Origin: an uncultured Bacteroidota bacterium | Lineage (GTDB): Bacteria; CLD3; SB21 | Direction of reading: 5' to 3' | Length of the DNA: 64,000 bases | NCBI GenBank assembly: GCA_964415295.1 | Contig: CAYPYN010000005.1 | Coordinates: 251,321-315,320, forward strand | Shown: positions 1-64,000 of the stretch, in pieces | Numbering within the stretch: the stretch's first letter is position 1 | Layout of the letters: each line of letters opens with the position of its first letter | Notes under the pieces: generated by a model | What the model was told of the DNA's origin: nothing | Seen by the model: only the letters and a program-made list of their open reading frames with translations | Database searches by the model: none | Translations under genes and position numbers: made by a program

Positions 1-2303
1 AGCAAACTGGTGTCAACCCTTGTCGCACTGATCACACCCTGGATCTTCCTTATCTTGTCCAGCACAAGGTTCAGGTGCGCGATATTCCGAACCTGGATGA
101 CGAACATATTGATTGTCTCGTGTCCGGAGGTTTTGACATCCGCGCTCACAATATTGGTATCGGCGGATGAGATTTTCTGCGTAATATCGTTGAGAAAGTT
201 CTTCCGGTCGTAACCAAGAATACGTATCTGTACCATGAAATTCTTGGATTCGTCCACCTGCCATCGCGCGGGAATAGAGCGTTCCGGTTCTTTCTTGATC
301 GCATCGATGATATTGGAACAGTCGGCGCGATGGACATTGATGCCGCGGCCTTTGGTCACATAACCCAGGATCGCGTCGCCCGGAATAGGATTGCAGCATT
401 TGGCAAAATGGATCATCATATTGTCCATGCCGTTGATGGCGATCCCTTTGGATTCCGAACGGGCGCGTTTGATGAAACGGCTGAAAAAGGAAGGGTCGGG
501 CAGGAGCGACGGCTCTTTGGGAACGATGCGCGCGGCGATCTTCTGAGCCACGCTCTGCGCGGAGACATTACCCCGGCCGATGGAAGATAAGAGCATTTCT
601 TTGTTCTCGAACTTCAATTCCTCCACGATCCTATCCAGTTCATCCTCAAAATCGGGAACCTGTTTTTTAGACATAAGATCTTTGAGTTCCTGCTCCAGCA
701 GGTTCTTGCCGAGATTGACGCTTTGTTCGAGTTCGATATTACGGAAATACCGCTTGATATGGTTGCGTGCTTTGGATGTCTTCGCGATCTCAAGCCAGTG
801 CAGGCTCGGCGTCTGCTGTTCCGAAGTCAATACTTCTATCATGTCCCCGCTTGAGAGCTCGCTGTGCAGAGGCACCATCTTGCCATTGACCTTTGCGCCG
901 ATGCAGTGCAGACCGACCTGCGAGTGTACCGCAAAGGCGAAGTCGATGGGTGTGGCGTGGCGCGGGAGATTAAAAAGATCTCCCTTCGGAGTAAAGACAA
1001 ATACCTCATCCTGGAAAAGATCGATCTTGAGATCTTCGAGAAATTCGCCCGGATCGTTATTCTCCTGCTGACGGTCGATCAGTTGCCGGATCCATCCGAT
1101 CTGACGATCCAACTGGTCCATCTGGAGTTTGCCTTCTTTGTAAAGCCAGTGCGCGGCGATGCCCTCTTCCGCGATCTGATTCATCTCTTTGGTGCGGATC
1201 TGGATTTCCACCATCTTGCCGTCGGGCCCGATGACGGTCGTATGGATCGACTGGTAGCCGTTGATCTTGGGAACGGCGATGTAATCTTTGAAACGTTCCG
1301 TTACCGGCGTGTAGGTGCTGTGCACGATGCCGAGCGCTTTATAACAGTCCACTTTGGATTCAACAAGAATGCGTATTGCCAGCAGGTCGTAGATTTCCTG
1401 GAAAGGCTTGTTGCGTTTTTTCATCTTGTTGTAGATACTGAAAAAATGCTTGGGCCGTCCGATGATCTGCGCCGATGTTTCGTTCTCCGCCAATTTTTCA
1501 CGCAGAGGTTTTGCGATCTTCTCGATGTACGCCTGCCGCTCCTGCCGCTTGTCGGCGATCAGTTTGGACAATTCCCAATACACGTTCTGATCGAGCGTTT
1601 TCAGGACCAGGTCTTCGAGTTCCCACCGGATCCTGGCCATTCCAAAGCGGTGCGCCAGCGGCGCGTATACGTCACGGGTCTCGATCGCGATGCGTTCCTG
1701 TTTTTTCGGCGGCAGGGAATCGATCGTGCGCATATTATGCAGGCGGTCGGCGAATTTGATGATAATGACGCGGATATCCTTGATCATCGAGAGAAGCATT
1801 TTGCGGTAATTCTCCGCCTGCTTGATCTCGAGACTGCCGAATTCGAATCCGCTTATTTTGGTAAGACCGTCCACGAGCCGCGCCACATCCTCGCCGAATT
1901 TCTCCGATATGTCGTCGTACGTTTTGCCTGTGTCCTCGATAGTGTCGTGCAGAAACGCGGCCACAAGCGTTGTCTGGTCCATATGCTGATCGGCAAGAAT
2001 CTTGGCCACTTCGATGACGTGATCGAAATACGGTAATCCGGACTTGCGGAATTGCCCTTCGTGGGATGCGTAGCTGTAATCGAATGCTTTTTGTAAAAGA
2101 GAGACGTCGGTGTTTTTTGCGTACGTGCGGTATTCGCGGATGATATCCTGGAATTTCTGATCGTAATAATTCCGGTCGTACTTGACGCCGGAGGCGTTGT
2201 CCGGCACGACCGCTTTGTCCTGCTGCGGTTTCATCGCATCCCGCGAAGGCTCATTGATCTTGATCTCTTTGAGCTGGGGATTATTTGACGTGGTTTCCAG
2301 CAT
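1..2303 (-). CDS. rel: Bifunctional (p)ppGpp synthetase/hydrolase, long RSH (RelA/SpoT/Rel); 3' end runs off the window
   Basis: Absent from the ORF track because no stop lies inside the window. Hand translation from ATG at 2303 gives MLETTSNNPQ...KAFDYSYASHEGQFRKSGLPYFDHVIEVAKILAD, then HD motif LHDTIEDT, CC motif FAKCCNPIPGD and an ACT-like end DRKNFLNDITQKIS...TRVDTSL. Confidence 0.95.
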   Translation of the reverse strand, partial: MLETTSNNPQLKEIKINEPSRDAMKPQQDKAVVPDNASGVKYDRNYYDQKFQDIIREYRTYAKNTDVSLLQKAFDYSYASHEGQFRKSGLPYFDHVIEVAKILADQHMDQTTLVAAFLHDTIEDTGKTYDDISEKFGEDVARLVDGLTKISGFEFGSLEIKQAENYRKMLLSMIKDIRVIIIKFADRLHNMRTIDSLPPKKQERIAIETRDVYAPLAHRFGMARIRWELEDLVLKTLDQNVYWELSKLIADKRQERQAYIEKIAKPLREKLAENETSAQIIGRPKHFFSIYNKMKKRNKPFQEIYDLLAIRILVESKVDCYKALGIVHSTYTPVTERFKDYIAVPKINGYQSIHTTVIGPDGKMVEIQIRTKEMNQIAEEGIAAHWLYKEGKLQMDQLDRQIGWIRQLIDRQQENNDPGEFLEDLKIDLFQDEVFVFTPKGDLFNLPRHATPIDFAFAVHSQVGLHCIGAKVNGKMVPLHSELSSGDMIEVLTSEQQTPSLHWLEIAKTSKARNHIKRYFRNIELEQSVNLGKNLLEQELKDLMSKKQVPDFEDELDRIVEELKFENKEMLLSSIGRGNVSAQSVAQKIAARIVPKEPSLLPDPSFFSRFIKRARSESKGIAINGMDNMMIHFAKCCNPIPGDAILGYVTKGRGINVHRADCSNIIDAIKKEPERSIPARWQVDESKNFMVQIRILGYDRKNFLNDITQKISSADTNIVSADVKTSGHETINMFVIQVRNIAHLNLVLDKIRKIQGVISATRVDTSL

Positions 2304-2344
2304 GTTAATTCCTACGACAGGCCGAGCGTACTTTTTCTGTCGGC

Positions 2345-2360
2345 ATAAGTTTAAACTTAT
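2345..2360. promoter_or_regulatory. Perfect 16-bp palindrome upstream of rel, possible operator
   Basis: ATAAGTTTAAACTTAT is its own reverse complement and lies about 42 bp upstream of the rel ATG. Confidence 0.35.
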
Positions 2361-2589
2361 AAAGAGTTACGCTTATTCCGCTCAGAAGAAAAGATTCACT
2401 AAAATCAATATATTACAGGAATTTAGCTGAAACAAGTTTTTTCTTAGAATAAAAATCCCTCATTGGCGGTGATGTGAGAGGGAACTGATCTCATGGAATT
2501 CAAAATGCGAATTGCAGAATATGAATTATTTCTGATCGTGAGAATATAGAGGTTTTGTACAGCAGTTTTGAAATGTTCTTCATTCAATC

Positions 2590-2674
2590 AATCCCCCTAA
2601 CCCCCTTTGCAAGGGGGAATAGTTAGTGCAAATTGCAGATTTGTCCCCCTTTAAAAGGGGGATACAGGGGGATT
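2590..2674. repeat. REP/MITE-like composite palindrome (CCCCCT..AGGGGG family)
   Basis: AATCCCCCTAACCCCCTTTGCAAGGGGGA ... TCCCCCTTTAAAAGGGGGATACAGGGGGATT: terminal inverted repeats, each arm also forming its own hairpin. Lies just downstream of the 2123-aa gene. Confidence 0.75.
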
Positions 2675-2705
2675 ATTTTCAAAAAGATCTGAATCCGTTC
2701 TTTTG

Positions 2706-5700
2706 CTACTTCACAAACAGCATCTTCTTTACCTTCGAGATCTTTCCCGCTTCAAGCCTGTAAATGTAAACACCGCTGGCAACTTCTCGGCCTAAGACGT
2801 CTTTCCCATTCCACACCGCCTGATAGTTGCGTCCGGTTTCGTAGTATCCGTTGACCAGCGTCGTTACTTCCTGTCCCAGAATATTGTAGATCTTTATCCT
2901 TACGCTGCTTGACCGCGCCACATCGAACTTGATCGTTGTGGATGGGTTGAACGGGTTCGGATAGTTCTGCGACAGCGAGAATTCTTTCGGCAGAGACGCT
3001 TCGATCTCTTGAACGTGATCGTTCACCCAATTGGCTTCGCCTGCGATAATTTTGAACCGCGCCGGTCGCGCATTATCGAAGGCATATCCGAGGCTCTTTT
3101 CCAATTCCGTTTTCTTGTTATGCGTAATGTCGAAAAGTATGACCTTCTGTATTCCGGCCTCATACTCCCAGGAGAGTCTCGTCTGTTTTTGGCTCGTGTT
3201 GTTTTCAACCACCAGATCCCAGACATGACCTGGTTCACTGGCCGAACGGATATCATACGAAAGATCTCTCACAGCTTCCGAAGAAGTATTGACGAAGTAC
3301 GCATGGACGCCTCCGGCCATGACCAACGGTTCGAGTTCATCCAAGTCATCGTAGTCATTCGCCGCTGCTTCTTTTGTTCCGACATAGTTATAGCTGTCCC
3401 GGTATTCTCCGGATTCCGCCATGAACCGGATGGACGATGTCAGATCATCGGTAATTGATTTACCCGCCGCCCGTGTCCAGGTCACAGCGGAGCCCACGGT
3501 AATATCGCCGGCCGTTTTGTTTCGGATCATGTAGCCGCCATACGGTTTTAGTTGCGAAACCGTTTCCCATCCGCTATTGCCGTTCATCCACCAAATCTGT
3601 CCGATCTTCGCGGCGTCTTTGGCGGTTACATTGGCGGTAAATGTGTAAGGCCATGCGATCAGATTCCACCCGGGCTTGAGAATTGTATTATTGAACGCAT
3701 CCGACGCTATCGCTGTCGGAGATGAAACGCTGCTGAAGAGATCCTCCGGGGTTCCCGTTTTGTGGTAAAGGCCGTACGCATTGCCGCTGGTCATGGAGGA
3801 GACGTCTGAAAAGCTCTGTGTGGACGAATTAAAAGACTGCAGGCGCCAATTGGACGGGTTCCCGTCGCCGGCAAATTCCTGCGCGCCGAAGTAATCGGTC
3901 AGATTCAAAGTGCCGTTGAAGGATAAACCGATAGTAAAATATCCTCCGCTGCCGACGCCGTTGGGGTACGCGCTGATCGTTTTGATCGGAGAGAAATTGG
4001 TGATCTGCACCGCGATCGTCTGTACGCCGGAAGCCGGATAGTAAACAACGCCCGCCGTATTATGCGCGCGTATGCGGAACCAAAGGCCTTCCTGAGTAAC
4101 GCCGGTGCCGGATATCGTAGCCGTGTAAGCGCTTCCGTTGAAAGTCATGAGCGTGGAATCGCCCGGGGACTGACCCGGTTTGCCGTGAAACAGTTTAACC
4201 GTCGGCGCTGAGCCGGTTACCGGAACTGAAATAGTCACGCTTGTTCCCGGAGCCGGATTGGCGTTGGATACCTGAAGGGAACCCGCCGTGATCGAAGGCG
4301 CAATAACTGTGACGGTCAAATTGAATGGCCGGGAATACAGCGTCAGCGCCGTTGCAACCGTGTTAGTGATGCGGCAAATATATTGTCCGTCGTCGGACGC
4401 CTGCGCGGAAGCGATGGAGTAAGAGGAATTTGTTGCCCCGCCGATCAATGTTCCGTCTTTATACCATTGATATTGATTGTTAGCGCCGCCAACCGTGACG
4501 GTGAACGCTAACGCAGCATTCAAATTTACGGTCGTGTCTTTTTGAATGCCTACACTGTCCTGCGGAGAATAGACAAAGGACTGTGATGGCGCGCCGATAT
4601 TGGGTTCGATGTCTTCGAAGGTAAATTGGTTATTATCGATCTCAAGGTTTTCCAGCGAGGTTGCGGTTGAAAAATCCGGCAGATCGGTCAGATCGTTTGA
4701 CGACAAATAGAGTTTTTTCAATTCGCTCAATCCGGTAAGGGAGTTCGGTACCGCTCCCGACAGTTTATTATTAAGCAGATACAGCTCCTGTAAATTAGAC
4801 AAATTTCCAAGCTGAGATGGAATCGTTCCTGTCAATTGATTGGTATGAAGAATCAACTCCAGGATATTGCTCAGGTTGCCGATCTCTGAGGGAATAGAAC
4901 CGCTCAATTGGTTATTGAGCAAATACAGATGCGTCAGATTGGTAAGGTTTCCGATCGAAGAAGGGATCGAGCCCGAAAGGGACGTGTTGTATAAAAAGAG
5001 AATGGTCAGATTCGTGAGATTGCCGATCTGAGGCGGAATTGTGCCTGTGAGCTGGTTACTGTACAGGTGAAGCGCGGTCAAATTGGTCAAATTCCCTATT
5101 TCCGGCGGGATGTTCCCCGATATAAAACACTCGCTGAGATATAGCTGTGTCAGGCCGGTCAGGCTGCAGATCTGTTTCGGGAAAGCCCCGTTGAATTGGT
5201 TCTTGGGCAGATTGAGATAGATCAGGCCGGTCAGGGTTGCGATGCTTTGTGGAATGGTCCCGATGAGATTATTGTCAGGTAAGTTGATCTGCGAGACCCG
5301 GTTATTTGACACGCTTACGCCGAACCATGTCTCCAGCGGATTCCCTGTTTTCCAATTCGTTTTGTTGGTCCAATTTGCTCCGCCCGTGCTGTCGAAGAAT
5401 TCGACCAAAGCCAGCGAGTCGTTCAGCCGCGAAGACAGATACACATTCGCCGCGGCGGGTGAGCTTTCATTTAATCCGTTATCCAGGGCTGTCACGCGAA
5501 AATAGTACATTCCGTCCAGCAACAATGGGCCGAGCAGCGAGGTCGTGTCCGATGCCGTCGTGTTGCTGTCAATCTGGTTGAAGACGATCCCGTCGGTTCC
5601 GGAATAGATGCGATAACGCAAGAAATCCGCATCGGTATTTTGCCGCCATTTCAGCAAAACGCGGTAATTAACGAGCGGTGTAAATGTGAAGTTGGACGGA

Positions 5701-8700
5701 ACGCCCGGCGGAAAATCCTGGAACCGGTATGCGCCGATATCGTTGCGCGAACCGTCCGGGTCATTGTACTGAACGGCAGGATCGCCGGCATTGATGCAGG
5801 GCGAATTGGACGCCAGCTGGAAATTTCCTCCGGCGGCATTGACCTGCAGCGGATCAAGCGCGAGATCGCCTGCGCCCGGCGAAGTAAATGTACCGGTGTA
5901 ATTAAAACTGTTATTGAAATAATCGTTATACGATCCGATGCCCGACGCGGCGCTGTTGTTAAGTCCGAATCCGTTGCCGCGGATGATATTATTCTTTACG
6001 ACGCTTGATGCTCCGCTGGAAAGATACACGCCGTGGGTGTTATTGTAGATCGTGTTATTGATGACGGAGACATTCGCTTCCACCCGCATACCGTATCCCG
6101 GACTGTTCTTGACGTTTTTGACGACGGTGTGTGAGATATTTGCAGGCCCGAGCAGATGCAAACCGGTTCCCGCCACGTTCGTTTTTCCGTCGAAAACAAA
6201 CCCGTCCAGCTTAACGCCGAACGCGTCATACCACATCGTTGAACTCACCGCTTCGATCACGGTCTGATTGACGGCGGGTATCCGGGATGATTCCAAAAAA
6301 TCTCCGCCGTATCCGCCGCGCACCACGGCGTAGCCGGTTGTAATGATCCCTTCGGCGTAATTTCCCGCCGCCACTTTGATCGTGTCGCCCAATGCGCTTT
6401 GCAGTGCTTTGGTGATCGTGCGGTACGGGCTGGCGATCGACCCGTCGTTGTTATCGTTGCCGGATGTAGAAACGAACGTCACGGGATTCACGCCCGTCTT
6501 CGACGCCTCGGAAGTGCCGCCTAAATTTCCGATATTGATCTTACCGCCGTTGGGCGCGGGCTCGTCGCCAACCGGATCCGCCGGATTGCCCGCATCGATG
6601 CATGGTGAGCCGCCTTTGAGGCGGAAGTCGCCGCCCGCAGGATAAACAAATTTGGGATCGGCATTGATGTCATTGGCGCCGGGAGAATTGAACGTGCCGT
6701 CGTAGTTGAGGAAATCGTTGTTGTAAACACAATTATAATTGGCGATCGATGCCGAAAGATTATTATCCAGTCCGACGTCGTTGAGCATGATGATATTATT
6801 TTCGATCCTCGTTGTTCCTGCATTCGCCGACGCATGGACCACGATCGAGTAGAAGATCACGCCGCCACCGGCAAGCTGATTATTATAGATCGTGTTGTTT
6901 TTGATCACGGCGCCCGCGCCGGAATTGACGACGATACCCTGATTGCCGCTCCCGAAGTAATTAACGATTGTACAATGCGTGATGGTCGTGGTTCCGCCCG
7001 TGACATTGACCGCTTTGGCAGTGCCCAAAGATCCGTCAAAAACGATCCCGTCAAAAGTACAACTCTGGTTGTCCGTCACTTGCGGACTTGTAACCGCTTT
7101 CCACACGGTTTGGTATGAATGAATATTCCTCTGCGATTCGCTGAATCCCGGCGCATATCCTCCGCGAATTATGAGCGGCTTGTTCATCGTAAGGTTTTCC
7201 GTCCACGTACCTGCGCCGATCTTGATCGTATCCCCTGCGGCGGCCTTATTCATCGCATCGCCGACAGCGGCCAGAGGGAATTGCGCGCTTCCGTCGTTGG
7301 AATTGCTGCCGGTGGAGGAGACGTGAAGGGATTGGAACATGGGAGTGGTGCTCACTTCATTTGAATAGGCGCTTTGATTATATAATGAATCAATGGCGGC
7401 TATTCTGAAATAATAGGTAACTCCGTTCGTCAAACCCGTAATGATCTTTGTAGTGTCTGTGATCCCTCCTGCTGTGCTGTCCACTTGCACGCCCGCATTG
7501 GGTGAAGTGCTTTGATAGATGCGATATCTGAGGAAATCCGATTCGTTGTTTTTTTGCCATTTCAAAGTGATTTGTCCGTTTTCCGCAACGGCAATAAGGT
7601 TTTGGGGCGCTTCAGGCGGTGTAGGAACAGGGGGAGGAATTACGTTTCGAAATACAGAAATTTGACTTCCTTGTGAGTTGTCTGAAACAATATCCGGTTT
7701 TTTATCTCCATCAATATCTCCAATAATCACATCCCATGGATTAGATCCACCTACTGCGTAAATTTGTGCACTATTAAAGTTGACGTTTCCGATTGAACTA
7801 ACATTTTTAAAAACATAAACATTTGAACTCCCCTCATTAGCATTGGCAATATCTACCTTTCCATCTCCATCGAGGTCACCTATACTAAGCTCAATTGGAT
7901 TACTGCCAGTACTCATATTGCTACTTGGAGCAAAGGATAAATTTCCTGGGCTACTGGTATTTCGAAAAACAGAAACATTGGAAGATGCATTTATTACAAT
8001 TATGTCCAGTTTTCCATCTCGATCAATATCGCCTAAAGCAACCCCTTGTGGGGGGAAACTGTAGATATTAAATTTAGTAGAGAATGTGTTGGCCGTAATG
8101 GTTGCGTTTGACTGGGATAACCAGATCGATACCGAATCGTTGTTGACATTTGCTGCCACGATATCAGATATGCTGTCGCCATCCATATCACCGATTTGTA
8201 CGAATTGTGGCCGTGTACCTTTCAAATTGACTCTACTTGAAAAAGACAATGAACCCTTTGTACTTAGGTTTTGAAAAACAAATATTGAATCAGTTGGCCA
8301 ATCACTCCCAACAACTATTTCTGGTTTTCCATCACCATTTAAGTCGCCGATAGCAACCCCAAAAGGTTTCAATCCGGTTGTCAGATCATTTTTTGAAGTA
8401 AAGGAAATTGTGCCCGAAGAACTAATGTTGCGAAAAAGTGAAATAGTGTTTCCGGAACCGGCTCCGTAGTTTGATACAACCACGTCAAACTTCCCATCTC
8501 CATCCAAATCTCCAGTTCCAATGTTTTGCGGATCGTTATTAGAAATCAGATTTTGAAATGAGGCAAAACTTATATTGCCAGGCGAGCTCGTGTTTTGCCC
8601 TATTTTGACTGTTGTTTGGCCTTCTGAATTTCCTTGAAGAATGTCAAGTTTTCCATCACCGTCTAAATCTGCTAACTTAACGGAATTTGGCAAAACAGCA

Positions 8701-9077
8701 TCATTAGAAAAATCTGATCGGACAAATGTTCCCGAATTAATGATTTGAACACTGGGAAAAGTAACAATAAATCCATATTTAGAGGAGCAACCCAGTCCCG
8801 TCGTTGTATCCGTCACGGTGATCGGCGCATAAGTGGCACCCGTCGGAACCGTCACAGTAAGGTCTGTCGCAGTGGCATTCGTCACATCAGCTTTCACTGC
8901 GCCGAAATAGACTACATTGTTTGTAGCGGTTGCATTGAAGTTGGCTCCGCTGATCGTGATGCTCGTGCCGATAGGACCGGAGGTTGGAGAAAATGAGGTG
9001 ATAGAGGGAACCTGACTTGCTAAAGTTGAAGACAATAGTATAATCAATGCGATGGTCTTTAGTATTACACTTCTCAT
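2706..9077 (-). CDS. 2123-aa secreted multidomain protein: signal peptide, IPT/TIG, FG-GAP/VCBS repeats, FN3, two beta-helix (DUF1565-like) modules, FN3, 24-aa LRRs, Ig, C-terminal FlgD/T9SS-type sorting domain
   Basis: PSITSFSPTSGPIGTSITISGANF (TIG); repeated DLDGDGKxD (FG-GAP); APQNL..W..YRIY (FN3); VSxxGxxxNDGS..P..GDTIK.. twice; GxIPxxIGNLTNLxxLxLxxNxL repeats; LSQNYPNPFNPSTTIKF...SGVYIYRL..KKM terminus. Confidence 0.9.
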   Translation of the reverse strand: MRSVILKTIALIILLSSTLASQVPSITSFSPTSGPIGTSITISGANFNATATNNVVYFGAVKADVTNATATDLTVTVPTGATYAPITVTDTTTGLGCSSKYGFIVTFPSVQIINSGTFVRSDFSNDAVLPNSVKLADLDGDGKLDILQGNSEGQTTVKIGQNTSSPGNISFASFQNLISNNDPQNIGTGDLDGDGKFDVVVSNYGAGSGNTISLFRNISSSGTISFTSKNDLTTGLKPFGVAIGDLNGDGKPEIVVGSDWPTDSIFVFQNLSTKGSLSFSSRVNLKGTRPQFVQIGDMDGDSISDIVAANVNNDSVSIWLSQSNATITANTFSTKFNIYSFPPQGVALGDIDRDGKLDIIVINASSNVSVFRNTSSPGNLSFAPSSNMSTGSNPIELSIGDLDGDGKVDIANANEGSSNVYVFKNVSSIGNVNFNSAQIYAVGGSNPWDVIIGDIDGDKKPDIVSDNSQGSQISVFRNVIPPPVPTPPEAPQNLIAVAENGQITLKWQKNNESDFLRYRIYQSTSPNAGVQVDSTAGGITDTTKIITGLTNGVTYYFRIAAIDSLYNQSAYSNEVSTTPMFQSLHVSSTGSNSNDGSAQFPLAAVGDAMNKAAAGDTIKIGAGTWTENLTMNKPLIIRGGYAPGFSESQRNIHSYQTVWKAVTSPQVTDNQSCTFDGIVFDGSLGTAKAVNVTGGTTTITHCTIVNYFGSGNQGIVVNSGAGAVIKNNTIYNNQLAGGGVIFYSIVVHASANAGTTRIENNIIMLNDVGLDNNLSASIANYNCVYNNDFLNYDGTFNSPGANDINADPKFVYPAGGDFRLKGGSPCIDAGNPADPVGDEPAPNGGKINIGNLGGTSEASKTGVNPVTFVSTSGNDNNDGSIASPYRTITKALQSALGDTIKVAAGNYAEGIITTGYAVVRGGYGGDFLESSRIPAVNQTVIEAVSSTMWYDAFGVKLDGFVFDGKTNVAGTGLHLLGPANISHTVVKNVKNSPGYGMRVEANVSVINNTIYNNTHGVYLSSGASSVVKNNIIRGNGFGLNNSAASGIGSYNDYFNNSFNYTGTFTSPGAGDLALDPLQVNAAGGNFQLASNSPCINAGDPAVQYNDPDGSRNDIGAYRFQDFPPGVPSNFTFTPLVNYRVLLKWRQNTDADFLRYRIYSGTDGIVFNQIDSNTTASDTTSLLGPLLLDGMYYFRVTALDNGLNESSPAAANVYLSSRLNDSLALVEFFDSTGGANWTNKTNWKTGNPLETWFGVSVSNNRVSQINLPDNNLIGTIPQSIATLTGLIYLNLPKNQFNGAFPKQICSLTGLTQLYLSECFISGNIPPEIGNLTNLTALHLYSNQLTGTIPPQIGNLTNLTILFLYNTSLSGSIPSSIGNLTNLTHLYLLNNQLSGSIPSEIGNLSNILELILHTNQLTGTIPSQLGNLSNLQELYLLNNKLSGAVPNSLTGLSELKKLYLSSNDLTDLPDFSTATSLENLEIDNNQFTFEDIEPNIGAPSQSFVYSPQDSVGIQKDTTVNLNAALAFTVTVGGANNQYQWYKDGTLIGGATNSSYSIASAQASDDGQYICRITNTVATALTLYSRPFNLTVTVIAPSITAGSLQVSNANPAPGTSVTISVPVTGSAPTVKLFHGKPGQSPGDSTLMTFNGSAYTATISGTGVTQEGLWFRIRAHNTAGVVYYPASGVQTIAVQITNFSPIKTISAYPNGVGSGGYFTIGLSFNGTLNLTDYFGAQEFAGDGNPSNWRLQSFNSSTQSFSDVSSMTSGNAYGLYHKTGTPEDLFSSVSSPTAIASDAFNNTILKPGWNLIAWPYTFTANVTAKDAAKIGQIWWMNGNSGWETVSQLKPYGGYMIRNKTAGDITVGSAVTWTRAAGKSITDDLTSSIRFMAESGEYRDSYNYVGTKEAAANDYDDLDELEPLVMAGGVHAYFVNTSSEAVRDLSYDIRSASEPGHVWDLVVENNTSQKQTRLSWEYEAGIQKVILFDITHNKKTELEKSLGYAFDNARPARFKIIAGEANWVNDHVQEIEASLPKEFSLSQNYPNPFNPSTTIKFDVARSSSVRIKIYNILGQEVTTLVNGYYETGRNYQAVWNGKDVLGREVASGVYIYRLEAGKISKVKKMLFVK

Positions 9078-9114
9078 ACATATTCTCCGGATATTTTTTT
9101 ATTACGCACTTTCA

Positions 9115-10014
9115 TTACTCCGGCGGCAATGTCATGCCGGGAATGCCTTTGGAGCCTTTGCTTCCGCCGCCGCCGCTGAGCAGGATAGCCGAGGCGCCTC
9201 CGAGCACGGCTACACCGCCGACGATGTACCAGAGTTTTTTGTTAGGCCCTTTCGAAACACCCGCAGGTTGGACCGCTTCTGCCGCCATGCGCTTTTTATG
9301 GGCTTCGGAATATTCTATTTTCGCTTCGACCTTCTGATCGCTCCTGAGCAGGATCTCTTTTGAGAATACCGTATGATCCGGAGAACCGCTCCGCGCTTCC
9401 ACCGTATGCCGGCCCTCGGCCAGATTCACCACCGCCTTGTTCTGACCCACGTTTTGCCCGTCGATCAGAATGTCGATCGACTTGACCCCCTTAGGCGCGG
9501 TTGCCGTCACGGTCAGCTCAAACCGTTTTACAGGGGAACGTTTAGAGACCGCATCGGCCAGTTCTTTGGCCATCGCCTGCATGATGCCGAGCAAACCGTC
9601 CCTTTTGCCGGAATAATCGCGCGTCAGCGTCTGAATGATCTTACCGTTTCCCACGTCGATCATGCGGAGATCGATCGTATACGTTTCCCCGAAAACACCC
9701 ACGTCGCCCGCGATCATCGACTCCACGCCGAGCAATTGCCCGACCTGAACCGCGCATTCGGCGGTATTGCACGCGTCGGACATATTAAAATCCTGCGCTT
9801 TGAGTATATCGTTCATCTTCTCGCGCTCCACCACATCAAACGTGTTGGTCTGCACGAGCATATTGCGGAAGCGGCTGGTGAGTATGGAAATTTCGTTCTT
9901 TTCAAATCCTCCCGCGGACTGGAATTCCAGGACGGCCACGGTCGCTTTTTTCTGCTGCGCCAAAAGGGAAGGGACTGTCAGAGCGAGAATGATCAAGAGA
10001 GCGGATCGTCTCAT
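9115..10014 (-). CDS. Secreted/membrane protein with CsgG/HfaB(TolB-N)-like domain, PEGA-like domain and C-terminal TM plus Gly-rich tail
   Basis: Signal peptide; VAVLEF...FDVVERxxMxxILxxQ...AVQVGQLLGV...AG.V...Y.IDLRMIDV pattern; ILIDGQNVG...LAEGRHTVE (PEGA-like); LWYIVGGVAVLGGASAILL TM; GGAGG RBS. Confidence 0.75.
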   Translation of the reverse strand: MRRSALLIILALTVPSLLAQQKKATVAVLEFQSAGGFEKNEISILTSRFRNMLVQTNTFDVVEREKMNDILKAQDFNMSDACNTAECAVQVGQLLGVESMIAGDVGVFGETYTIDLRMIDVGNGKIIQTLTRDYSGKRDGLLGIMQAMAKELADAVSKRSPVKRFELTVTATAPKGVKSIDILIDGQNVGQNKAVVNLAEGRHTVEARSGSPDHTVFSKEILLRSDQKVEAKIEYSEAHKKRMAAEAVQPAGVSKGPNKKLWYIVGGVAVLGGASAILLSGGGGSKGSKGIPGMTLPPE

Positions 10015-10348
10015 ATATCCTCCTGAGAATGTGGAAACGGCAAGCCGAGCTTGTCTATGTGGTTTGGCCGATAAGAAAGAATTGAATTGGCTATCGAATG
10101 AACAAGTAGGGCGGGTCGAATACCTGGCGTAGCCAATGGAATTCTTCCCTAAAGATAATACATAAGGGACTCGTAAAACAACGTTTTTTTCTCTAGGGAA
10201 TGCCGTTTTTTTATCAACGGCTTACCTCCCGTCGTGCATAATATCCCTTGATTCGCCATATGTTTTTTTGTATCATGGGCACGACCAATCCTACATCGGA
10301 TCTGTATAATACAAAATCGGTTGGTCGTGTACTTTTTTGGAGGTTATT

Positions 10349-12181
10349 ATGTGCGGCATTATCGGATATGTCGGTAAAAAACAAGCTCTGCCTATCGTGA
10401 TGAGCGGTCTGAAGCGTATGGAATACCGCGGTTACGACTCCGCCGGCGTGGCGATCATCGAGAACCAAAAGCTCGAGATCATCAAGGAGGCCGGTAAACT
10501 GGGTGAACTCGAGAATCTGCTTGAGGGCGTTCAGTTTGGCGGTACGGTCGGTATGGGCCACACGCGCTGGGCGACGCACGGCGTTCCCAATCAGAATAAC
10601 GCGCACCCGCACACCGGCGAGACCAGCGATTTCGCCGTCATTCACAACGGCATCATCGAGAACTACGCCGCCCTGAAGATCGAACTGGCTTCGAAGGGAC
10701 ATAAATTCCACACCGATACCGATACGGAAACGGTGGTGCATCTCGTGGAGGAATTCTATGAGTCCACGCACGATTTTGAGACGGCCGTTCGTGAAGCTCT
10801 GCTCTGCATCACCGGCGCGTACGGTTTCGTTTTCCTCTGCCGGCACGAACCGCAGAAGATCATAGCCGCGCGCCACGGAAGTCCGCTGGTGCTGGGCTAC
10901 GGTACCGACGAATTCTTTGTGGCGTCCGACGCCTCCGCGATCGTTTCGCATACCCGTCAGGTGACCTATATGGACGACAACGAGATGGCGATCCTCACGC
11001 CCTCCGGCATTGAGATCAAGACCGTGGACAATCAGCCCGTCGTCAAAAAGGTCGAACAGATCACTTACGACATCAGCCAGATCGAAAAGAGCGGCTATGC
11101 CCATTTCATGCTCAAGGAAATTTTCGAACAGCCCAATACGATCCTGGACGCGATGCGCGGACGGACGCTTCCGGATGAAGGCATGCCGAGGCTCGGCGGA
11201 TTGGCGGAACACATGGACACCCTCGCCAAAGCCAAGAAGATCGTCTTTCTGGCATGCGGAACTTCCTGGCACGCCGCACTGGTCGGCGAGTACATGCTGG
11301 AGGAATTCGCCAGGATCAACGTCGAAGTCGAATACGCTTCGGAATTCCGCTACAGGAATCCGATCATAGAAGAGAATACGGTCGTATTCGTCATCAGCCA
11401 GTCGGGAGAGACGGCCGATACGCTGGCGGCCATGCGCGAAGCCAAACGTCGCGGCGCGGCGGTTTTCGGGATCTGTAATGTCGTTGGAAGCACCATTGCG
11501 CGGGAATCCGACGCGGGCGTGTACATTCACGCCGGCCCGGAAATCGGCGTAGCTTCGACCAAGGCCTTTACATCGCAATTGACGGTCATTTCCCTGATCA
11601 CGCTGCTTTTTGCGCGCCTGCGCAATATGTCGGCCGTGGAAGGCAAACATATCATCGAGGAACTGGTCGCGATCCCCGAGAAAGTAAGAACCATTCTCAA
11701 GAATTCCGATTACATCCGCGAGATCGCCGAGACGTATGTCGAAAAACGCAATTTCCTCTACTTAGGACGCGGTTACAATTTTCCCGTGGCTCTCGAGGGC
11801 GCATTAAAGCTGAAAGAAATTTCCTACATTCACGCCGAGGGGTACCCGGCCGCTGAAATGAAACACGGACCGATCGCGCTCATCGACGACGACATGCCGA
11901 CGGTGATCATTGCGCCCAAAGATGCGATCTACGATAAAGTGATAAGTAATCTGGAAGAGGTCAAAGCGCGCGGCGGAAAGATCATTGCGATAACGACCGA
12001 AGGCAATACCGAGATCAAGTCCAAAGCCGATCATGTGATATATGTTCCGAAAACCCATGATTTCCTGAGTCCGATACTGACGGTCATACCGCTGCAGCTT
12101 TTATCGTATCATATGGCGGTATTACGGGGATGTAATGTGGATCAGCCGAGAAATCTGGCAAAAAGCGTGACGGTGGAATAG
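10349..12181 (+). CDS. glmS: Glutamine--fructose-6-phosphate aminotransferase (isomerizing)
   Basis: Starts MCGIIGY (N-terminal catalytic Cys) after GGAGG; RGYDSAG, GHTRWATHG, SQSGETADT, C-terminal NLAKSVTVE. Confidence 0.98.
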   Translation: MCGIIGYVGKKQALPIVMSGLKRMEYRGYDSAGVAIIENQKLEIIKEAGKLGELENLLEGVQFGGTVGMGHTRWATHGVPNQNNAHPHTGETSDFAVIHNGIIENYAALKIELASKGHKFHTDTDTETVVHLVEEFYESTHDFETAVREALLCITGAYGFVFLCRHEPQKIIAARHGSPLVLGYGTDEFFVASDASAIVSHTRQVTYMDDNEMAILTPSGIEIKTVDNQPVVKKVEQITYDISQIEKSGYAHFMLKEIFEQPNTILDAMRGRTLPDEGMPRLGGLAEHMDTLAKAKKIVFLACGTSWHAALVGEYMLEEFARINVEVEYASEFRYRNPIIEENTVVFVISQSGETADTLAAMREAKRRGAAVFGICNVVGSTIARESDAGVYIHAGPEIGVASTKAFTSQLTVISLITLLFARLRNMSAVEGKHIIEELVAIPEKVRTILKNSDYIREIAETYVEKRNFLYLGRGYNFPVALEGALKLKEISYIHAEGYPAAEMKHGPIALIDDDMPTVIIAPKDAIYDKVISNLEEVKARGGKIIAITTEGNTEIKSKADHVIYVPKTHDFLSPILTVIPLQLLSYHMAVLRGCNVDQPRNLAKSVTVE

Positions 12182-12252
12182 GTTTTACAGAGGTTTAGCG
12201 GTCATGCGTCCGGTTCCGAATCCCGTGGAATGACTAAGAGCGGCAAAATTCT

Positions 12253-12282
12253 TTGACCGGTTCGGCAATTTTTCGGTATAAT
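12253..12282 (+). promoter_or_regulatory. Sigma70-type promoter for the 32-aa small ORF
   Basis: TTGACC(12253-12258)-N18-TATAAT(12277-12282), 45 nt upstream of ATG 12328. Confidence 0.6.
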
Positions 12283-12327
12283 AACTCTGCTCACAAGTTC
12301 TCAACTAACAATATAGAATCCTTTTAC

Positions 12328-12426
12328 ATGTCTGACGCAAACGAAATATTGCTCTTTGTCCTGCTCGTGTCTCTGTTCTTTTTCTTTGTAGGCACCTTGT
12401 TTGTCATGCACAAGTACTACAAATGA
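12328..12426 (+). CDS. Putative 32-aa single-pass membrane microprotein (MSDANEILLFVLLVSLFFFFVGTLFVMHKYYK)
   Basis: Hand-translated, below the ORF-track cutoff. About 20-residue hydrophobic core, acidic N-terminus and basic C-terminus; promoter upstream; stop abuts the stop of the convergent regulator gene. Confidence 0.6.
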   Translation: MSDANEILLFVLLVSLFFFFVGTLFVMHKYYK

Positions 12427-13806
12427 TCAACTCTTCGCTTCGTTTTCCGACATCTTATCGGAAGTAATATTATAATACTTCAGTTTCTTGTGCAGATTGG
12501 TGCGCTCGATATCGAGCTCCTGCGCCGCCCGGGTCACGTTCCAGTTATTCTTCTCCATCACCGATACGATGTGCGCGCGTTCCACTTCCTCTTTGATATC
12601 CTTCAGCGATTTATTTCCCGACGTGTTCTTGATATAAGCCGCTTCCGACCGCGTCACGTTAAAGGGCAGTTCCGACGCCTGCACCACATCGCCCGCCCCG
12701 AGGATCATCATACGCTCCACCACATTACGCAGTTCCCGTATATTTCCGGGCCATTCGTATTCGCTCATCGAGCGGATCGCCTCTTCGGAAAATGATTTTT
12801 TCTTCAGCGCGCTCTCTTCACAGCATTGTTTGATGAAATGCTGTATCAATAACGGAATGTCGTTTTTCCTCTGCCGCAGAGGCGGCATCATGATCGGTAC
12901 CACGTTGAGACGGAAGTAGAGATCCTCGCGGAAAGTCCCTTTCTGGACTTCCGATTTCAGGTCCTTGTTCGTTGCGGCCACGACACGCACATCCACTTTG
13001 ATCGTTTTCGTTCCGCCGACCTTTTCAAATTCACCTTCCTGCAGAGCGCGCAGAACTTTGGCCTGAACTTTCAGACTCATATCGCCGATCTCATCGAGGA
13101 AGATCGTTCCGGTATGCGCCTGGGTAAATTTCCCGTCGCGATCCGCCACGGAGCCCGTATACGCGCCTTTCACCGCACCGAAAAGTTCGCTTTCGATGAG
13201 TTCCTCCGGTATCGCGGCGCAATTAACCTTAATAAATGGTTTGTTCTTCCGCGGACTCATCTCATGCACCGCCCGGGCGACAAGTTCCTTACCGGTTCCG
13301 CTCTCGCCGAGGACGAGCACGCGCACGTTGGTCGAAGCGATCTTCTGGATCTGCGCTTTGACGTCGCGCATAGCGGAACTTTCGCCGACCATTTCAAACT
13401 GCTTGGCCAAAGTCGATTTGAGCGAACGGTTCTCTTCCCTCAGACTTACGCGTTCCAACGCATTCTTGGCGGTGATCAGAACTTTTTCTTTGGTCAGCGG
13501 TTTCTCGATGAAATCGTACGCGCCCAGCTTCACCGCTTCGACGGCATTCTCGATCGTGCCGTGGCCGGACATCATGACCACAACCACATCGGGATCGATC
13601 TCTTTGGCTTGTTTCAATGTCTCGATGCCGTTCATCTCCGGCATCAGCAGATCGAGAAGGATCAGATCCATTTTCTTCTCACGAAGGTTCTGAATCGCTT
13701 CTTTTCCGTTCTCCGCCTGGAAGATCGTATGGTCTTCGCTTTGCAGGATCATTTCCACCGATCGGCGGATGTTCTTTTCATCGTCAACGATAAGAATTTG
13801 GCTCAC
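12427..13806 (-). CDS. Sigma54-dependent response regulator (NtrC/NtrX/ZraR family: REC, AAA+, Fis HTH)
   Basis: ILIVDD..LLDLLMPEMNG (REC), GESGTGKELVA, ESELFG..KGAYTGS (GAFTGA variant), TIFLDEIGDM, WPGNIREL, HTH. GTG start at 13806 after GGAGG preferred over the ORF-track start at 13860. Confidence 0.93.
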   Translation of the reverse strand: MSQILIVDDEKNIRRSVEMILQSEDHTIFQAENGKEAIQNLREKKMDLILLDLLMPEMNGIETLKQAKEIDPDVVVVMMSGHGTIENAVEAVKLGAYDFIEKPLTKEKVLITAKNALERVSLREENRSLKSTLAKQFEMVGESSAMRDVKAQIQKIASTNVRVLVLGESGTGKELVARAVHEMSPRKNKPFIKVNCAAIPEELIESELFGAVKGAYTGSVADRDGKFTQAHTGTIFLDEIGDMSLKVQAKVLRALQEGEFEKVGGTKTIKVDVRVVAATNKDLKSEVQKGTFREDLYFRLNVVPIMMPPLRQRKNDIPLLIQHFIKQCCEESALKKKSFSEEAIRSMSEYEWPGNIRELRNVVERMMILGAGDVVQASELPFNVTRSEAAYIKNTSGNKSLKDIKEEVERAHIVSVMEKNNWNVTRAAQELDIERTNLHKKLKYYNITSDKMSENEAKS

Positions 13807-13866
13807 AGCACCTCCGGCAAATCGCCCGTTTCCGCAGATTTCGTGAATCTGCGCTGACATTTAAAC

Positions 13867-15483
13867 TCAATTATTTTTTTTCAAAATCCTTCCCATGACT
13901 CTCGATAGCACCGAAAAATCCGCGCATTTGAAGATCACGGTCAGTCCGATGTATGATACGCCGCCCACGCCAATCCCGATGACCGTTCGCAGCAGGTATT
14001 GCATTCGTTCCGAATAATGCATCATCCATCCGGCCTGCTGAAGATAAACATTGAATGCCCAAACCAGAAGATACATGAACGCCGTACATCCTATCAGCTT
14101 TGATGCCATCGTTATAGCCTGTTTCAGATCAAACTCGGACACTTTTCTCTTTAGTCCTATTACGAACAGGGATATCTGGATGAGAAAGGCCACCAAAAGG
14201 CCGATAGAAAACGCCTGCGGCCCGATCTCGTAGGCCAGGATATAACTGATCGTCAAATTGATCACCGTTCCGGCCAGCCTGAAATAGAATGGCATCCACG
14301 TATCTTTCATCGCGTAAAAAGCGCGCGCAAAAAGATACCACAGACTCTCCAGAGGAACGATCCATGCATAGAAGTACAGGATCGAAGCGGTCATTTCGAT
14401 CTCCTTCGGTCCGAATTTCCCGCCGCCGAGGATCAGGCCGATGATCTCATGGGAAAGCACGGCCATTCCCGCGCCCGCAGGGAGCGTGAGATACAGAATC
14501 TGGCGGATGGAATTCTGTACGTTGTAATTAAAATTAACAAAATTCTTTTTGCTTACGTTCTCCGCGAGGAAAGGAAATATGGCCGTTACAAACGAGATGC
14601 CGAAGATATTGACCGGAAAATTCTCAAAATTGAGCGCATAACGAAAAGCCGAATAACTGCCTTCCGCCAGATCGATGGATATCCTGGAGTATGCCAGAAA
14701 CACAATTTGAAGGAGCGCCATATTCAGGAAGTTCGGAATAGCCAACACATAGATGTTTCGAATGCCGTGGCTGCGAAGGTCCAGAACGGGTTTGTACCGG
14801 TAATCCGTTCCGAGCAGATCGAACATGTTGACCAGCGCAACAAGACTCGCGCCGATGACGGCGCCGTAAGCCGCTGAGTAAATGCCGTGTTCCTTGTGAA
14901 ACAGGACCATACCCAAAATGATCGCGGGGTTGTATACCAGGAGCGCCAGAGCGTAGGCCGTAAAATGCTTGTGCGTCTGCAGGATTCCGCTGAAAACCTT
15001 ACTCATCGCGAACGCGATCTGCGCGATAAGAAATAGCCGCGTAATATCCACGATAGCGATTTTGTGTTCCGCCGGAATTTCATCGGAAAGCCAGACGTCC
15101 GTGATCTGGGGCATAAAAACGCCGACGAGCAGACAGATCACCGAGAAGACGATCAAGGTAATGTTCAGAAAACTGCTGGCAAGCCGGTTGGCCTCTTCTT
15201 TGGTATAATTGGCCACGTATTCGGCAAATATCGGAATGAACGAAGAGGACGTAACACCCATGATCAGAATATTCTGAAGCGTATCGGGGATCGTGTATCC
15301 GTAGTTGTAAAAATCCGTGTCGAGCCCGGCGCCGAAATAATGCGCCATGACCTTATCGCGTACCAGCCCCAGGATCGTACTCAGAAGCGTCGCAATCGTC
15401 ACAAACAGAGCGGCAATACCGGCTTGTTGTGGTTTGAAGACTTTGCTTTTGGAGTTGCTGTCAGGAAGATTTTCTTCGGTCAT
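13867..15483 (-). CDS. murJ: Lipid II flippase MurJ (MviN)
   Basis: LSTILGLVRD..MAHYFGAG..TD....YTIPD, FIPIF, ENFPVNIFGIS..TAIFP, LFARAFYAMKDT..P; multiple TMs. Confidence 0.92.
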   Translation of the reverse strand: MTEENLPDSNSKSKVFKPQQAGIAALFVTIATLLSTILGLVRDKVMAHYFGAGLDTDFYNYGYTIPDTLQNILIMGVTSSSFIPIFAEYVANYTKEEANRLASSFLNITLIVFSVICLLVGVFMPQITDVWLSDEIPAEHKIAIVDITRLFLIAQIAFAMSKVFSGILQTHKHFTAYALALLVYNPAIILGMVLFHKEHGIYSAAYGAVIGASLVALVNMFDLLGTDYRYKPVLDLRSHGIRNIYVLAIPNFLNMALLQIVFLAYSRISIDLAEGSYSAFRYALNFENFPVNIFGISFVTAIFPFLAENVSKKNFVNFNYNVQNSIRQILYLTLPAGAGMAVLSHEIIGLILGGGKFGPKEIEMTASILYFYAWIVPLESLWYLFARAFYAMKDTWMPFYFRLAGTVINLTISYILAYEIGPQAFSIGLLVAFLIQISLFVIGLKRKVSEFDLKQAITMASKLIGCTAFMYLLVWAFNVYLQQAGWMMHYSERMQYLLRTVIGIGVGGVSYIGLTVIFKCADFSVLSRVMGRILKKNN

Positions 15484-15497
15484 TTCTTTTGATGTTT

Positions 15498-15566
15498 AAC
15501 CGTGGAGACACAGAGAGCACGGAGACTGAAACATATTAACTTTAATTTCTCTGTGTTCTCTGTGGT
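15498..15566. repeat. REP-like imperfect palindrome (ACCAC(A/G)GAG..CTCTGTGGT family), copy 1
   Basis: ACCGTGGAGACACAGAGAGCACGGAGA ... TCTCTGTGTTCTCTGTGGT in the LON_N-murJ gap. Confidence 0.7.
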
Positions 15567-15575
15567 ATGTATTTG

Positions 15576-16220
15576 TTACAAAATCTTGTTATGCAGGTAA
15601 CCGTTGCCGCTGATCATGCTTTCGATCTCTTTGGTCGCTTTCTGTCTTTCGCTCATGCGCATCAGCGCCGCGGTAGCTTTTTTCAGCCGCTCCGAGGTAG
15701 ATGTCATCTCCAGAAAGGCCTGCTTTTCATTGAGACTGAATCCGGCGCTGGCGGCGATCAGGTAAGAAAGTTCCTTTGGTTCCAGGCTTTCGACCAGTTC
15801 AATACCTTCTTTCTGCGAAAGGTTGTGGATATGCTCCTTGTACAAACGTATCGCGGCCGCGGCCAGGTCTTTCAATTCGGTCGCGTTTTCACGGCTTTTG
15901 TCGTCAAACATTTCGATCTCACCCACGAGAAAGGGTTTGTCGCTGGAGATACGGTGAATGGTGAATCTCCTTTTCCCTTCGCACAGAATGTTCATGCGCC
16001 CGTCCTCGAATTTTTTGAGGACCTGCCGGATCACCGCCGTGCATCCGACACGGTAAAAATTCTCTCCCGTGTAATAGACCACACCGAAAGCGGAATCCTT
16101 TTCCAGACACTCTCCGATCATGGCCTTGTAGCGTTCCTCGAATATATGCAGAGGAAGAGGCATCGACGGAAAAAGTACAACGCCTAACGGGAACAGCGGC
16201 AGGGTGATCCTTTCAGACAT
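15576..16220 (-). CDS. Stand-alone LON peptidase substrate-binding (N-terminal) domain protein
   Basis: LPLFPLGVVLFPSMPLPLHIFEERYKAMI..CL...FGVV...VGC.A.I......DGRMNIL.EG..RF.I; no AAA+ or protease domain. Confidence 0.9.
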   Translation of the reverse strand: MSERITLPLFPLGVVLFPSMPLPLHIFEERYKAMIGECLEKDSAFGVVYYTGENFYRVGCTAVIRQVLKKFEDGRMNILCEGKRRFTIHRISSDKPFLVGEIEMFDDKSRENATELKDLAAAAIRLYKEHIHNLSQKEGIELVESLEPKELSYLIAASAGFSLNEKQAFLEMTSTSERLKKATAALMRMSERQKATKEIESMISGNGYLHNKIL

Positions 16221-17346
16221 AGGCCTTCTTTTGGATGAACGATTGAAGATAAATGAAACTCTTTTCCGCCGTTTCAGGCTTTACACCTTCGTCGACAACG
16301 GCTTCGCCGATCCGGTTAAGCAGTATCCATCGCGGTTCTTTATTCTGTGCCTTCTTGTCCGACTGCACTCTTGACCAGATATCGCTCCAGGTCATGGCTT
16401 TCATCAGATCGGTCATTTCTTTGTCTTTCAGAACCTGCTGAAGTAAGGGCGAAACCGCCGCCTCGATCTTCTTAAAGTCCTTGTCGTTAAGACGATAGCT
16501 GATCCACGACAAATGCGCCGCGGCGAGCATACCCAGAAGTACGGCTTCGCCGTGTTTGAGTATTCGGTAGGATCCCATGTGTTCAAAAGCATGTCCCCAT
16601 GTGTGGCCGAAATTCAATATCCGGCGGAGATCGTTCTCCTTCTCGTCTTTTTCTATGATCTGAGATTTGAGTTCGCACGACTTTCTGATCGCATGGTCCA
16701 CCGCCTGCCTGTCCAGGGACAGGATATTTTCCGCGTGGCGGACGGTCCATTCAAAAAATTCCGCATCCAATATCAAACCGTATTTCAGTATCTCGGCAAA
16801 ACCGCAAAGCCATTCGCGCTTCGGCAGAGTTTTCAGCAATGCATGATCAATGAATACGAACTTCGGCTGATAAAACGCCCCGATCATGTTTTTTCCCAGA
16901 GCGTGATTTACGGCCACCTTGCCTCCGACGGAGCTGTCCACCATCGCCAGCAAAGATGTCGGAACCTGCACAAAAGGTACGCCGCGCATGTACGAGGCCG
17001 CAACAAATCCGGCTATGTCGCCGACCACGCCTCCGCCGAACCCGACGATCACCGACCGGCGGTCGGCATTATTCCGTATCAATTGAGAAAAGATCTGTTC
17101 CGCGGTGGTTAACGTTTTGAAATCCTCACCGTCCGGAATCGTAATAAAACAGGAATCAATGGCGCGTGAAGCAAAGACGGATTCTATTGTGTTCCGGTAC
17201 AGCGCCGCGATCGTCTCATTGCTGACAAAGAACAACCTTGTACCTGAAAAGTGCCTGTCAAAAAGTTCCGGTAAACGTTCGATGCCTTCCTCCGCGAAGT
17301 AGATCGGGTAACTTCGCTCTCCGAGATTTACCGTGAGGGAATTCAT
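16213..17346 (-). CDS. aroB: 3-dehydroquinate synthase
   Basis: V.LGERSYPI, DGEDFKT, GGGVVGDIAGFVAASYMRGVPFVQVPTSLLAMVDSSVGGKVAVNH..GKNMIGAFYQP, LNFGHTWGHA. Confidence 0.96.
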   Translation of the reverse strand: MNSLTVNLGERSYPIYFAEEGIERLPELFDRHFSGTRLFFVSNETIAALYRNTIESVFASRAIDSCFITIPDGEDFKTLTTAEQIFSQLIRNNADRRSVIVGFGGGVVGDIAGFVAASYMRGVPFVQVPTSLLAMVDSSVGGKVAVNHALGKNMIGAFYQPKFVFIDHALLKTLPKREWLCGFAEILKYGLILDAEFFEWTVRHAENILSLDRQAVDHAIRKSCELKSQIIEKDEKENDLRRILNFGHTWGHAFEHMGSYRILKHGEAVLLGMLAAAHLSWISYRLNDKDFKKIEAAVSPLLQQVLKDKEMTDLMKAMTWSDIWSRVQSDKKAQNKEPRWILLNRIGEAVVDEGVKPETAEKSFIYLQSFIQKKAYV

Positions 17347-17353
17347 ACATCCG

Positions 17354-18448
17354 TTATACATTGAATTTAAAATGCATCACATCGCCGTCGCGAACGACAT
17401 ATTCCTTGCCTTCCGTTCGCAGCAATCCTTTATCTTTGCACGCCTGTTCCGTTTTGTGTTTGACGTAGTCCTCCCACCAGATCACGTCGGCGCAGATGAA
17501 TCCGCGCTCGAAATCGGAATGGATCACTCCGGCGGCTTGCGGACATTTCATTCCCCGATGGATCGTCCAGGCTCGAACCTCGTCCGGTCCCGCGGTGAGG
17601 AAACTGATCAGGTCCAGCAGAGCGTACGTTTCATGGATCAGGGAGTGCAGACCGGGTTCTTTCAGTCCGAGACTTTCTAGAAATCCTTTCCGTTCCTCTT
17701 CGGGCAGCTCCACGATCTCCGATTCGATCTTTCCTGATATCACTACCACTCGTGCGTTCTCTTTGGCCGCGATGGAGCGAACTTTCTTCACGTAGTCGTT
17801 ATCTTTGAGCACGTCGCCTTCGGCCACGTTGCAGATGTACAGTACCGGTTTGGTCGTCAGAAGGAATAGATCGGCGATGACCTTCTGTTCATGCTCGGAC
17901 AAACTCATATGCCGGATCGGTTGACCGTCGTCGAGCTGCTTTTTGACTTTGTTATAAACTTCCAGCGCGGCTCTCGCATCCTTATCGCCGGTCTTGGCCG
18001 TTCGCTCCACCTGAGTGAACCGTTTACCGATGCTCTCCAGATCTTTGAGTACAAGCTCCGTGTCAATGATGGCTATGTCGCGTTCCGGATTCACACTGCC
18101 TTCGACGTGAACCACTTCCGTGTCGTCAAAACACCGCACGACATGTCCGATCGCATCCACTTCGCGAATATGGCTCAGAAATTGATTCCCGAGACCTTCG
18201 CCTTCGTTGGCGCCTTTGACCAAACCGGCGATGTCGAGAAAGTTCACCGTAGTATAGATCGTCTTTTTAGGTTTGAGCAGATCGGATAACTGATCGATAC
18301 GCCGATCCGGCACGGTCACCACGCCGACATTGGGTTCGATCGTGGCAAAGGGATAATTGGCCGCAAGCGCGCCGGCTGCCGTGAGCGCGTTAAAAATGGT
18401 CGATTTTCCGACGTTGGGCAGGCCTACAATTCCGCATTTCAGAGGCAT
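17354..18448 (-). CDS. ychF: Redox-regulated ATPase YchF (Obg family)
   Basis: True start MPLKCGIVGLPNVGKST at 18448; ANYPFATIEPN, DIAGLVKGA..GEGLGNQFL, EGKEYVV.DGDVMHFKFNV. The 637-aa track ORF extends upstream as antisense to the amidase gene. Confidence 0.97.
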   Translation of the reverse strand: MPLKCGIVGLPNVGKSTIFNALTAAGALAANYPFATIEPNVGVVTVPDRRIDQLSDLLKPKKTIYTTVNFLDIAGLVKGANEGEGLGNQFLSHIREVDAIGHVVRCFDDTEVVHVEGSVNPERDIAIIDTELVLKDLESIGKRFTQVERTAKTGDKDARAALEVYNKVKKQLDDGQPIRHMSLSEHEQKVIADLFLLTTKPVLYICNVAEGDVLKDNDYVKKVRSIAAKENARVVVISGKIESEIVELPEEERKGFLESLGLKEPGLHSLIHETYALLDLISFLTAGPDEVRAWTIHRGMKCPQAAGVIHSDFERGFICADVIWWEDYVKHKTEQACKDKGLLRTEGKEYVVRDGDVMHFKFNV

Positions 18449-18709
18449 AGAACGAGCATTTCCTTTTTTGATGTGAGATTCTTTAAACGCGCTTAAGGTA
18501 TCACTTATCGGATAGAAAATAAAGCGAAAAAAATCCCGTTCTTCTTCTGTGAATTTGCAAAATGATTTGAAAATCTGATAAATATTGGGCATTTTTCGAG
18601 TATCGCTCATCAAATTGTAGAATACCAAATTATCACGAACGAACCGGATCTGCGCCGGGCTTAAGAAGCTCCGTAAGTTATCCGTGTTCTTCACCGAAAG
18701 AGAATTGAT

Positions 18710-20371
18710 ATGAAAAACATCAAGTTCTGGTATGCGCTGTCGGCCGTTTCCTTGATCGCATTCCTCACAGGAATGATTTATCAAACGACCACCGTTTCCA
18801 TCTCGAAGGAAATGATCGCCTCTGCAGAGAATGTTTTTGGGCTTAGTTTCTCCGATGCGAAACGCGACTCGATGATCGACGGACTGCAGGAACAGCTGGG
18901 CAATTACACTAACATCCGCAAAGTTCCGCTGGCCAACGATGTTCTTCCTTCGGTTCTTTTTAATCCGATCCCATCGGGCTTCAAATTCGAAACGGGGAAA
19001 AGTACGTTTAAGGAAAGCAAGATCACCTCCGTAAGCATGCCGGCGAATATCGAAGACCTTGCGTTTTATTCTGTCGGTGAATTGGCGTACCTGATCAAAA
19101 ACAAAAAGGTGAGTTCCGTCCAACTGACACAGATGTATCTGTCCCGCCTGAAAAAATACGGACCTAAACTGGAATGCGTCATAACGATTACGGAAGAGTT
19201 TGCGATGAAACAGGCGAAACAGGCAGATGAGGAGATCGCCAAAGGCAAATACCGGGGACCGCTCCACGGAATTCCTTTCGGGGTCAAAGACCTGCTGTCC
19301 ACGAAAGGTTACAAAACGACCTGGGGATCCGTACCCTACAAAGACCAGATGATCGAGGAAGACGCGACGGTGGTCAAACGTCTGACCGATGCCGGCGCGG
19401 TCATGGTGGCAAAACTAACGATGGGCGAACTCGCGTGGGGTGACGTATGGTATGGCGGCAAAACGCGTAATCCATGGAATACGGAACGCGGTTCCAGCGG
19501 ATCTTCGGCAGGATCTGCTTCGGCCACTTCGGCCGGACTGGTCGCTTTCTCCATTGGAACGGAGACCTGGGGCTCGATCGTTTCTCCTTCGACGGAATGC
19601 GGTACTACCGGATTACGTCCCACGTACGGGCGCGTGAGCCGACACGGCGCCATGGCACTGAGTTGGTCTATGGACAAGATCGGCCCGATCTGCAGAACCG
19701 TTGATGACTGCGCGCTGGTATTCCGTACGATCTGCGGTCCGGACGGGATCGATCCGACACTGTACGATGCGCCGTTCCATTACGATCCTGCGGTCAAACT
19801 CAACAAACTACGCATCGGTTATCTCAAAAATGATTTCGACAAAGACAGTACGAACAAAAAGTACTATGACGCCGTCTTTTCGCAACTCAATGAACTCGGC
19901 GCCACGCTGATCCCGATAGAATTACCCAAATATCCTATGAACGATCTCGCGATCATTTTATCCGCGGAGGCAGGCGCGGCGTTTGACGAATTGACCCGCA
20001 GCGGCAAGGACGATCAGCTTGTTCGCCAGATCAAAAACGCCTGGCCCAACGTATTCCGCGCATCGCGTTTCATCCCTGCGGTAGAATACATCCAGGCCAA
20101 CCGCATACGCACCCTGGTGATCAACGATATGCAAAAAGTGATGAATAACATCGACGTCTATCTGGCTCCGCCGTTCGAAGGCGATAATCTGCTGATGACC
20201 AATCTGACCGGCCATCCTTGTGTCGTCCTGCCGATCGGCTTCAATGAAAAGAATCTGCCGGTGAGTATTTGTTTTATGGGACCGTTGTTCGGCGAAGGAA
20301 AAGCTTTGGCGGCAGCCAAACAATACCAGGACGCAACCGATTATCACAAAAAACATCCTAAACTGGACTAA
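18710..20371 (+). CDS. Secreted amidase-signature family enzyme (GatA-like)
   Basis: N-terminal signal/TM; GPLHGIPFGVKDL, GSSGSSAGSAS, GTETWGSIVSPS (Ser-cisSer-Lys triad). Confidence 0.9.
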   Translation: MKNIKFWYALSAVSLIAFLTGMIYQTTTVSISKEMIASAENVFGLSFSDAKRDSMIDGLQEQLGNYTNIRKVPLANDVLPSVLFNPIPSGFKFETGKSTFKESKITSVSMPANIEDLAFYSVGELAYLIKNKKVSSVQLTQMYLSRLKKYGPKLECVITITEEFAMKQAKQADEEIAKGKYRGPLHGIPFGVKDLLSTKGYKTTWGSVPYKDQMIEEDATVVKRLTDAGAVMVAKLTMGELAWGDVWYGGKTRNPWNTERGSSGSSAGSASATSAGLVAFSIGTETWGSIVSPSTECGTTGLRPTYGRVSRHGAMALSWSMDKIGPICRTVDDCALVFRTICGPDGIDPTLYDAPFHYDPAVKLNKLRIGYLKNDFDKDSTNKKYYDAVFSQLNELGATLIPIELPKYPMNDLAIILSAEAGAAFDELTRSGKDDQLVRQIKNAWPNVFRASRFIPAVEYIQANRIRTLVINDMQKVMNNIDVYLAPPFEGDNLLMTNLTGHPCVVLPIGFNEKNLPVSICFMGPLFGEGKALAAAKQYQDATDYHKKHPKLD

Positions 20372-20383
20372 TAGGAGATTATC

Positions 20384-20776
20384 ATGAAAATCTCTTTCAT
20401 AAAGCCTCAGCACGCGGCCACTGTCTTAAGGGTCGTCATCGGCATCATTTTTATTTCTCACGGAGCTATGCGCATATATGTCGGAACCGTTGGCGGTTTC
20501 GGTGAATTCCTTGGAAACCAGGGATTCCCGATGGGCGCGGCTATAGCGTGGTCTATTACAATATTTGAGTTAACAGGCGGAGCTCTCCTGGCCTTGGGCC
20601 GCTATTCGGGATGGATCGGTATCGTATTTATTATTCACCAGATAATGGGTATCACTCTGGTACACTCCAAAAACGGTTGGTTCGTCGTTGGCCATAGCAC
20701 CGGTGGGATGGAATACAGCACCCTTCTTATTGCCGCATTGATCGTAATCATTTCAAGAGACAGCGAAAAGGCATGA
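20384..20776 (+). CDS. DoxX family membrane protein
   Basis: LRVVIGIIFISHG..RI, ELTGG.LL.LG, GW....GGMEY; 4 TM; GGAG RBS. Confidence 0.85.
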   Translation: MKISFIKPQHAATVLRVVIGIIFISHGAMRIYVGTVGGFGEFLGNQGFPMGAAIAWSITIFELTGGALLALGRYSGWIGIVFIIHQIMGITLVHSKNGWFVVGHSTGGMEYSTLLIAALIVIISRDSEKA

Positions 20777-21072
20777 AAACAATAGTCAGAAAAAAGAACT
20801 CTGAAAAAGATGCCTTGAGGGCTTTTCAGCAAATCCCCGGCGTTGGAAAAAGCATCGCGCAGGATCTGTGGGACATGGGTTTTCGCTCTCCGCGCGAACT
20901 CAAAAACAAGAATCCGGAAAAACTTTACGCTGATTTCTGCTCCCTTCGCGGCATGCCGGTCGACCGCTGTATGCTTTACGTTTTCCGCTGCGCCGTGTAT
21001 TTTGTTTCGCATAAGAAGCACAGACCGGAACTGCTCAAGTGGTGGAACTGGAAGGACCGAACCGTCAGGTAA
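20773..21072 (+). CDS. Helix-hairpin-helix protein, Cdd1 (pathogenicity locus)-like family
   Basis: QQIPGVGKSIAQDL..MG.....ELK...PE.LY...C...G..VDRC.LYVFRCAVYF......ELLKWWNWKD; ATGA overlap with doxX. Confidence 0.75.
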   Translation: MKTIVRKKNSEKDALRAFQQIPGVGKSIAQDLWDMGFRSPRELKNKNPEKLYADFCSLRGMPVDRCMLYVFRCAVYFVSHKKHRPELLKWWNWKDRTVR

Positions 21073-21193
21073 CGCAGTCGATTCTGTAGTGTTTTTTTCC
21101 GGCCCATAGAAAAATTGAAACGGATTCCTTCCGAATGACGGGCAACATGGTCCATATCTCACTCTTTAATTTTTTTAACTCAAAGGAGAAGTC

Positions 21194-21637
21194 ATGAAAA
21201 GTCTCAGAGAATCGGCCGAGTGGCTCAACACGCATCACGATCATGCGTATGCTCTTATCCGGGTCTATCTCGGGATTGCCTTATTCGTTCGCGGCCTGAT
21301 CATGCTTTCGGATCCTTCGGCGATCACATCCATCGCCGGCGCCCAACAGATGTACATGATGTATGCGTACGTTATGATCGGCCATCTCGTCGGCGGATTG
21401 TTGTTGGCCGTCGGATTCCTGACGCGTTTTGCCGCAATATTCCAGATCCCGATCCTAGCCGGCGCGGTTTTCCTGATCCATTTCAAACAGGGACTCATGT
21501 CGGTCGGACAATCGCTGGAACTTGCGGCCATGGTACTGTTCCTGCTGTTTGTATATTCTTTGTTCGGTTCCGGTATCTACGCCGTGGACACTCATATCAA
21601 CGCCAGAAAATCCGAAGCGCTCGCCGCGGTCAAATAA
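21194..21637 (+). CDS. DoxX family membrane protein (second paralog)
   Basis: LIRVYLGIALFVRG, H LVGGLLLAVGFLTR.AA..QIPIL.GAV..IH, GSG.YAVD; GGAG RBS. Confidence 0.85.
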   Translation: MKSLRESAEWLNTHHDHAYALIRVYLGIALFVRGLIMLSDPSAITSIAGAQQMYMMYAYVMIGHLVGGLLLAVGFLTRFAAIFQIPILAGAVFLIHFKQGLMSVGQSLELAAMVLFLLFVYSLFGSGIYAVDTHINARKSEALAAVK

Positions 21638-21649
21638 AGCCGATTCTGA

Positions 21650-22789
21650 ATGAACGTAAAAAAGCCTGCTAACGAGGAAATACGGCTTGCTCGTCTGAAG
21701 GAATACCGCATTCTTGATACGGATCCCGAAAAGCGGTTCGACGACCTCGCGTTCCTCGCCTCCTACATTTGCCAAACGCCTGTAGCTATGATCAGCCTGA
21801 TCGACGCCGATCGTCAATGGATGAAGTCGGTTGTCGGATATCCTGCGCTGGTGCTTCCAAGGGATATATCTTTCTGCGCCCATACGATAATGGAACCGGA
21901 AATGCTGGTCGTCGAAGACGCGGTACGTGACGAACGATTTGCTAATAATCCGCTGGTTGTGCAGGAACCGTTGGTCCGATTCTATGCCGGCGTTCCCGTT
22001 TTCTCCTACGACGGACTGGCGCTCGGATCGCTTTGCGTTTTGGACAGAACACCGCGCAAGCTTTCACCGGAACAGCTCCAGGCGCTGAAGGCGCTGAGTC
22101 ACCAGGTTCACGATCAGATGGAATTAAGACGTAGCCTTGGAGAATTGAAAGCAGCCATGGATGAACAGATTCACGCACAGGAGCTTATTCGCCGGGATCG
22201 CGAGAGATTCAGGGATATTTTGGAGACTTCGCGCGATGGGATACTCGTCGAGAAAGACGAACGCATCGCGTTCATGAATACCGCTTATGCTAAACTATTC
22301 GGATGTGAAAGTCCCGACGAACTCATGGGGTTGCATATTTCGGAATTAGCCGCCCCGGATGATCTGGAACGTCTTCTAGAATACGGACGAATACGAGCCC
22401 GTAAAGAGGCCGCTCCGAATTTTTATGAATTCAAGATCAAACGAAGGGATAACGGGGCTTTGGTCGAGCTGGATGCATCCGTTTCTGATTTTTTCCATGG
22501 CGATGCGCATTATATCATCACCTTCGTCCGGGATATTTCAGAACGAAAAAGGAACGAACGGGAGCGGGAGCGCCTTATTGCCGAATTGCAGGACGCATTG
22601 GCAAATATTAAAACCTTATCGGGTTTATTGCCGATCTGCTCATCCTGCAAAAAGATCCGCGACGATAAAGGGTACTGGAACCGACTGGAGACTTACATCG
22701 AAACGCACACCGAGGCCGATTTTACCCACGGAATATGTCCGGACTGCGCGCGAAAACTCTATCCGGAGGACTTTGAAGAAAAAAACTGA
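21650..22789 (+). CDS. GAF + PAS sensor protein with C-terminal Cys/His motif domain and no catalytic output domain
   Basis: RLARLKEYRILDT.PE..FDDL..LAS.IC.TP.A.ISL.D..RQW.KS (GAF); PAS ending FVRDISERK; LSGLLPICSSCKKIRDD.GYW..LE.YI......FTHGICPDC. Confidence 0.85.
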   Translation: MNVKKPANEEIRLARLKEYRILDTDPEKRFDDLAFLASYICQTPVAMISLIDADRQWMKSVVGYPALVLPRDISFCAHTIMEPEMLVVEDAVRDERFANNPLVVQEPLVRFYAGVPVFSYDGLALGSLCVLDRTPRKLSPEQLQALKALSHQVHDQMELRRSLGELKAAMDEQIHAQELIRRDRERFRDILETSRDGILVEKDERIAFMNTAYAKLFGCESPDELMGLHISELAAPDDLERLLEYGRIRARKEAAPNFYEFKIKRRDNGALVELDASVSDFFHGDAHYIITFVRDISERKRNERERERLIAELQDALANIKTLSGLLPICSSCKKIRDDKGYWNRLETYIETHTEADFTHGICPDCARKLYPEDFEEKN

Positions 22790-22793
22790 ACCT

Positions 22794-22865
22794 TCGTCAT
22801 TCTGTAAGAATCTTTTTCAAATCAAGCTCAGATGTTATTCAAAAAAGATTCCTACAGAATGACGA
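22794..22865. repeat. REP-like long palindrome (GTCATTC..GAATGAC family)
   Basis: TCGTCATTCTGTAAGAATCTTTTT ... AAAAAGATTCCTACAGAATGACGA, 24-bp arms with 1 mismatch. A half copy lies at about 21123-21140 and a degenerate copy at about 12201-12234. Confidence 0.8.
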
Positions 22866-22966
22866 GAAAGCAATCTTCTTGGCCTCTGTTGATTTTTTCC
22901 ATTCGCTTTTCTATTTTTCCCCGCCAATAAACCAACATTCACACCAAATCACAGGATAAAGAAAGT

Positions 22967-24835
22967 ATGTCCACGCAAACACTCGAATTCAAAACGGAAG
23001 TCAAAGAATTGCTTCATCTGATGATCCATTCTTTGTATTCGCATAAGGAGATCTTTTTGCGCGAATTGCTTTCCAACGCCTCCGATGCGATCGATAAGGT
23101 GCGTTACTTATCGCTCACCGATACGACCCTGCTGGCCAACGACGACCACTGGAAGATCCGTCTCGCGATCAACAAAGAGAACGACAGCCTGACCATCAGC
23201 GATAACGGCATCGGAATGAATGAGGAGGAGATCGTTCGCGCGCTCGGAACCATAGCGCATTCAGGAACGAAAGATTTCATCCGCACACTTACGGAGAAAC
23301 AGGTCAAAGATAACCCGGAACTGATCGGCCAGTTCGGCGTCGGTTTTTATTCCTCCTTCATGGTGGCGGAACGCGTGGTGGTGATATCGAGAAAAGCCGG
23401 CGATCCGAAAGAAAAAGCCGTGCGGTGGGAATCCAAAGCGGACGGGACGTTCAGCGTAGAACCTTTTGAAAAGGATTCACGCGGCACCGACGTCATTCTC
23501 TTCATGGGTGAGGAAGGTAAAAAATACCTCGACGAATGGGAGATCAAAAGCGTTGTTAAGAAATACTCCGACTATATCGAACATCCGATCTGCATGGATG
23601 TTGAAAAAGACAAGAAAAAAGAAGAACAAGTTCTCAACTCCCGCAAAGCCATCTGGCTGAAGGATAAGTCGGAGATCTCGACGGAAGAATACAACGAATT
23701 CTACAAACATGTCAGCCACGATTTTACCGACCCGGCGAGAGTGATCCACTTCAAAGCGGAAGGAACGCGGGAGTTTTCCGCTCTGCTCTTTATTCCATCC
23801 AAAGCGCCGTTCGATCTATTTTATAAAGACTACAAGATCGGTCCAACCTTGTATGTCAAGCGCGTGCAGATCATGGATCATTGCGAGGAACTCATTCCGG
23901 TCTATCTCCGCTTTGTCAAAGGCGTGGTGGAATCTTCCGATCTCCCGCTCAATGTCTCCCGTGAGATATTGCAGTCCAACCGCCAGATCGAGGTGATCAA
24001 AAAGAACATCACCAAAAAGATCCTTGATACGCTGACGGATATGAAGAATACCGAGTTCGAAAAGTATCTTGAATTCTACAAAGAATTCCACAAATCGATC
24101 AAAGAGGGTGTCTACATGGACCATCAGAGGAAGGATGCGCTGAAGGACCTGTTACTGTTCGAATCCACCAAGACCGCGGCCGGCCAATACACGACGCTTA
24201 AACAATATGTTGAATTAATGAAACCGGACCAGGAATTCATTTTCTATATGACCGGAACTTCGCGTTCCGAGATGGAATCTTCGCCCTATCTTGAAGCCTT
24301 TAAGGAGAAGGATTACGACGTGTTGCTTCTTCAGGATGAGATCGACGACTTTATAGCTCCGGACCTTGAGTACAACGGCAAGAAGTTGAAATCAGTGACC
24401 AAAGGCGATGTGGAACTCGATAAGAAGACGGACAAGAAGGAAGCCGAAAAGAAATTCAAAAAAGTGATCGATCTTATCCGCGATGAACTCAAAGACGACA
24501 TTAAAGACATTCGTATTTCAGGCCGCCTGAAAGACTCGGCCTGTTGTCTCGTGGCCGATGAAGGAGACATGGACCAGAATCTGGAAAGGCTTATGAAGGC
24601 CATGGGACAAAACCTCCCGGCGAGCAAGCGTATTCTGGAGATCAATCCTGCCCATCCTTTGATCGAGTCGATGAATACGATCTTTGAAAAGGACAACAGC
24701 CATCCGATCCTGAAAGAATATGCCAAACTCCTGTACGATCAGGCCCTTCTGCTGGAAGGTTCCAAGCCTAAAGACCCGGTGGCGTTTTCGAAAGCGATGG
24801 CGAAGATCATGCTGGAAAACGTGAAATCCTTGTAA
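22967..24835 (+). CDS. htpG: Molecular chaperone HtpG (Hsp90)
   Basis: EFKTEVKELLHLMIHSLYSHKEIFLRELLSNASDAIDK, ISDNGIGM, LIGQFGVGFYSSF, SSDLPLNVSREILQ. Confidence 0.97.
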   Translation: MSTQTLEFKTEVKELLHLMIHSLYSHKEIFLRELLSNASDAIDKVRYLSLTDTTLLANDDHWKIRLAINKENDSLTISDNGIGMNEEEIVRALGTIAHSGTKDFIRTLTEKQVKDNPELIGQFGVGFYSSFMVAERVVVISRKAGDPKEKAVRWESKADGTFSVEPFEKDSRGTDVILFMGEEGKKYLDEWEIKSVVKKYSDYIEHPICMDVEKDKKKEEQVLNSRKAIWLKDKSEISTEEYNEFYKHVSHDFTDPARVIHFKAEGTREFSALLFIPSKAPFDLFYKDYKIGPTLYVKRVQIMDHCEELIPVYLRFVKGVVESSDLPLNVSREILQSNRQIEVIKKNITKKILDTLTDMKNTEFEKYLEFYKEFHKSIKEGVYMDHQRKDALKDLLLFESTKTAAGQYTTLKQYVELMKPDQEFIFYMTGTSRSEMESSPYLEAFKEKDYDVLLLQDEIDDFIAPDLEYNGKKLKSVTKGDVELDKKTDKKEAEKKFKKVIDLIRDELKDDIKDIRISGRLKDSACCLVADEGDMDQNLERLMKAMGQNLPASKRILEINPAHPLIESMNTIFEKDNSHPILKEYAKLLYDQALLLEGSKPKDPVAFSKAMAKIMLENVKSL

Positions 24836-24843
24836 TACTGTCC

Positions 24844-24919
24844 GCCACAAAGAAGAACAAAATGCACAAAACTCAAGAATGTTACAGAAGTTTTTGTGCC
24901 TATTGTGCTTTTTTGTGGC
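24844..24919. repeat. REP-like imperfect palindrome (CCACAAAG..TTTGTGG family), copy 2
   Basis: GCCACAAAGAAGAACAAAATGCACAAAA ... TTTTGTGCCTATTGTGCTTTTTTGTGGC directly after the htpG stop. Confidence 0.7.
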
Positions 24920-24932
24920 AATATACATTTCC

Positions 24933-25466
24933 ATGAATAATGTGATTTCCTGGGGGATGCTCCCCGGTGAAGAATTGCTGGCTTTTCCCTGCGATAAAAT
25001 ACCTGGCCGGTTCGATGGAACCTATTACCGGGGCATTTCGATCAACGCAGAACCCGCTGCTGTTTTTCAGTGGCTCACTCAAATGCGTGTCGCGCCGTAC
25101 AGTTATGACTGGATCAATAATTTGGGCCGGAGCAGCCCGCGAAGTATTCTGAAAAACCAGCCTGAACTTCGCTCCGGACAGACCATGATGTATATTTTTG
25201 AGTTAGTCCAGTTTCGAGAACCTTATGAAATCACCTTACGCGTCAAACCGCGTTCGTTCGGAAAATTCCTTTTCGGCGATATCCTGCTAAGTTACCTTAT
25301 CGTTCCCATCCATGACCAAAGTTCACGCCTCCTGGTCAAGATCCATCGGCGATTCAATCGCGATCCCTTAGGCCTTTTCATGTGTTATTTTCTACCATGG
25401 GCCAACCTGATCATGCATAGAAAACAGCTGATCCTCTTTAAATATTTGTGTGAACGAAAAGATTGA
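24933..25466 (+). CDS. Conserved hypothetical protein, probably SRPBCC/polyketide cyclase-like fold
   Basis: FPCD....YRGISINA.PA.VFQWL.QMRVAPYSYDWI.N.GR.SPR pattern. Start moved to 24933 because the track start lies inside the palindromic repeat. Confidence 0.6.
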   Translation: MNNVISWGMLPGEELLAFPCDKIPGRFDGTYYRGISINAEPAAVFQWLTQMRVAPYSYDWINNLGRSSPRSILKNQPELRSGQTMMYIFELVQFREPYEITLRVKPRSFGKFLFGDILLSYLIVPIHDQSSRLLVKIHRRFNRDPLGLFMCYFLPWANLIMHRKQLILFKYLCERKD

Positions 25467-25489
25467 AACAAAGAACCTTTTACGACGTT
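25464..25489 (+). promoter_or_regulatory. ECF-sigma-type promoter of the serine hydrolase gene
   Basis: TGAAAC(25464-25469)-N16-CGTT(25486-25489), 54 nt before ATG 25543. Confidence 0.6.
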
Positions 25490-25542
25490 TGCTAGACTGT
25501 TTCGAAGCCCGCCACGAATTGACCATAAATCAAGAGGTGTTT

Positions 25543-26643
25543 ATGCGACGAATCTTTTTTGTCTGCCTGTTCGTGATCTTTCGAACGGGTTATTCACAGG
25601 TTCCGGCTAACATGAATGACGGCCTTCCTGTCTCCGACCCTGCTTCGCTTCATCTATCCGAATCACAACTGCTCAGTCTCGACAGCGCCGTGGTCAATGG
25701 GGTCTTCAAGAACATCACCAGTATTCTCATTGCGAGGAAAGGTCAGCTGATATTCGAGAAGTATTACAACGGCGCAACCGAAGCAACACGGCACAATACA
25801 CGTTCAGCGACCAAAACCATTACCGCCATCTTGACCGGCCTGGCGATCGATCAAAAATTCATACCATCGGAATCTGCGTCCGTATTACCATACTTCAAGG
25901 ATAAAAAGATAGAAAACCCAGACCCTCGGCAGCAAAAAATCACGATCGAGGATCTGTTAACTATGAGTTCCATGCTCGAGTGCGACGACGATAATCAGTT
26001 TTCTTCCGGTAACGAAGAGCGTATGTACCTTATCGAAGATTATTTTCAATTCGCACTCGATCTTCCGATTCGCGGGTTCGCGCCGTGGAATTCAAAACCA
26101 CAGGATTCGCCGTACGGCCGGAGTTTCAGTTATTGTACAGCCGGTGTGGTGCTTCTCGGCGGGATCATCGAACGAAGTACAAAAATGACCGTGGATGATT
26201 TTGCTAAAAAGTATCTTTTTGGTCCACTTGGCATTCAAAAAGTTGAGTGGCAGATCACGCCGATGGGCATGGTCATGACGGGAGGAGGCTTGGGTTTGCG
26301 GAGCCGGGACTTATTGAAGATCGCTCAGTTATACGCCAACGGCGGCATGTGGAACGGAACACGGATCATTTCATCGGAATGGGTCGAGAAGTCAACAAAA
26401 CCTCATGCCAATGCCCGTGAGAATACGGATTACGGGTATTTATGCTGGTTGCAGAAATTCGGCCCGCCGGATAAATCCTATTTCTCCTATTACATGGCCG
26501 GCAACGGCGGCAGTAAGATCGTCGTGTTTCCGGATCTTGGACTGACGGTTGTTATCACCAGCACTTGGTATGGTACTGGAAAAGCCCATGCGCAAAGCGA
26601 ACGAATTTTATCCGAATATGTCATACCGAGTGTGAAACCGTGA
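25543..26643 (+). CDS. Secreted serine hydrolase, beta-lactamase class C/NylB-like family
   Basis: Signal peptide MRRIFFVCLFV after a GAGGTG RBS; SxxK motif (RSATK), LLTMSS, FSYCT, GGGL.LR.RDL.KI.QL...G.W.G..IIS..WV. Confidence 0.88.
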   Translation: MRRIFFVCLFVIFRTGYSQVPANMNDGLPVSDPASLHLSESQLLSLDSAVVNGVFKNITSILIARKGQLIFEKYYNGATEATRHNTRSATKTITAILTGLAIDQKFIPSESASVLPYFKDKKIENPDPRQQKITIEDLLTMSSMLECDDDNQFSSGNEERMYLIEDYFQFALDLPIRGFAPWNSKPQDSPYGRSFSYCTAGVVLLGGIIERSTKMTVDDFAKKYLFGPLGIQKVEWQITPMGMVMTGGGLGLRSRDLLKIAQLYANGGMWNGTRIISSEWVEKSTKPHANARENTDYGYLCWLQKFGPPDKSYFSYYMAGNGGSKIVVFPDLGLTVVITSTWYGTGKAHAQSERILSEYVIPSVKP

Positions 26644-26655
26644 TGGACTCTCTTA

Positions 26656-27462
26656 TTATTGCTTAAATCTCTCCAGCGATGTGGTTGTCAAAAAAGATTT
26701 CTGAAAGAAATCGTCAAGGATCATATTGAACCAGTCCGGGTGTTCATAAACGCCAAAATGCGTGGCGCCGGGCATGACGAATAAGAATCCTCTTGGAATA
26801 TTCTTAAAGATCTCAATAGAATGCCCAAACTGGATCACATCACGGTCTCCCATCATGACCATGAATGGAACGCGAATATTCGACAGATCCGACACGGGAA
26901 TATGCGGTTGTTCTGTAACCAATCGGAATAGTTGCTTATCTTTTCTGGATATGACTTGTTTTTTTATAGTCTCGGCCCAATCGAGTATTTCCGGTATGAT
27001 CGCGGTCGTGTCGGGTCTGAGATTCGCCGCAAAACCCGCCGCTTTCCGTACCTTTTCCGGATAATGGATCGCCAGCAGGAGCGCTAAAATGGCGCCGTCG
27101 CTTTGTCCCCAGATCATGGCCGAATCGATCTTGAGTGTATCCAGCAGATCGTGAATGTCTTTGGCCATCATTTCATACGTCAGCACTGAAATCGTGTCAA
27201 TCGTTTTTCCGTGCGCCCGGCTGTCAATAGCGATTACTTTGTATTTTTTGGAAAAATAGTCAATGCGTTTGCTGTGTCCGGCGATCGAACCCCCGTTCCC
27301 GTGCAGAAAGACCACCGGAGCGCCTTGACCGTAGACCTCATAGTACATCTTGATTCCGTTGATCGTGGCGTATTTTCCAACTTCGGGATTGTTCCCGTAA
27401 GGTGTTTGTGAAAAAATGACTTGTGACCAGGAAAGAACAAGAAATATCCAAAGATTTCTCAT
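26656..27462 (-). CDS. Secreted alpha/beta hydrolase
   Basis: Start MRNLWIF after GGAG; LHGNGGS oxyanion motif, nucleophile elbow GQSDG, GDRD, PGATH. Confidence 0.88.
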   Translation of the reverse strand: MRNLWIFLVLSWSQVIFSQTPYGNNPEVGKYATINGIKMYYEVYGQGAPVVFLHGNGGSIAGHSKRIDYFSKKYKVIAIDSRAHGKTIDTISVLTYEMMAKDIHDLLDTLKIDSAMIWGQSDGAILALLLAIHYPEKVRKAAGFAANLRPDTTAIIPEILDWAETIKKQVISRKDKQLFRLVTEQPHIPVSDLSNIRVPFMVMMGDRDVIQFGHSIEIFKNIPRGFLFVMPGATHFGVYEHPDWFNMILDDFFQKSFLTTTSLERFKQ

Positions 27463-27503
27463 TTGTACTCCTGATGGTGAACTTAATGAGTTGTGTTTCT
27501 GAT

Positions 27504-27529
27504 TACGGGCAAACCTGATGAAAGTTACG
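27504..27529 (-). promoter_or_regulatory. ECF-sigma-type promoter of the alpha/beta hydrolase gene
   Basis: Minus strand CGTAAC-N16-CGTA, 42 nt before ATG 27462. Confidence 0.55.
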
Positions 27530-27608
27530 GCCAATGTTTTCCGCAAGAATCGGGTGGTTTTCAATACCGGATTTTACGATCTTGGCATTGTGAACGAAAG
27601 GAAAAACC

Positions 27609-28469
27609 ATGAATGACCTGTCTCAAGTGTCCGAAGACTACCGGCGTATAGAACGATCGCTGATGTTCCTCGAAAAGAATTTCCGCCGGCAGCCCACGCT
27701 CAAAGAGATCGCCGAGCAGGCGTATCTGAGCGAATACCATTTTCAGCGAATATTCACACGCTGGGTCGGCATCAGTCCGAAACGTTTCCTTCAATTTCTC
27801 ACCAAGGAATACGCAAAGAACCTGCTCGAAGCCTCGCACAATCTCCTCGATGTGACCTACGAATCCGGTCTCAGCAGCCCGGGACGCCTGCACGACCTTT
27901 TTGTGAATTGCGAAGCGGCTACGCCGGGTGAATACAAGAACCGCGGCGAAGGACTGACGGTGGTTTACGGTTTTCATCCCACACCATTTGGAGAATGTCT
28001 GATCGGACTTTCCGCCAAGGGTATCTGTTTCTTTTCATTCGTGATGAAAGAGAACCGAAAACAGGCTTTGGCAGAAATGAAGAGCCGGTGGAACAAAGCG
28101 ATTCTGGTGGAAGATGAAGAGGTGACACGGGCGTCGGTGAACCGGATATTTAATTCAACTGAAAAAGCCCAACCGCTGAATATATTCTTATACGGTACCA
28201 ATTTTCAGATAAAAGTATGGGAAGCTCTTTTAGCCGTGCCGGAAGGAAAAGCGGTTACCTATCAGGATATTGCACAGTGTATTGGGGAACCCAAAGCTTC
28301 TCGTGCTGTGGGCAATGCTGTCGGGCAGAATCCGATCGCCTTTCTTATTCCCTGTCACCGCGTGATCCGCAAGATGGGCGACTTCGGAAATTACCAATGG
28401 GGAACGACACGTAAGAAAATGATCCTCGGCTGGGAGGCGGCGAAAAGTCACGCCGAGGCAGCAGACTGA
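27609..28469 (+). CDS. Ada-like protein: AraC-type HTH plus O6-methylguanine-DNA methyltransferase, without the N-terminal Zn-binding Ada domain
   Basis: PTLKEIA....LS.YHFQRIF..WVGISPKRFL (HTH), GT.FQ.KVW.AL..VP.G...TY..IA...G.P.ASRAVGNA...NP...LIPCHRVI (catalytic Cys). Confidence 0.92.
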   Translation: MNDLSQVSEDYRRIERSLMFLEKNFRRQPTLKEIAEQAYLSEYHFQRIFTRWVGISPKRFLQFLTKEYAKNLLEASHNLLDVTYESGLSSPGRLHDLFVNCEAATPGEYKNRGEGLTVVYGFHPTPFGECLIGLSAKGICFFSFVMKENRKQALAEMKSRWNKAILVEDEEVTRASVNRIFNSTEKAQPLNIFLYGTNFQIKVWEALLAVPEGKAVTYQDIAQCIGEPKASRAVGNAVGQNPIAFLIPCHRVIRKMGDFGNYQWGTTRKKMILGWEAAKSHAEAAD

Positions 28470-28473
28470 TCTT

Positions 28474-29151
28474 TCAATCTTTCACACATCTGACTGAAAC
28501 CACATCCGAAGGATGCCAAGCCTCAAACGCAACAGATGAGCGATCGTATTTAACGGTCATCACGGTTATGGGGCTAGATGAGTTGGTGGTCAGAAAAATC
28601 GCCCAGTCGCCCATTTTCATGAAAACCCCGTCGAATCTGTAAAACCCGGCTGGCAATACGTTCAACAGACTTTCATTGGATGCGCCGGAGTTTGGGGTTG
28701 ACCAATAGTCGGTACCTGTAGATTTCATTTTTCCGCCCGCGGCGGAAACGCCACCAAGATTAGTGATGAGTTCCATCCACTCGGCCTCACTCGGGATATG
28801 CCAGCCTGCCGGGCTTGCGCCTTGAACATTGCTGGGATTTGTGGAGGAAGAACCTGAATTTCTCATAGCGGCAGCCCGTGTGTACAGCCTTCCGAATTTT
28901 GTAACGTTACTGTCATTGTTATCATACACAAGAGTTGATATCGCTGTTCCGTCGCTGTAATGAGTTGTCTTTAGGTTTTCCGCCATCCAAACCTGATTGC
29001 CGATTCTCACGGTTTTGTATGTATTTCCATCGTAATCGGTTATCGGTGTCGATTCTTCGACAATTATCTCAGTGTTGCCTGATTTCTCCCTGTCACAAGA
29101 CATGCACCACGATATGGATCCATAGATCATTAGTATAAACAGAGCTTTCAT
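28474..29151 (-). CDS. Fibrobacter succinogenes major paralogous (FISUMP) domain lipoprotein
   Basis: Lipobox-like CMSC; DYDGNTYKTV.IG.QVWMAENL.....DG, GRLY, P.GWHIPS.AEW..L, AGG.MK..G..YW..PN.GA.N, SVRCVKD. Confidence 0.9.
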   Translation of the reverse strand: MKALFILMIYGSISWCMSCDREKSGNTEIIVEESTPITDYDGNTYKTVRIGNQVWMAENLKTTHYSDGTAISTLVYDNNDSNVTKFGRLYTRAAAMRNSGSSSTNPSNVQGASPAGWHIPSEAEWMELITNLGGVSAAGGKMKSTGTDYWSTPNSGASNESLLNVLPAGFYRFDGVFMKMGDWAIFLTTNSSSPITVMTVKYDRSSVAFEAWHPSDVVSVRCVKD

Positions 29152-29182
29152 TTTGAACTCCTTTTCATTGGACCGATAGGCC

Positions 29183-29668
29183 TCATTCCTGCGCAAATGA
29201 AAAATGCATTTGCACGATCAGCCACTTTCCGTCCCGTTTTTCCAAAACACCTGTCCACCGGGTATTTTCCCAGTTAGCCGGCCGTCCTTTCCACTCATTG
29301 ATATCATCCAGCATGCAAAACCACCACGCAACATCGCCCGATCTTGATATCTCGATCTTCAGGTCCTTTATTTCATAACGAACGGCCTTAAAATCCTTGT
29401 TCATCCAGAAAGTCTCCGCTTTCTGGAATTCGGTGAAACCTCTGACTACATTATTCCCCGGCTGCACTTCGAGATATGTCGTATCATGCACAATAGTACC
29501 GTAGAGCAGCTGCAGATCCTTATTCTTGGCCCAACCGATATTGTTGTGGATCACTTTTTCGATGATGGCGATCTCAGATGCTCTATCAGGGTTATCGGAT
29601 GTTTTCTCAGCGGTGCATGAGAAATACCCGAGCATCAGCATAACGCTCATCATGAGTTTAAACCTCAT
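29183..29668 (-). CDS. SnoaL/NTF2-like (DUF4440) lipoprotein
   Basis: Lipobox YFSC; SGDVAW....LD......G.......RWTGVLEKRDGKWLIVQMHFS. Confidence 0.85.
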   Translation of the reverse strand: MRFKLMMSVMLMLGYFSCTAEKTSDNPDRASEIAIIEKVIHNNIGWAKNKDLQLLYGTIVHDTTYLEVQPGNNVVRGFTEFQKAETFWMNKDFKAVRYEIKDLKIEISRSGDVAWWFCMLDDINEWKGRPANWENTRWTGVLEKRDGKWLIVQMHFSFAQE

Positions 29669-29669
29669 G

Positions 29670-30908
29670 TTATTCCTTTACGCGTTCCAGCGCCGTTTCA
29701 TCCCGTGGAAATTTTTTCAGATACTTTTTGTAGTATTCCCTGGCCTTGCCCTTTTGTCCTTCATTCCAATAGACGTTACCTAATGAATAGAATGCTATGG
29801 ATTCGGCCTCCGTTCCGGGATATTCTTCTATACAAATATTCAAAAATCGGATCGCATCATCGCTCTTACCGGTATAGGCCAAGCGACGGCCGATATATAA
29901 TGCCGTTCGTTCATCGAAGTAGAATTGATCGGACCGATTCTTTTTGAGATCGCGGTAAAGGTTTATGGCGGCTTCACTGCCGTACTGTTTATAAGCCTGA
30001 TGGATCCGGCCGTAGACTTTGGAACGAGCGTCGTCTTTTTTCGGATTGGATATTCCTTTTACCCAATATTCAATCCACGCATTGCGGTCCACATACAATT
30101 CCCACGACGCCCAATCGGCCAGCGCATTTTCGTCCTGAATAACCTGAGCGTTCTTTCCCTTGGCTATTTCCGATCGGATCTTTCCGGATGTTTGGGTCAG
30201 CATGTCGTAAAAGCCTCTGAATTCCTTCATCGAACAATCGTCTCCATGCCCTGGAATAAGCACCACATCTTCCGGAAGGCTATTGATCACACGGGCAACG
30301 GTCTCGGGATATTTCACAATATCGCCCAGTTCCCCGTCGATCGAAGGAAAGTGTTTCCCGTTGCATAGTGCCGCCGTGCAGACGATCTTGGAACCGGTGA
30401 ACCAAACGACGATATCGCTGTTATCATGCGCGCCAGGAAACGCAATGAGCTTGATCTCCTCGCCGTTGAAGTATAGGCTCATCGAATCCGTGAACGTGAG
30501 ATTGGGCAGCGCGCTTTCGGGAAATTCATTGAAGACATACAGCCCGTTGATATAACGGTCGCGCAGATTCCGGTGGCCGATGATCAGCGGACCTTTTCCA
30601 ATAGCCTCGTTACCGCCAAGATGCTCGATGTGCGAATGGGTATTGATGATCACTTTCGGCAATCCCTTGTTAAACGCCTTTAAGGCTCCCGCCAAAGCTT
30701 CGCCGTTTTCACGCTCCCCGCTGTCCACGATAAGCAGGCCGTCCTCCCCGACGGAGGCTATGACTTTGACCGGATAACCGCCGCCATCCGCAGTGAGTTC
30801 GTAGATTTTGTCAGTGAGTTTTTTGGTTTTGTAAACGGTCGTGTCGGCGCCAAGCAGGGAAGAGACCAATAAAAACGAACCGGCGAAGAGGATCATTCGT
30901 TTTTTCAT
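29670..30908 (-). CDS. Secreted MBL-fold metallo-hydrolase-like protein with C-terminal TPR
   Basis: Signal peptide; G.LIVDSG, INTHSHIEHLGGN, AHDNSD, VLIPGHG; TPR-like C-terminus AFYSLGNVYWNEG...AREYYKKYL. Confidence 0.85.
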   Translation of the reverse strand: MKKRMILFAGSFLLVSSLLGADTTVYKTKKLTDKIYELTADGGGYPVKVIASVGEDGLLIVDSGERENGEALAGALKAFNKGLPKVIINTHSHIEHLGGNEAIGKGPLIIGHRNLRDRYINGLYVFNEFPESALPNLTFTDSMSLYFNGEEIKLIAFPGAHDNSDIVVWFTGSKIVCTAALCNGKHFPSIDGELGDIVKYPETVARVINSLPEDVVLIPGHGDDCSMKEFRGFYDMLTQTSGKIRSEIAKGKNAQVIQDENALADWASWELYVDRNAWIEYWVKGISNPKKDDARSKVYGRIHQAYKQYGSEAAINLYRDLKKNRSDQFYFDERTALYIGRRLAYTGKSDDAIRFLNICIEEYPGTEAESIAFYSLGNVYWNEGQKGKAREYYKKYLKKFPRDETALERVKE

Positions 30909-30956
30909 ACGATCTCCTTATGAAGGTATGGGACAAAGAAAGATTGTGAAATATGT

Positions 30957-30982
30957 TACGAGATGAGATCGGCAGGGTTTCA
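30957..30982 (-). promoter_or_regulatory. ECF-sigma-type promoter of the MBL-SnoaL-FISUMP operon
   Basis: Minus strand TGAAAC-N16-CGTA, 49 nt before ATG 30908. Confidence 0.65.
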
Positions 30983-30996
30983 GAAATATTTATCAT

Positions 30997-31029
30997 AAAA
31001 AAACCTCCCGGCCAAAGTCGGGAGGTTTT
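30997..31029 (-). terminator. Intrinsic terminator of the M3 peptidase gene
   Basis: AAAACCTCCCG-gccaaagt-CGGGAGGTTTT stem-loop with a U-run on the minus strand, just downstream of the stop at 31055. Confidence 0.85.
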
Positions 31030-31054
31030 CTTGAAAGAATTATCTTATTAATGT

Positions 31055-33130
31055 TTACAGGCCAAGCGACCTTAAGAACGCGTCCTGGTTCGGCTCACGG
31101 CCAAGAAATTGTTTCACCAGTTCCAGCGGATCTTCCGTTCCGCCTTTAGCGAGAATAATATCGCGGAAGCGTTTGCCGGTCTTCTGATCCATGATGCCGT
31201 TCTTCTCAAAGACCGAGAACATATCCGCAGCGTACACCTCGGCCCAGAGATAGCCGTAATAGCCGGCGGCATACCCGTTGAGATGTCCAAAAGCGGCCTG
31301 GAAATGCGTTCCGTCCACATATTGGAACGGCGTAATTTCGTTCTGCAGACGTTTGACCACATCCGTTGTTGTCTCTTTTCCTTTAGGATCGAATCCGTCG
31401 TGCAGCGTCATGTCCAGCATACCGTAATAGATCTGATAGGCGGCGCCGATCCCGGAGCCGACATTCTTCGCGGCAACCATTTTATCGAAGAGATCTTTGG
31501 GCAGAACTTCCCCGGTTTTATAGTGTTTAGCGAACATCTTCAGCGCATCGTAATTCCATGCCCAATTCTCAAATATCTGGGACGGCGCTTCCACAAAGTC
31601 GCGTGCGACACCCGTGCCGGCATAGGAATAGAGTTCCGACGTCGTCAGCATGTTGTGCAGCACGTGACCGAATTCATGGAAAAAAGTCTCCACCGAAGCG
31701 CTGCCGAGTGAATGATACATCAGGCCCGGTTGATCGGCGGTCGCCTGCGGAAAATTGCAGACCAGGGTAGCCGTCGGGATCTGGTACCCATTGGCCGTAG
31801 CTTTGCCGCGGATCATATTAAAACAAGCCGCGTGATTGTATTTATTGGATCGCGGGTGCAGATCGAGGAAAAAGCGGCCGATAACTTTATCGTTTTGTTT
31901 GACCTCAAATGCGCGGACGTCCTGCTGCCATACGGTGGCGTCTTTGATCTGTACAAATTTCACGTCAAACAGATGCTGAGCGATCTGAAAGAGTCCGTCG
32001 ATCACGTGATCTACCTCAAAATACTCTTTCACAAGATCCTGATCGAGCTGGTATTTTTCTTTCAGCAGAATATTATTGTAGAAGGAACTTTCCCACGGAT
32101 GGACCACTTTGACTGAATTATCTTTCAGGTAATTTCTTTTGGTTGCGAGCAACTCCTGATAGTCCTTTTCTGCTTTGGCTTTGACTTTCGCCAATGTCTT
32201 TTTTTCAAAATCCCAGACATTAGAGGGTTTCTTCGCCATGCGTTCTTCAACCTGATATTGGGCAAAAGTCTTATACCCGAGTAATGTGGCCATTTTCTGA
32301 CGATAGATTAACATTTCATTGAGTACGTCCAGATTCTTGTCAATGGCCCGGTTGTTATATTTGATATAAAGCGCCTTGCGGGCGGCTTCCGACGTCGAGG
32401 ATTTCATAAAACCGGAATACGAAGGATACGACATATCGATCTTGTATTTCCCGTCCTCCTGCCGACGCGCTTTTTTGAAATCTTCCGGACAACCTTCCAT
32501 ATCTTTCTCTTCCACCATCAAAAAATCGTTGGAAGACGCGATATTGTTGCTGAAAGCGATACCGAGTTCGGACAGTTTATCCTGAATGACCTTGAGTTCC
32601 GCGCGTTTCTCTTTGGACAAGGCAAACCCATTGCGTTCGAACCCGCGCACGGTCTCGTCAAGATAACGCTTTTTGTATCCGCTCAGTTTCTTGGCTTCGG
32701 CGCTTTGAGCGTATTCCTTGACCGAGCGGTAAAGCTCCTCGTCGAGCCCCACTTCGTTTTCGAATTTTTCGATCGTTTCAAGCGATGCGCGGGCCTGGTC
32801 GCGGATCGCGGCGTCGGGATGCACATTGGCCATGAGGTAAATATGACTGCCGACATTGGAAAAAATATTGTACATATCGTCGAGCGCCAGTAACGTGTTT
32901 TCATACGTACGCGATTCTTTAGGAACGGCGTAAATGGCTTTGAGGGATTCCTTGGATGACGCAATGATCTGTTCGGACGAGTTTTTAATGTAATCGACGT
33001 TCAGCGTATTGAAATCCATCAACGTGTTGAACGAGCCGAAACGCAGATCGCCCGGATTCCCGTCACCGGCATGACTGACCGGCGGACTCAGAAACAGGCT
33101 CGCGATTAAAATGAAGAAAATCTTTCGCAT
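31055..33130 (-). CDS. Secreted M3A family metallopeptidase (thimet oligopeptidase/neurolysin-like)
   Basis: Signal peptide; FFLDLHPR.NKY.HAA, TFFHEFGHVLH (HExxH), DFVEAPSQ.FENW, GY.AGYYGYLWAEV.AADMF. Confidence 0.93.
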   Translation of the reverse strand: MRKIFFILIASLFLSPPVSHAGDGNPGDLRFGSFNTLMDFNTLNVDYIKNSSEQIIASSKESLKAIYAVPKESRTYENTLLALDDMYNIFSNVGSHIYLMANVHPDAAIRDQARASLETIEKFENEVGLDEELYRSVKEYAQSAEAKKLSGYKKRYLDETVRGFERNGFALSKEKRAELKVIQDKLSELGIAFSNNIASSNDFLMVEEKDMEGCPEDFKKARRQEDGKYKIDMSYPSYSGFMKSSTSEAARKALYIKYNNRAIDKNLDVLNEMLIYRQKMATLLGYKTFAQYQVEERMAKKPSNVWDFEKKTLAKVKAKAEKDYQELLATKRNYLKDNSVKVVHPWESSFYNNILLKEKYQLDQDLVKEYFEVDHVIDGLFQIAQHLFDVKFVQIKDATVWQQDVRAFEVKQNDKVIGRFFLDLHPRSNKYNHAACFNMIRGKATANGYQIPTATLVCNFPQATADQPGLMYHSLGSASVETFFHEFGHVLHNMLTTSELYSYAGTGVARDFVEAPSQIFENWAWNYDALKMFAKHYKTGEVLPKDLFDKMVAAKNVGSGIGAAYQIYYGMLDMTLHDGFDPKGKETTTDVVKRLQNEITPFQYVDGTHFQAAFGHLNGYAAGYYGYLWAEVYAADMFSVFEKNGIMDQKTGKRFRDIILAKGGTEDPLELVKQFLGREPNQDAFLRSLGL

Positions 33131-33196
33131 GGTCTCTCCTTTGAAATAATTAAAAGATGTGATTTTAAAGATTGGTTTGTAAATCGTGAGAATTCA

Positions 33197-33222
33197 TACG
33201 CTTTATCGTTCTATTGGTTTCA
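33197..33222 (-). promoter_or_regulatory. ECF-sigma-type promoter of the M3 peptidase gene
   Basis: Minus strand TGAAAC-N16-CGTA, 67 nt before ATG 33130. Confidence 0.65.
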
Positions 33223-33369
33223 AAAATTCTGCAATTTAGCCATGACCCAAATGGGTCAAAATGAAGCCGTACCTGATGAACCAACAACATTCCACTTGAG
33301 AGAAACGCCTAAAAACCGTATCATTATCGCCGTAAGGAAAGAAGAATCTGCTTAATCCAAAGAGGCTTT

Positions 33370-33864
33370 ATGAAAAAACCACTGGTCGGCGTCGTCATGG
33401 GAAGCAACAGCGATTGGGATGTCATGCAGAAGGCGGTGGAACAGTTGACATATTTCGGTATCCCGCACGAGGCCAAAGTGGTTTCCGCGCACCGAACGCC
33501 GGATCTGCTGTATCAATACGCCGAGACAGCGAAGAAACGCGGCCTGGTTTGTATCATCGCAGGCGCGGGAGGTTCGGCTCACTTACCGGGCATGCTCGCC
33601 GCTAAAACGACTGTACCGGTATTGGGTGTTCCGGTACCGACGCGTCAACTTAAAGGCCTTGATTCGCTGCTATCAATCGTACAGATGCCAAAAGGGGTTC
33701 CGGTCGCCACGTTTGCGGTTGGGGAATCGGGTGCGGCCAATGCGGGACTCTTTGCCGCCGCTTTGATCGCTGAAAAGGATCCGAAGATCGCGAAGAAACT
33801 TGAGAAATTCCGCGCCCAGCAGACGAAAAAAGTGCTCGCTATGAAACTGACGGAGAAAAAATGA
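33370..33864 (+). CDS. purE: N5-CAIR mutase
   Basis: [53 protein letters not shown]. Confidence 0.97.
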
Positions 33865-34997
33865 TTTTGCCTGGAGCTACGCTTGGAATGCTCGGGGGGG
33901 GACAACTGGGACGCATGTTCACCGTGGCCGCGCGCACCATGGGTTACCGCGTCATCGTACTCGATCCGGACCCGCACAGTCCCGCCGGCCGTATCGCCGA
34001 CCGCCACATCAATGCGGATTTTATGGATAATGTGGCACTTAGGGAAATGAGCTCCGGTTGCGTTGCGATCACGACGGAGTTTGAGAACGTTCCCGCTGAA
34101 ACCCTGGAGATCCTCTCCAAGACATGTTTCGTACGCCCTTCCGCCAAAGCCGTGTCTATCACGCAGGATCGTATCAATGAAAAAATATTCCTCCAGACGT
34201 ACAAGGTCCCGACCAATAAGTTCGTGCCAATTCATCATGAAGAAGAACTCGCCGGAGCAATGGAATTCATCGGCAAACCGGCTATTCTGAAACGCAGTCG
34301 GCTAGGCTATGACGGCAAGGGCCAGTGGAAAGTTGAAACGGTAGAGGAAGGCGTCGAAGCCTTTCGAAAAATGGGTTCCGCGCCGTGCGTGCTTGAGGAG
34401 ATGCTTCGATTCAAATGCGAAGTGTCTGTCGTGCTTGCCCGCGGCGTTCACGGACATATGGCCACTTATCCGACCGCCGAAAATATTCACACCAATAGCA
34501 TCCTGGATACGACCATCGTTCCGGCAAGAGTATCCGATACCATCAGTGAAAAGGCGCAGAAGATCGCACGAACGATCGCGGAAAAACTGGATTACCACGG
34601 TGTGCTCGCCGTAGAAATGTTCGTCATGCGCGACGGACGGATCCTGGTCAATGAGATCGCCCCGCGCCCGCACAACAGCGGCCATTATACGCTCGATGCG
34701 TGCGCGACCAATCAATTCGAACAGCAGGTTCGTACACTCTGCGGGCTGGAACCCGGTGACACCCGGTTATTAACTCCCGTCGTGATGGTCAACCTGCTCG
34801 GCGATATCTGGGGAAAGACCCAGCCGGCATGGGAACAACTTTTTGAACATCCCAACGTAAAACTTCACCTGTACGGTAAATCCGCTCCCCGCACGGGCCG
34901 GAAAATGGGACATTTTAATGTGTTGAACAAAGACGTAAAAAAAGCGCTTACTCTGGCCAAGACGATTCAGACAAAATTGAGAGCCCACAACTCATAA
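33861..34997 (+). CDS. purK: N5-CAIR synthase (ATP-grasp)
   Basis: [52 protein letters not shown]; ATGA overlap with purE. Confidence 0.97.
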
Positions 34998-35016
34998 TTT
35001 ATTTTTAGGATGCCTC

Positions 35017-35925
35017 ATGAAAAATCTTTTCCAAATCATTCTTTTAATCTCGCTGATTTTCTCGTGCAAACCCGTAAAAGAAAAGGCCCCTGCGGATCCG
35101 GCTCATGTTAAAGAAATTAACGACTGGCATGCCAAACGCGTTGAACGGCTCAAATCGCCAACGGGGTGGCTAAGTCTGGTCGGGCTGCATTGGCTGAAGG
35201 AAGGGGAAAACAGATTTGGAAGCGATTCTTCAAACCAGCTGGTGTTCCCCCAAAAAGCGGCGGGGTTTTGCGGAAAATTCATTTTGAAGAATGGCAAAGT
35301 CACGATCGAAGTGGCCAAAGGTGTGGAGATCACGCATGATAAAAAGCCGGTTTCCAAAATGGAATTAGAAGACGATACGGATTCCAACCGAACTACTTTG
35401 AACATGGGTTCGTTCCAGTTCTTCGTGATCAAACGCGGGCACGAGTTCGCCATACGCCTCCGTGACACGGAGAATTCGCTGATCAAAGATTTTACCGGAA
35501 TTGAACGGTATCCCGTCGATCCATCTTGGCGCGTGGAAGCTACGTTCGAACCGTACGATCCGCCAAAGATTATCGCCGTGCCTACGATCATGGGTACTAT
35601 CGACTCTTCCATTTGTCCCGGCGCATTGGTATTTGAAATGGAGGGTGAAACTTATCGACTGGAGCCTGTGCTGGAGGACGGTTCGGATGAACTCTTCATC
35701 ATATTCGGCGACAAGACCAATGGGGCCGAAACTTACGGTGGCGGGCGTTTTCTTTATTCAAAAATGCCGTCGGCCGACAACAAAGTGATCGTCGATTTCA
35801 ACAAAGCTTACAACCCGCCCTGCGTTTTTACGGAATTTGCGACTTGCCCTCTTCCCCCGTCTCAGAATAAACTGCCGATCAAAATTCCCGCCGGTGAGAA
35901 AAAATGGGGAAATAAGAAGCATTAG
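35017..35925 (+). CDS. DUF1684 family lipoprotein
   Basis: Lipobox IFSC; L..PTGWLSLVGLHWL, D.T.G.ETYGGGRFLY, DFNKAYNPPC.FT.FATCPLPP.QN.L..I.AGEK. Confidence 0.88.
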   Translation: MKNLFQIILLISLIFSCKPVKEKAPADPAHVKEINDWHAKRVERLKSPTGWLSLVGLHWLKEGENRFGSDSSNQLVFPQKAAGFCGKFILKNGKVTIEVAKGVEITHDKKPVSKMELEDDTDSNRTTLNMGSFQFFVIKRGHEFAIRLRDTENSLIKDFTGIERYPVDPSWRVEATFEPYDPPKIIAVPTIMGTIDSSICPGALVFEMEGETYRLEPVLEDGSDELFIIFGDKTNGAETYGGGRFLYSKMPSADNKVIVDFNKAYNPPCVFTEFATCPLPPSQNKLPIKIPAGEKKWGNKKH

Positions 35926-35967
35926 TGACAAACAAATATGCCGGAATTTCCGGATTGGGATATCTGA

Positions 35968-36834
35968 TTATTCCTCCACCGGATGATCAGAACTCATATA
36001 GAAGTAGTTGTACGCAAGCGACATGACCACGGCAAAGGCTGTAGCGCCGATTCCGAGAAGCGCATTGGCATAATTCGGCGCCGTCAGGGATAGACGTATG
36101 AGTACGGTCGCAGCAACAAATCCGGAATTTCTGAACAAAACTGGAAAACGTGTCGTGTATCGAAGTGCGATCAACACGATCAGGATATCGCTGAATATAA
36201 GAAGAGTGTAGAAACTTGGGAAGAATATCGATTCGGCGCCGTTGAGCATTTGGCCGATGTTCGCTAGGCCCAATATTCCAAAAGCCACCAGAAGTATCAG
36301 AGCCAGTATCTTTTTTGCAGCAATAAAACTCGTTTGTTCCGTATCATCATGCGTGATCCGTTTATGCTTTTGGATCTTATAATAGAACCCGATCAGAACG
36401 AACACTGCCAGTGCACCCACAAGATCGGCCACGATGACATAGATTGAGACCGATGCGCGTTCCCAGGTGATTGGCTCACCGAAGGTCCCGAACTCGTTGA
36501 AGGCCTTTCGCAGAAGGATGAGGGAGAGAAGCTCCAGTTGTTTTCCAAGCGCGTTGGCTACGGAGCGCGGCAGGATAAATACCAGCGATAATACTTCGAT
36601 GATCAGAAGCAGCGTGAAGGCATTGGTCACAGCTTCAAAGTGACTCTTCCCGAAAAACATCCTCAACCACCCGGGCAAAAGCTCCTGACGGTGCAGTTCC
36701 GTCATAACGAGGGTCGTCAAAAAAGCTATTACCATGACCATACCGATAAACCGGTGGGTATGGATGCTGTCCCAGGTTTTGAATAGACGGTCAAAAAGCG
36801 CTGACCCCGGCGTCAATATGAACTTGTGAATCAT
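35968..36834 (-). CDS. Uncharacterized multi-pass membrane protein
   Basis: 288-aa ORF with about 7 hydrophobic segments and its own sigma70-type promoter. Confidence 0.75.
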   Translation of the reverse strand: MIHKFILTPGSALFDRLFKTWDSIHTHRFIGMVMVIAFLTTLVMTELHRQELLPGWLRMFFGKSHFEAVTNAFTLLLIIEVLSLVFILPRSVANALGKQLELLSLILLRKAFNEFGTFGEPITWERASVSIYVIVADLVGALAVFVLIGFYYKIQKHKRITHDDTEQTSFIAAKKILALILLVAFGILGLANIGQMLNGAESIFFPSFYTLLIFSDILIVLIALRYTTRFPVLFRNSGFVAATVLIRLSLTAPNYANALLGIGATAFAVVMSLAYNYFYMSSDHPVEE

Positions 36835-36862
36835 ATAAAGAATCGGATGGGATGACTATGAC

Positions 36863-36891
36863 ATAATAAATCTAATCCGAATATAAGTCAA
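36863..36891 (-). promoter_or_regulatory. Sigma70-type promoter of the membrane protein gene
   Basis: Minus strand TTGACT-N17-TATTAT, about 29 nt upstream of ATG 36834. Confidence 0.6.
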
Positions 36892-36999
36892 GAATTCTAT
36901 GCGGTCTATTCTTATTTCTCCTTGAATTTCCTTCAATAATTTGATACCTTCGCTGTGTAAAAATTTTCAGTTTCACTCCCACATACGGTTCATTCTTGA

Positions 37000-38058
37000 A
37001 TGAAAAAGATCGCTGTTATCCCCGGCGACGGGATCGGAGCCGAAGTAACTAACGAGGCCAAAAAAGCCATCCTTTCTTCTCTATCCAAGAAATCCATGGA
37101 TATCGAACTCGTTGACATGGACTACGGCGCCGAAAAGTATCTCAAAACAGGTGTAACGATGCCGGAAGAACAATATGAGGACTTCCGTCAGAACTATTCG
37201 GCGATCCTTATGGGAGCTTTTGGCGATCCGCGGGTGCCGGGCAACGAACACGCCAAAGATATATTGCTGGGCACACGATTCAAACTTGATCTGTATGTCA
37301 ATTTTCGTCCGGTCAAACTGCTCGATGAGAAATTCTGTCCGCTTAAGAATAAGTCGGTGAGAGATGTTGATTTTACTGTTTTTCGCGAAAACACCGAGGG
37401 GGTCTATGTAGGCGTCGGCGGTATTTTTAAGAAAGGCACACCGGATGAGATAGCGATACAGGAGGAGATCAATACACGAAAAGGCGTGGAGCGTATCATT
37501 CGCTACGCTTTCGAATTCGCCGCAAAGCATTACCTGAAAAAAGTCGCGATGGCCGATAAAAGCAATGCCATGCAGCACGGACACAATCTTTGGTACCGCT
37601 GTTTCTTTGAAGTTGGCAAGGAATATCCGCAGATCCAGGCAAGACATTTTTACATCGATGCGCTGGCGATGATGATGGTCCGAAACCCCGAGGAATTCGA
37701 AGTGATCGTGACCAATAACCTCTTCGGCGATATCATCACGGATATTGGTGCTCAATTACAGGGCGGCATGGGCCTCGCCGCTTCCGGAAATATCAACCCG
37801 CACGGTGTCTCGATGTTCGAACCGGTCCATGGAAGCGCTCCGGATATCGCTGGAAAAAACCTTGCCAATCCAGTTGCGGCTATCCTGACGGCAGAAATGA
37901 TGCTGAGGCATTTAGGATATACCGAGAACGCCGATATGATCGACCGCGCCGTTCGTATCGCGATTCAGAAAAATAAACTGACCAAAGAGTTGGGCGGGGA
38001 TCTTGGCACCAGAGAATGCGGAGATTTCATTTGTGATGCCATCAAGCATGGTAACTGA
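37000..38058 (+). CDS. Isocitrate/isopropylmalate dehydrogenase family protein (probable 3-isopropylmalate dehydrogenase; tartrate/D-malate dehydrogenase not excluded)
   Basis: IAVIPGDGIGAEV, LDLYVNFRPVK, RENTEG.Y, NLFGDIITD, MFEPVHGSAPDIAGKN.ANP.AAIL...MML. No leuC/leuD in the window. Confidence 0.85.
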   Translation: MKKIAVIPGDGIGAEVTNEAKKAILSSLSKKSMDIELVDMDYGAEKYLKTGVTMPEEQYEDFRQNYSAILMGAFGDPRVPGNEHAKDILLGTRFKLDLYVNFRPVKLLDEKFCPLKNKSVRDVDFTVFRENTEGVYVGVGGIFKKGTPDEIAIQEEINTRKGVERIIRYAFEFAAKHYLKKVAMADKSNAMQHGHNLWYRCFFEVGKEYPQIQARHFYIDALAMMMVRNPEEFEVIVTNNLFGDIITDIGAQLQGGMGLAASGNINPHGVSMFEPVHGSAPDIAGKNLANPVAAILTAEMMLRHLGYTENADMIDRAVRIAIQKNKLTKELGGDLGTRECGDFICDAIKHGN

Positions 38059-38109
38059 TTCTGAAGCGGTGTGCTATTCTGAAATTCAAAATCTATAACT
38101 TCTGATTTT

Positions 38110-39081
38110 ATGATCATCGTCACCGGCGGCGCCGGATTCATAGGCAGTGCTACCGTAAAGAAACTCAACGACTGCGGAATCGAACAAATTCTGGTGGTAG
38201 ATAATCTCGGAACTTCCGACAAGTGGAAAAACCTGAACGGAAAGAAATTCTCAGATTATATCCATAAGGATGAGTTCATCAAACTGATCGAGAACCAGGC
38301 TAATTTCGACGATACCGAGGCCGTCATCCATTTCGGGGCTTGTTCCTCTACGACGGAGCAGGACGCGGATTATTTGATGAGAAACAATTACCACTATTCG
38401 CGAACCCTCGCCGAATGGGCTATAGCGCGTAATATCCGTTTTATTTATGCCAGCAGCGCAGCAACCTATGGCGACGGGGCTTTGGGATTCTCCGATGACG
38501 ACGAATCAAGTTACAAGTTACGCCCTCTCAACAAATACGGATTTTCGAAACAGCTTTTTGACTTGTGGGTTCTGAATAATAAACTGACCGGCAAAGTGAC
38601 CGGACTTAAATTTTTCAATGTTTTCGGCCCCAACGAATACCACAAAGGCGACATGCGGAGTCTGATCAATAAAGCGTTTTTTCAGATCAAGGAAACCGGC
38701 AAGGTCCGGCTTTTTAAATCGCACCGCGAGGACTACGCAGACGGAGAGCAGGTTCGCGATTTTGTCTACATCAAAGATTGCCTGGATGTGATATGGTGGT
38801 TCCTCCGCAATCCCAAAGCCTGCGGGATTTATAATCTCGGCACCGGCAAAGCGCGATCGTGGAACGATCTCGTAAAGGCCATATTCGGAGCCATGGGCCA
38901 GAAACCTAGAATCGATTACATCGATATGCCGGAGTCCATTCGAAACGCGTATCAATACCATACGGAATCGAAGATGGAAAAATTGCGCGCAGCGGGATGT
39001 TCAGTGGAATTCCGCTCATTGGAAGAATCCGTTCGGGATTACGTAAGCGAGTATTTGCAGAAAGATCTTTCATATTTGTAA
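38110..39081 (+). CDS. hldD: ADP-L-glycero-D-manno-heptose 6-epimerase
   Basis: MIIVTGGAGFIGS, HFGACSSTTE.D..YLM.NN, YASSAATYG, PLN.YG.SKQLFD, GLKFFNVFGPNEYHKG.M.S, RDFVY.KD, Y..T. Confidence 0.95.
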   Translation: MIIVTGGAGFIGSATVKKLNDCGIEQILVVDNLGTSDKWKNLNGKKFSDYIHKDEFIKLIENQANFDDTEAVIHFGACSSTTEQDADYLMRNNYHYSRTLAEWAIARNIRFIYASSAATYGDGALGFSDDDESSYKLRPLNKYGFSKQLFDLWVLNNKLTGKVTGLKFFNVFGPNEYHKGDMRSLINKAFFQIKETGKVRLFKSHREDYADGEQVRDFVYIKDCLDVIWWFLRNPKACGIYNLGTGKARSWNDLVKAIFGAMGQKPRIDYIDMPESIRNAYQYHTESKMEKLRAAGCSVEFRSLEESVRDYVSEYLQKDLSYL

Positions 39082-39136
39082 CTTGGCTTACTAATATGAA
39101 AGCCAAAAACAAAGTCGGGTTTTAAATGACACTCTA

Positions 39137-39349
39137 ATGAATCAAAAATCTGAATTAACTGACCAGGAATTGATGGACGAATCAAAAAAAGTCAAATCGT
39201 CTCCTTTAATAGATGCGTTTTTTATTGGATTTTTGGTTGGAATACTAATCTATGGTTTTGTGGCTAATAGTTGGGGTTTTCTTACCTTAATTCCATTAAT
39301 CATGGTTTATAAATTATTGAAAAAACCGAAAAGACATGAAGCAGGCTGA
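39137..39349 (+). CDS. Small AT-rich membrane protein (70 aa, two TM)
   Basis: ELTDQEL.DE.KK.KSS..IDAFFIGFLVGILIY....NSWGFLTLIPL..VYKL resembles a small conserved protein family I recall from Bacteroidota; DNA is locally AT-rich. Confidence 0.65.
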   Translation: MNQKSELTDQELMDESKKVKSSPLIDAFFIGFLVGILIYGFVANSWGFLTLIPLIMVYKLLKKPKRHEAG

Positions 39350-39379
39350 CTTCTTCAATAACAGAAACGAAAGGTCGTT

Positions 39380-40342
39380 ATGATCACTTTTGACGACATT
39401 CTGGACGCCAATCGACGGGTGGCTCCCATCGTTCATCACACGCCTCTGTTTACGTCTGAAGCATTGAATCAGGTTACCGGCAATGAACTTCATTTCAAAT
39501 GCGAGAACCTTCAAAGGATCGGCGCTTTTAAAATTCGCGGTGCCTATAATAAGATTAGCTCTCTCTCGGCGGATCAGCTGAAACGGGGTGTCGTGGCGTT
39601 TTCTTCCGGAAATCACGCCCAAGGAGTGGCTCTCGCGGCCAAACTCCTGAATACCACAGCCAAGATCGTCATGCCGGATAATTCGCCAAAATCAAAAGTA
39701 GAGGCTACGCGACGATACGGGGCCGAGATCATTGTTTATGAATACAAAAAAGGCGATCGGGAAGCGATCGCAAAAAAGATTGCCGATGAAGAAGGGCGAA
39801 CCGTTGTTCCTCCTTTTAATGATGAATTGATCATGGCCGGACAAGGAACGGTTGGCCTTGAGATATTCGACGATATCAAGCGTCTTGATTACGTATTCAT
39901 TCCCGTGGGAGGCGGCGGCCTTATATCCGGGAATGCTGTGGCGTTAAAATATCTGATGTCCCGCGTGAAGATCATTGGAGTCGAGACCGAGGCCGCCAAC
40001 GACGCTTACCAATCCTTCCGCAAAGGCGAGATCGTGACCATTTCTCCTCCGGACACTATTGCCGACGGGATGCGCACCTTATCCTTAGGAACAAAGACTT
40101 TTGAAGTGATCAAACAGAAAGTGGATGATATCGTTACCGTAAGCGATGCGCAGGTTATTGACGCCATGGAGTGGATCTACTCGCGTCTCAAGGTCGTCGT
40201 TGAACCGACCGGAGCCGTAGCGTTTGCGGCGGTTATGAAAAACGAACTGAAGATCAAAAACAAAAGGATCGGCATTATTCTCAGCGGCGGCAATGTGGAT
40301 ATGGATCACTTTTTTGATGTTCTGAGAAAGTATCATGCTTAG
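39380..40342 (+). CDS. PLP-dependent threonine/serine dehydratase-family enzyme, catalytic domain only (no ACT domain)
   Basis: FKCENLQRIGAFKIRGAYN, SSGNHAQGVA, IMAGQGTVGLE, PVGGGGLISG, TIADGM, VEPTGA, ILSGGNVD. Confidence 0.9.
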   Translation: MITFDDILDANRRVAPIVHHTPLFTSEALNQVTGNELHFKCENLQRIGAFKIRGAYNKISSLSADQLKRGVVAFSSGNHAQGVALAAKLLNTTAKIVMPDNSPKSKVEATRRYGAEIIVYEYKKGDREAIAKKIADEEGRTVVPPFNDELIMAGQGTVGLEIFDDIKRLDYVFIPVGGGGLISGNAVALKYLMSRVKIIGVETEAANDAYQSFRKGEIVTISPPDTIADGMRTLSLGTKTFEVIKQKVDDIVTVSDAQVIDAMEWIYSRLKVVVEPTGAVAFAAVMKNELKIKNKRIGIILSGGNVDMDHFFDVLRKYHA

Positions 40343-41873
40343 AGATAACTTACGATCGATACTGACCGGCCATGCAAGACCCCGTGTTTTAGTGGTTGGT
40401 GATATCATTCTCGATAAATTTATTTGGGGAAATGTCGAGCGCATATCCCCGGAAGCCCCGGTACAAGTCGTTAACATCCAGCGCGAAAACACGGCTTTGG
40501 GCGGCGCGGCCAATGTAGCGCACAATCTTGCGGCCATCGATGCCGATGTGACGTTGCTGGGTGTGATCGGTAACGATGAGAATGGAAAGATCCTCCGGCG
40601 CGAATTCAAAAATCTTGGTATTAGAACCGACGGTCTGATCGCCGACCTATCCAGACCGACCACTACCAAAACCCGGGTGATCGCCGGAAGCCAACAGGTA
40701 GTACGAATCGATCATGAGACCGCTCTGCCTGTTTCTAAACCTATCGAAGATCGGTTGTTGATTTATATCAGAAAGAACATGCCGCATTTTTCCGCCGTGA
40801 TTATTTCTGATTATCAGAAGGGTGTCCTGACCGACCGCGTTATCAGGACAACGATTCAAACGGCCAAACAACACGGTATCAAATCGATCGTCGATCCTAA
40901 ACGAAAAGACTTTTCGATCTATGCCGGCGCTTCCCTGATCAAGCCCAATCTCAAAGAAGCCGAAGCGGCTATGGGTGATAAACTCAAAACCGAAGGTGAA
41001 TTGAAGAAAGCCGCCGCGAGATTATTAAAAGAACACAAGTTTGAAGGTGTCTTAATTACGCGCGGCCGTGAAGGCATGCTGTTAAGAGAAAGATCCTCTG
41101 AGGAAATCATTTCTGCCACAGCCAGAGAAGTGTTTGATGTAACGGGTGCGGGCGACACCGTCATTGCGTATTTAGGCTATCTGATCGCGTGCGGATTTTC
41201 TTTTTCTGAAGCGGCCACCCTCGCTAATGTGGCTGCCGGCATTGCCGTTAGCCGGGTAGGAACGGTCACTGTGACCAAATCAGAGGTCTTGCATCAATGG
41301 GATGAAAATGCAGGCGGTTCTAAGAAGATCATAACTCTCAGTGAACTCATGAAGATCCTGCCTTCGATTCGCCGCAACAAAGAGATCGTCTTCACCAACG
41401 GTTGTTTTGATATACTCCACGTCGGTCATATTACTTTGTTCCGCAAAGCACGGGCTCTCGGTGATCTCCTGATCGTGGGCGTCAATACCGACGCCTCGAT
41501 TCGCAGGATCAAAGGAGAGAAGCGTCCCATCGTCAGTCAAGAGGAGCGTTCGCATATATTGTCCGCACTGGAATCTGTGGATCATGTTGTCCTCTTTGAT
41601 GAAGATACACCGTTGCAGCTTATCAAGAACATTAAGCCGGACATACTGGTTAAAGGTTCAGACTATACGGTGAACAGGGTTGTGGGACACGAAATCGTAG
41701 AATCATATGGAGGTCGGGTCGAGTTGGTCGATTTGGTCGTAGGTTTTTCCACAACAAATATCATCGATTCGATCCTGAAAAACTATTCTTCCGAGAAACC
41801 GTCCGTTGGGAAAACCGGCTCACGACGCGGCAAAAATTCAAAACGTCAATCTCACAAAAAAGGCAAGCCCTGA
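40335..41873 (+). CDS. hldE: Bifunctional heptose 7-phosphate kinase / heptose 1-phosphate adenylyltransferase
   Basis: VLVVGDIILD....G.V.RISPEAPV, LGGAANVA.N, ISDYQKG, DVTGAGDTV, then VFTNGCFDILHVGH......A..LGD.LIVGVNTDASIRR.KG..RP. Confidence 0.95.
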   Translation: MLRDNLRSILTGHARPRVLVVGDIILDKFIWGNVERISPEAPVQVVNIQRENTALGGAANVAHNLAAIDADVTLLGVIGNDENGKILRREFKNLGIRTDGLIADLSRPTTTKTRVIAGSQQVVRIDHETALPVSKPIEDRLLIYIRKNMPHFSAVIISDYQKGVLTDRVIRTTIQTAKQHGIKSIVDPKRKDFSIYAGASLIKPNLKEAEAAMGDKLKTEGELKKAAARLLKEHKFEGVLITRGREGMLLRERSSEEIISATAREVFDVTGAGDTVIAYLGYLIACGFSFSEAATLANVAAGIAVSRVGTVTVTKSEVLHQWDENAGGSKKIITLSELMKILPSIRRNKEIVFTNGCFDILHVGHITLFRKARALGDLLIVGVNTDASIRRIKGEKRPIVSQEERSHILSALESVDHVVLFDEDTPLQLIKNIKPDILVKGSDYTVNRVVGHEIVESYGGRVELVDLVVGFSTTNIIDSILKNYSSEKPSVGKTGSRRGKNSKRQSHKKGKP

Positions 41874-41886
41874 AAGATCGTTTTGA

Positions 41887-43044
41887 ATGAACGTAAAGAA
41901 AAAGATCTCACTGATCGGACCTTGTCATCCTTACAGAGGCGGCAATGCGCTTTTTGTGACACACCTGTATCATTCGCTTAAAGACCGCTTCGATATCCAG
42001 GTTCTCAATTATTCCTTGCTGTATCCAAATTTTCTTTTTCCCGGAACGACCCAGTTCGACCTGAGCCAAAAACCCATCAACCCTGTTCCGAATGAACGGG
42101 TGGTCAATTCGGTCAACCCTTTCTCGTGGATCAGAACCGCCCGGCGTATCAGATCCTTTGATCCCGATCTCATCGTCTTTGACTGGTGGAATCCGTTTTT
42201 TGGTCCGGCCCATTTCGGTATTTCGTGGTTCCTGAAAAAGCCGTTCCGTAATAAACTACTTTTTATCACGGAGAATGTGATCTCACACGAGGGCCGTTGG
42301 ATCGACAGAATATTGACCAGAATCGGCCTTCGGCACGCTTCGGCTTTTCTGGCTTTGTCCGAAAATGTTGTCAGCGATCTGAATTTCATCCGAAAAGACA
42401 GAAGAGTATACCGTTCCGAACTCCCGATCTACGATTGTTACGAAGAATTAGAGAAATTCGATCCGGTATCGGAAAGGAAAGAACTTGGGTTTACGCCGCA
42501 AGATAAAGTGATCCTGTTTTTTGGATACATCCGGAAATACAAAGGTCTCGATATTCTTCTCAAAGCTTTTCCGGACGTCCTAAAGGATTTTCCAGACGCA
42601 AAATTACTGATCGTCGGGGAATTCTATGACGATCCGCAGACGTATTTATCTTTGATTGATTCTCTCGGCATTAAAAACGCCGTAAAGGTCGTAAATCAAT
42701 TTGTTCCCAATGAAGCTGTCGGGAAATATTATTCGGCTTCCGACGTGGTCGTTCTACCGTATCGCACGGGAACTCAAAGCGGCATTCTCAATGTAGCTTA
42801 CGGGTTTGAACGTCCGGTGATTGTTACCGATGTGGGCGGACTGGCGGAATCGGTTGAAGAGGGAATTACCGGTTTGATTGCAGCGCCGGAATCTGAGGAA
42901 GCGTTGAGACAAGCGATTTCCAGGTTTTACTCTATGAAAGGTACGACCGACTTTGCCGGACAGATCCGACGTAAGACTCGGTCAAATTTATTCTCAGACA
43001 TTTCAGGCCTTTTTGATACTATAATGCAGGAAAGCCGATCATGA
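41887..43044 (+). CDS. Glycosyltransferase family 4
   Basis: GP.HPYRGG, QY P..LFPG..Q, ILFFGYIRKYKGLD.L, Y.SASDVVVLPY..GTQSG. Confidence 0.9.
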   Translation: MNVKKKISLIGPCHPYRGGNALFVTHLYHSLKDRFDIQVLNYSLLYPNFLFPGTTQFDLSQKPINPVPNERVVNSVNPFSWIRTARRIRSFDPDLIVFDWWNPFFGPAHFGISWFLKKPFRNKLLFITENVISHEGRWIDRILTRIGLRHASAFLALSENVVSDLNFIRKDRRVYRSELPIYDCYEELEKFDPVSERKELGFTPQDKVILFFGYIRKYKGLDILLKAFPDVLKDFPDAKLLIVGEFYDDPQTYLSLIDSLGIKNAVKVVNQFVPNEAVGKYYSASDVVVLPYRTGTQSGILNVAYGFERPVIVTDVGGLAESVEEGITGLIAAPESEEALRQAISRFYSMKGTTDFAGQIRRKTRSNLFSDISGLFDTIMQESRS

Positions 43045-44165
43045 TACTAAAAGCGGACTGCCGCCATTTTCCGGGCGATCGCCCCTGTTCTTTTCACAAA
43101 CGAACGGGTGTGACATGCGATGTTTGTAAAGACTACGCTCCCGTTAAAGAGAAGATCCTTGTGATCAAATTTGACGCCCTGGGCGATGTATTGAGGACAA
43201 CCGCGATTTTACCGTCCTTGCGCAAACGGTTTCCGGAAGCACAGATCACCTGGCTGTCCAGATCTAATGCCGCCGATATCTTTCGCCATAATTCTTACGT
43301 TGATCGCTTCTGGTCCATGGAAGATCCGGCAACTCTGGCAAAATTGTCGCTTGAGGAATTCGATCTGATGGTCCATCCGGATGCGTCCTCCGCAAGCGCT
43401 TACTATGCCGGTTTGAGCAAAGCAAAGGTAAAGAAAGGTTTTTCTATAGATTCAAAAGGGTGCGTTCTTCCCATTAACAAAGAGGCTGCTGAATGGTTTG
43501 AACTCGGAGCGTTTGACAACCTGAAAAAACAAAACCGCAAACCGTACCAGCAGGTTATCCATGAAATCGCGGGTTTGCCGTATGAAAAGTCGGAGATCGT
43601 CATCGAATTGACCGATGCGGAAAGACTTTTTGCAAAGCAGTTCTACGACACGCGCGCGTTAAACAAGTTTGATTTCATCGTAGGACTCAATACCGGTGCC
43701 GGCGGCCGATGGAAATACAAGAAATGGACTTTGCAGGGTTATAAAGATCTTATTCGTGCATTGAGTCAAAAATACCGTTGCGGGATTCTTTTATACGGCG
43801 GTCATGAAGAGATCGAGAGAAATAAGCAGCTTTCTGTAATGGGGCAAAATGTGATTGATACGGGAACCAATAATTCGCTTCGGGAATTTTTCGCGTTGAT
43901 ATCCCTATCCGACATAGTGGTCACAGGCGATACCATGGCCCTGCACACAGCCGCCGCTTTGAAGAAGCAGGTCATATGTCTATTTGGCCCAACTTCGGCC
44001 AATGAGATCGAGGATTATGGCCGCATTATCAAAGTACAGCCGGCTTTGGATTGTCTGGTTTGCTACAAAATGGACTGTGATTTCGTGCCCAATTGTATGG
44101 ATTCTATTTCGGTCCAGATGGTTATGGAGGCTGTTGAAGCGGCAGAAAAGAAAAGACACCAATGA
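43041..44165 (+). CDS. Glycosyltransferase family 9 (heptosyltransferase-like) with Cys-rich termini
   Basis: ILVIK..ALGDVLRTT.ILP.L...FP.A.ITW, GLNTGAG.RW..K.W, IVVTGDTMALH.AAAL.K.V..LFGPT; N-terminal DCRHF.G..PC..HK....C..C. Confidence 0.9.
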   Translation: MILKADCRHFPGDRPCSFHKRTGVTCDVCKDYAPVKEKILVIKFDALGDVLRTTAILPSLRKRFPEAQITWLSRSNAADIFRHNSYVDRFWSMEDPATLAKLSLEEFDLMVHPDASSASAYYAGLSKAKVKKGFSIDSKGCVLPINKEAAEWFELGAFDNLKKQNRKPYQQVIHEIAGLPYEKSEIVIELTDAERLFAKQFYDTRALNKFDFIVGLNTGAGGRWKYKKWTLQGYKDLIRALSQKYRCGILLYGGHEEIERNKQLSVMGQNVIDTGTNNSLREFFALISLSDIVVTGDTMALHTAAALKKQVICLFGPTSANEIEDYGRIIKVQPALDCLVCYKMDCDFVPNCMDSISVQMVMEAVEAAEKKRHQ

Positions 44166-44240
44166 ATCTATTGAACTATCGTAAAGGCCGCTAGTCTGAA
44201 TCCCGTTCACAACAATCCTGTTTCCAAAGACACGCTGATC

Positions 44241-45704
44241 GTGGCCCGGGGAGCTTTTGTCAACCTCATTGGAAATATCGGCAAATTCTCTCATTTCGGT
44301 TTCGATATCGTAGCTGCGCGGGTCATGGGGCAGAATATTTTCGGTTACTACAGCACGACCTGGCTGATCCTGCATCTTTCGTTCATTGTTTGCTATTTTG
44401 GTGCACACCGGCTGATCATTGATGCGGTCGTGCGCAGTAAAGCCGAAAAGAACGACGATTTTTACCGGTCTGTACTTGCTTATCTCCTTCTTAGTTTTAC
44501 ACTCAGCTTATTACTGGTTGCCGGTATTCACCTTTTTGCCGGTGACATCGCACGGGCTTTGGATAAACCTCCGATCGAAGATTATCTTAAGATCGTTGTT
44601 TGGTCCGCCCCGTTTTATTGCTCTACTACGATCTTCTTATCGGCTACCCGCGGCCTCAAGATCATGCGCTTCTGGGTGATCATACGCCAGGGATTGGAAC
44701 CGCTTTCCGATTTTTTAATGATCTCTTTCTTCTTTTTCGTCCTTCACTCCTATGCGGCGCCTTTTTGGGCTAAAGTCGTGTCGTTTCTCGTTGGTTCTTG
44801 TTTATCACTTTTCATTTTTCACAAGCACTTCCCGGCCCTTGGGATTTTCAGACGATGGCCGTCCAGGAAGATTTGGAAACGTATACTCACCTTCGGCTTT
44901 CCGGTCATGTGCGCCGATTTTCTTTCGATCGTTACCTTGCGGCTTGACATTATCCCCCTCAGTATTCTCGTACCCGCGGCCCAGGTCGCTATATTCCAGG
45001 TTGTCCTTAATATAGGAAACGTGATGCGCAATCTGCCGCAGGCCATCGATCCGATTCTGATGCCTTTGGTGGTGGAAATGAGGCTGAAAAATGATACCAG
45101 AGGGCTGGAAAATATTTATTCAACATTGATCCGCGTAGGTCTTTTTCTGGCTTTTGGATTTTTCATTCTGATCTCCGTTTTCGGTGATATGCTCCTGTCT
45201 ATTTATGGTAACGATTTTACTTCGGGCTTCTTGGCGTTGATATTGGTGTGTTTTGGCATCATGATTAATGTGACTTTCTCGAGCGTCGAACCGATCCTTG
45301 TGATGTCCGGTTTTCCCTATGTGAATTTGTTTAATAACCTTCTTTTTGTTGCAACCAATCTGATCCTCGATTTCTGGCTTATCCCGGTTTATGGAATTCT
45401 TGGTGCCGGAATCGGAAGCTTGTGTGCTTCATTGTTAACATCCGCCGTTCAGATTTTCGAGCTGTACGTATTGCTTAGACTTCGTCCGCTTCATTGGAGT
45501 CTGTTTGTGATTGTAATTTTCGGATTCTTGTTTTTTGTTTTATTCAGAGCTATGGATCATCTTTTGCAGGGCTTACCTTACCCGTTTATATACCGATCCG
45601 TTGAATTTGTCCTGTACATTGCTCTTTATCTGTTGACCGGCTGGAAATGGTATCTCACCGGTGAAGAGCGGGTTATGTTTGGAGGCATATTCAAAAAACA
45701 CTAA
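44241..45704 (+). CDS. Wzx-like oligosaccharide/polysaccharide flippase
   Basis: About 14 hydrophobic segments; G....FGYY, F..PV, D...L......QVAIFQ, L..YG..F..G..AL.. The frame is open upstream to about 44175, so the start may be earlier. Confidence 0.82.
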   Translation: MARGAFVNLIGNIGKFSHFGFDIVAARVMGQNIFGYYSTTWLILHLSFIVCYFGAHRLIIDAVVRSKAEKNDDFYRSVLAYLLLSFTLSLLLVAGIHLFAGDIARALDKPPIEDYLKIVVWSAPFYCSTTIFLSATRGLKIMRFWVIIRQGLEPLSDFLMISFFFFVLHSYAAPFWAKVVSFLVGSCLSLFIFHKHFPALGIFRRWPSRKIWKRILTFGFPVMCADFLSIVTLRLDIIPLSILVPAAQVAIFQVVLNIGNVMRNLPQAIDPILMPLVVEMRLKNDTRGLENIYSTLIRVGLFLAFGFFILISVFGDMLLSIYGNDFTSGFLALILVCFGIMINVTFSSVEPILVMSGFPYVNLFNNLLFVATNLILDFWLIPVYGILGAGIGSLCASLLTSAVQIFELYVLLRLRPLHWSLFVIVIFGFLFFVLFRAMDHLLQGLPYPFIYRSVEFVLYIALYLLTGWKWYLTGEERVMFGGIFKKH

Positions 45705-45785
45705 CCTGCCCCCCGCACTATTTAATTTTCTTTTTATTTTGCTTTGTCTTAAATTCCGGCATAGAACAATTCAGAGGAGCTGGCC

Positions 45786-48314
45786 ATGAAAAGATCTCTA
45801 CAATGGATTCTTTTGCTGTTTCTGTTCGGCCTTCCGATCCGGGCGCAGATCGAACAAAAACCGTTACCGGACTGGAAAAAACAGGAATGGCGAAGCCGGA
45901 CGTATGATGTTCAACACATTAAATTGGCAGTGGACGTGGATCTTGATCAAAGAACTCTGAACGGAACGACTGAAATAAGGCTAAAACCGCTGAACGGAAA
46001 TTTTTCGGTCGTGGAACTTGACGCCAAGGAGCTGGACGTTCGCTCCGTTTCTGTGATCGGCGAAGCTACTCCCGTGTTACTCAAGTATACTAATCATTCG
46101 CCAAAACTGATTATTCAACTGGACAAAGCGTATCCGTACGATCAGTTGATCACTCTGCTCATTGATTATCAGGTCAAAGATCCGCACAGGGGATTATTCT
46201 TCATTCAACCCGATAAGAATTATCCCGACAAACCTCTACAGGCGTGGACCCAAGGCGAAGATGAGGAGAACAGTTACTGGTTTCCGTGCTACGATTATCC
46301 CAACGACAAATCAACTTCGGAAATCTACATAACCGTCAAAAAGCCCTATGTGGCGTTGTCGAATGGAAAGCTCGCAGAAACTACGGATAATACCGCCGAC
46401 AACACACGAACATTCCATTGGGTTCAGGAAAAGCCGCACGTTTCCTATTTGATCATGATGGCGATCGGCGATTACGCGGTCCTTTCTGGCGGTGAGTTCA
46501 AAGGAAAACCTGTGCAGTATTACACCTATCAAAAAAATATATCGAACGCCAAAGAGACTTATAAACGTACGCCCGATATGCTCAGAGTCTTCTCTGAAAA
46601 AATCGGCTACGATTACCCATGGGAAAAGTACGCACAGGTCGAGGTCGCTGATTTTGTCTGGGGCGGGATGGAAAACACTTCAGCGACTACCATGTACGAT
46701 GGTATTACATTCGATCCAAAAGCCGGACTCACTTTTTCCAGCGACGACCTGATAGCGCATGAACTCGCTCATCAGTGGTGGGGTGATCTCACCACTTGTA
46801 AAGACTGGTCTCATATCTGGCTTAACGAGGGTTTCGCCACCTTTATGGAAGGCGTGTACTACGAATCGGCTTTCGGCAAGGAAGAAGCGGATTATCATTA
46901 CTATGAAGATTACAGAAGTTACATGGAGGAGGACACCTCCAAATACCGGCGCCCCATCGTATTTAGTCAGTACGATTATCCGTTCGATCTTTTTGATTCG
47001 CATGCCTATCCCAAAGGCGGGCTTACTTTGCGTATGTTGCGGTACGTCCTGGGAGATGAGGCTTTTTGGAGAGGGATGAACCATTACGTAAATAAGTTCG
47101 CTTACAAAAACGTAGAAACCAATGACTTCAAGAACGCTTTAGAAGAATCTTCCGGCCAGAATCTTGATTGGTTCTTTGATCAATGGCTGTACAAAGCCGG
47201 GTATCCCGAATTCGGTGTGCATTACCACTACGATGATTCAAAAAAAGAATTAAAAATGGTTGTAAAGCAAAACCAACGTCTGAACGACATAACGCCTCTG
47301 TTCAGAATGCCTGTGGATATCGAAATTACGGATATTAGGGGAAAACGCTTACACCGTGTCTGGGTCTCCCAACAGGAAGATGTGTTCCACCTTCCGTGCG
47401 AATCCAAACCGCTTATGGTTTGCTTTGATAAGGGAAATTGGATCATAAAAACCGTTCACTTCTCCAAATCGGCTCAGGAATGGACGTATCAGCTCAAGAA
47501 CGATGAAGATATTTCCGAACGTATCATGGCGGCGCAAAATCTTCGTTTACTCCAGGTTAAGAACGATGAATACGTCGCCAACCGTGTCTTCATCAATGAT
47601 AAAGCAAAAAAGCAGCAGATGCTGATCAGTACGGATATCATAAAGACGTTGATCGAGGCCTTATCGACAGAGCCGTTTTGGGGTGTACGTTGCGAGATAG
47701 CCAAAGTGCTTGGAGAAACTAAAACCGCCATAGCTCGTGATGCTTTGATCAAAGCATACGCTTCGGAAAAGAGTGCCAAGGTTCGGCTTGGGATCGTTGA
47801 AGCCGCCGGACAATTTGAAAAAGACGAAGCGGCTTTCAAATTTCTTAAGAGCGTTGTGGATAAAGAAGAAGCTTCTTATGTCGTGGCCGAAGCTCTATGT
47901 TCTCTCGGCAGGATCAAACACAGCAAATCGTATGAGGTGATGAATAAGAATCTGAACCGGTCCTCGCACCAAAACATCATCCAGCAAAAGATCATGGAAG
48001 GACTGGGAAATTTTGTGAATGTTAATTCTCTGAAAATCCTGACCGAATACTCCTCTCCCGGCAAAGATTCGTATGTGCGTCAGAGCGCCGTTAAGTCCAT
48101 GAAGTATTTTGAAAGGAATCAGATCGTAGAAGATTATCTCATCGGTTTGCTGGATGATTTTGACAACGGTGTCAAGGAGCAAGCCATGCTGGCATTGGTC
48201 ACTCTCAAAAGTGTTAAATCGATTGAAAAGATGTCTGTCATCGCTGAAAAAGACTATGAGCCACGCTTAAAGCGTGTTGCAAAAGACGGGATTAAGAAAT
48301 TAAAAGGAAGCTAA
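45786..48314 (+). CDS. Secreted M1 family aminopeptidase with C-terminal HEAT/ARM-like repeats
   Basis: Signal peptide; WFPCYD.PNDK.T, GGMENTS (GxMEN), AHELAHQWWGDL......W...WLNEGFATF.E, AYPKGG..L.ML. Confidence 0.93.
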   Translation: MKRSLQWILLLFLFGLPIRAQIEQKPLPDWKKQEWRSRTYDVQHIKLAVDVDLDQRTLNGTTEIRLKPLNGNFSVVELDAKELDVRSVSVIGEATPVLLKYTNHSPKLIIQLDKAYPYDQLITLLIDYQVKDPHRGLFFIQPDKNYPDKPLQAWTQGEDEENSYWFPCYDYPNDKSTSEIYITVKKPYVALSNGKLAETTDNTADNTRTFHWVQEKPHVSYLIMMAIGDYAVLSGGEFKGKPVQYYTYQKNISNAKETYKRTPDMLRVFSEKIGYDYPWEKYAQVEVADFVWGGMENTSATTMYDGITFDPKAGLTFSSDDLIAHELAHQWWGDLTTCKDWSHIWLNEGFATFMEGVYYESAFGKEEADYHYYEDYRSYMEEDTSKYRRPIVFSQYDYPFDLFDSHAYPKGGLTLRMLRYVLGDEAFWRGMNHYVNKFAYKNVETNDFKNALEESSGQNLDWFFDQWLYKAGYPEFGVHYHYDDSKKELKMVVKQNQRLNDITPLFRMPVDIEITDIRGKRLHRVWVSQQEDVFHLPCESKPLMVCFDKGNWIIKTVHFSKSAQEWTYQLKNDEDISERIMAAQNLRLLQVKNDEYVANRVFINDKAKKQQMLISTDIIKTLIEALSTEPFWGVRCEIAKVLGETKTAIARDALIKAYASEKSAKVRLGIVEAAGQFEKDEAAFKFLKSVVDKEEASYVVAEALCSLGRIKHSKSYEVMNKNLNRSSHQNIIQQKIMEGLGNFVNVNSLKILTEYSSPGKDSYVRQSAVKSMKYFERNQIVEDYLIGLLDDFDNGVKEQAMLALVTLKSVKSIEKMSVIAEKDYEPRLKRVAKDGIKKLKGS

Positions 48315-48355
48315 GATTAGATTTCAAAAAAAGCTTCTTTAACATTCCGCGTACC

Positions 48356-48895
48356 ATGGATTCACAGCTGATTTTAAGCTTTTGTTTGCTGTTTACATTA
48401 TCTTGCTCTCCGCCGAAGCAATTTATCGAACTCAGAAGCGATAATGGGAAAATCCGGACAGTTCAACCGAACTTCATTTCTTCGTATACTCTTGAAGTAG
48501 ACAGTCAAAGGATCGATTCGGGACAATTTTTGAATTTAGGTGAAGCATGGAAGATTGTCGCAACCAACCCGGAGGATCAAAGCATCGAATTCGTATCGGC
48601 GGTAAAGGAAAACCACAGAATGGTATTGCGCAAAGACCAGATTCGATACCTGAAAGTGCATGTTACAAATTCTGTAAAATTCTCGGATCAAATCGTTTCG
48701 ACAGCCGTGTTCACAGGTTTTGTGGTAGGCTCACTGGGAATATTCTTTGGCACAATCGCTTTGCCGATACCATCCACTCCATGGAAAGAAGATGTCGATC
48801 TTGTTTTGCGCGGAGCGGGCATTCTGGGTATAACCTTCCTGGTTAGTTATCTGGCCGAGGATAATAATCATTATGAAATAACTGAAATTCACTGA
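48356..48895 (+). CDS. Uncharacterized lipoprotein with C-terminal hydrophobic helices (paralog A)
   Basis: Lipobox FTLSC; similar along its length to 52460-53050. Confidence 0.75.
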   Translation: MDSQLILSFCLLFTLSCSPPKQFIELRSDNGKIRTVQPNFISSYTLEVDSQRIDSGQFLNLGEAWKIVATNPEDQSIEFVSAVKENHRMVLRKDQIRYLKVHVTNSVKFSDQIVSTAVFTGFVVGSLGIFFGTIALPIPSTPWKEDVDLVLRGAGILGITFLVSYLAEDNNHYEITEIH

Positions 48896-48918
48896 CATTT
48901 TAATAAGAAAGAAAAAGT

Positions 48919-51048
48919 TTGAAAAATAAATTGAATCCAAATAAGATCATTTCGTTCCTGCGCGAACATCCCAATCAGTCCTACAAACCAAAAGAACTGT
49001 CCAAGCAACTCAGACTGGACGAAGACACGGCTGATGAATTGTCCGCCGTCCTCCACTCAATGGTCACGGAAGGTTTGATAGGAAAAAAAGGAAAGAAATT
49101 CTTCATAAAGGAAAACCAGCTGGCCGGGACTTTGTCAGTGAATAAGAACGGCGAAGGATTTGTGACCGTGGAGGGTTATGAAGAGGATTTTTTTGTTGCT
49201 CCATCGCGTCTTAAGACCGCAATGAATAAGGACAAGGTGCTTATCGTACCGTTTAAGCGCAAACAGTTGGGAAAACGAAAGGAAGCGGAAGTAGTAAAAG
49301 TACTGGAACGGGCACGAACGCGGTTTGTGGGAACTTTTGAGAAGAGCGATGATTTTGCGTTTGTCGTTCCCGACGATCTGAAGATCCGGCGCGACATTTA
49401 CATTCCAAAGGAAAAAATGGGTTCTGCCAAGAACGGCCAGAAGGTTGTGGTCGATCTTGAGGTATGGGATGATGAATATCTCAATCCGCAAGGCGCTGTT
49501 GCTGAAGTCCTCGGCTTTCCGAGCGAAAAGGGAGTGGATGTCCTTTCAGTGGCTAAACAGCACGATCTGCATTTCGATTTTCCGATGGTTGTTGAAAAGG
49601 AATGTGCAAAAATACCGGACGCGATTCCCGACAAGGAGATCAAACGAAGGTTGGATTTCCGGAGAGGATTATGCTTTACGATAGATCCTTTCGACGCCAA
49701 GGACTTTGATGATGCCGTTTCAATCGAACCGCTTGACAACGGTAACTTTTTATTGGGAGTCCATATTGCCGATGTGAGTTACTATGTCAAAGAAAGTACC
49801 GAGCTCGATAGAGAGGCCTTCAAGCGGGGCACCAGCACCTACCTTGTGGATCGTGTTATTCCCATGCTGCCTGAAAAATTGTCCAATGAACTCTGTAGTC
49901 TCCGCCCGGGAGAAGACAAGGTGACGTTCAGCGCGTTCATGGAAATCAACGCGTCCGGTGTGATCGAGGACTATGACGTGGTTGAAACCGTCATTCACAG
50001 TCACCACAGGTTCACTTACGAGGAAGTACAGAATATCATATCCGGAAAAAGGCCCGATGAGCTGGATCCACTGATCATAGAGAAGGTATTGCTCATGCAC
50101 AAGGTCTCTAAGATCCTTACAAAAAGACGGATGGAAGAGGGCAGTATTGACTTTGACACTCCGGAATCGAAATTTCGGCTTGACGAAGACGGCCGGCCTT
50201 TAGAATGTTTCAGAAAAGACCGCCTGGACAGCCACCGATTGGTGGAAGAATTCATGCTTCTGGCCAATAAGACCGTTGCCAAACACATCGGCGGTAACCA
50301 CCGAACGAACGGTAAGGTTATATTTCCTTTTCTTTACCGCGTTCATGATAAGCCGGTCCAGGAAAAACTCGATATTTTTGTCAATTTGCTCAAGGTTTTC
50401 GGGCATCAACTGCATTTTTCAAAAGGCCAGGTGACGCCCAAACAAATCCAAAAAGTGATCGAAAAAGTGAAGGGCAAGAAGGAGGATCGCCTCATCGAAA
50501 AAGTGGCCATCCGCTCAATGGCCAAAGCGGAATACTCGGATAAGAATATCGGTCATTTCGGGCTGGCGTTTGATTTTTATTCACATTTTACTTCACCTAT
50601 TCGACGTTATCCCGACCTAATTGTTCATAGAATGTTAAAAGAATACGACAGCGGCATGTCCCAAAAACGGGCGGACTGGTGGAATGACAAATTGCCCGGT
50701 ATCGCCAAACACTGTTCTGACCGTGAGAAGATCGCCACCGAAGCTGAGAGGGAATCCGTCAAGATTAAGCAGGTGGAGTTCATGCTTCAGCATATTGGTA
50801 ACGAATACAAGGGCATAATTTCAGGTGTGATGGGATTCGGAATCTTTGTTGAAATTGAAGAATTTCTGATTGAAGGCCTCATTCATATCCGCGACCTGAA
50901 GGACGACTACTATACGTATGACGAAAAGAATTATCGCCTCATCGGCGACCGCAAAAAAAGAGTTTTTCAGCTTGGCGATCCGCTTCGGGTCAAAGTTGTA
51001 AGTGTCAATAGGGAAAAGAACGAGGTCGACTTCATGCTAATGGAATAA
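48919..51048 (+). CDS. rnr: Ribonuclease R
   Basis: N-terminal HTH, cold-shock domains, FTIDP.DAKDFDDA, VHIADVSYYV, LVEEFML.AN, HFGL....YSHFTSPIRRYPDL.VHR, C-terminal S1 domain; TTG start. Confidence 0.96.
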   Translation: MKNKLNPNKIISFLREHPNQSYKPKELSKQLRLDEDTADELSAVLHSMVTEGLIGKKGKKFFIKENQLAGTLSVNKNGEGFVTVEGYEEDFFVAPSRLKTAMNKDKVLIVPFKRKQLGKRKEAEVVKVLERARTRFVGTFEKSDDFAFVVPDDLKIRRDIYIPKEKMGSAKNGQKVVVDLEVWDDEYLNPQGAVAEVLGFPSEKGVDVLSVAKQHDLHFDFPMVVEKECAKIPDAIPDKEIKRRLDFRRGLCFTIDPFDAKDFDDAVSIEPLDNGNFLLGVHIADVSYYVKESTELDREAFKRGTSTYLVDRVIPMLPEKLSNELCSLRPGEDKVTFSAFMEINASGVIEDYDVVETVIHSHHRFTYEEVQNIISGKRPDELDPLIIEKVLLMHKVSKILTKRRMEEGSIDFDTPESKFRLDEDGRPLECFRKDRLDSHRLVEEFMLLANKTVAKHIGGNHRTNGKVIFPFLYRVHDKPVQEKLDIFVNLLKVFGHQLHFSKGQVTPKQIQKVIEKVKGKKEDRLIEKVAIRSMAKAEYSDKNIGHFGLAFDFYSHFTSPIRRYPDLIVHRMLKEYDSGMSQKRADWWNDKLPGIAKHCSDREKIATEAERESVKIKQVEFMLQHIGNEYKGIISGVMGFGIFVEIEEFLIEGLIHIRDLKDDYYTYDEKNYRLIGDRKKRVFQLGDPLRVKVVSVNREKNEVDFMLME

Positions 51049-51070
51049 ACCATTCCGTTTCTATCAACTT

Positions 51071-52171
51071 ATGGAATTTATGCAACTTCTGTCGATTTTA
51101 GACCGTTATCTCATAAAAAAGTTCTTGGGTGTCCTGTTTTTCGCTCTGATCGCGATGATCACCATTTTCGTTGCGGTCAACTATGTCGAAAACGCGGACA
51201 AGTTCATTGATCGAAAAGTCCCGGGCGATATCATTTTTCAATATTATCTTAACTTTATTCCCAATATTGTAACCCTCACCTTGCCTGTGGATATTTTGTT
51301 GGCAAGTCTTTTTTCTTTGGGAAGCCTAGCCCGGTTCAATGAACTTACTGCTATCAAAGCCTCCGGTGTGAGCCTTTATCGTGTTATTTTTCCTTTGATT
51401 ATAATCGCTGTCTTGGTGAGTCTGTCCAATTTCTGGTTAAGTGAAAATGTAGTGCCAAAGGCCAATGCTACAAAGTCTGAAATATGGAAAACCTATGTAG
51501 ACCGTGCTTTGGCCAGTCGCAGAATAGCCGGCAACAATATCAGCATGTACGATCCGGGTGGAACCAAGGTCTTTATTGAAAGGTTCGACAAAAAGTTGAT
51601 TTTATGCACTAATATATCGATACAGAAATTCTATGGATTCAAACTTGTTGAGAGAATCGACGCATCGGAGGCGTTATGGGATTCGGCCAAATCCACTTGG
51701 ATTCTGAAAAAGGGCACACGAAGAGTGTTTGAACGTGGAAATGAGAGAATTCAGAAGTTCGCTCAGATGGAGAAAGATGATCTGTTCTTTCATCCGGATG
51801 ATATTCTGAAAAGGGAACAAAATCCGGATGAGATGAATTTTATGGAATTGAACGAGTTTATTACCAAACTTCGTTTGTCGGGAGCACGCACAGAGCGTTG
51901 GGAGGTAGATTATCATCTGAAATTCTCCTATCCGCTCACTTGTTTCTTTATGGTGGTCTTCGGAGCACCTCTGGCCGCATCGCGCAAAAAGAGCGGAGCA
52001 GGGTTGAATATCTTCCTGACCCTGGTTATCTGCTTTGGTTATTATTCGATGATTCAGCTTGGCCGATTTATGGGATACAATCAGACCCTGGGACCGATAG
52101 AGGCGGCTTGGATCGGAAATGCCATATTTGGGTTGATCAGCATCCTGATATTTATAAGACTCAAGAGCTAA
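51071..52171 (+). CDS. lptG: LPS export ABC permease, LptF/LptG family (LptG-like)
   Basis: ILDRYL...F, LP...LLA.L..LG.L....ELTA.KASGVSL.R, H.K.SYPL.C..MV..G.PL, P..AAW..N. Confidence 0.8.
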   Translation: MEFMQLLSILDRYLIKKFLGVLFFALIAMITIFVAVNYVENADKFIDRKVPGDIIFQYYLNFIPNIVTLTLPVDILLASLFSLGSLARFNELTAIKASGVSLYRVIFPLIIIAVLVSLSNFWLSENVVPKANATKSEIWKTYVDRALASRRIAGNNISMYDPGGTKVFIERFDKKLILCTNISIQKFYGFKLVERIDASEALWDSAKSTWILKKGTRRVFERGNERIQKFAQMEKDDLFFHPDDILKREQNPDEMNFMELNEFITKLRLSGARTERWEVDYHLKFSYPLTCFFMVVFGAPLAASRKKSGAGLNIFLTLVICFGYYSMIQLGRFMGYNQTLGPIEAAWIGNAIFGLISILIFIRLKS

Positions 52172-52197
52172 TTCTTTCTTGGGGGTAATTCCCCAAT

Positions 52198-52234
52198 AAT
52201 AAAAAAGCGCCGCAGAAACCCAAACTGCGGCGCT
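52198..52234 (-). terminator. Intrinsic terminator polarised for a minus-strand transcript
   Basis: AGCGCCGCAG-aaacccaaa-CTGCGGCGCT 10-bp stem (52206-52234). The A-run on its left gives a U-tail only on the minus strand. Confidence 0.75.
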
Positions 52235-52405
52235 CTCAAAGTAGTCAAAGACCCTATCTTTAACTATTTTTGACCCTAAACCCTCAAAACAGGAGAAAAT
52301 TTCAAAAAACTGAAGTCTTCTTATCAGAAAACTGTATAATTCGTGTTCGATGCAGAACTTAAGTTATTAATTTGCAACAAAGCTATTCTCATTGCTTAAG
52401 TTCCT
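52198..52405 (-). ncRNA. Candidate small RNA (about 200 nt)
   Basis: Sigma54-like promoter TGGCAT-N5-TTGT (52431-52417), 5' hairpin GAACTTAAG/CTTAAGTTC, three AGGGU repeats and a minus-strand terminator; no substantial minus-strand ORF. Confidence 0.45.
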
Positions 52406-52459
52406 CACATTATATAACAAGTCTTATGCCATTTCCTGTGTGACAGCATCAATTAATTA

Positions 52460-53050
52460 ATGCATTCGTATATAATAAAGATAGTTTTGTTGATGGTTAC
52501 TGTGGCCTCGTGTTCCGCGCCCAAAAATTTCATTCAGGTATCGACGGATAGCGGCAGAAAAAGAATCATCTTTCCACCCGGCAAAACATGTTTCCTGGTT
52601 GAACTTGACAGTATCAGATCCGATCCTTTTCAAATCCAACTTTTCAGAATAGAGACGGACTGTACAGGAACGATTGCCAGTGGCTCTTCTTGGCTTGTGA
52701 CGTCGATTGACACATCCGAAAAGAAGATCAACTTCAAGAATTGTGGAAGTGATTCCCTGGAAGCTTCCTTAAAAACAGAGTCGATCCGGTATCTTATTCC
52801 ATACGGACGGGACCTTTCTGCCGCTGACGCTTTAGATATCGTGGCACTACCCGCCTTCATATTAGGAACCGTCGGAATGAGCTGGGGTCTGATATCGCTT
52901 CCTTTTCCTTCCACTCCCTCGCAAGACGATGTCAAACTTCTAAGCGGAGGTGTGGCGGCTCTGGGCGTTTTTGGAGTAGCTGTCTGGTTAAAGAATTCAT
53001 TGCGGGCTGACACGACAGAAAATCGATATAAGATCGTAAGTTTGCATTAA
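52460..53050 (+). CDS. Uncharacterized lipoprotein with C-terminal hydrophobic helices (paralog B)
   Basis: Lipobox TVASC; shares SCS.PK.FI....D.G..R, IRYL, LP.PSTP...DV.L and terminal Y.I...H with 48356-48895. Confidence 0.75.
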   Translation: MHSYIIKIVLLMVTVASCSAPKNFIQVSTDSGRKRIIFPPGKTCFLVELDSIRSDPFQIQLFRIETDCTGTIASGSSWLVTSIDTSEKKINFKNCGSDSLEASLKTESIRYLIPYGRDLSAADALDIVALPAFILGTVGMSWGLISLPFPSTPSQDDVKLLSGGVAALGVFGVAVWLKNSLRADTTENRYKIVSLH

Positions 53051-53063
53051 ATCAGAAGGATCA

Positions 53064-53774
53064 ATGCCTAAAACATTCCTCCAGGCGGAATGGCGAAAAC
53101 TCGCCATGGCCAATTATGCTGTAAGCCCAGAGATATTGGAACCATACTTGCCCAATAAGACCGAGATTGATCTTTGGAATGGCACGTGTTATATCAGTTT
53201 GGTTGGGTTCATGTTTCAGAATACCAGAGTAAAGGGACTCAGAATTCCGTTCCATACCGATTTTGAAGAAGTCAATCTGCGATTTTATGTCCGTTTTCAT
53301 GACAATATGGAATGGAAACGCGGCGTAGTCTTTGTCAAAGAGATAGTGCCAAAACGTGCTTTGACATGGGTTGCCAATACCGTTTATGGGGAGAATTATG
53401 AGACCATTCCGATGAGTCATACGTGGGAAATAGCGGACGGCTTTCTCAAAGTAGGATATAGATGGAAAAAGAAGGAGTGGAATTCCTTCATCATTACCGC
53501 CAATACCAGACTACGTCAGCTGGAAGTCGGCAGCGAAGCGGAATTTATCACGGAACACTATTGGGGCTACACAAAACGTTCTGACAAAAAGACTTCAGAG
53601 TACCGTGTGGAACATCCACGATGGATGATCTATGATTTGAAAAGTTACACTATAGACGTCGATTTTGGTGGCGTTTATGGGCCGGCGTTTGATTTTCTTG
53701 GAAAGGAAAAGCCGTTGTCCGTCTTTCTGGCTGAAGGCTCTGAAATTACCGTGAAGGAAGGCGTGCTGATCTAG
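53064..53774 (+). CDS. DUF2071 (YqjF-like) protein
   Basis: FL.AEWR.L.MANY.V.P..L..YLP...E.D...G..YISLVGF.F..T...G..IP.H..FEEVNLRFYV, FITEHYWGY, Y.V.HP.W. Confidence 0.88.
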   Translation: MPKTFLQAEWRKLAMANYAVSPEILEPYLPNKTEIDLWNGTCYISLVGFMFQNTRVKGLRIPFHTDFEEVNLRFYVRFHDNMEWKRGVVFVKEIVPKRALTWVANTVYGENYETIPMSHTWEIADGFLKVGYRWKKKEWNSFIITANTRLRQLEVGSEAEFITEHYWGYTKRSDKKTSEYRVEHPRWMIYDLKSYTIDVDFGGVYGPAFDFLGKEKPLSVFLAEGSEITVKEGVLI

Positions 53775-53853
53775 TTTTCTTTTCTCAGGTGAAGATTGTA
53801 AATCACGAAAGTCCGTAATAAACATTCCAAATCTAACTTAACCAAAAACATCT

Positions 53854-54267
53854 ATGAACCCCATACTCAAGAACATTATCGCCGTCATCGCTGGCGCCAT
53901 TTTTGGAAGCGTTGTAAATATGACTCTAATAATGATCAGCGGCTTTATCATTCCACCGCCGGAGGGGGCCGATGTTACAACTACGGAAGGTCTGAAAGCG
54001 TCGATGCATTTGTTCCAACCCAAACACTTTCTGTTCCCCTTTTTGGCACATGCGCTTGGCACATTCTGTGGAGCTTATCTGTCGGCCTCGATAGCACCAA
54101 TCCGCAAAATGGTCTTTGCTTTGGTGATCGGTTTCCTGTTTCTGGCCGGAGGGACCGCGAACGTTTTCATGCTTCCTTCGCCTATCTGGTTTACACTGGT
54201 AGATCTGCTTGGCGCATATATTCCAATGGCGTATATTGCCGGCAAGTTAGTTGCGAAGAAGGCTTAG
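53854..54267 (+). CDS. Conserved hypothetical 4-TM membrane protein
   Basis: Hydrophobic ORF with PPPEGAD.T..EGL..SM.LF...HF.FPFLAHALGT, P.WF..VDL..AYIPM. Confidence 0.75.
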   Translation: MNPILKNIIAVIAGAIFGSVVNMTLIMISGFIIPPPEGADVTTTEGLKASMHLFQPKHFLFPFLAHALGTFCGAYLSASIAPIRKMVFALVIGFLFLAGGTANVFMLPSPIWFTLVDLLGAYIPMAYIAGKLVAKKA

Positions 54268-54291
54268 GCAGGATCACAAGAACAAGAAGTC

Positions 54292-54900
54292 TCACCCTTT
54301 TACATTAAGCGACCGAGTGAGCGTGGATAGAAGATCGTCCGCTTTGATACCCTCATCTTCCGTGGACAAGCTTCGGTAGCGCCGAAGTAGTGCGATAGCG
54401 TTGGGGTAATCCTCAAGCATGGTTTGAACGAGACCGAGGTTGAAGTACGCATTGGCAAAATTAGGGTCGATTGTAAGAGCCATTTCGTAATGCGTCTTGG
54501 CCAATCTCAGATCGTTCAGATCGAAATAGAGATTTCCAAGATTATATTGCGATTCGAAATGGCGCGGTTCGAGTTCCAGTGATTTGGTGAAGCAGTCAAA
54601 GGCTTTGGCCGTATCGCCTTTTTGTGATTCGATAATTCCGAGATTGCAATACGCATCGGCCGCATTATCACCGGCTTCGATGGCTCTGAGATAAAACCCT
54701 TCCGCTTCCGGTTCTCCCCGCTCGTCCCGCATCAACGCCTCCTCGAAAAGCGACATCTGGGGGGTAAGCGTCAGAATTTTGGCCTTTGGGGATGAAAATA
54801 AATTCATCTGCCCATGGGCCTCAGGGTCGCGTTTGCTCTTTTTTACCCGCTTGAATCCGAATTTGGTAGGGGCTACGGGAAATTTGATAATATTGGCCAT
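54292..54900 (-). CDS. TPR protein with N-terminal low-complexity region carrying two QMxLF (beta-clamp-binding-like) motifs; third gene of the ligD-ku run
   Basis: Start MANIIKFP at 54900; QMNLF and QMSLF; TPRs ADAYCNLGII..., FESQYNLGNLY..., ANAYFNLGLV... Confidence 0.85.
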   Translation of the reverse strand: MANIIKFPVAPTKFGFKRVKKSKRDPEAHGQMNLFSSPKAKILTLTPQMSLFEEALMRDERGEPEAEGFYLRAIEAGDNAADAYCNLGIIESQKGDTAKAFDCFTKSLELEPRHFESQYNLGNLYFDLNDLRLAKTHYEMALTIDPNFANAYFNLGLVQTMLEDYPNAIALLRRYRSLSTEDEGIKADDLLSTLTRSLNVKG

Positions 54901-54925
54901 TATGGAATTGTCTTGCTGAAGCTCA

Positions 54926-55018
54926 AACCACAAAGATCACTAAGCATTTACACAAAGTTCACAAAATTTGAATTCTCTTTGTGGAGCTTAGCTGTTTTTC
55001 TTTGCGTTCTTTGCGGTA
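54926..55018. repeat. REP-like imperfect palindrome (ACCACAAAG..CTTTGCGGT family), copy 3
   Basis: ACCACAAAGATCACTAAG..CACAAAGTTCACAAA ... TTTGTGGAGCTTAG..CTTTGCGTTCTTTGCGGT between ku and the TPR gene. Confidence 0.7.
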
Positions 55019-55027
55019 AAAGGTATT

Positions 55028-55879
55028 CTATGCTGATTTTCTTTTTGCTTTCGGTTTGACCTCTGCCGCTTCCTGCTTTTCGCCCTTGGCTTTTTCCATA
55101 GGCTTTTTCTGCGCTTTGGCCTGTTCAATACTCTGTTTTAGTGCGGTCATGATATCAACAACCGGCTTTTCTTCCTCCGCAACGGTCACAACTTCTTTCC
55201 CGGCGATCTTCGCCTCGATCATCTCGCGCAAGGCTTCGTGGTAATGATCGGTTAGGTCCAGCTCCTTCATTTCCGTACTCATCGATTCCACGAGGTTCAG
55301 CGCAAGCTTGAGCTCGTCTTTATTGATCTTGATCTCTTCGATCTGCGGAACATTATCGATCTTTCTGACTTCGTTGGGGTTGCGAAGCTTGTGCAATAGC
55401 AGGCCTTTTCCATGCGGAGCGATCATGATCACGTCCTCGCGGTCGCGCAGGACAACTTTTCCTATACCAACTTTGCCGCTTTGTTTCAGTGTTTCCGCCA
55501 AAAGGGCGTACGTCTTGGCCGCTACCATGCCGTCCGGACCGGCAAAGTAAGGCGATTCGTAGAGGGTTTCATGAACTTCGCTCGCATCAATGAAACCAGT
55601 GATCTCTATGATACGCGTGCTCTTCAGTTTGATCTTCTCAAGATCCTCGGGCTGCACTATGACATATTGTTCCGGTTCGTATTGATAACCTTTTACGATC
55701 TCGTCGGTGGACAGCGTTTTGTTGCATTTCTTGCAGCGTTTGTCGTATCCGACGGGCCCGTGATCTTCTTTATGGAGTTGGTTAAAACTGATCTTCTGAT
55801 CGGAATCCACCGCGTTATAAATGCGGATCGGGATTGTGACCAGAGAAAAGCGGATATGACCCTTCCATATCGCTCTCAT
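55028..55879 (-). CDS. ku: Non-homologous end joining protein Ku
   Basis: Start MRAIWKGHIRFSLVTIPIR.Y.A after GAGGTG; IVKGYQYE...YV.V..EDLE.I, K.Y.LL..TL..SGKVGIGK.V.R.RE, VVDIM.ALK.S plus a basic tail. Confidence 0.97.
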   Translation of the reverse strand: MRAIWKGHIRFSLVTIPIRIYNAVDSDQKISFNQLHKEDHGPVGYDKRCKKCNKTLSTDEIVKGYQYEPEQYVIVQPEDLEKIKLKSTRIIEITGFIDASEVHETLYESPYFAGPDGMVAAKTYALLAETLKQSGKVGIGKVVLRDREDVIMIAPHGKGLLLHKLRNPNEVRKIDNVPQIEEIKINKDELKLALNLVESMSTEMKELDLTDHYHEALREMIEAKIAGKEVVTVAEEEKPVVDIMTALKQSIEQAKAQKKPMEKAKGEKQEAAEVKPKAKRKSA

Positions 55880-55993
55880 AAAAACACCTCTATGATTTTT
55901 TGTGTACCCAAATGTAAGGCAGAGGCTAAGAAAAGTCCAGTAAAAATAATGACTAAAGTAACACTTTTCACAAACTTTCAACCGGAGAATTTG

Positions 55994-58318
55994 TCACATA
56001 TCTTCGCGCAGTCTCAAAAAAACCGGTTCGCGCAACATGCCATCTTTTGTGAATGAAGCATACTGAACTTCGCAAACCAGTTTAGGTTCGATCCATGTTG
56101 TGACTTTTTCGTCGAGCGGTTTTTCCTGGATAGGTTTTTTGATGGTCGGAACATCGAGAAGTTGGTCATGAATGGATTTAAGCAATTTATCATCAAAACC
56201 GGTTCCTACCTTACCCAAATAGCGTAGTCCGGTTTCAGTCTTCTCTGCAATATGCAAGGCGCCGAAAGTGGTCTTGCGGTCCCCTTTGCCTTGCGTATAA
56301 CCAATGATCAACACGTCCATTGTTTGCCGTGTTTTGATCTTAAGCCAATGGTCAGACCTTTTGCCGGGAAGATACGAACTGTTTTTTCTTTTGGCCATGA
56401 TACCTTCGAGCCCGAGTTGTTTAGCCGCTTCAAAAAGTTCTTTTCCTTCATCGACCATTTCACTTACACGGTACGAGGAGTCTTTTTTGATCACGTCGTT
56501 CAGCCAGGAACGCCGACGCTCCAGAGGTTCGTGTATGACCGGCCGTCCATCGAGATATAGGAGATCAAACACATAACAGACGGCCGGAAATTTGGCCTTT
56601 GCCCGGGCAATAGAGTTTTCTCCTTTTTGCTGCATGCGATGGATCACATGCTTGAATATCGGTTTTCCCGCTTCATCGAGACAGACGATCTCCCCGTCAA
56701 AGAGCGCCCCGCTGACACGAAAAGACTCCGGGATGGTTAGTTCTGGAAACTGCGACGTAATATCCATTCGATTTCGGCTGTGAATTTTCACGGCGCCTTC
56801 ATCCACCGATATCAACGCGCGTATGCCGTCCCATTTGACCTCAAAACCATAGTCTCCGGATCCTGGAACGTCACTTCCGAGTTCAGCAAGCATGGGTTCG
56901 ATAGGATCCTGAAGCCAATCTATTTGCGGAGTATCTACGCGTTCCAGCAGCCACTGATTATCTTTCATGAGATGAGTACGATACTCGGCATTGATCTCAC
57001 GGCTGTGCAGGCGGAAATAGAACCCGTTTTTCTTTTCTTTCGTGATTTGGTACTTACCGGTCGCGTACACCCACATCTGCCCACCGCCATACTCGCCCTT
57101 GGGGATGGCACCTTCGAAATTCAGGTATTCAAGCGGGTGGTCTTCAGTCGCAACCGCTAGACGTTTGACCCCCGGCCTCGGCGGCATCCCTTTGGGAACG
57201 GCCCATGACTTGAGTACACCGTCTTTTTCGAGCCGCAGATCATAATGCAGTCGCGAGGCGTGATGCCTATGAATGACAAAAGCGGATCCTTCACCTGAAA
57301 TCAGTTCGGGCTTTGGTTCCGGTGTTTTGTCAAAACTTCTTTTTTTAGAATAGGTTTCCAATTGTTCCGGCGTTTTCCGTTTCCCGGAAGCTTTCAGCTC
57401 CTTTTTGACCACCGCTTTTTCTTTACGATGTGAGTGCAATTCCACCGCATACGCGGCCATGGTTTCCCAGGGATCGCCGCCGGATAAGACTTTTTTTGGA
57501 ACGGAGTGCACATTCCATTCAACCGGGTTTTGCGTTTGCTCCAATTCCTCCCAGGTCAGCGGCGTCGAGACCGGCGCTCCGGGAAGTCCGCGAACGCTGT
57601 AGGCGGCAACGGTCGTCTGGCCTGGCCGGATGCGGAAAATGTCGATCAGAACGCGCCCTTTGCGGTATTCTTTTTGAATGTGAAGCGTTGTTCGGGACGA
57701 GTTTTTTTCCACAAAGGGTTGAACCAGCGCCTTCGCCGCTTCGAAAACGTCTTCAAAAGTGTGATTAGCTTCAATGGGCATGACCAGATGCAGGCCCTTC
57801 CGGCCTGTTGTCTTTACGAACGGAAAATACCCAAATGATTCGATGTGTGGTTTGAGGTCAAATGCCAGTTCCACGACATTCGGAAACGGGTAACCGTCCG
57901 GCGGATCGAGATCGAGAACCATATAATCCGGTTTGTCATAATGCGGACCCCGTGCGTGCATCTGGTGAAGTTCGATGCAGGCCAGATTAGCCAGCCAAAC
58001 CAGCGACGCTTCTTCGGTCGCGATCACATATTCTTTCTTTTCTTCACCGCTTCCTAGTTTCACCGACTCCAGCCAGTCCGGCGCCCAATCCGGCTTGTTT
58101 TTCTGAAAGAACATTTCCCCGTTTATCCCATCCGGGTAGCGAACAAGGGACAATGGGCGGCCTTTGAGATGGGAGAGAATGGTCGGAGCGAGTTTCAGAT
58201 AATACTCTACCAGCTCCGCTTTGACGATATGGTCATCGGGATACAGAACTTTGTCGAGGTTGGAAAGTTCAAACGTGCGTTTGCCAACCTGAACTCTGTG
58301 CGCTTTGCGGGAGGGCAT
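55994..58318 (-). CDS. ligD: DNA ligase D in polymerase - 3'-phosphoesterase - ATP-dependent ligase order
   Basis: POL: SNLDKVLYP...K.ELVEYY, R.P.G..G..FFQK, DLDP, KTTG.KGLH. PE: Y.KKR.F.KTPEP, FVI.RH.ASRLHYDLRLE..GVLKSWAVPKG, EDHP..Y..FEG.IP.GEYGGG. LIG: EVKWDG.R, EGIMAKR..S.Y.PG.RS..WLKIK. Confidence 0.96.
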   Translation of the reverse strand: MPSRKAHRVQVGKRTFELSNLDKVLYPDDHIVKAELVEYYLKLAPTILSHLKGRPLSLVRYPDGINGEMFFQKNKPDWAPDWLESVKLGSGEEKKEYVIATEEASLVWLANLACIELHQMHARGPHYDKPDYMVLDLDPPDGYPFPNVVELAFDLKPHIESFGYFPFVKTTGRKGLHLVMPIEANHTFEDVFEAAKALVQPFVEKNSSRTTLHIQKEYRKGRVLIDIFRIRPGQTTVAAYSVRGLPGAPVSTPLTWEELEQTQNPVEWNVHSVPKKVLSGGDPWETMAAYAVELHSHRKEKAVVKKELKASGKRKTPEQLETYSKKRSFDKTPEPKPELISGEGSAFVIHRHHASRLHYDLRLEKDGVLKSWAVPKGMPPRPGVKRLAVATEDHPLEYLNFEGAIPKGEYGGGQMWVYATGKYQITKEKKNGFYFRLHSREINAEYRTHLMKDNQWLLERVDTPQIDWLQDPIEPMLAELGSDVPGSGDYGFEVKWDGIRALISVDEGAVKIHSRNRMDITSQFPELTIPESFRVSGALFDGEIVCLDEAGKPIFKHVIHRMQQKGENSIARAKAKFPAVCYVFDLLYLDGRPVIHEPLERRRSWLNDVIKKDSSYRVSEMVDEGKELFEAAKQLGLEGIMAKRKNSSYLPGKRSDHWLKIKTRQTMDVLIIGYTQGKGDRKTTFGALHIAEKTETGLRYLGKVGTGFDDKLLKSIHDQLLDVPTIKKPIQEKPLDEKVTTWIEPKLVCEVQYASFTKDGMLREPVFLRLREDM

Positions 58319-58323
58319 AGAGG

Positions 58324-58352
58324 AACATAAGAACAGAAATGAATATATGCAA
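58324..58352 (-). promoter_or_regulatory. Sigma70-type promoter immediately before ligD, possibly leaderless
   Basis: Minus strand TTGCAT-N17-TATGTT followed by only 5 nt before ATG 58318; no SD sequence. Confidence 0.45.
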
Positions 58353-58375
58353 ATTTGTGTAAACCCGTGGGTTTT

Positions 58376-59761
58376 TCACCTCACATACACCGTCTTGACA
58401 TTAACAAATTCACGGATTCCGAATACCGACAACTCTCTGCCGTATCCGGACATCTTCGTTCCCCCAAAAGGCAGGCGCGGATCGGATTTCACATACGCAT
58501 TGACAAAACACGAACCGGCTTGAAGAAGATGTTTGGCTATGTATTCTCCCATCTCTATATCACTCGTAAATATAGCCGCGCCAAGTCCATAGATCGTATC
58601 ATTGGCCGTTCGAACGGCCTCCCTTTCGTCCTTGACCGATATGATGGACGCAACCGGACCAAAAATTTCTTCAGAATAGGCAGGCATTCCTTTTTTGACA
58701 CCAGTCAATATCGTTGGCGGATAAAAGAATCCTTTCCCCTCGGGAATTTTTCCTCCACACAGAAGTTTGGCGCCTTTTGAAACACTGCCTTCAACCTGTG
58801 CATGCAGTTGGTCCCGAAGATCTTTTCTTGCGATCGGCCCGATATCAAAATTTCCAGTAAGCGGATCTCCAAATGTTATTTTGCTGAATCGTTCCAAAAG
58901 CTTCTCTTCAAATTGCCACCGGACGGACTCGATGACAATGTATCTCTTTGCGGCAATACAGCTCTGACCACTATTGATCATTCGCCCGGTCACGCAGGAA
59001 TCAACGGTCTTGTCGAGATCGGCATCTTCGAGAATGATATAGGGATCGCTCCCACCAAGCTCCATCACTGTTTTTTTCAGATTTTTTCCTGCCACAGCGG
59101 CTACGGAACTGCCGGCACGAGTACTTCCGGTCAAAGTAACCCCGCTGATAAAAGGGTGTTCGATCAACTTGGCAATGGTATCCGGCTGCAATTTTAGGAT
59201 CAGAAATACGCCGGATGGCAATCCTGCTTCTTTTAGAAGCTTCTCAATGGCTAAGGCACAACCGGTGACATTGGGAGCATGTTTCAATAGACAAACATTC
59301 CCAGCCATGAGTGTTGGGGCCGCAAATCGTATGACCTGCCAGAACGGGAAGTTCCATGGCATGATGGCCAAGACTGCTCCCGAAGGCCTGAATGTTACGT
59401 AACTCTTGGTGGCATCCGTTTGAACGGGTTCATCAGAGAGTAGTTTTTCGCCGTTTTGTGCATAGTATTCACAAACCCAGGCGCATTTTTCGGCCTCCGC
59501 ATAAGCCTGAATGAGTGGTTTGCCCATCTCCAAAGACATGAGTTGTCCTAATTCTTCCTTTTTTGAGCGAAGAATTTGTGCGGATTTTCTGAGAATTGCC
59601 GATCTTTCCACAAAGCTTGTCTGACTCCATACTTTGAAAGACTGACGGGCGGTTTCTATGGCCGTTAAAGCCTCAGAATATGAGTTTTCTTCATAATTTT
59701 CAATTACTTGCTCATTGGATGGATTGAGCGATTTGAATGGAAAACCATTTGTAACTTCCAT
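58376..59761 (-). CDS. NAD(P)-dependent succinate-semialdehyde dehydrogenase (Sad/GabD1-type aldehyde dehydrogenase)
   Basis: EMGKP..QA..E.EKCA..C.YYA.N, LAIMPWNFP.WQV.RFAAP.LMAGN..LLKHA, LTGS..AG, MELGGSD, N.GQSCIAAKR, EE.FGPV, PFGG.K.SGYGRELS..GIREFVN.KT. Confidence 0.92.
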   Translation of the reverse strand: MEVTNGFPFKSLNPSNEQVIENYEENSYSEALTAIETARQSFKVWSQTSFVERSAILRKSAQILRSKKEELGQLMSLEMGKPLIQAYAEAEKCAWVCEYYAQNGEKLLSDEPVQTDATKSYVTFRPSGAVLAIMPWNFPFWQVIRFAAPTLMAGNVCLLKHAPNVTGCALAIEKLLKEAGLPSGVFLILKLQPDTIAKLIEHPFISGVTLTGSTRAGSSVAAVAGKNLKKTVMELGGSDPYIILEDADLDKTVDSCVTGRMINSGQSCIAAKRYIVIESVRWQFEEKLLERFSKITFGDPLTGNFDIGPIARKDLRDQLHAQVEGSVSKGAKLLCGGKIPEGKGFFYPPTILTGVKKGMPAYSEEIFGPVASIISVKDEREAVRTANDTIYGLGAAIFTSDIEMGEYIAKHLLQAGSCFVNAYVKSDPRLPFGGTKMSGYGRELSVFGIREFVNVKTVYVR

Positions 59762-59765
59762 AAAA

Positions 59766-61439
59766 TTAATCTCTGGTTAATTTCTTATACTTGATCCTGT
59801 GCGGTCTGTCAGCCTCAATACCCATTCTTTCTTTATAATTTTCATGATATTGCGTGAAGTTTCCGTCGAACCAACATACCTTGGAATCCCCCTCAAAAGC
59901 TAGAATGTGTGTGGCCACACGGTCCAAGAACCAGCGGTCGTGAGATATCACTACGGCACAACCGGCAAATTCCTGCAAAGCCTCTTCAAGGGCTCGGAGT
60001 GTATTCACATCAAGATCATTGGTAGGCTCATCCAAGAGCAGAACATTGGCGCCTTCCTTCAGCATTTTGGCTAAATGGACACGGTTTCGTTCTCCGCCTG
60101 AAAGCATGCTCACTTTTTTCTGCTGATCGCTGCCACTGAAATTGAACCGTGCCACATAGGCTCTTGAGTTAACTTCGCGGTTTCCGAGCATAATAACATC
60201 GTCCCCGCCAGATATTTCTTCCCAGATCGTTTTATTATTATCTAATGGTCTGTTTTGGTCGATATATCCCAACTTGACGGTTTCGCCGATCTTGATACTT
60301 CCCGAATCGGGCTTTTCGGAGCCGGTTATCATTCTGAAAAGAGTAGTCTTTCCTGCACCGTTAGGTCCGATCACACCAATAATACCTCCCGGAGGCAGTG
60401 AAAAGTTCATATCTTCATATAAAAGGTTGGAAGCATACGCCTTGGAAACCTTATTGGCCTCAATTACCATATTTCCGAGACGGGGTCCTGGAGGGATGTA
60501 GATCTCAATATCTTCATTCCTCTTTTCATTCTGTTCGCTCACCATTTTTTCATACGCCGCAATCCTTGCTTTGCTCTTGGCATGACGGCCTTTAGGATTC
60601 ATTCTAACCCATTCGAGCTCTTCGGCCAGGGCCTTTTGCCGTTTAGATTCTTGTTTCTCTTCGAGTTGCAGTCTGTTTTTCTTCTGCTCCAACCATGAAC
60701 TGTAATTGCCCTCAAAAGGTATTCCCTCACCGCGATCGAGTTCCAATATCCATCCGGCTACGTTGTCTAAGAAATATCTGTCGTGTGTAACGGCAATAAC
60801 AGTTCCTTTGTATTGAGCTAAATGCTGTTCTAGCCAGAAAACCGATTCGGCATCAAGGTGGTTGGTGGGTTCGTCCAGCAGAAGTACGTCAGGCTCCTGA
60901 AGCAAAAGCCGACACAAAGCCACGCGTCGCTTCTCACCCCCGGATAGGATCTTAACCGAGGCCTGACTATCCGGGCACCGGAGCGCATCCATCGCCATTT
61001 CCAGACGACTGTCCAGGTCCCACGCATTCCTGTGTTCGATCTCTTCCTGGAGTTTTCCCTGTTTTTCAAGAAGCTTGTCAAAATCGGCGTCCGGTTCGGC
61101 CATTTGCATAGAAACCGCTTCAAACTCCTTGAGCAAGTTGACCGTTTCCTGAACACCTTCTTCAACGATTTGTTTGACTGTTTTGTCAGGATCCAGCTCG
61201 GGTTCCTGAGGCAGATAACCAAACGTGATCCCTTTTTGTGCGGTAATCTCTCCTATATAATCTCTTTCGACTCCGGATATGATCTTTAGCAACGTGCTTT
61301 TTCCAGCTCCGTTAAGGCCGAGAACCCCGATCTTTGCTCCATAGAAAAAAGACAAATAGATGTCTTTGAGCACCTGCTTGTTTGGCTTGTGGATCTTGCC
61401 AACGCCAACCATTGAAAAAATGATTTTGTTATCCGCCAT
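59766..61439 (-). CDS. ettA: Energy-dependent translational throttle protein EttA (ABC-F)
   Basis: KQVLKDIYLSFFYGAKIGVLGLNGAGKSTLL, LSGGEKRRVALCRLLL, WLE.HL..Y.GTV.AVTHDRYFLDNVAGWILELDRG.GIP.EGNYSSWLEQK, PHRIKYKKL. Confidence 0.96.
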   Translation of the reverse strand: MADNKIIFSMVGVGKIHKPNKQVLKDIYLSFFYGAKIGVLGLNGAGKSTLLKIISGVERDYIGEITAQKGITFGYLPQEPELDPDKTVKQIVEEGVQETVNLLKEFEAVSMQMAEPDADFDKLLEKQGKLQEEIEHRNAWDLDSRLEMAMDALRCPDSQASVKILSGGEKRRVALCRLLLQEPDVLLLDEPTNHLDAESVFWLEQHLAQYKGTVIAVTHDRYFLDNVAGWILELDRGEGIPFEGNYSSWLEQKKNRLQLEEKQESKRQKALAEELEWVRMNPKGRHAKSKARIAAYEKMVSEQNEKRNEDIEIYIPPGPRLGNMVIEANKVSKAYASNLLYEDMNFSLPPGGIIGVIGPNGAGKTTLFRMITGSEKPDSGSIKIGETVKLGYIDQNRPLDNNKTIWEEISGGDDVIMLGNREVNSRAYVARFNFSGSDQQKKVSMLSGGERNRVHLAKMLKEGANVLLLDEPTNDLDVNTLRALEEALQEFAGCAVVISHDRWFLDRVATHILAFEGDSKVCWFDGNFTQYHENYKERMGIEADRPHRIKYKKLTRD

Positions 61440-61539
61440 GTTCTCCTTTAAGATTTTGTTAATTCATATTCTGCGAAAACCCGTGGAAAGCAAAATTAAC
61501 TTTTTCTATTGGAAATCGCAAGCATATAAAGAATTTTTC

Positions 61540-61587
61540 TTGACAAACGCCAAACCGGTTTGTATATTGTAACTAACCAACTGGTTA
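61540..61587 (+). promoter_or_regulatory. Sigma70 promoter with overlapping TetR-type palindromic operators
   Basis: TTGACA(61540-61545)-N17-TATATT(61563-61568); palindromes CAAACCGGTTTG (61551-61562) and TAACCA-AC-TGGTTA (61574-61587). Confidence 0.75.
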
Positions 61588-61626
61588 AATTTTCAAGTTC
61601 AACCAAATAATTAAACAAACAAACTA

Positions 61627-62244
61627 ATGATAAACAAAGTTTTAGAGTCTGAAACTGAAAACAACATTAAGGAAGCAGCAAGAAAGATTTTCCAAAGGCG
61701 CGGATATGACGGTGCGCGAATGCAGGATATAGCCGACGAAGCAAAGATCAACAAGGCCATGCTTCATTACTACTTCCGCAGCAAAGACCACCTCTTCGAG
61801 TCCGTTTTTCATGATGCCGCTATGAAACTTTTTCCGGTGATCACCACAATAATCGAATCCGATATGGAGTTGGATGAGAAGATCAAAAAACTTATCCATA
61901 ACTACATTGACTTTATCATCGCCAATCCGCATGTGCCTGGTTTTGTATTGCATGAACTCACCCAGAATCCGGATAGAATGAAGCAGTTTGTGGCCAGCAA
62001 CGTACTCATTCGCCCGCAAAAGTTTTTCGCTCAAATTCAGGACGGTGTAGCGGCGGGAAAATACATACCGATCTCACCTCTTCAGCTAATGGTTACTATT
62101 GTGGCTTCGTGTATTTTCCCTTTTGTGGCAAAACCCATGCTGCACACGCTTTTTGGTCTCGACCAGGATGCTTTCGATGCTTTCGTGGAACAACGCAAAG
62201 AACAAATGACATTATTCATTTTAAACGGATTGTACAAAAAATGA
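61627..62244 (+). CDS. TetR/AcrR family transcriptional regulator
   Basis: IKEAARKIF..RGYDGARMQDIA.EA.INKAMLHYYFRSKD.LF HTH. Confidence 0.95.
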   Translation: MINKVLESETENNIKEAARKIFQRRGYDGARMQDIADEAKINKAMLHYYFRSKDHLFESVFHDAAMKLFPVITTIIESDMELDEKIKKLIHNYIDFIIANPHVPGFVLHELTQNPDRMKQFVASNVLIRPQKFFAQIQDGVAAGKYIPISPLQLMVTIVASCIFPFVAKPMLHTLFGLDQDAFDAFVEQRKEQMTLFILNGLYKK

Positions 62245-63491
62245 AGCCCCTTTTCATATTGTGGATACTTTTCTCGTCGCCCGGCGATTCGTTGCGCCTG
62301 GAAGACTGTTATCGCATAGCTATGGAGAAGTTTCCCCTTTGTAAACAAATTCAAGCCTACGACCAAATCCTGGAATACAGGCTTAAGAACCTCAATTCGA
62401 AATATCTGCCGGAGCCGACGCTCACCGCTCAGACAACGTACCAGTCGCAAGTAACCGTATTTCCTGTCGCTCTGCCCACGGTAACCATTCCGCAGCAGCA
62501 TAAAGACGGATATCAAACTTCTCTGGTGACCAATCAGTTGGTTTACGATTTCGGGGTGATATCAAAACAAAAAGATATCGAAAGAGCTCAGGCCCTTTAC
62601 GACAAAAAGTCCGTTGAAGTGGAACTCAACAAGATCAAATCTCTGGTGAACGAAGCCTATTTTGGCGTTCTGATACTGCAGGAAAAGCAGAAATCCCTTC
62701 AGATCACGGAAAATGATATTCAGACCAAGCTTACTTCGATCCGTTCAAAGGTTAAGAACGGGACGAGTCTTCCAAGCAACGCGGATATCCTTGAGGCTGA
62801 ATTGCTGAAAATATCACAATTGAAGGCCGAAACCAAAGCCAACATTAGAGCTTCTTTGGAGACCATATCACAATTGTTAGAGCGTCCACTGGCGGAGAGC
62901 GTCGTGCTGACTATTCCGGAATTATCGCCAGACCGAAAAAGCGAGTTGGCGACTAAACGGCCGGAATATGCGGCGTTTGATCTTTCAAAAAAGAAAATTG
63001 ATCGTTCCATAGAACTTACCGGCCGGAAAAATCTTCCCAAGATCTCGGCGTTTTTGCAGCTTTCTTACGCCCGCCCTGGACTCAATGCGTTTGACAACAC
63101 ATTCCAGAAATATTACATCGCCGGGCTTCGCGCATCATGGACATTCTGGAACTGGAATACCGACGGCCGCGATAAGGAAATCCTCCGGCAGCAACGGTCG
63201 ATCATCGGGGCACAGGAAGAGGCTTTTACTCGAAATACCCGTATCGCGGCTCAAAGAAATCTATCCGAGATCGATAAATTGCGCGATCTGATCTCTTTGG
63301 ATACAGAGATCATAAGCCTCAGGAAAAAAGTGACGCAACAGTTATCCAGCCAGCTCGACAACGGGGTTGTCACTTCTTCGGAATACGTGAGCGAACTTAA
63401 TGCAGAACACCAGGCTTTACTCACGCTTGAAGTCCATAAGATCCAGCTTATCAAAGCTCAAAAGGACTATTTTATTACCATAGGAGAATAA
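62241..63491 (+). CDS. TolC-family outer membrane efflux protein
   Basis: Start MKPLFILW overlaps the tetR stop (ATGA); YLP..TL.AQ.TYQS, Q..YDFG, V...YF..L.LQE, LP..SAF....Y..PGLN.F, Q..NG..T...Y. Confidence 0.88.
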   Translation: MKPLFILWILFSSPGDSLRLEDCYRIAMEKFPLCKQIQAYDQILEYRLKNLNSKYLPEPTLTAQTTYQSQVTVFPVALPTVTIPQQHKDGYQTSLVTNQLVYDFGVISKQKDIERAQALYDKKSVEVELNKIKSLVNEAYFGVLILQEKQKSLQITENDIQTKLTSIRSKVKNGTSLPSNADILEAELLKISQLKAETKANIRASLETISQLLERPLAESVVLTIPELSPDRKSELATKRPEYAAFDLSKKKIDRSIELTGRKNLPKISAFLQLSYARPGLNAFDNTFQKYYIAGLRASWTFWNWNTDGRDKEILRQQRSIIGAQEEAFTRNTRIAAQRNLSEIDKLRDLISLDTEIISLRKKVTQQLSSQLDNGVVTSSEYVSELNAEHQALLTLEVHKIQLIKAQKDYFITIGE

Positions 63492-63494
63492 AAA

Positions 63495-64000
63495 GTGAAA
63501 AAGATTCTACTTCTGATTGCTTTGTTCGTTTTGAGTTGTTCAGGAAATGCGAACCGCTCAGATGCATACGGTAATTTTGAATCGACCGAGATTGTTGTTT
63601 CCACGGAAGCGGCCGGTAAACTGATACGTTTTGATGTCGAAGAAGGTGCCGTTCTGGAAGCGAAAAGCGTGGTTGGGTGTATTGATACAACCCAATTGGC
63701 GCTAAAACGGGAACAGTTGCTCGCTTCCCAACAAAGCGTTCGATCGAAATCGGCCAATATTCTCGCACAGATCGACGTGATCAAAGAACAGAAGAATGTG
63801 GCTTTGATCGAGAAACAGCGCCTGGAAAACCTGTTCAAAGAAAATGCCGCAACTCAAAAACAACTCGATGATGTGAACGGGCAAATGAATGTGCTGGAAA
63901 AGCAAATGGCCTCTATCGAAACGCAAAATGCCACTGTGCTCGCCGAGATCCGATCCCTGGAATCCCAGATCCTTCAGGTCAACGATCAGATCCTGAAAAG
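63495..64000 (+). CDS. HlyD/YbhG-type efflux periplasmic adaptor (lipoprotein); runs off the window
   Basis: Hand-translated from GTG 63495 after AGGAG: MKKILLLIALFVLSCSGNANRSDAYGNFESTEIVVSTEAAGKLIRFDVEEG...VG.IDTTQL.LKREQL..., then coiled coil. Confidence 0.88.
   Translation, partial: MKKILLLIALFVLSCSGNANRSDAYGNFESTEIVVSTEAAGKLIRFDVEEGAVLEAKSVVGCIDTTQLALKREQLLASQQSVRSKSANILAQIDVIKEQKNVALIEKQRLENLFKENAATQKQLDDVNGQMNVLEKQMASIETQNATVLAEIRSLESQILQVNDQILK

Follow-up and report, generated by a model that had tools for sequence, protein, structure and literature searches.

A predicted sigma-54-type small RNA gene with conserved UAGGGU motifs next to lptG in an uncultured FCB-related lineage

Described systems and the locus next to lptG

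Small RNAs that depend on sigma-54, a factor requiring an ATP-dependent activator, have been described in Proteobacteria and Myxococcota. The Qrr1-5 RNAs of Vibrio (sigma-54 and LuxO) are trans-acting, Hfq-requiring RNAs of ~100 nt with an activator-dependent -24/-12 promoter, LuxO sites upstream of it, and an intrinsic terminator. In Enterobacteria, GlmY and GlmZ are driven by sigma-54 and GlrR, with GlrR and IHF sites upstream of the promoter, and GlmY is a decoy for RapZ. CrcZ and CrcY of Pseudomonas (sigma-54 and CbrB) are non-coding sponges for Hfq/Crc, CrcZ with repeated short A-rich motifs, and Pxr of Myxococcus is a sigma-54-dependent non-coding RNA with several stem-loops. CsrB, RsmY and RsmZ, which have a GacA-dependent sigma-70 promoter, repeat the short G-rich motif A(N)GGA in loops and linkers, in copy numbers that vary among relatives. 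Activator sites downstream of the start, within transcribed DNA, are known for flagellar sigma-54 promoters, i.e., the FlbD ftr sites of Caulobacter and the FlrC sites of Vibrio cholerae, which serve protein-coding genes. In Bacteroides, which lacks Hfq, ProQ, and CsrA, the single-RRM protein RbpB binds small RNAs in single-stranded regions; these include FopS and GibS, which have sigma-ABfr promoters and for which no UAGGGU motif is reported (PMC11697453).

We analyzed a stretch of 64,000 nt (hereafter the window) from an uncultured bacterium that is labeled ‘Bacteroidota’ at NCBI and is related to the Fibrobacteres-Chlorobi-Bacteroidetes (FCB) group; its GTDB phylum comprises only 20 species genomes. 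The gap after lptG very probably holds a genuine minus-strand, sigma-54-type small RNA gene that had not been described before. It occurs in a single copy and is predicted to run from ~52405 to ~52198, giving an RNA of ~205 nt in this genome and of 163-214 nt across the 22 distinct homologs that were collected. The lptG gene (51071..52171, plus strand; Pfam PF03739, E = 1.4e-82) is its convergent neighbor and lies outside the RNA. A sequence-only reading of the window had proposed an undescribed small RNA at this place and called for an Rfam search, and the proposal was borne out: no Rfam 15 family (including Qrr, GlmY, GlmZ, CrcZ, and GcvB) matched at gathering score in the window, and no description of such an RNA was found in the literature. 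The best sub-threshold scores were those of AaHKsRNA96 (28.5 vs 43 bits) and GcvB (25 vs 42 bits), and both matches, like that of ncS54, were rejected as terminator-driven alignments.

The predicted gene resembles the Qrr genes in its -24/-12 promoter, its intrinsic terminator, and its probable action in trans, but differs in its length, in the absence of an Rfam match, in having candidate activator sites inside the transcribed region, and in a host without Hfq, for which neither a PF17209 match nor a tblastn match was found in the genome. Like GlmY, it may sequester a protein, as proposed below, whereas its motif and phylum are different. With CrcZ it would share sigma-54 dependence and repeated short motifs, and with Pxr the presence of several stem-loops, but it is homologous to neither. 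The sequence-only reading had likened the RNA to CsrB and RsmY, with which it does share a short G-rich motif in loops and linkers. The analogy does not extend to membership: the motif is UAGGGU, the promoter is of sigma-54 type, each RNA holds only 2-5 GGG sites across homologs with no GGA array, and no csrA gene was detected in the 100%-complete genome (no PF02599 match at E <= 0.1, and nothing with tblastn). The FopS and GibS RNAs of Bacteroides are likewise different RNAs.

Promoter, terminator, and distribution of the predicted gene

The sigma-54 promoter was defined by GG at -25/-24, TTG(C) at -15 to -12, and exactly 10 bases from the GG to the G of the -12 element. This arrangement was found on the minus strand at 52431-52417 as TGGCATAAGACTTGT (TGGCAT-AAGAC-TTGT), where GG at 52430/52429 corresponds to -25/-24, G at 52418 to -13, and T at 52417 to -12. 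The pattern YGGYAY-N5-TTG recurs in 22/22 distinct homologs, 163-214 nt ahead of the end of the terminator U-run, with G-25, G-24, A-22, T-15, T-14, and G-13 invariant at the right distance. For nine of the homologs this is an independent prediction, because they were recovered by a covariance model (named R1) that covers only the 3' core and leaves the promoter out. Based on the usual sigma-54 spacing, transcription by sigma-54 RNA polymerase would start at 52405 (+1, minus strand).

Canonical sigma-54 promoters carry GC at -12, and the T found here had been noted in the earlier reading as the one mismatch in an otherwise matching element. Of the 22 homologs, 11 have T at -12, 6 have A, 4 have C, and 1 has G, and other intergenic candidate sigma-54 sites in this genome mostly lack the C too. 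The missing C is thus a deviation from the consensus that does not exclude a sigma-54 promoter. The genome encodes RpoN (PF04552, 197 bits) and 12 enhancer-binding proteins, each with a full PF00158 AAA+ activator domain. No activator gene was linked to the small RNA locus. Upstream of the promoter no conserved sequence was found, and as different genera have unrelated flanks there, a conserved upstream enhancer was rejected.

A GC-rich hairpin lies at the other end of the predicted gene (52198..52236, minus strand), with the stem GCGCCGCAG/CUGCGGCGC closing the loop UUUGGGUUU. A run of U6 follows GCGCCGCAG-UUUGGGUUU-CUGCGGCGC on the minus strand only; the plus strand reads CUCUCAAAG. Among homologs the stem has 11 bp, 100% of cells paired, compensatory changes in 7/11 pairs, and a tail of U6-10. 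The GC-rich stem, the U-run, and the covarying pairs are those of an intrinsic terminator, and the view that the hairpin after lptG serves the minus strand has held up. A simple terminator scan overlooked it only because its loop has 9 nt, the limit of that scan being 8 nt. The transcript would accordingly end at a Rho-independent terminator of its own, with ~27 nt left to the lptG stop codon.

The minimum-free-energy fold of the RNA has -62.6 kcal/mol (z = -3.9; 0/200 shuffles fold as well), and 94% of the cells in the alignment are paired, whereas shuffles reach 83% and slid controls 37-50%. The covariance analysis that had been suggested gave compensatory changes in 18/27 pairs, with the stem-loop SL3 (8/8) and the terminator both covarying. 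SL3, UAGUUAAAGA-UAGGG-UCUUUGACUA, is located at 52242..52266 (minus strand) with AGGGU in its loop, and is missing from one homolog (G009). Just upstream, the small hairpin CUCC-UGUUUU-GAGG (52282..52295, minus strand), whose 3' arm is the first (G)AGGGU motif, shows changes on both sides in 3/3 pairs and has 96.6% of its cells paired. The excess of G·U over A·C pairs (65:13) assigns the RNA to the minus strand, and pairing falls to 85% when the alignment is read as the plus strand.

These data bear on the alternative that there is no sigma-54 promoter, and that either a housekeeping sigma factor uses the TATAAT at 52414-52409 (minus strand) or the conserved element belongs to the lptG 3' UTR or terminator on the plus strand. 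The TATAAT overlaps the promoter region and had been put forward as an alternative sigma-70 -10 element, an arrangement known from GlmY/GlmZ, for which a sigma-70 promoter overlaps the sigma-54 promoter in some species. It is indeed present in the sequence, but only 3/22 homologs keep it, and a consensus scan of the minus strand in the region found no sigma-70 promoter and no -35 element, so a sigma-70 promoter was rejected. The missing -12 C also speaks for this alternative; the invariant GG-N10-TTG speaks against it. As for a plus-strand element, the hairpin does stand directly 3' of lptG, but its pairing bias and U-run point to the minus strand and it is found away from lptG too. We consider this alternative extremely unlikely.

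One copy of the gene was found in 16/18 genomes of the order, which consists of uncultured wastewater and sediment bacteria, and homologs were found in 0/233 genomes outside it. The two genomes without it, G004 and G005, lack lptG as well, which indicates an assembly gap, and loss of the gene was rejected. A weak model match in G019, a relative at class level, proved to be only a terminator of similar appearance that follows a coding gene and lacks a promoter, and was rejected as a homolog. A metagenome pattern scan gave two matches, both eukaryotic telomere repeats (TTTAGGG)n, and a Nodosilinea match among genome contigs was attributed to chance. Absence of conservation in relatives, named beforehand as an outcome that would speak against the gene, was not what we observed: promoter, motifs, and structure are kept among the 22 homologs.

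The order rnr-lptG followed by the small RNA on the opposite strand is seen in 13/16 genomes and in 7/10 extra contigs. In G007, G009, and G016 the gene has been relocated away from lptG, and in two extra contigs it does not adjoin lptG either; where found apart from lptG, it retains its features, i.e., promoter, motifs, and terminator. Because the gene has left the side of lptG in these three genomes with its features intact, a trans-acting regulator is the best explanation of the sequence data. It could instead act in cis on rnr-lptG, with lptG tuned by convergent sigma-54 transcription or by antisense overlap with its 3' UTR. The frequent convergent arrangement is consistent with this, and since no U-run follows the hairpin when read as plus strand, lptG transcripts may continue into the small RNA gene. 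However, action in cis is difficult to reconcile with the relocated copies and with a strong, fully paired terminator ahead of the lptG stop codon, and would leave the conserved exposed motifs without a role; we regard it as very unlikely. The sole ORF within the RNA is a frame of 22 codons in the variable 5' part in this genome. It is not conserved, as the 5' regions of the homologs are unrelated, and judged by its reading frames the RNA is non-coding, as trans-acting small RNAs are.

Traces of transcription were sought in sequencing runs, among which no stranded or 5'-end data turned up. Three RNA-type runs, which were picked for holding the locus words, contain contigs of relatives’ versions of the locus. 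They provide weak support, because the contigs are short, strandless, and from relatives, and the runs were preselected. Two of the contigs (X25 and X26) are true metatranscriptome contigs, and given the likeness thresholds applied, the flanks of the relatives from which they stem would not map. One contig begins ~20 nt ahead of the predicted start, but whether its run is RNA or DNA is doubtful. Coverage was flat and DNA-like in four runs of unknown type, and when the query was repeated with a different homolog, it gave no RNA run.

The 5' half and the palindromes R1 and R2

In the minimum-free-energy folds the predicted RNA begins with a stem-loop, GGAACUUAAGCAAUGAGA...CUUAAGUUCU (52354..52404, minus strand), in which GGAACUUAAG (52404-52395) is paired to CUUAAGUUCU (52363-52354). 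The folded 5' end reported in the sequence-only reading is thus present in this genome, but it is not a conserved hairpin: homologs have unrelated 5' hairpins, and only the 3' partner is conserved there, as an ACUUAAG box after an A/T-rich tract (52358..52364, minus strand). This box keeps a near-fixed distance from the promoter, and in most homologs the TTAAG-like box starts 69-71 nt past the first T of TGGCAY (50 in G008). That the 5' half of the transcript is variable had been missed in the first reading.

Also missed were two TTCAG-N4-CTGAA palindromes in the transcribed region, ~21 nt apart. Repeat R1, TACAGTTTTCTGATAA (52321..52336, minus strand), has a CAG-N4-CTG core and is conserved in sequence in all homologs; repeat R2, TTCAGTTTTTTGAAAT (52299..52314, minus strand), follows it after 22 nt here and after 20-23 nt among homologs. 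Counted from the predicted start, they are ~70 and ~91 nt downstream, and their centers are ~9 and ~11 DNA helical turns from the center of the promoter. The distance from promoter to R1 is 94-99, 85-87, or 75 nt, with no other values. On a rough tree these shifts correspond to at most four independent changes, each by 10-11 nt, a count of 3-4 events that comes from a tree of 140 nt.

A distance that changes in steps of 10-11 nt suggests that R1 and R2 may work at the DNA level. Located within the transcribed region, the palindromes would serve as a downstream enhancer, similar to the FlbD and FlrC sites, although inside a small RNA gene rather than in flagellar genes. An activator would bind both repeats (52336-52299), and the poorly conserved 5' ~95 nt, with the A/T-rich tract and the ACUUAAG box, would mainly be a phased spacer or bend. 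We give this putative function on DNA an even chance.

The repeats may instead be features of the RNA, either short hairpins or single-stranded UYUGAA, for protein binding or for processing of the 5' half, in which case the steps would be a coincidence and the activator would bind elsewhere or need no site. Some activators, such as FlgR of Helicobacter, do work without an enhancer. RNAalifold predicts a hairpin at R2, and the motif is asymmetric, being T-rich on the RNA strand and better conserved in its 3' half (YTGAA) than in its 5' half. However, the 5-bp R2 hairpin shows compensatory changes in 0/5 pairs among the 22 sequences, departures just breaking the pair, and neither spacing quantized by one DNA turn in several lineages nor the placement of the centers at about whole turns from the promoter would be expected of an RNA feature. 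The genome contains the R1+R2 pair only once, with a position-weight-matrix score of 45.5 against 25.8 for the next best. A regulon was therefore rejected, and the activator-site interpretation gains no support from one; this uniqueness fits a role in the RNA. Such a role is a serious possibility, to which we give somewhat less than even probability.

UAGGGU-type motifs and candidate modes of action

AGGGU occurs three times on the minus strand, at 52284-52280, 52277-52273, and 52255-52251, the third copy inside the loop AAAGA-UAGGG-UCUUU of SL3, and GGGU recurs in the terminator loop. All of these had been pointed out from the sequence, and the homologs add that they are conserved. The second copy is part of a UAGGGU (52273..52278, minus strand) that is located between the small hairpin and SL3 and is unpaired in the folds; UAGGG is present at this site in 19/22 homologs. 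The SL3 loop carries (U)AGGG in only 7/22 homologs, and a GGG run is found in the loop of the terminator in 20/22. Among the 400 terminator-like hairpins of the genome, the only one with GGGU in its loop is this terminator. The GGG(U) motifs are thus conserved features beyond chance. Family f1 has an invariant single-stranded stretch of 10-17 nt. Family f2 does not keep the long seed, and only GAGGGUU and the loop motif stay.

The working part of the RNA would be the conserved 3' ~100 nt, comprising the CUCC/GAGG hairpin, the single-stranded UAGGGU, SL3, and the terminator loop GGGU(U). We favor a model in which 2-4 exposed UAGGGU-type sites sequester a single-strand RNA-binding protein. Candidate partners are the two single-RRM proteins encoded in the genome, in a host without Hfq and CsrA, and by analogy with RbpB we put forward, as a hypothesis only, a link between them and the RNA. 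Their genes are at ~730-1030 on contig C8 and ~328310-328620 on contig C4 of this genome (G000). No clear matching motif was found in the 5' UTRs of these genes, and 2-4 copies are few for a sponge, which counts against a decoy. We therefore advance the decoy function tentatively, as a proposal that falls somewhat below an even chance.

The same gene and promoter may produce an RNA that acts by base pairing, with GAGGGUUUAGGGU and the terminator loop GGGUU as seeds for ACCC(U)A sites in mRNAs. It would then mirror RsaE/RoxS and RNAIII, multi-seed RNAs that are C-rich. Most bacterial small RNAs work through pairing, and the long invariant single-stranded stretch of family f1 would suit a seed, but it is not retained in family f2, and a terminator loop conserved in sequence is unusual for one. 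AACCC and ACCCTA show a mild excess 10-50 nt ahead of predicted start codons, and an ECF sigma gene and its anti-sigma gene flank one candidate site, GACCCUAAAACCC. Targets predicted from this single genome were, however, no better than with shuffled seeds, the best duplexes having -22.7 kcal/mol against -19.7 to -24.2 for five shuffled seeds, and the genome has no Hfq gene. A further match was found in a self-complementary multi-copy element of ~200-250 nt, in which CCTAAACCCTC is an 11-nt perfect complement of GAGGGUUUAGG. This element is abundant only in genus g1, to which this genome belongs (including G004), with at most two partial matches and mostly none in other genera, whereas the RNA is order-wide; given this restriction, it was rejected as a conserved target. 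Overall, pairing is a possible mode of action, though on this evidence a somewhat doubtful one.

Returning to the decoy, one form of that model joins it to the palindromes: a self-contained sigma-54 module with an internal palindrome enhancer and a UAGGGU decoy, which titrates an RRM-type global RNA-binding protein in a Csr-like circuit without CsrA and Hfq. With its enhancer inside the transcribed region, the gene would take its own regulation along wherever it is relocated. This combination as a whole is rather unlikely.

The gene would be the first sigma-54 small RNA described in this uncultured FCB-related lineage, and would offer a testable way into the study of post-transcriptional control where both Hfq and CsrA are missing. 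If the palindromes inside the gene are an enhancer, the architecture would be unusual, in that the RNA would include copies of the activator sites that govern its own synthesis, and it would explain how regulation is kept after relocation of the gene. The conserved UAGGGU sites may serve as bait for a partner protein or for target mRNAs, and the covariance model from this analysis can be used to annotate the small RNA family in metagenomes.

Locus and promoter

The small RNA was predicted in the 288-nt intergenic gap (52172-52459) between lptG (51071-52171, plus strand; PF03739, E = 1.4e-82), which has the RNase R gene (rnr) upstream, and a 196-codon ORF (52460-53050, plus strand) that matched nothing in Pfam. 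On re-reading of the sequence, all coordinates of the earlier sequence-only reading were correct. On the minus strand, the gap contains a sigma-54-type element, TGGCATAAGACTTGT (52431-52417), a TATAAT (52414-52409), a 5' hairpin (52404-52354), an ACUUAAG box (52364-52358), two 16-mers resembling each other, R1 (TACAGTTTTCTGATAA, 52336-52321) and R2 (TTCAGTTTTTTGAAAT, 52314-52299), a small CUCC/GAGG hairpin (52295-52282), a UAGGGU (52278-52273), a stem-loop with AGGGU in its loop (SL3, 52266-52242) and a terminator hairpin, GCGCCGCAG-UUUGGGUUU-CUGCGGCGC followed by U6 (52236-52198). What follows this hairpin on the plus strand is CUCUCAAAG, and the terminator therefore belongs to the minus strand; a simple terminator scan did not pick it up, the 9-nt loop being the sole reason. 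Compared with 200 shuffles, the folding energy of the 213-nt stretch, -62.6 kcal/mol, has z = -3.9.

The proposed sigma-54-type -24/-12 promoter was supported by the 22 distinct homologs collected, in all of which G-25, G-24, A-22, T-15, T-14 and G-13 are invariant. YGGYAY-N5-TTG lies at a constant distance in 13 of 13 homologs extracted with 100 nt upstream, and the element was at the expected place in all nine homologs found by a promoter-free model (G009, G011, G013 and six extra contigs), the odds of a chance match in a 30-nt window being ~1 in 1000 for each sequence. The source genome, G000, encodes RpoN and 12 sigma-54 activators. The mismatch noted at the -12 C, a departure from the canonical consensus, also holds, with T in 11 homologs, A in six, C in only four and G in one. 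Other intergenic sigma-54 candidates in G000 mostly read TTGT or TTGA, and the -12 preference may be relaxed in this lineage. A sigma-70 promoter, suggested as an alternative from the overlapping TATAAT, was not supported, as this hexamer occurs in 3 of 22 homologs and has no accompanying -35 element. From the usual sigma-54 spacing, transcription would start near 52405, and the RNA length from this start would be ~205 nt in G000 and 163-214 nt across homologs.

Several of the other sigma-54 candidates precede signal-peptide genes, for example those at C2:563284, C2:137199, C9:2754 and C1:585763 (contigs of G000), where the product starts are signal-peptide- or lipoprotein-like. Outside the window, a sigma-54-like element upstream of dnaK, TGGTATGACCTTTGC (C9:85561-85575, plus strand), lies ~83 nt ahead of a gene that begins MAKGKVIGIDLGTTNSC. 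These motif matches hint at sigma-54 control of envelope functions in G000, and perhaps of heat shock. One of the 12 activator genes lies within the window, ~39 kb from the small RNA (~12892-13392, minus strand; C5:264212-264712; AAA+ domain, 250.8 bits), and another just beyond it (C5:242269-242766).

Distribution and genomic context

BLASTN against relatives showed 92% identity within the genus and 70-77% in other genera for the 3' ~140 nt (52336-52198); no similarity was detectable for the 5' part. A covariance model built from this 3' core only (model R1, distinct from repeat R1) found exactly one copy in 16 of the order's 18 genomes (the GTDB phylum as a whole comprises only 20 species genomes) and had no match in 233 genomes outside the order. 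No lptG ortholog is assembled in either order member without a match (G004 and G005), which means that the locus is simply missing from these assemblies, and the two class-level relatives have lptG without the small RNA element. A weak match in G019 was rejected as a look-alike terminator behind a gene. The NCBI titles of these assemblies read "uncultured Bacteroidota bacterium", and the window is contained in metagenomic runs from bioreactors, sludge and wastewater.

A search with LptG revealed a sharp gap between 31 clusters of at least 60% identity and all others, at 42% or less, which include Gemmatimonadota, Caldithrix and Ignavibacteria. Ten more contigs were retrieved via the proteins of at least 60% identity, and seven of them carry the small RNA directly after lptG on the opposite strand, one being identical to that of G015. 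In the most divergent lptG lineage, an ENA contig with LptG 60% identical (L094:2586-2751, minus strand), lptG is followed on the minus strand by a different sequence ending in a hairpin, with a weak model score (27.5 bits) and no canonical sigma-54 element, since in TGGCAATTTTGAGC the GC sits one base too near; this sequence may be a homolog that has diverged, or may be unrelated.

The small RNA converges on rnr-lptG in most cases (13 of the 16 genomes and seven of the ten extra contigs), a placement that would suit a purely cis role at lptG. Against such a role, the small RNA is located elsewhere in G007, G009 and G016 with all features kept, and its promoter-side neighbour varies, which argues for a trans-acting product. 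The ORF at 52460-53050, which begins 28 nt upstream of the promoter, occupies this position in G000 only, so this neighbour is not conserved; it is a distant paralog (27.5% identity, E = 6e-19) of the ORF preceding rnr (48356-48895, plus strand). In homolog family f2, an Rrf2-family regulator gene (PF02082; L024, L027, L028 and L102:1717-2148) lies divergent to the promoter, an association conserved in that family only.

RNA structure, G-rich motifs and expression

Covariance analysis, which the sequence-only reading had named as a check, was carried out on a 22-sequence alignment fitted to the covariance model and gave compensatory change in 18 of 27 pairs. Standard pairs filled 94.0% of cells, compared with 83.0 ± 0.9% in shuffles and 37-50% in slid controls. 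Compensatory pairs made up 8/8 in SL3, 3/3 in the CUCC/GAGG hairpin and 7/11 in the terminator, which is 100% paired. G·U cells outnumbered A·C cells 65 to 13, and pairing was 94% as minus-strand and 85% as plus-strand RNA, in an alignment that somewhat favours minus through its fit to a minus-strand model; the U-run and the promoter indicate the minus strand too.

The repeated AGGGU motifs pointed out earlier are a conserved and specific property. Each homolog has 2-5 GGG sites, mostly UAGGGU or GAGGGU, the 3' arm of the small hairpin being GAGGGUU. UAGGG is present in the linker of 19 of 22 homologs and (U)AGGG in the SL3 loop of seven, while the terminator loop carries a GGG run, usually GGGU(U), in 20 and AGGUUU in the remaining two. 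Among 400 terminator-like hairpins of G000, that of the small RNA alone has GGGU in its loop.

Contigs of 163-193 nt matching the conserved part of relatives' small RNAs were found in two metatranscriptomes (freshwater sediment and wastewater) and one run of doubtful type, and one reaches ~20 nt upstream of the predicted start. These contigs are strandless and come from runs selected for containing these sequence words; for X25 and X26, the true metatranscriptome contigs, relatives' flanks would not map at the thresholds used. Coverage in runs of unknown type was flat and DNA-like. The contigs weakly suggest that the locus is transcribed somewhere.

Repeats, possible partners and mode of action

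The 16-mers share a palindromic consensus, TTCAG-N4-YTGAA, and are spaced 20-23 nt apart, most commonly 21-22 nt, or two DNA turns. Counted from the first T of TGGCAY, repeat R1 starts at 94-99 in 16 homologs, 85-87 in five (G010, G013, L103, L097, L098) and 75 in one (G008), with nothing in between. In a rough tree of the 3' core the short forms fall in three places (the g7 clade, L098 with G008, and L097), and G008 is shorter than L098 by one further step, so that as many as four 10-11-nt steps may have arisen independently. Measured from the centre of the promoter, the palindromes are centred at ~94 and ~115 bp, which at 10.5 bp per turn is close to 9 and 11 turns. The pair is unique in G000 (position-weight-matrix score 45.5, next best 25.8). 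As an RNA element, the second 16-mer has a predicted hairpin with compensatory change in 0/5 pairs, its departures merely breaking pairs. The stepped spacing, the uniqueness and this lack of covariation favour the repeats as face-of-helix-dependent DNA sites; with few events behind it, we give action at the DNA level an even chance. At a sigma-54 promoter, the natural reading is that they are probably a downstream enhancer for an activator. FlbD and FlrC are known to act from downstream enhancers. Upstream of the promoter, the sequence is unrelated between genera and often coding. Midway, the ACUUAAG box with its A/T-rich tract is nearly fixed, 69-71 nt from the promoter in most homologs, and one might speculate that it is a bend site.

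Profile searches of G000, a 100%-complete genome, and tblastn both found neither CsrA nor Hfq; two single-RRM proteins of ~100 aa each are encoded. Bacteroides has no Hfq or CsrA either, and there the RRM protein RbpB binds to single-stranded regions of small RNAs (PMC11697453). Tentatively, the small RNA could be a protein decoy. Action by base pairing is also conceivable and only slightly less likely: the short motif repeated in loops and linkers, the copy number differing between relatives and the copy in the terminator loop all fit a decoy slightly better. RNAduplex did not tell the G-rich stretch from chance: over 3,109 predicted translation-start regions its best duplex had -22.7 kcal/mol, and the best ones of five shuffled seeds ranged from -19.7 to -24.2 kcal/mol.

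One pairing candidate, GACCCTAAAACCCTT (C2:134657-134671, plus strand, outside the window), lies between an ECF sigma factor gene and a putative anti-sigma gene (314 aa), 42 nt before the start of the latter; it is complementary to GAGGGUUUAGGGUC of the small RNA with one bulge and, as a single candidate, is not significant alone. Another, a multi-copy element outside the window, carries CCTAAACCCTC, which complements GAGGGUUUAGG of the small RNA perfectly over 11 nt, and was ruled out as a conserved target because it is almost confined to one genus (9-16 full or partial BLAST matches per g1 genome; at most two partial, mostly none, in other genera). It is ~200-250 nt long and strongly self-complementary, opens with a hairpin, CACTTTCTTTTTAAAAAAGAAAGTG, and contains nested inverted repeats. 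Copies lie at C2:333559-333764, C2:335446-335647 and C2:337966-338167 (L053:2059-2264, 3946-4147 and 6466-6667), C1:540874-541076, C1:566619-566820, C1:567197-567398, C8:124927-125126, C8:134065-134266, C9:129404-129603 and elsewhere. It matches no Rfam family; a MITE-like mobile element and an unknown structured RNA family are both conceivable.

For the whole window, Rfam 15 gave zero matches reaching the gathering score; permissive thresholds yielded only sub-threshold matches aligned to the terminator (AaHKsRNA96, 28.5 against 43 bits; GcvB, 25 against 42 bits). Testing excluded membership in Csr/Rsm, Qrr, GlmY or any other Rfam family, and a literature search found no comparable RNA, in agreement with the proposal of an undescribed small RNA. 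The sequence-only observation holds: the small RNA belongs to a genuine family, new to description and restricted to one order, with a sigma-54-type promoter, a probable enhancer inside the transcribed region and conserved exposed UAGGGU sites, and it behaves like a regulatory RNA under sigma-54 control.

Follow-up and report, generated by a model that had tools for sequence, protein, structure and literature searches.

Does bacterial end joining (NHEJ), where Ku and LigD are encoded side by side, rely on a third dedicated protein? In the papers that we found, the bacterial system is described as Ku and LigD only, and no link to a TPR protein or to the sliding clamp is made there. The question is raised by a stretch of 64,000 nucleotides of DNA from an uncultured Bacteroidota bacterium (GCA_964415295.1, CAYPYN010000005.1:251321-315320), referred to below as the window, in which ligD and ku are followed by a gene for a small TPR protein. 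According to the original prediction, this protein could be a third, adaptor-type NHEJ component, equipped with two pentapeptides which could engage both pockets of the clamp dimer. The linkage to ku, the conservation of the first pentapeptide and the predicted disorder of the tail were borne out by our analysis, but the second pentapeptide and the two-pocket proposal were not.

Organization of the locus

The three genes are consecutive on one strand, as had been claimed, and both their coordinates (Table 1) and their domain matches agree with this arrangement. LigD has the domain order Pol-PE-Lig, with LigD_Prim-Pol (PF21686, 5e-82), the phosphoesterase LigD_N (PF13298, 5e-33) and an ATP-dependent ligase composed of DNA_ligase_A_M (PF01068, 9e-39) and DNA_ligase_A_C (PF04679, 1.5e-24), and it scores above the cutoff of TIGR02776 (3.5e-149; 498 bits, cutoff 373). 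Ku matches TIGR02772 (Ku_bact; 3.4e-83, 279 bits, cutoff 150) and PF02735 (5e-45), as well as the solved structures of Ku from B. subtilis (7e-46) and M. tuberculosis (3e-36). A bacterial-type Ku and a three-domain LigD thus lie side by side in the window, and end-joining activity is predicted for them. No PADLOC defence-system model was matched by the TPR protein, Ku or LigD. An upstream TTG at 55981, taken as the ku start in an automatic ORF list, was rejected, as homologues favour the ATG at 55879; similarly, homologues of the TPR protein begin at the ATG and not at the TTG at 54933.

Table 1. Features of the ligD-ku-TPR locus, numbered from the first nucleotide of the window
Feature	Position	Strand	Description
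ligD	55994-58318	minus	774-aa DNA ligase D
ku	55028-55879	minus	283 aa from ATG (MRAIWKG), bacterial Ku type
KKPMEKAKG, Ku residues 258-266	55082-55108	minus	basic C-terminal arm, conserved in the clade
ku-TPR spacer	54901-55027	minus	127 nt; 9-nt perfect inverted repeat (arms 54928-54936 and 54976-54984) and CACAAAG/CTTTGTG repeats
TPR gene	54292-54900	minus	202 aa from ATG (MANIIKF); basic tail, predicted disordered, and acidic four-repeat TPR domain
N-terminal tail, residues 1-47	54760-54900	minus	predicted disordered, basic, four conserved islands
Island 1, residues 4-8 (IIKFP)	54877-54891	minus	consensus [IV]-[LI]-x-F-P
Island 2, residues 13-21 (KFGFKRVKK)	54838-54864	minus	basic patch, consensus K-F-G-[FY]-[KE]-R-V-[KR]-K
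Island 3, residues 31-35 (QMNLF)	54796-54810	minus	candidate beta-clamp-binding motif Q-[LM]-x-L-F; codons cag atg aat tta ttt (54810-54796)
Island 4, residues 40-45 (AKILTL)	54766-54783	minus	consensus A-Q-[IV]-L-x-[LF]
Second pentapeptide, residues 48-52 (QMSLF)	54745-54759	minus	not a conserved motif; codons cag atg tcg ctt ttc (54759-54745)
TPR domain, residues 51-201	54298-54750	minus	nine helices, acidic

Given the gaps between the genes (114 nt between ligD and ku, 127 nt between ku and the TPR gene) and the hairpin in the latter, a shared transcript in the window is no more than putative, which counts against our preferred explanation. The predicted fold of the spacer RNA (-30.6 kcal/mol, z = -1.7) is not significant and the hairpin is weak. 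The closest relatives do not share the spacer sequence. At the locus L004 the gap is only 11 nt; a strong hairpin followed by a U-run was found at L001 (z = -4.3) and none at L002.

A TPR family encoded next to ku

The TPR protein is one of an unnamed family, its members about 200 aa long, which we found in 511 or more species genomes from many phyla; the labels of these genomes include Bacteroidota, Ignavibacteriota, Verrucomicrobiota, KSB1, Latescibacterota, Nitrospirota, Calditrichaceae and Deferribacteres. All members of the family come from uncultured genomes, identity between phyla is 55-60% over the full length, and our search found no literature on them. The window protein matches TPR_1 (2e-24) and TPR_2 (1.5e-19) of Pfam, while its NCBIfam TPR matches are at the level of the repeat only: no named TPR family there (MamA, PilW, BatC, NlpI, PrsT and others) gave more than 37-44 bits, against cutoffs of 154-312.

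The family is almost always encoded directly downstream of one clade of ku. When loci were sampled from the TPR side, 75 of the 76 genome loci with upstream sequence had ku as the next gene upstream, in the same orientation, with a median gap of 49 nt and a gap of 12 nt or less in one quarter of them. In a separate collection of metagenomes, where sampling started from ku, 71 of the 72 loci with room for the TPR gene have it immediately downstream. Four divergent members retrieved with a profile of the N-terminal tail are also linked to ku, three of them in a ligD-ku-TPR arrangement and the fourth on a 1.8-kb contig where the Ku C-terminus abuts the TPR gene. The expected adjacency to ku was very strong in both directions, whereas the link to ligD turned out to be looser: about half of the loci, and no more, have this gene at a distance of 10 kb or less. 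The TPR gene is thus tightly partnered with ku and not with ligD. The only recurring neighbours are Ku, LigD and the TPR protein, and the others vary; Abhydrolase_11 was found in 13 of 80 loci, and two loci have a type I phosphodiesterase gene between ku and the TPR gene.

Another TPR protein adjoining ku, WQP25146.1 (361 aa) of Sinorhizobium meliloti pSymB, was compared with the family. Its gene shares 1 nt with the end of a ku gene, Abhydrolase_11 and xth come next, and it is conserved in 87 Sinorhizobium, Ensifer and Pararhizobium replicons. However, its similarity to the window protein is of the generic TPR level only (27% over 84 aa), and its 200-aa N-terminal region contains neither a basic tail nor QLxLF, which rules out membership.

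The TPR domain and the arm of Ku

The TPR domain is predicted by AlphaFold2 with pLDDT above 90, as nine helices that agree with tandem 34-residue helix-turn-helix repeats wound into a superhelix. All of the 50 best Foldseek matches in the PDB are TPR proteins, including consensus TPR, the OGT TPR and MamA (E about 1e-7); TM-scores against consensus TPR and OGT TPR were 0.5-0.66 with normalisation to the query (202 residues), whereas normalisation to the target gave values of up to 0.9. No homology to XLF, PAXX or APLF was detected in Pfam, in NCBIfam or among these 50 matches. Residues D59, E60, C85, R113, H114, E116 and H137 of the domain are invariant and specific to the family, and the domain has an average net charge of -9.7.

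In Ku, by comparison, the last 32 residues have a net charge of +9.4. They include the KKPMEKAKG segment, which lies beyond the TIGR02772 match (ending at residue 251) and whose pattern, xPMx[KR]AxG, was found in all 69 TPR-linked Ku proteins. In alignments the segment has no counterpart in M. tuberculosis Ku or in plasmid-borne Ku, the latter alignments ending at residues 253-260. In B. subtilis, the Ku C-terminal arm is reported to govern threading, bridging and LigD recruitment (PMC4889933).

Conserved islands of the N-terminal tail

The suggestion that the N-terminus is basic and disordered-looking agrees with the mean net charge of the family tails (+6.6) and with pLDDT below 50 over most of the tail (residues 1-13, 23-34 and 36-46). 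A profile of the tail alone, run against 1.84 billion representatives, gave 77 matches, all of which have the ~200-aa architecture or are fragments thereof; the tail was never seen on any other domain in this search. Of its four islands, island 3 is the sharpest. Island 2, the sole tail block with pLDDT above 60, is also conserved (K13 97%, G15 94%, R18 91%, V19 87%, K21 88%). Islands 1 (I4 77%, L5 72%, F7 88%, P8 68%) and 4 (A40 73%, Q41 64%, I42 72%, L43 79%, [LF]45 93%) are alike and form an internal repeat (AQILKFP and AQILxFxP).

Both pentapeptides of the original prediction were read at their expected positions (Table 1), but only one of them is conserved. Island 3 is nearly invariant at its fixed positions (Q31 99%, [LM]32 96%, L34 99%, F35 98%), which carry 3.5-4.3 bits of information, compared with 2.2 bits for the middle residue and 1.1-2.7 bits for the flanks (residues 23-30 and 36-39). 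Q[LM]xLF is present at a single aligned position in 182 of the 195 members of the family, but in only 2 of the 993 unrelated proteins encoded nearby (293,565 residues). All 67 tails of the ku-sampled set contain it, with 12 different values of the middle residue and with QLDLF, QLHLF, QLPLF, QLNLF and QLSLF as the commonest forms; it is kept in most of the divergent representatives read from the tail-profile search and lost in a few members (L060, L074, P0183 and P0185). In the second pentapeptide only F52 is constant (100%; Q48 12%, L51 10%), and residues 51-52 open the helix 51-60 of the TPR fold in the AlphaFold2 model. Two copies of Q[LM]xLF are present in only 10 of the 195 members. The second pentapeptide is specific to a small subclade and not conserved, and therefore the idea of two copies occupying both clamp pockets is unsupported.

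The consensus for binding to the beta clamp is QL[S/D]LF, a form reportedly described by Dalrymple and colleagues in 2001. It is carried by Pol II, Pol IV, UmuC, Hda, MutS, DnaE and others, and the clamp peptide of E. coli UmuC is QLNLF. Island 3, located in a segment with pLDDT below 50 and devoid of predicted secondary structure, fits this class by pattern, flexible location and conservation, and is predicted to bind the clamp. Neither Ku (0 of 68) nor LigD (0 of 48) from the TPR-linked loci has a Q[LM]xLF of its own. A hydrophobic motif of five residues could, however, have a different binding partner, for instance Ku, LigD or the groove of the protein's own TPR domain.

Discussion

The TPR gene is a real third NHEJ gene, strongly linked to ku. 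End joining in this lineage probably has a third partner, and the protein, as judged from its sequence, is probably a clamp adaptor. A more explicit formulation, to which we give an even chance, is that of an accessory factor dedicated to the Ku-LigD module, a QLxLF clamp adaptor holding Ku or LigD. The QLxLF peptide would insert into the hydrophobic pocket of the beta clamp (DnaN), while the TPR domain and/or the other islands of the tail would hold Ku, possibly via its basic C-terminal arm, or would hold LigD. DNA ends bound by Ku would be coupled in this manner to clamps on the same DNA, which could, for example, help with fill-in and ligation, or keep end joining in step with replication. 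Every physical interaction in this model is one that we infer; the linkage, the conservation, the predicted disorder and the segregation of charge are direct results of the analysis. A chimera in which the C-terminal arm of Ku is joined to the TPR protein was modelled with AlphaFold2, and in this crude, single model no confident docking was obtained (pLDDT 48-73 for the Ku arm blocks and 53-58 for the tail blocks). No dnaN was found in the window or in the examined loci.

Comparison with known systems helps to define what is particular here. The window shares canonical Ku and three-domain LigD with the two-component systems of M. tuberculosis, B. subtilis and Pseudomonas aeruginosa, but its Ku clade has, in addition, a third gene fixed in the position immediately after ku. 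As in clamp-binding proteins, the pentapeptide occupies a flexible near-terminal site and is kept in orthologues while its flanks drift; in contrast to them, the candidate clamp peptide here belongs to a TPR protein that is not an enzyme and is tied to ku, and three further conserved islands lie outside the motif. In eukaryotes, XLF, PAXX, APLF and CYREN/MRI are NHEJ factors which dock on Ku via short linear motifs. They resemble the TPR protein as small accessory proteins with disordered tails bearing short motifs, a basic patch followed by L-F among them, acting alongside Ku and a ligase; no sequence homology was detected, however, and the analogy is only functional. PCNA and DNA ligase I are coupled through a PIP box in eukaryotes and archaea, and by analogy an ATP-dependent ligase of the same superfamily would here be coupled to a clamp via a Q-initiated hydrophobic peptide, although a separate adaptor, rather than the ligase, bears this peptide, and bacterial beta would take the place of PCNA.

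It is conceivable, though in our opinion unlikely, that the protein is an accessory factor binding Ku or LigD without any clamp contact, in which QLxLF and the islands dock on Ku or LigD in the way of XLF, PAXX and APLF, and the TPR domain recruits another client, e.g. a nuclease, hydrolase or protease. Linkage above all to ku, the presence of four conserved islands, an internal repeat which could fit the two-fold symmetry of the Ku homodimer, and the additional hydrolase and phosphodiesterase genes near some loci are all consistent with such a role. The basic patch followed by L-F also resembles the C-terminal Ku-binding motif of XLF, a likeness to be treated as a lead only. To our knowledge, however, bacterial Ku has no vWA domain, which receives the eukaryotic motifs; it would be a coincidence that all the fixed residues of the pentapeptide, namely Q, L, L and F, fit the clamp consensus; and the tail did not dock in the chimera, from which the Ku core had been left out.

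Less likely still, the protein might be a regulator or antagonist of Ku, whose acidic TPR domain masks the basic, DNA-binding C-terminal arms of Ku or helps to free Ku rings trapped on repaired DNA, with clamp contact confining this activity to replicating DNA, so that end joining is limited during growth or Ku is recycled. The strongly complementary charges, the restriction of the conserved arm motif to the TPR-linked Ku clade and the functions of the B. subtilis arm speak in its favour, as does the terminator-like hairpin between ku and the TPR gene of some relatives, which would therefore make less TPR protein than Ku. On the other hand, the Ku arm failed to dock on the TPR domain in the chimera, and antagonism overlaps with an adaptor role rather than excluding it. 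That an ordinary TPR gene stands beside ku by chance, with QxxLF peptides as chance matches, is highly improbable. TPR proteins are indeed very common, the Pfam and NCBIfam matches are all to generic repeat models with no named family at curated cutoff, and the second pentapeptide is a lineage-specific coincidence. Nevertheless, chance is effectively refuted by the linkage counts from two independent samplings, which cover many phyla and otherwise unrelated neighbourhoods, and neither the full-length identity between phyla nor the near invariance of the first motif agrees with it.

Returning to the clamp adaptor, we tentatively suggest, with somewhat less than even confidence, that three components make up the NHEJ system of this widespread Ku clade, with a motif-bearing adaptor coupling Ku, and via it LigD, to the beta clamp. 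If true, this would link prokaryotic end joining to the replisome clamp for the first time, and the TPR protein would be the first accessory factor of bacterial NHEJ to act through a short motif, functionally analogous to factors of the XLF, PAXX and APLF type and to the coupling between PCNA and ligase.

Results

Organization of the NHEJ locus

The genes ligD, ku and the TPR gene, the last encoding the 202-aa TPR protein, follow one another head to tail on the minus strand, just as the original prediction had it, with gaps of 114 nt between ligD and ku and 127 nt between ku and the TPR gene (see the table). The Ku protein matches the solved Ku structures of B. subtilis and M. tuberculosis. 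A mechanical ORF list places its start at a TTG codon located 34 codons upstream (317 aa; additional positions 55880-55981), and the ATG at 55879, giving 283 aa, is favoured as the true start by the homologues and by the Ku model. Since a membrane-protein ORF converges on the TPR gene from downstream, the module ends there. None of the three proteins matched any PADLOC model, PHROGs gave generic TPR and 'Ku-like' matches only, no Rfam match fell within the window, and dnaN was found neither in the window nor in the retrieved loci when both were probed for it.

Coordinates of the features discussed (numbering of the window or of the named retrieved locus)
Feature	Locus	Position	Strand	Description
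ligD	window	55994-58318	minus	774 aa; Pfam order primase-polymerase, 3'-phosphoesterase, ligase, ligase OB; TIGR02776 above cutoff
ku	window	55028-55879	minus	283 aa, ATG start MRAIWKG; TIGR02772 279 bits, cutoff 150
TPR gene	window	54292-54900	minus	202 aa, ATG start MANIIKF; several TPR models, TPR_1 2e-24
KKPMEKAKG	window	55082-55108	minus	Ku residues 258-266, just after the conserved VVDIMTALKQSIEQAK helix
Spacer inverted repeat	window	54928-54984		9 nt, perfect
Island 1	window	54877-54891		residues 4-8, [IV]-[LI]-x-F-P
Island 2	window			residues 13-21, K-F-G-[FY]-[KE]-R-V-[KR]-K
Island 3 (first pentapeptide)	window	54796-54810		residues 31-35, Q-[LM]-x-L-F; here QMNLF
Island 4	window	54766-54783		residues 40-45, A-Q-[IV]-L-x-[LF]
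Second pentapeptide	window	54745-54759		residues 48-52, QMSLF
Spacer hairpin	L001	8405-8500		followed by a U-run
TPR gene lacking ku	L054	10001-10609		QLNLF intact
PF01663 gene	L052	5201-6433		Ignavibacteriales
PF01663 gene	L073	8773-9999		Ignavibacteriales
Abhydrolase_11 genes	L007; L010; L033; L071; L073	5611-6297; 347-1030; 5863-6582; 510-1202; 1628-2329		eight more; also L084, L085
Helicase-like gene	L010	6079-8601		840 aa, ResIII/DEAD; Verrucomicrobia MAG
LigD-like pieces	L050	353-2883		Ignavibacteria MAG
MKLWVGTSGYSYKEW family (cluster 6)	L005, L007, L012, L025, L034, L041, L067, L074, L079			~240 aa
S. meliloti ku	L090 (CP140955.1 244521-250285)	2492-3376
S. meliloti TPR gene	L090	3376-4461		361 aa
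S. meliloti Abhydrolase_11	L090	4463-5104
S. meliloti xth	L090	from 5112

A discrete family of TPR proteins

Searched against 5.8 billion proteins, the TPR protein gave 1663 matches, the best 120 of which are all 196-227 aa long and align end to end at 55-93% identity; they bear source labels such as KSB1, Bacteroidota and Verrucomicrobia, and are without exception named 'tetratricopeptide repeat protein' or similar. The N-termini of family members align readily, and conservation reaches well past the generic TPR consensus, the invariant residues including C85, R113, H114, E116, H137, D59 and E60. No named NCBIfam TPR family came near its cutoff for the TPR protein, which, on these alignments, is a member of a discrete unnamed family.

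When one genome per GTDB species was scanned from the TPR side, at least 599 pattern matches were obtained, at least 511 of them confirmed relatives. The best 80 loci carry Bacteroidota labels (Chitinophagales, Cyclobacteriaceae, Cytophagales) as well as labels of Ignavibacteriota/Chlorobi, Verrucomicrobiota, KSB1, Latescibacterota, Nitrospirota/Thermodesulfovibrionales, Calditrichaceae, Deferribacteres and a 'delta proteobacterium'.

Linkage to ku

Of these 80 loci, 76 have upstream sequence, and in 75 of them ku directly precedes the TPR gene in the same orientation, at a median distance of 49 nt and, in a quarter of cases, of no more than 12 nt. The sole exception, locus L054, lacks both ku and ligD in the 10 kb that precede the TPR gene; in three syntenic loci (L056, L058 and L064) ku separates the TPR gene from a HAD-hydrolase gene that L054 shares, so that L054 seems to have lost ku and kept the TPR gene. 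The reciprocal sample, obtained by scanning the Ku alignment against JGI metagenome contigs, comprised 80 loci whose Ku is 69-78% identical to that of the window, and the TPR gene follows ku on the same strand in 71 of the 72 with at least 250 nt beyond ku. The adjacency proposed originally thus holds for ku and is weaker for ligD, which occurs upstream in the same orientation in roughly half of the loci, either adjacent to ku or 1.5-6 kb away. Clustering of all neighbouring ORFs revealed no other neighbour shared by over 14 of the 80. Four divergent members recovered by a tail-only search conform to the same pattern: three are arranged ligD-ku-TPR, and the fourth, on a 1.8-kb contig, is preceded by a Ku C-terminus that ends at the start of the TPR gene.

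A plasmid collection, in which 718 replicons from cultured bacteria carry a Ku (at most 40% identical), contained no member of the TPR family, the ten best rows for the TPR protein query all being at 26-32% identity. The one of these that was inspected, a Calothrix plasmid match with 93% query coverage, has 26% identity and metal-transport surroundings. Together with this absence, the two-sided counts indicate that the pairing is specific to one Ku clade and near-obligate within it. Ku and LigD are 60-80% identical between phyla, which suggests that the module may move horizontally.

Several variations of the neighbourhood were noted. In two loci ku and the TPR gene are separated by a type I phosphodiesterase/nucleotide pyrophosphatase gene of the same orientation (PF01663, ~409 aa), and in another a helicase-like gene stands between ligD and ku, immediately upstream of the latter. 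Upstream of ku-TPR in L050, the phosphoesterase, ligase and polymerase match as three separate pieces (33-54% identity), pointing to a LigD that is split or otherwise arranged. A gene for an alpha/beta hydrolase (Abhydrolase_11, PF20408), absent from the window and found also in the S. meliloti ku-TPR cluster, accompanies ligD in 13 of the 80 loci and may be another recurrent NHEJ neighbour. A family beginning MKLWVGTSGYSYKEW, presumably DUF72-like, occurs in 9 of the 80, mostly upstream of the module. In the 138-aa metagenome protein P0130, a Ku C-terminal arm (...KKPMEKAKG...) continues, by way of a brief out-of-frame segment, into the N-terminus of a TPR protein; this is either a frameshifted assembly or a ku-TPR read-through fusion.

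The ku-TPR spacer

The short gaps found across the family make co-transcription of ku and the TPR gene the simplest reading. The window spacer contains a perfect inverted repeat and CACAAAG/CTTTGTG repeats, and its fold is not significantly more stable than that of shuffled sequence (z = -1.7). The closest relative, L001, has at the same place a strong hairpin of different stem sequence (-34 kcal/mol, z = -4.3), which ends about 15 nt 5' of the start codon; the window hairpin is the weaker of the two. Among other close relatives, the hairpin is weaker in L003 and missing from L002, and L004 has a gap of only 11 nt. The palindrome was rejected as a conserved regulatory element: relatives whose proteins are 88-94% identical do not keep its sequence, and only some have a hairpin. 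Where it occurs, the hairpin may reduce the amount of TPR protein made per Ku, as an internal attenuator of the Ku-to-TPR ratio.

The N-terminal tail and its motifs

In the AlphaFold2 model (43-sequence alignment), residues 51-201 form nine helices with pLDDT above 90, and the first 46 residues a tail devoid of stable structure, where pLDDT stays under 50 but for a value near 62 at residues ~11-20. Foldseek matched the model to generic TPR folds only (consensus TPR, OGT, MamA). Charge is sharply segregated in the family, averaging +6.6 in the tail and -9.7 in the TPR domain. The description of the N-terminus as basic and disordered-looking, given from the window sequence, holds. A tail-only profile run against 1.84 billion representative proteins gave 77 matches, all of the ~200-aa architecture or fragments of it, with no case of the tail joined to another domain.

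Column statistics over 195 distinct members resolve the tail into four conserved islands. Islands 1 and 4 are alike and constitute an internal repeat, AQILKFP versus AQILxFxP (e.g. AQILDFAP) in many members; such a pair of sites could fit the two-fold symmetry of the Ku dimer or the clamp dimer. In one member an acidic insert of 70 aa parts island 1 from island 2, indicating that the islands are modules in their own right.

Conservation in the tail is highest in island 3, which is the first of two pentapeptides that had been singled out as clamp-binding-like motifs at the positions where we find them. Its residues Q31 (99%), L/M32 (96%), L34 (99%) and F35 (98%) are nearly invariant, and the flanking positions are among the most variable of the whole protein. 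Of the 195 members, 182 have the strict form Q[LM]xLF here, the others being mostly near variants (QINLF, QISLF, QFNLF, QLNIF), as against 2 of 993 unrelated neighbouring proteins; in the ku-sampled set QLxLF was seen in all 67 tails long enough to judge, with 12 different middle residues. Such invariance amid drifting flanks, with a free middle residue, points to a short linear motif under selection. The motif coincides with QL[S/D]LF, reportedly the binding consensus of the bacterial sliding clamp, and the clamp peptide of E. coli UmuC is QLNLF. The partner proteins of these loci carry no Q[LM]xLF of their own (Ku, 0/68; LigD, 0/48).

The second pentapeptide did not share this conservation. 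Q48 is kept in 12% and L51 in 10% of members, and the invariant F52 opens, with E53, A55 and L56, the first helix of the folded domain. Two copies of Q[LM]xLF occur in 10 of the 195 members, mainly in the window's own subclade. QMSLF is therefore ruled out as a clamp motif, and with it falls the idea that two copies engage both pockets of the clamp.

The C-terminal arm of the partner Ku

The motif xPMx[KR]AxG, usually KKPMEKAKG, was present in each of the 69 full-length Ku proteins from linked loci, in a C-terminal arm with a net charge of +9.4 over its last 32 residues. The segment lies past the end of the general Ku model, no counterpart was matched in M. tuberculosis Ku, and alignments with plasmid-borne Ku end at residues 253-260. 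We regard KKPMEKAKG as a site at which the acidic TPR domain may make contact. An AlphaFold2 chimera of Ku residues 225-283 and the full TPR protein, built with the TPR family alignment and containing no Ku core, dimer or DNA, gave no confident docking of either arm or tail, and for want of those parts argues little for or against such contacts.

Discussion

The results establish a third gene fixed beside one clade of Ku, whose product combines a disordered basic tail bearing a near-invariant QLxLF with an acidic TPR domain. Chance adjacency to ku is excluded by the linkage counts, and we consider it very probable that the TPR protein is a dedicated accessory factor of NHEJ. What it does there is a separate problem. 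The original prediction, an adaptor tethering Ku/LigD to the beta-clamp, retains its ku-linked third component and its conserved clamp-type motif, and loses its second motif. In such an adaptor, QLxLF would insert into the DnaN pocket and the remainder of the protein would bind Ku or LigD. Binding of the motif to the clamp is somewhat favoured; an accessory factor that also binds the clamp, the two claims taken together, is in our estimate an evenly balanced proposition.

Two other readings share the accessory role. The tail motifs may bind Ku or LigD and not the clamp: the internal repeat could suit a Ku dimer as well as a clamp dimer, and on the other side stands the coincidence of island 3 with the clamp consensus. 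It may also be that the TPR protein restrains or recycles Ku instead of recruiting it; the motif on the Ku arm is compatible with this role.

In the portions of the literature available to us, bacterial NHEJ is described as Ku plus LigD, and these held nothing relevant linking LigD or NHEJ with a TPR protein, or Ku with a clamp-binding motif. The nearest analogies are the eukaryotic accessory factors that dock on Ku by short motifs and the coupling of PCNA to ligase I, neither of them homologous to the TPR protein. On pSymB of Sinorhizobium meliloti, a genetically tractable model organism, the gene for a different TPR protein, of 361 aa, overlaps the end of ku by 1 nt and is itself followed by Abhydrolase_11 and xth genes, and this protein is kept in 87 Sinorhizobium, Ensifer and Pararhizobium replicons at 77-100% identity. 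Its similarity to the window protein does not go beyond the generic TPR level, and it has neither the basic tail nor QLxLF; the arrangement is an independent parallel. The S. meliloti NHEJ study that we checked makes no mention of it, and a guessed locus tag, SMb20687, led to nothing relevant in the literature.

In teaching and in models, bacterial NHEJ is a minimal machine of Ku plus LigD. A near-obligate third gene in a large Ku clade, spanning at least 511 species genomes from soil and sediment phyla, would make this picture lineage-specific, and the family offers annotators a specific name for what is at present a 'tetratricopeptide repeat protein'. If QLxLF does bind DnaN, end joining would be connected to clamps left on DNA, with a bearing on how NHEJ and replication are separated or coordinated and on how ring-shaped Ku is handled on DNA.
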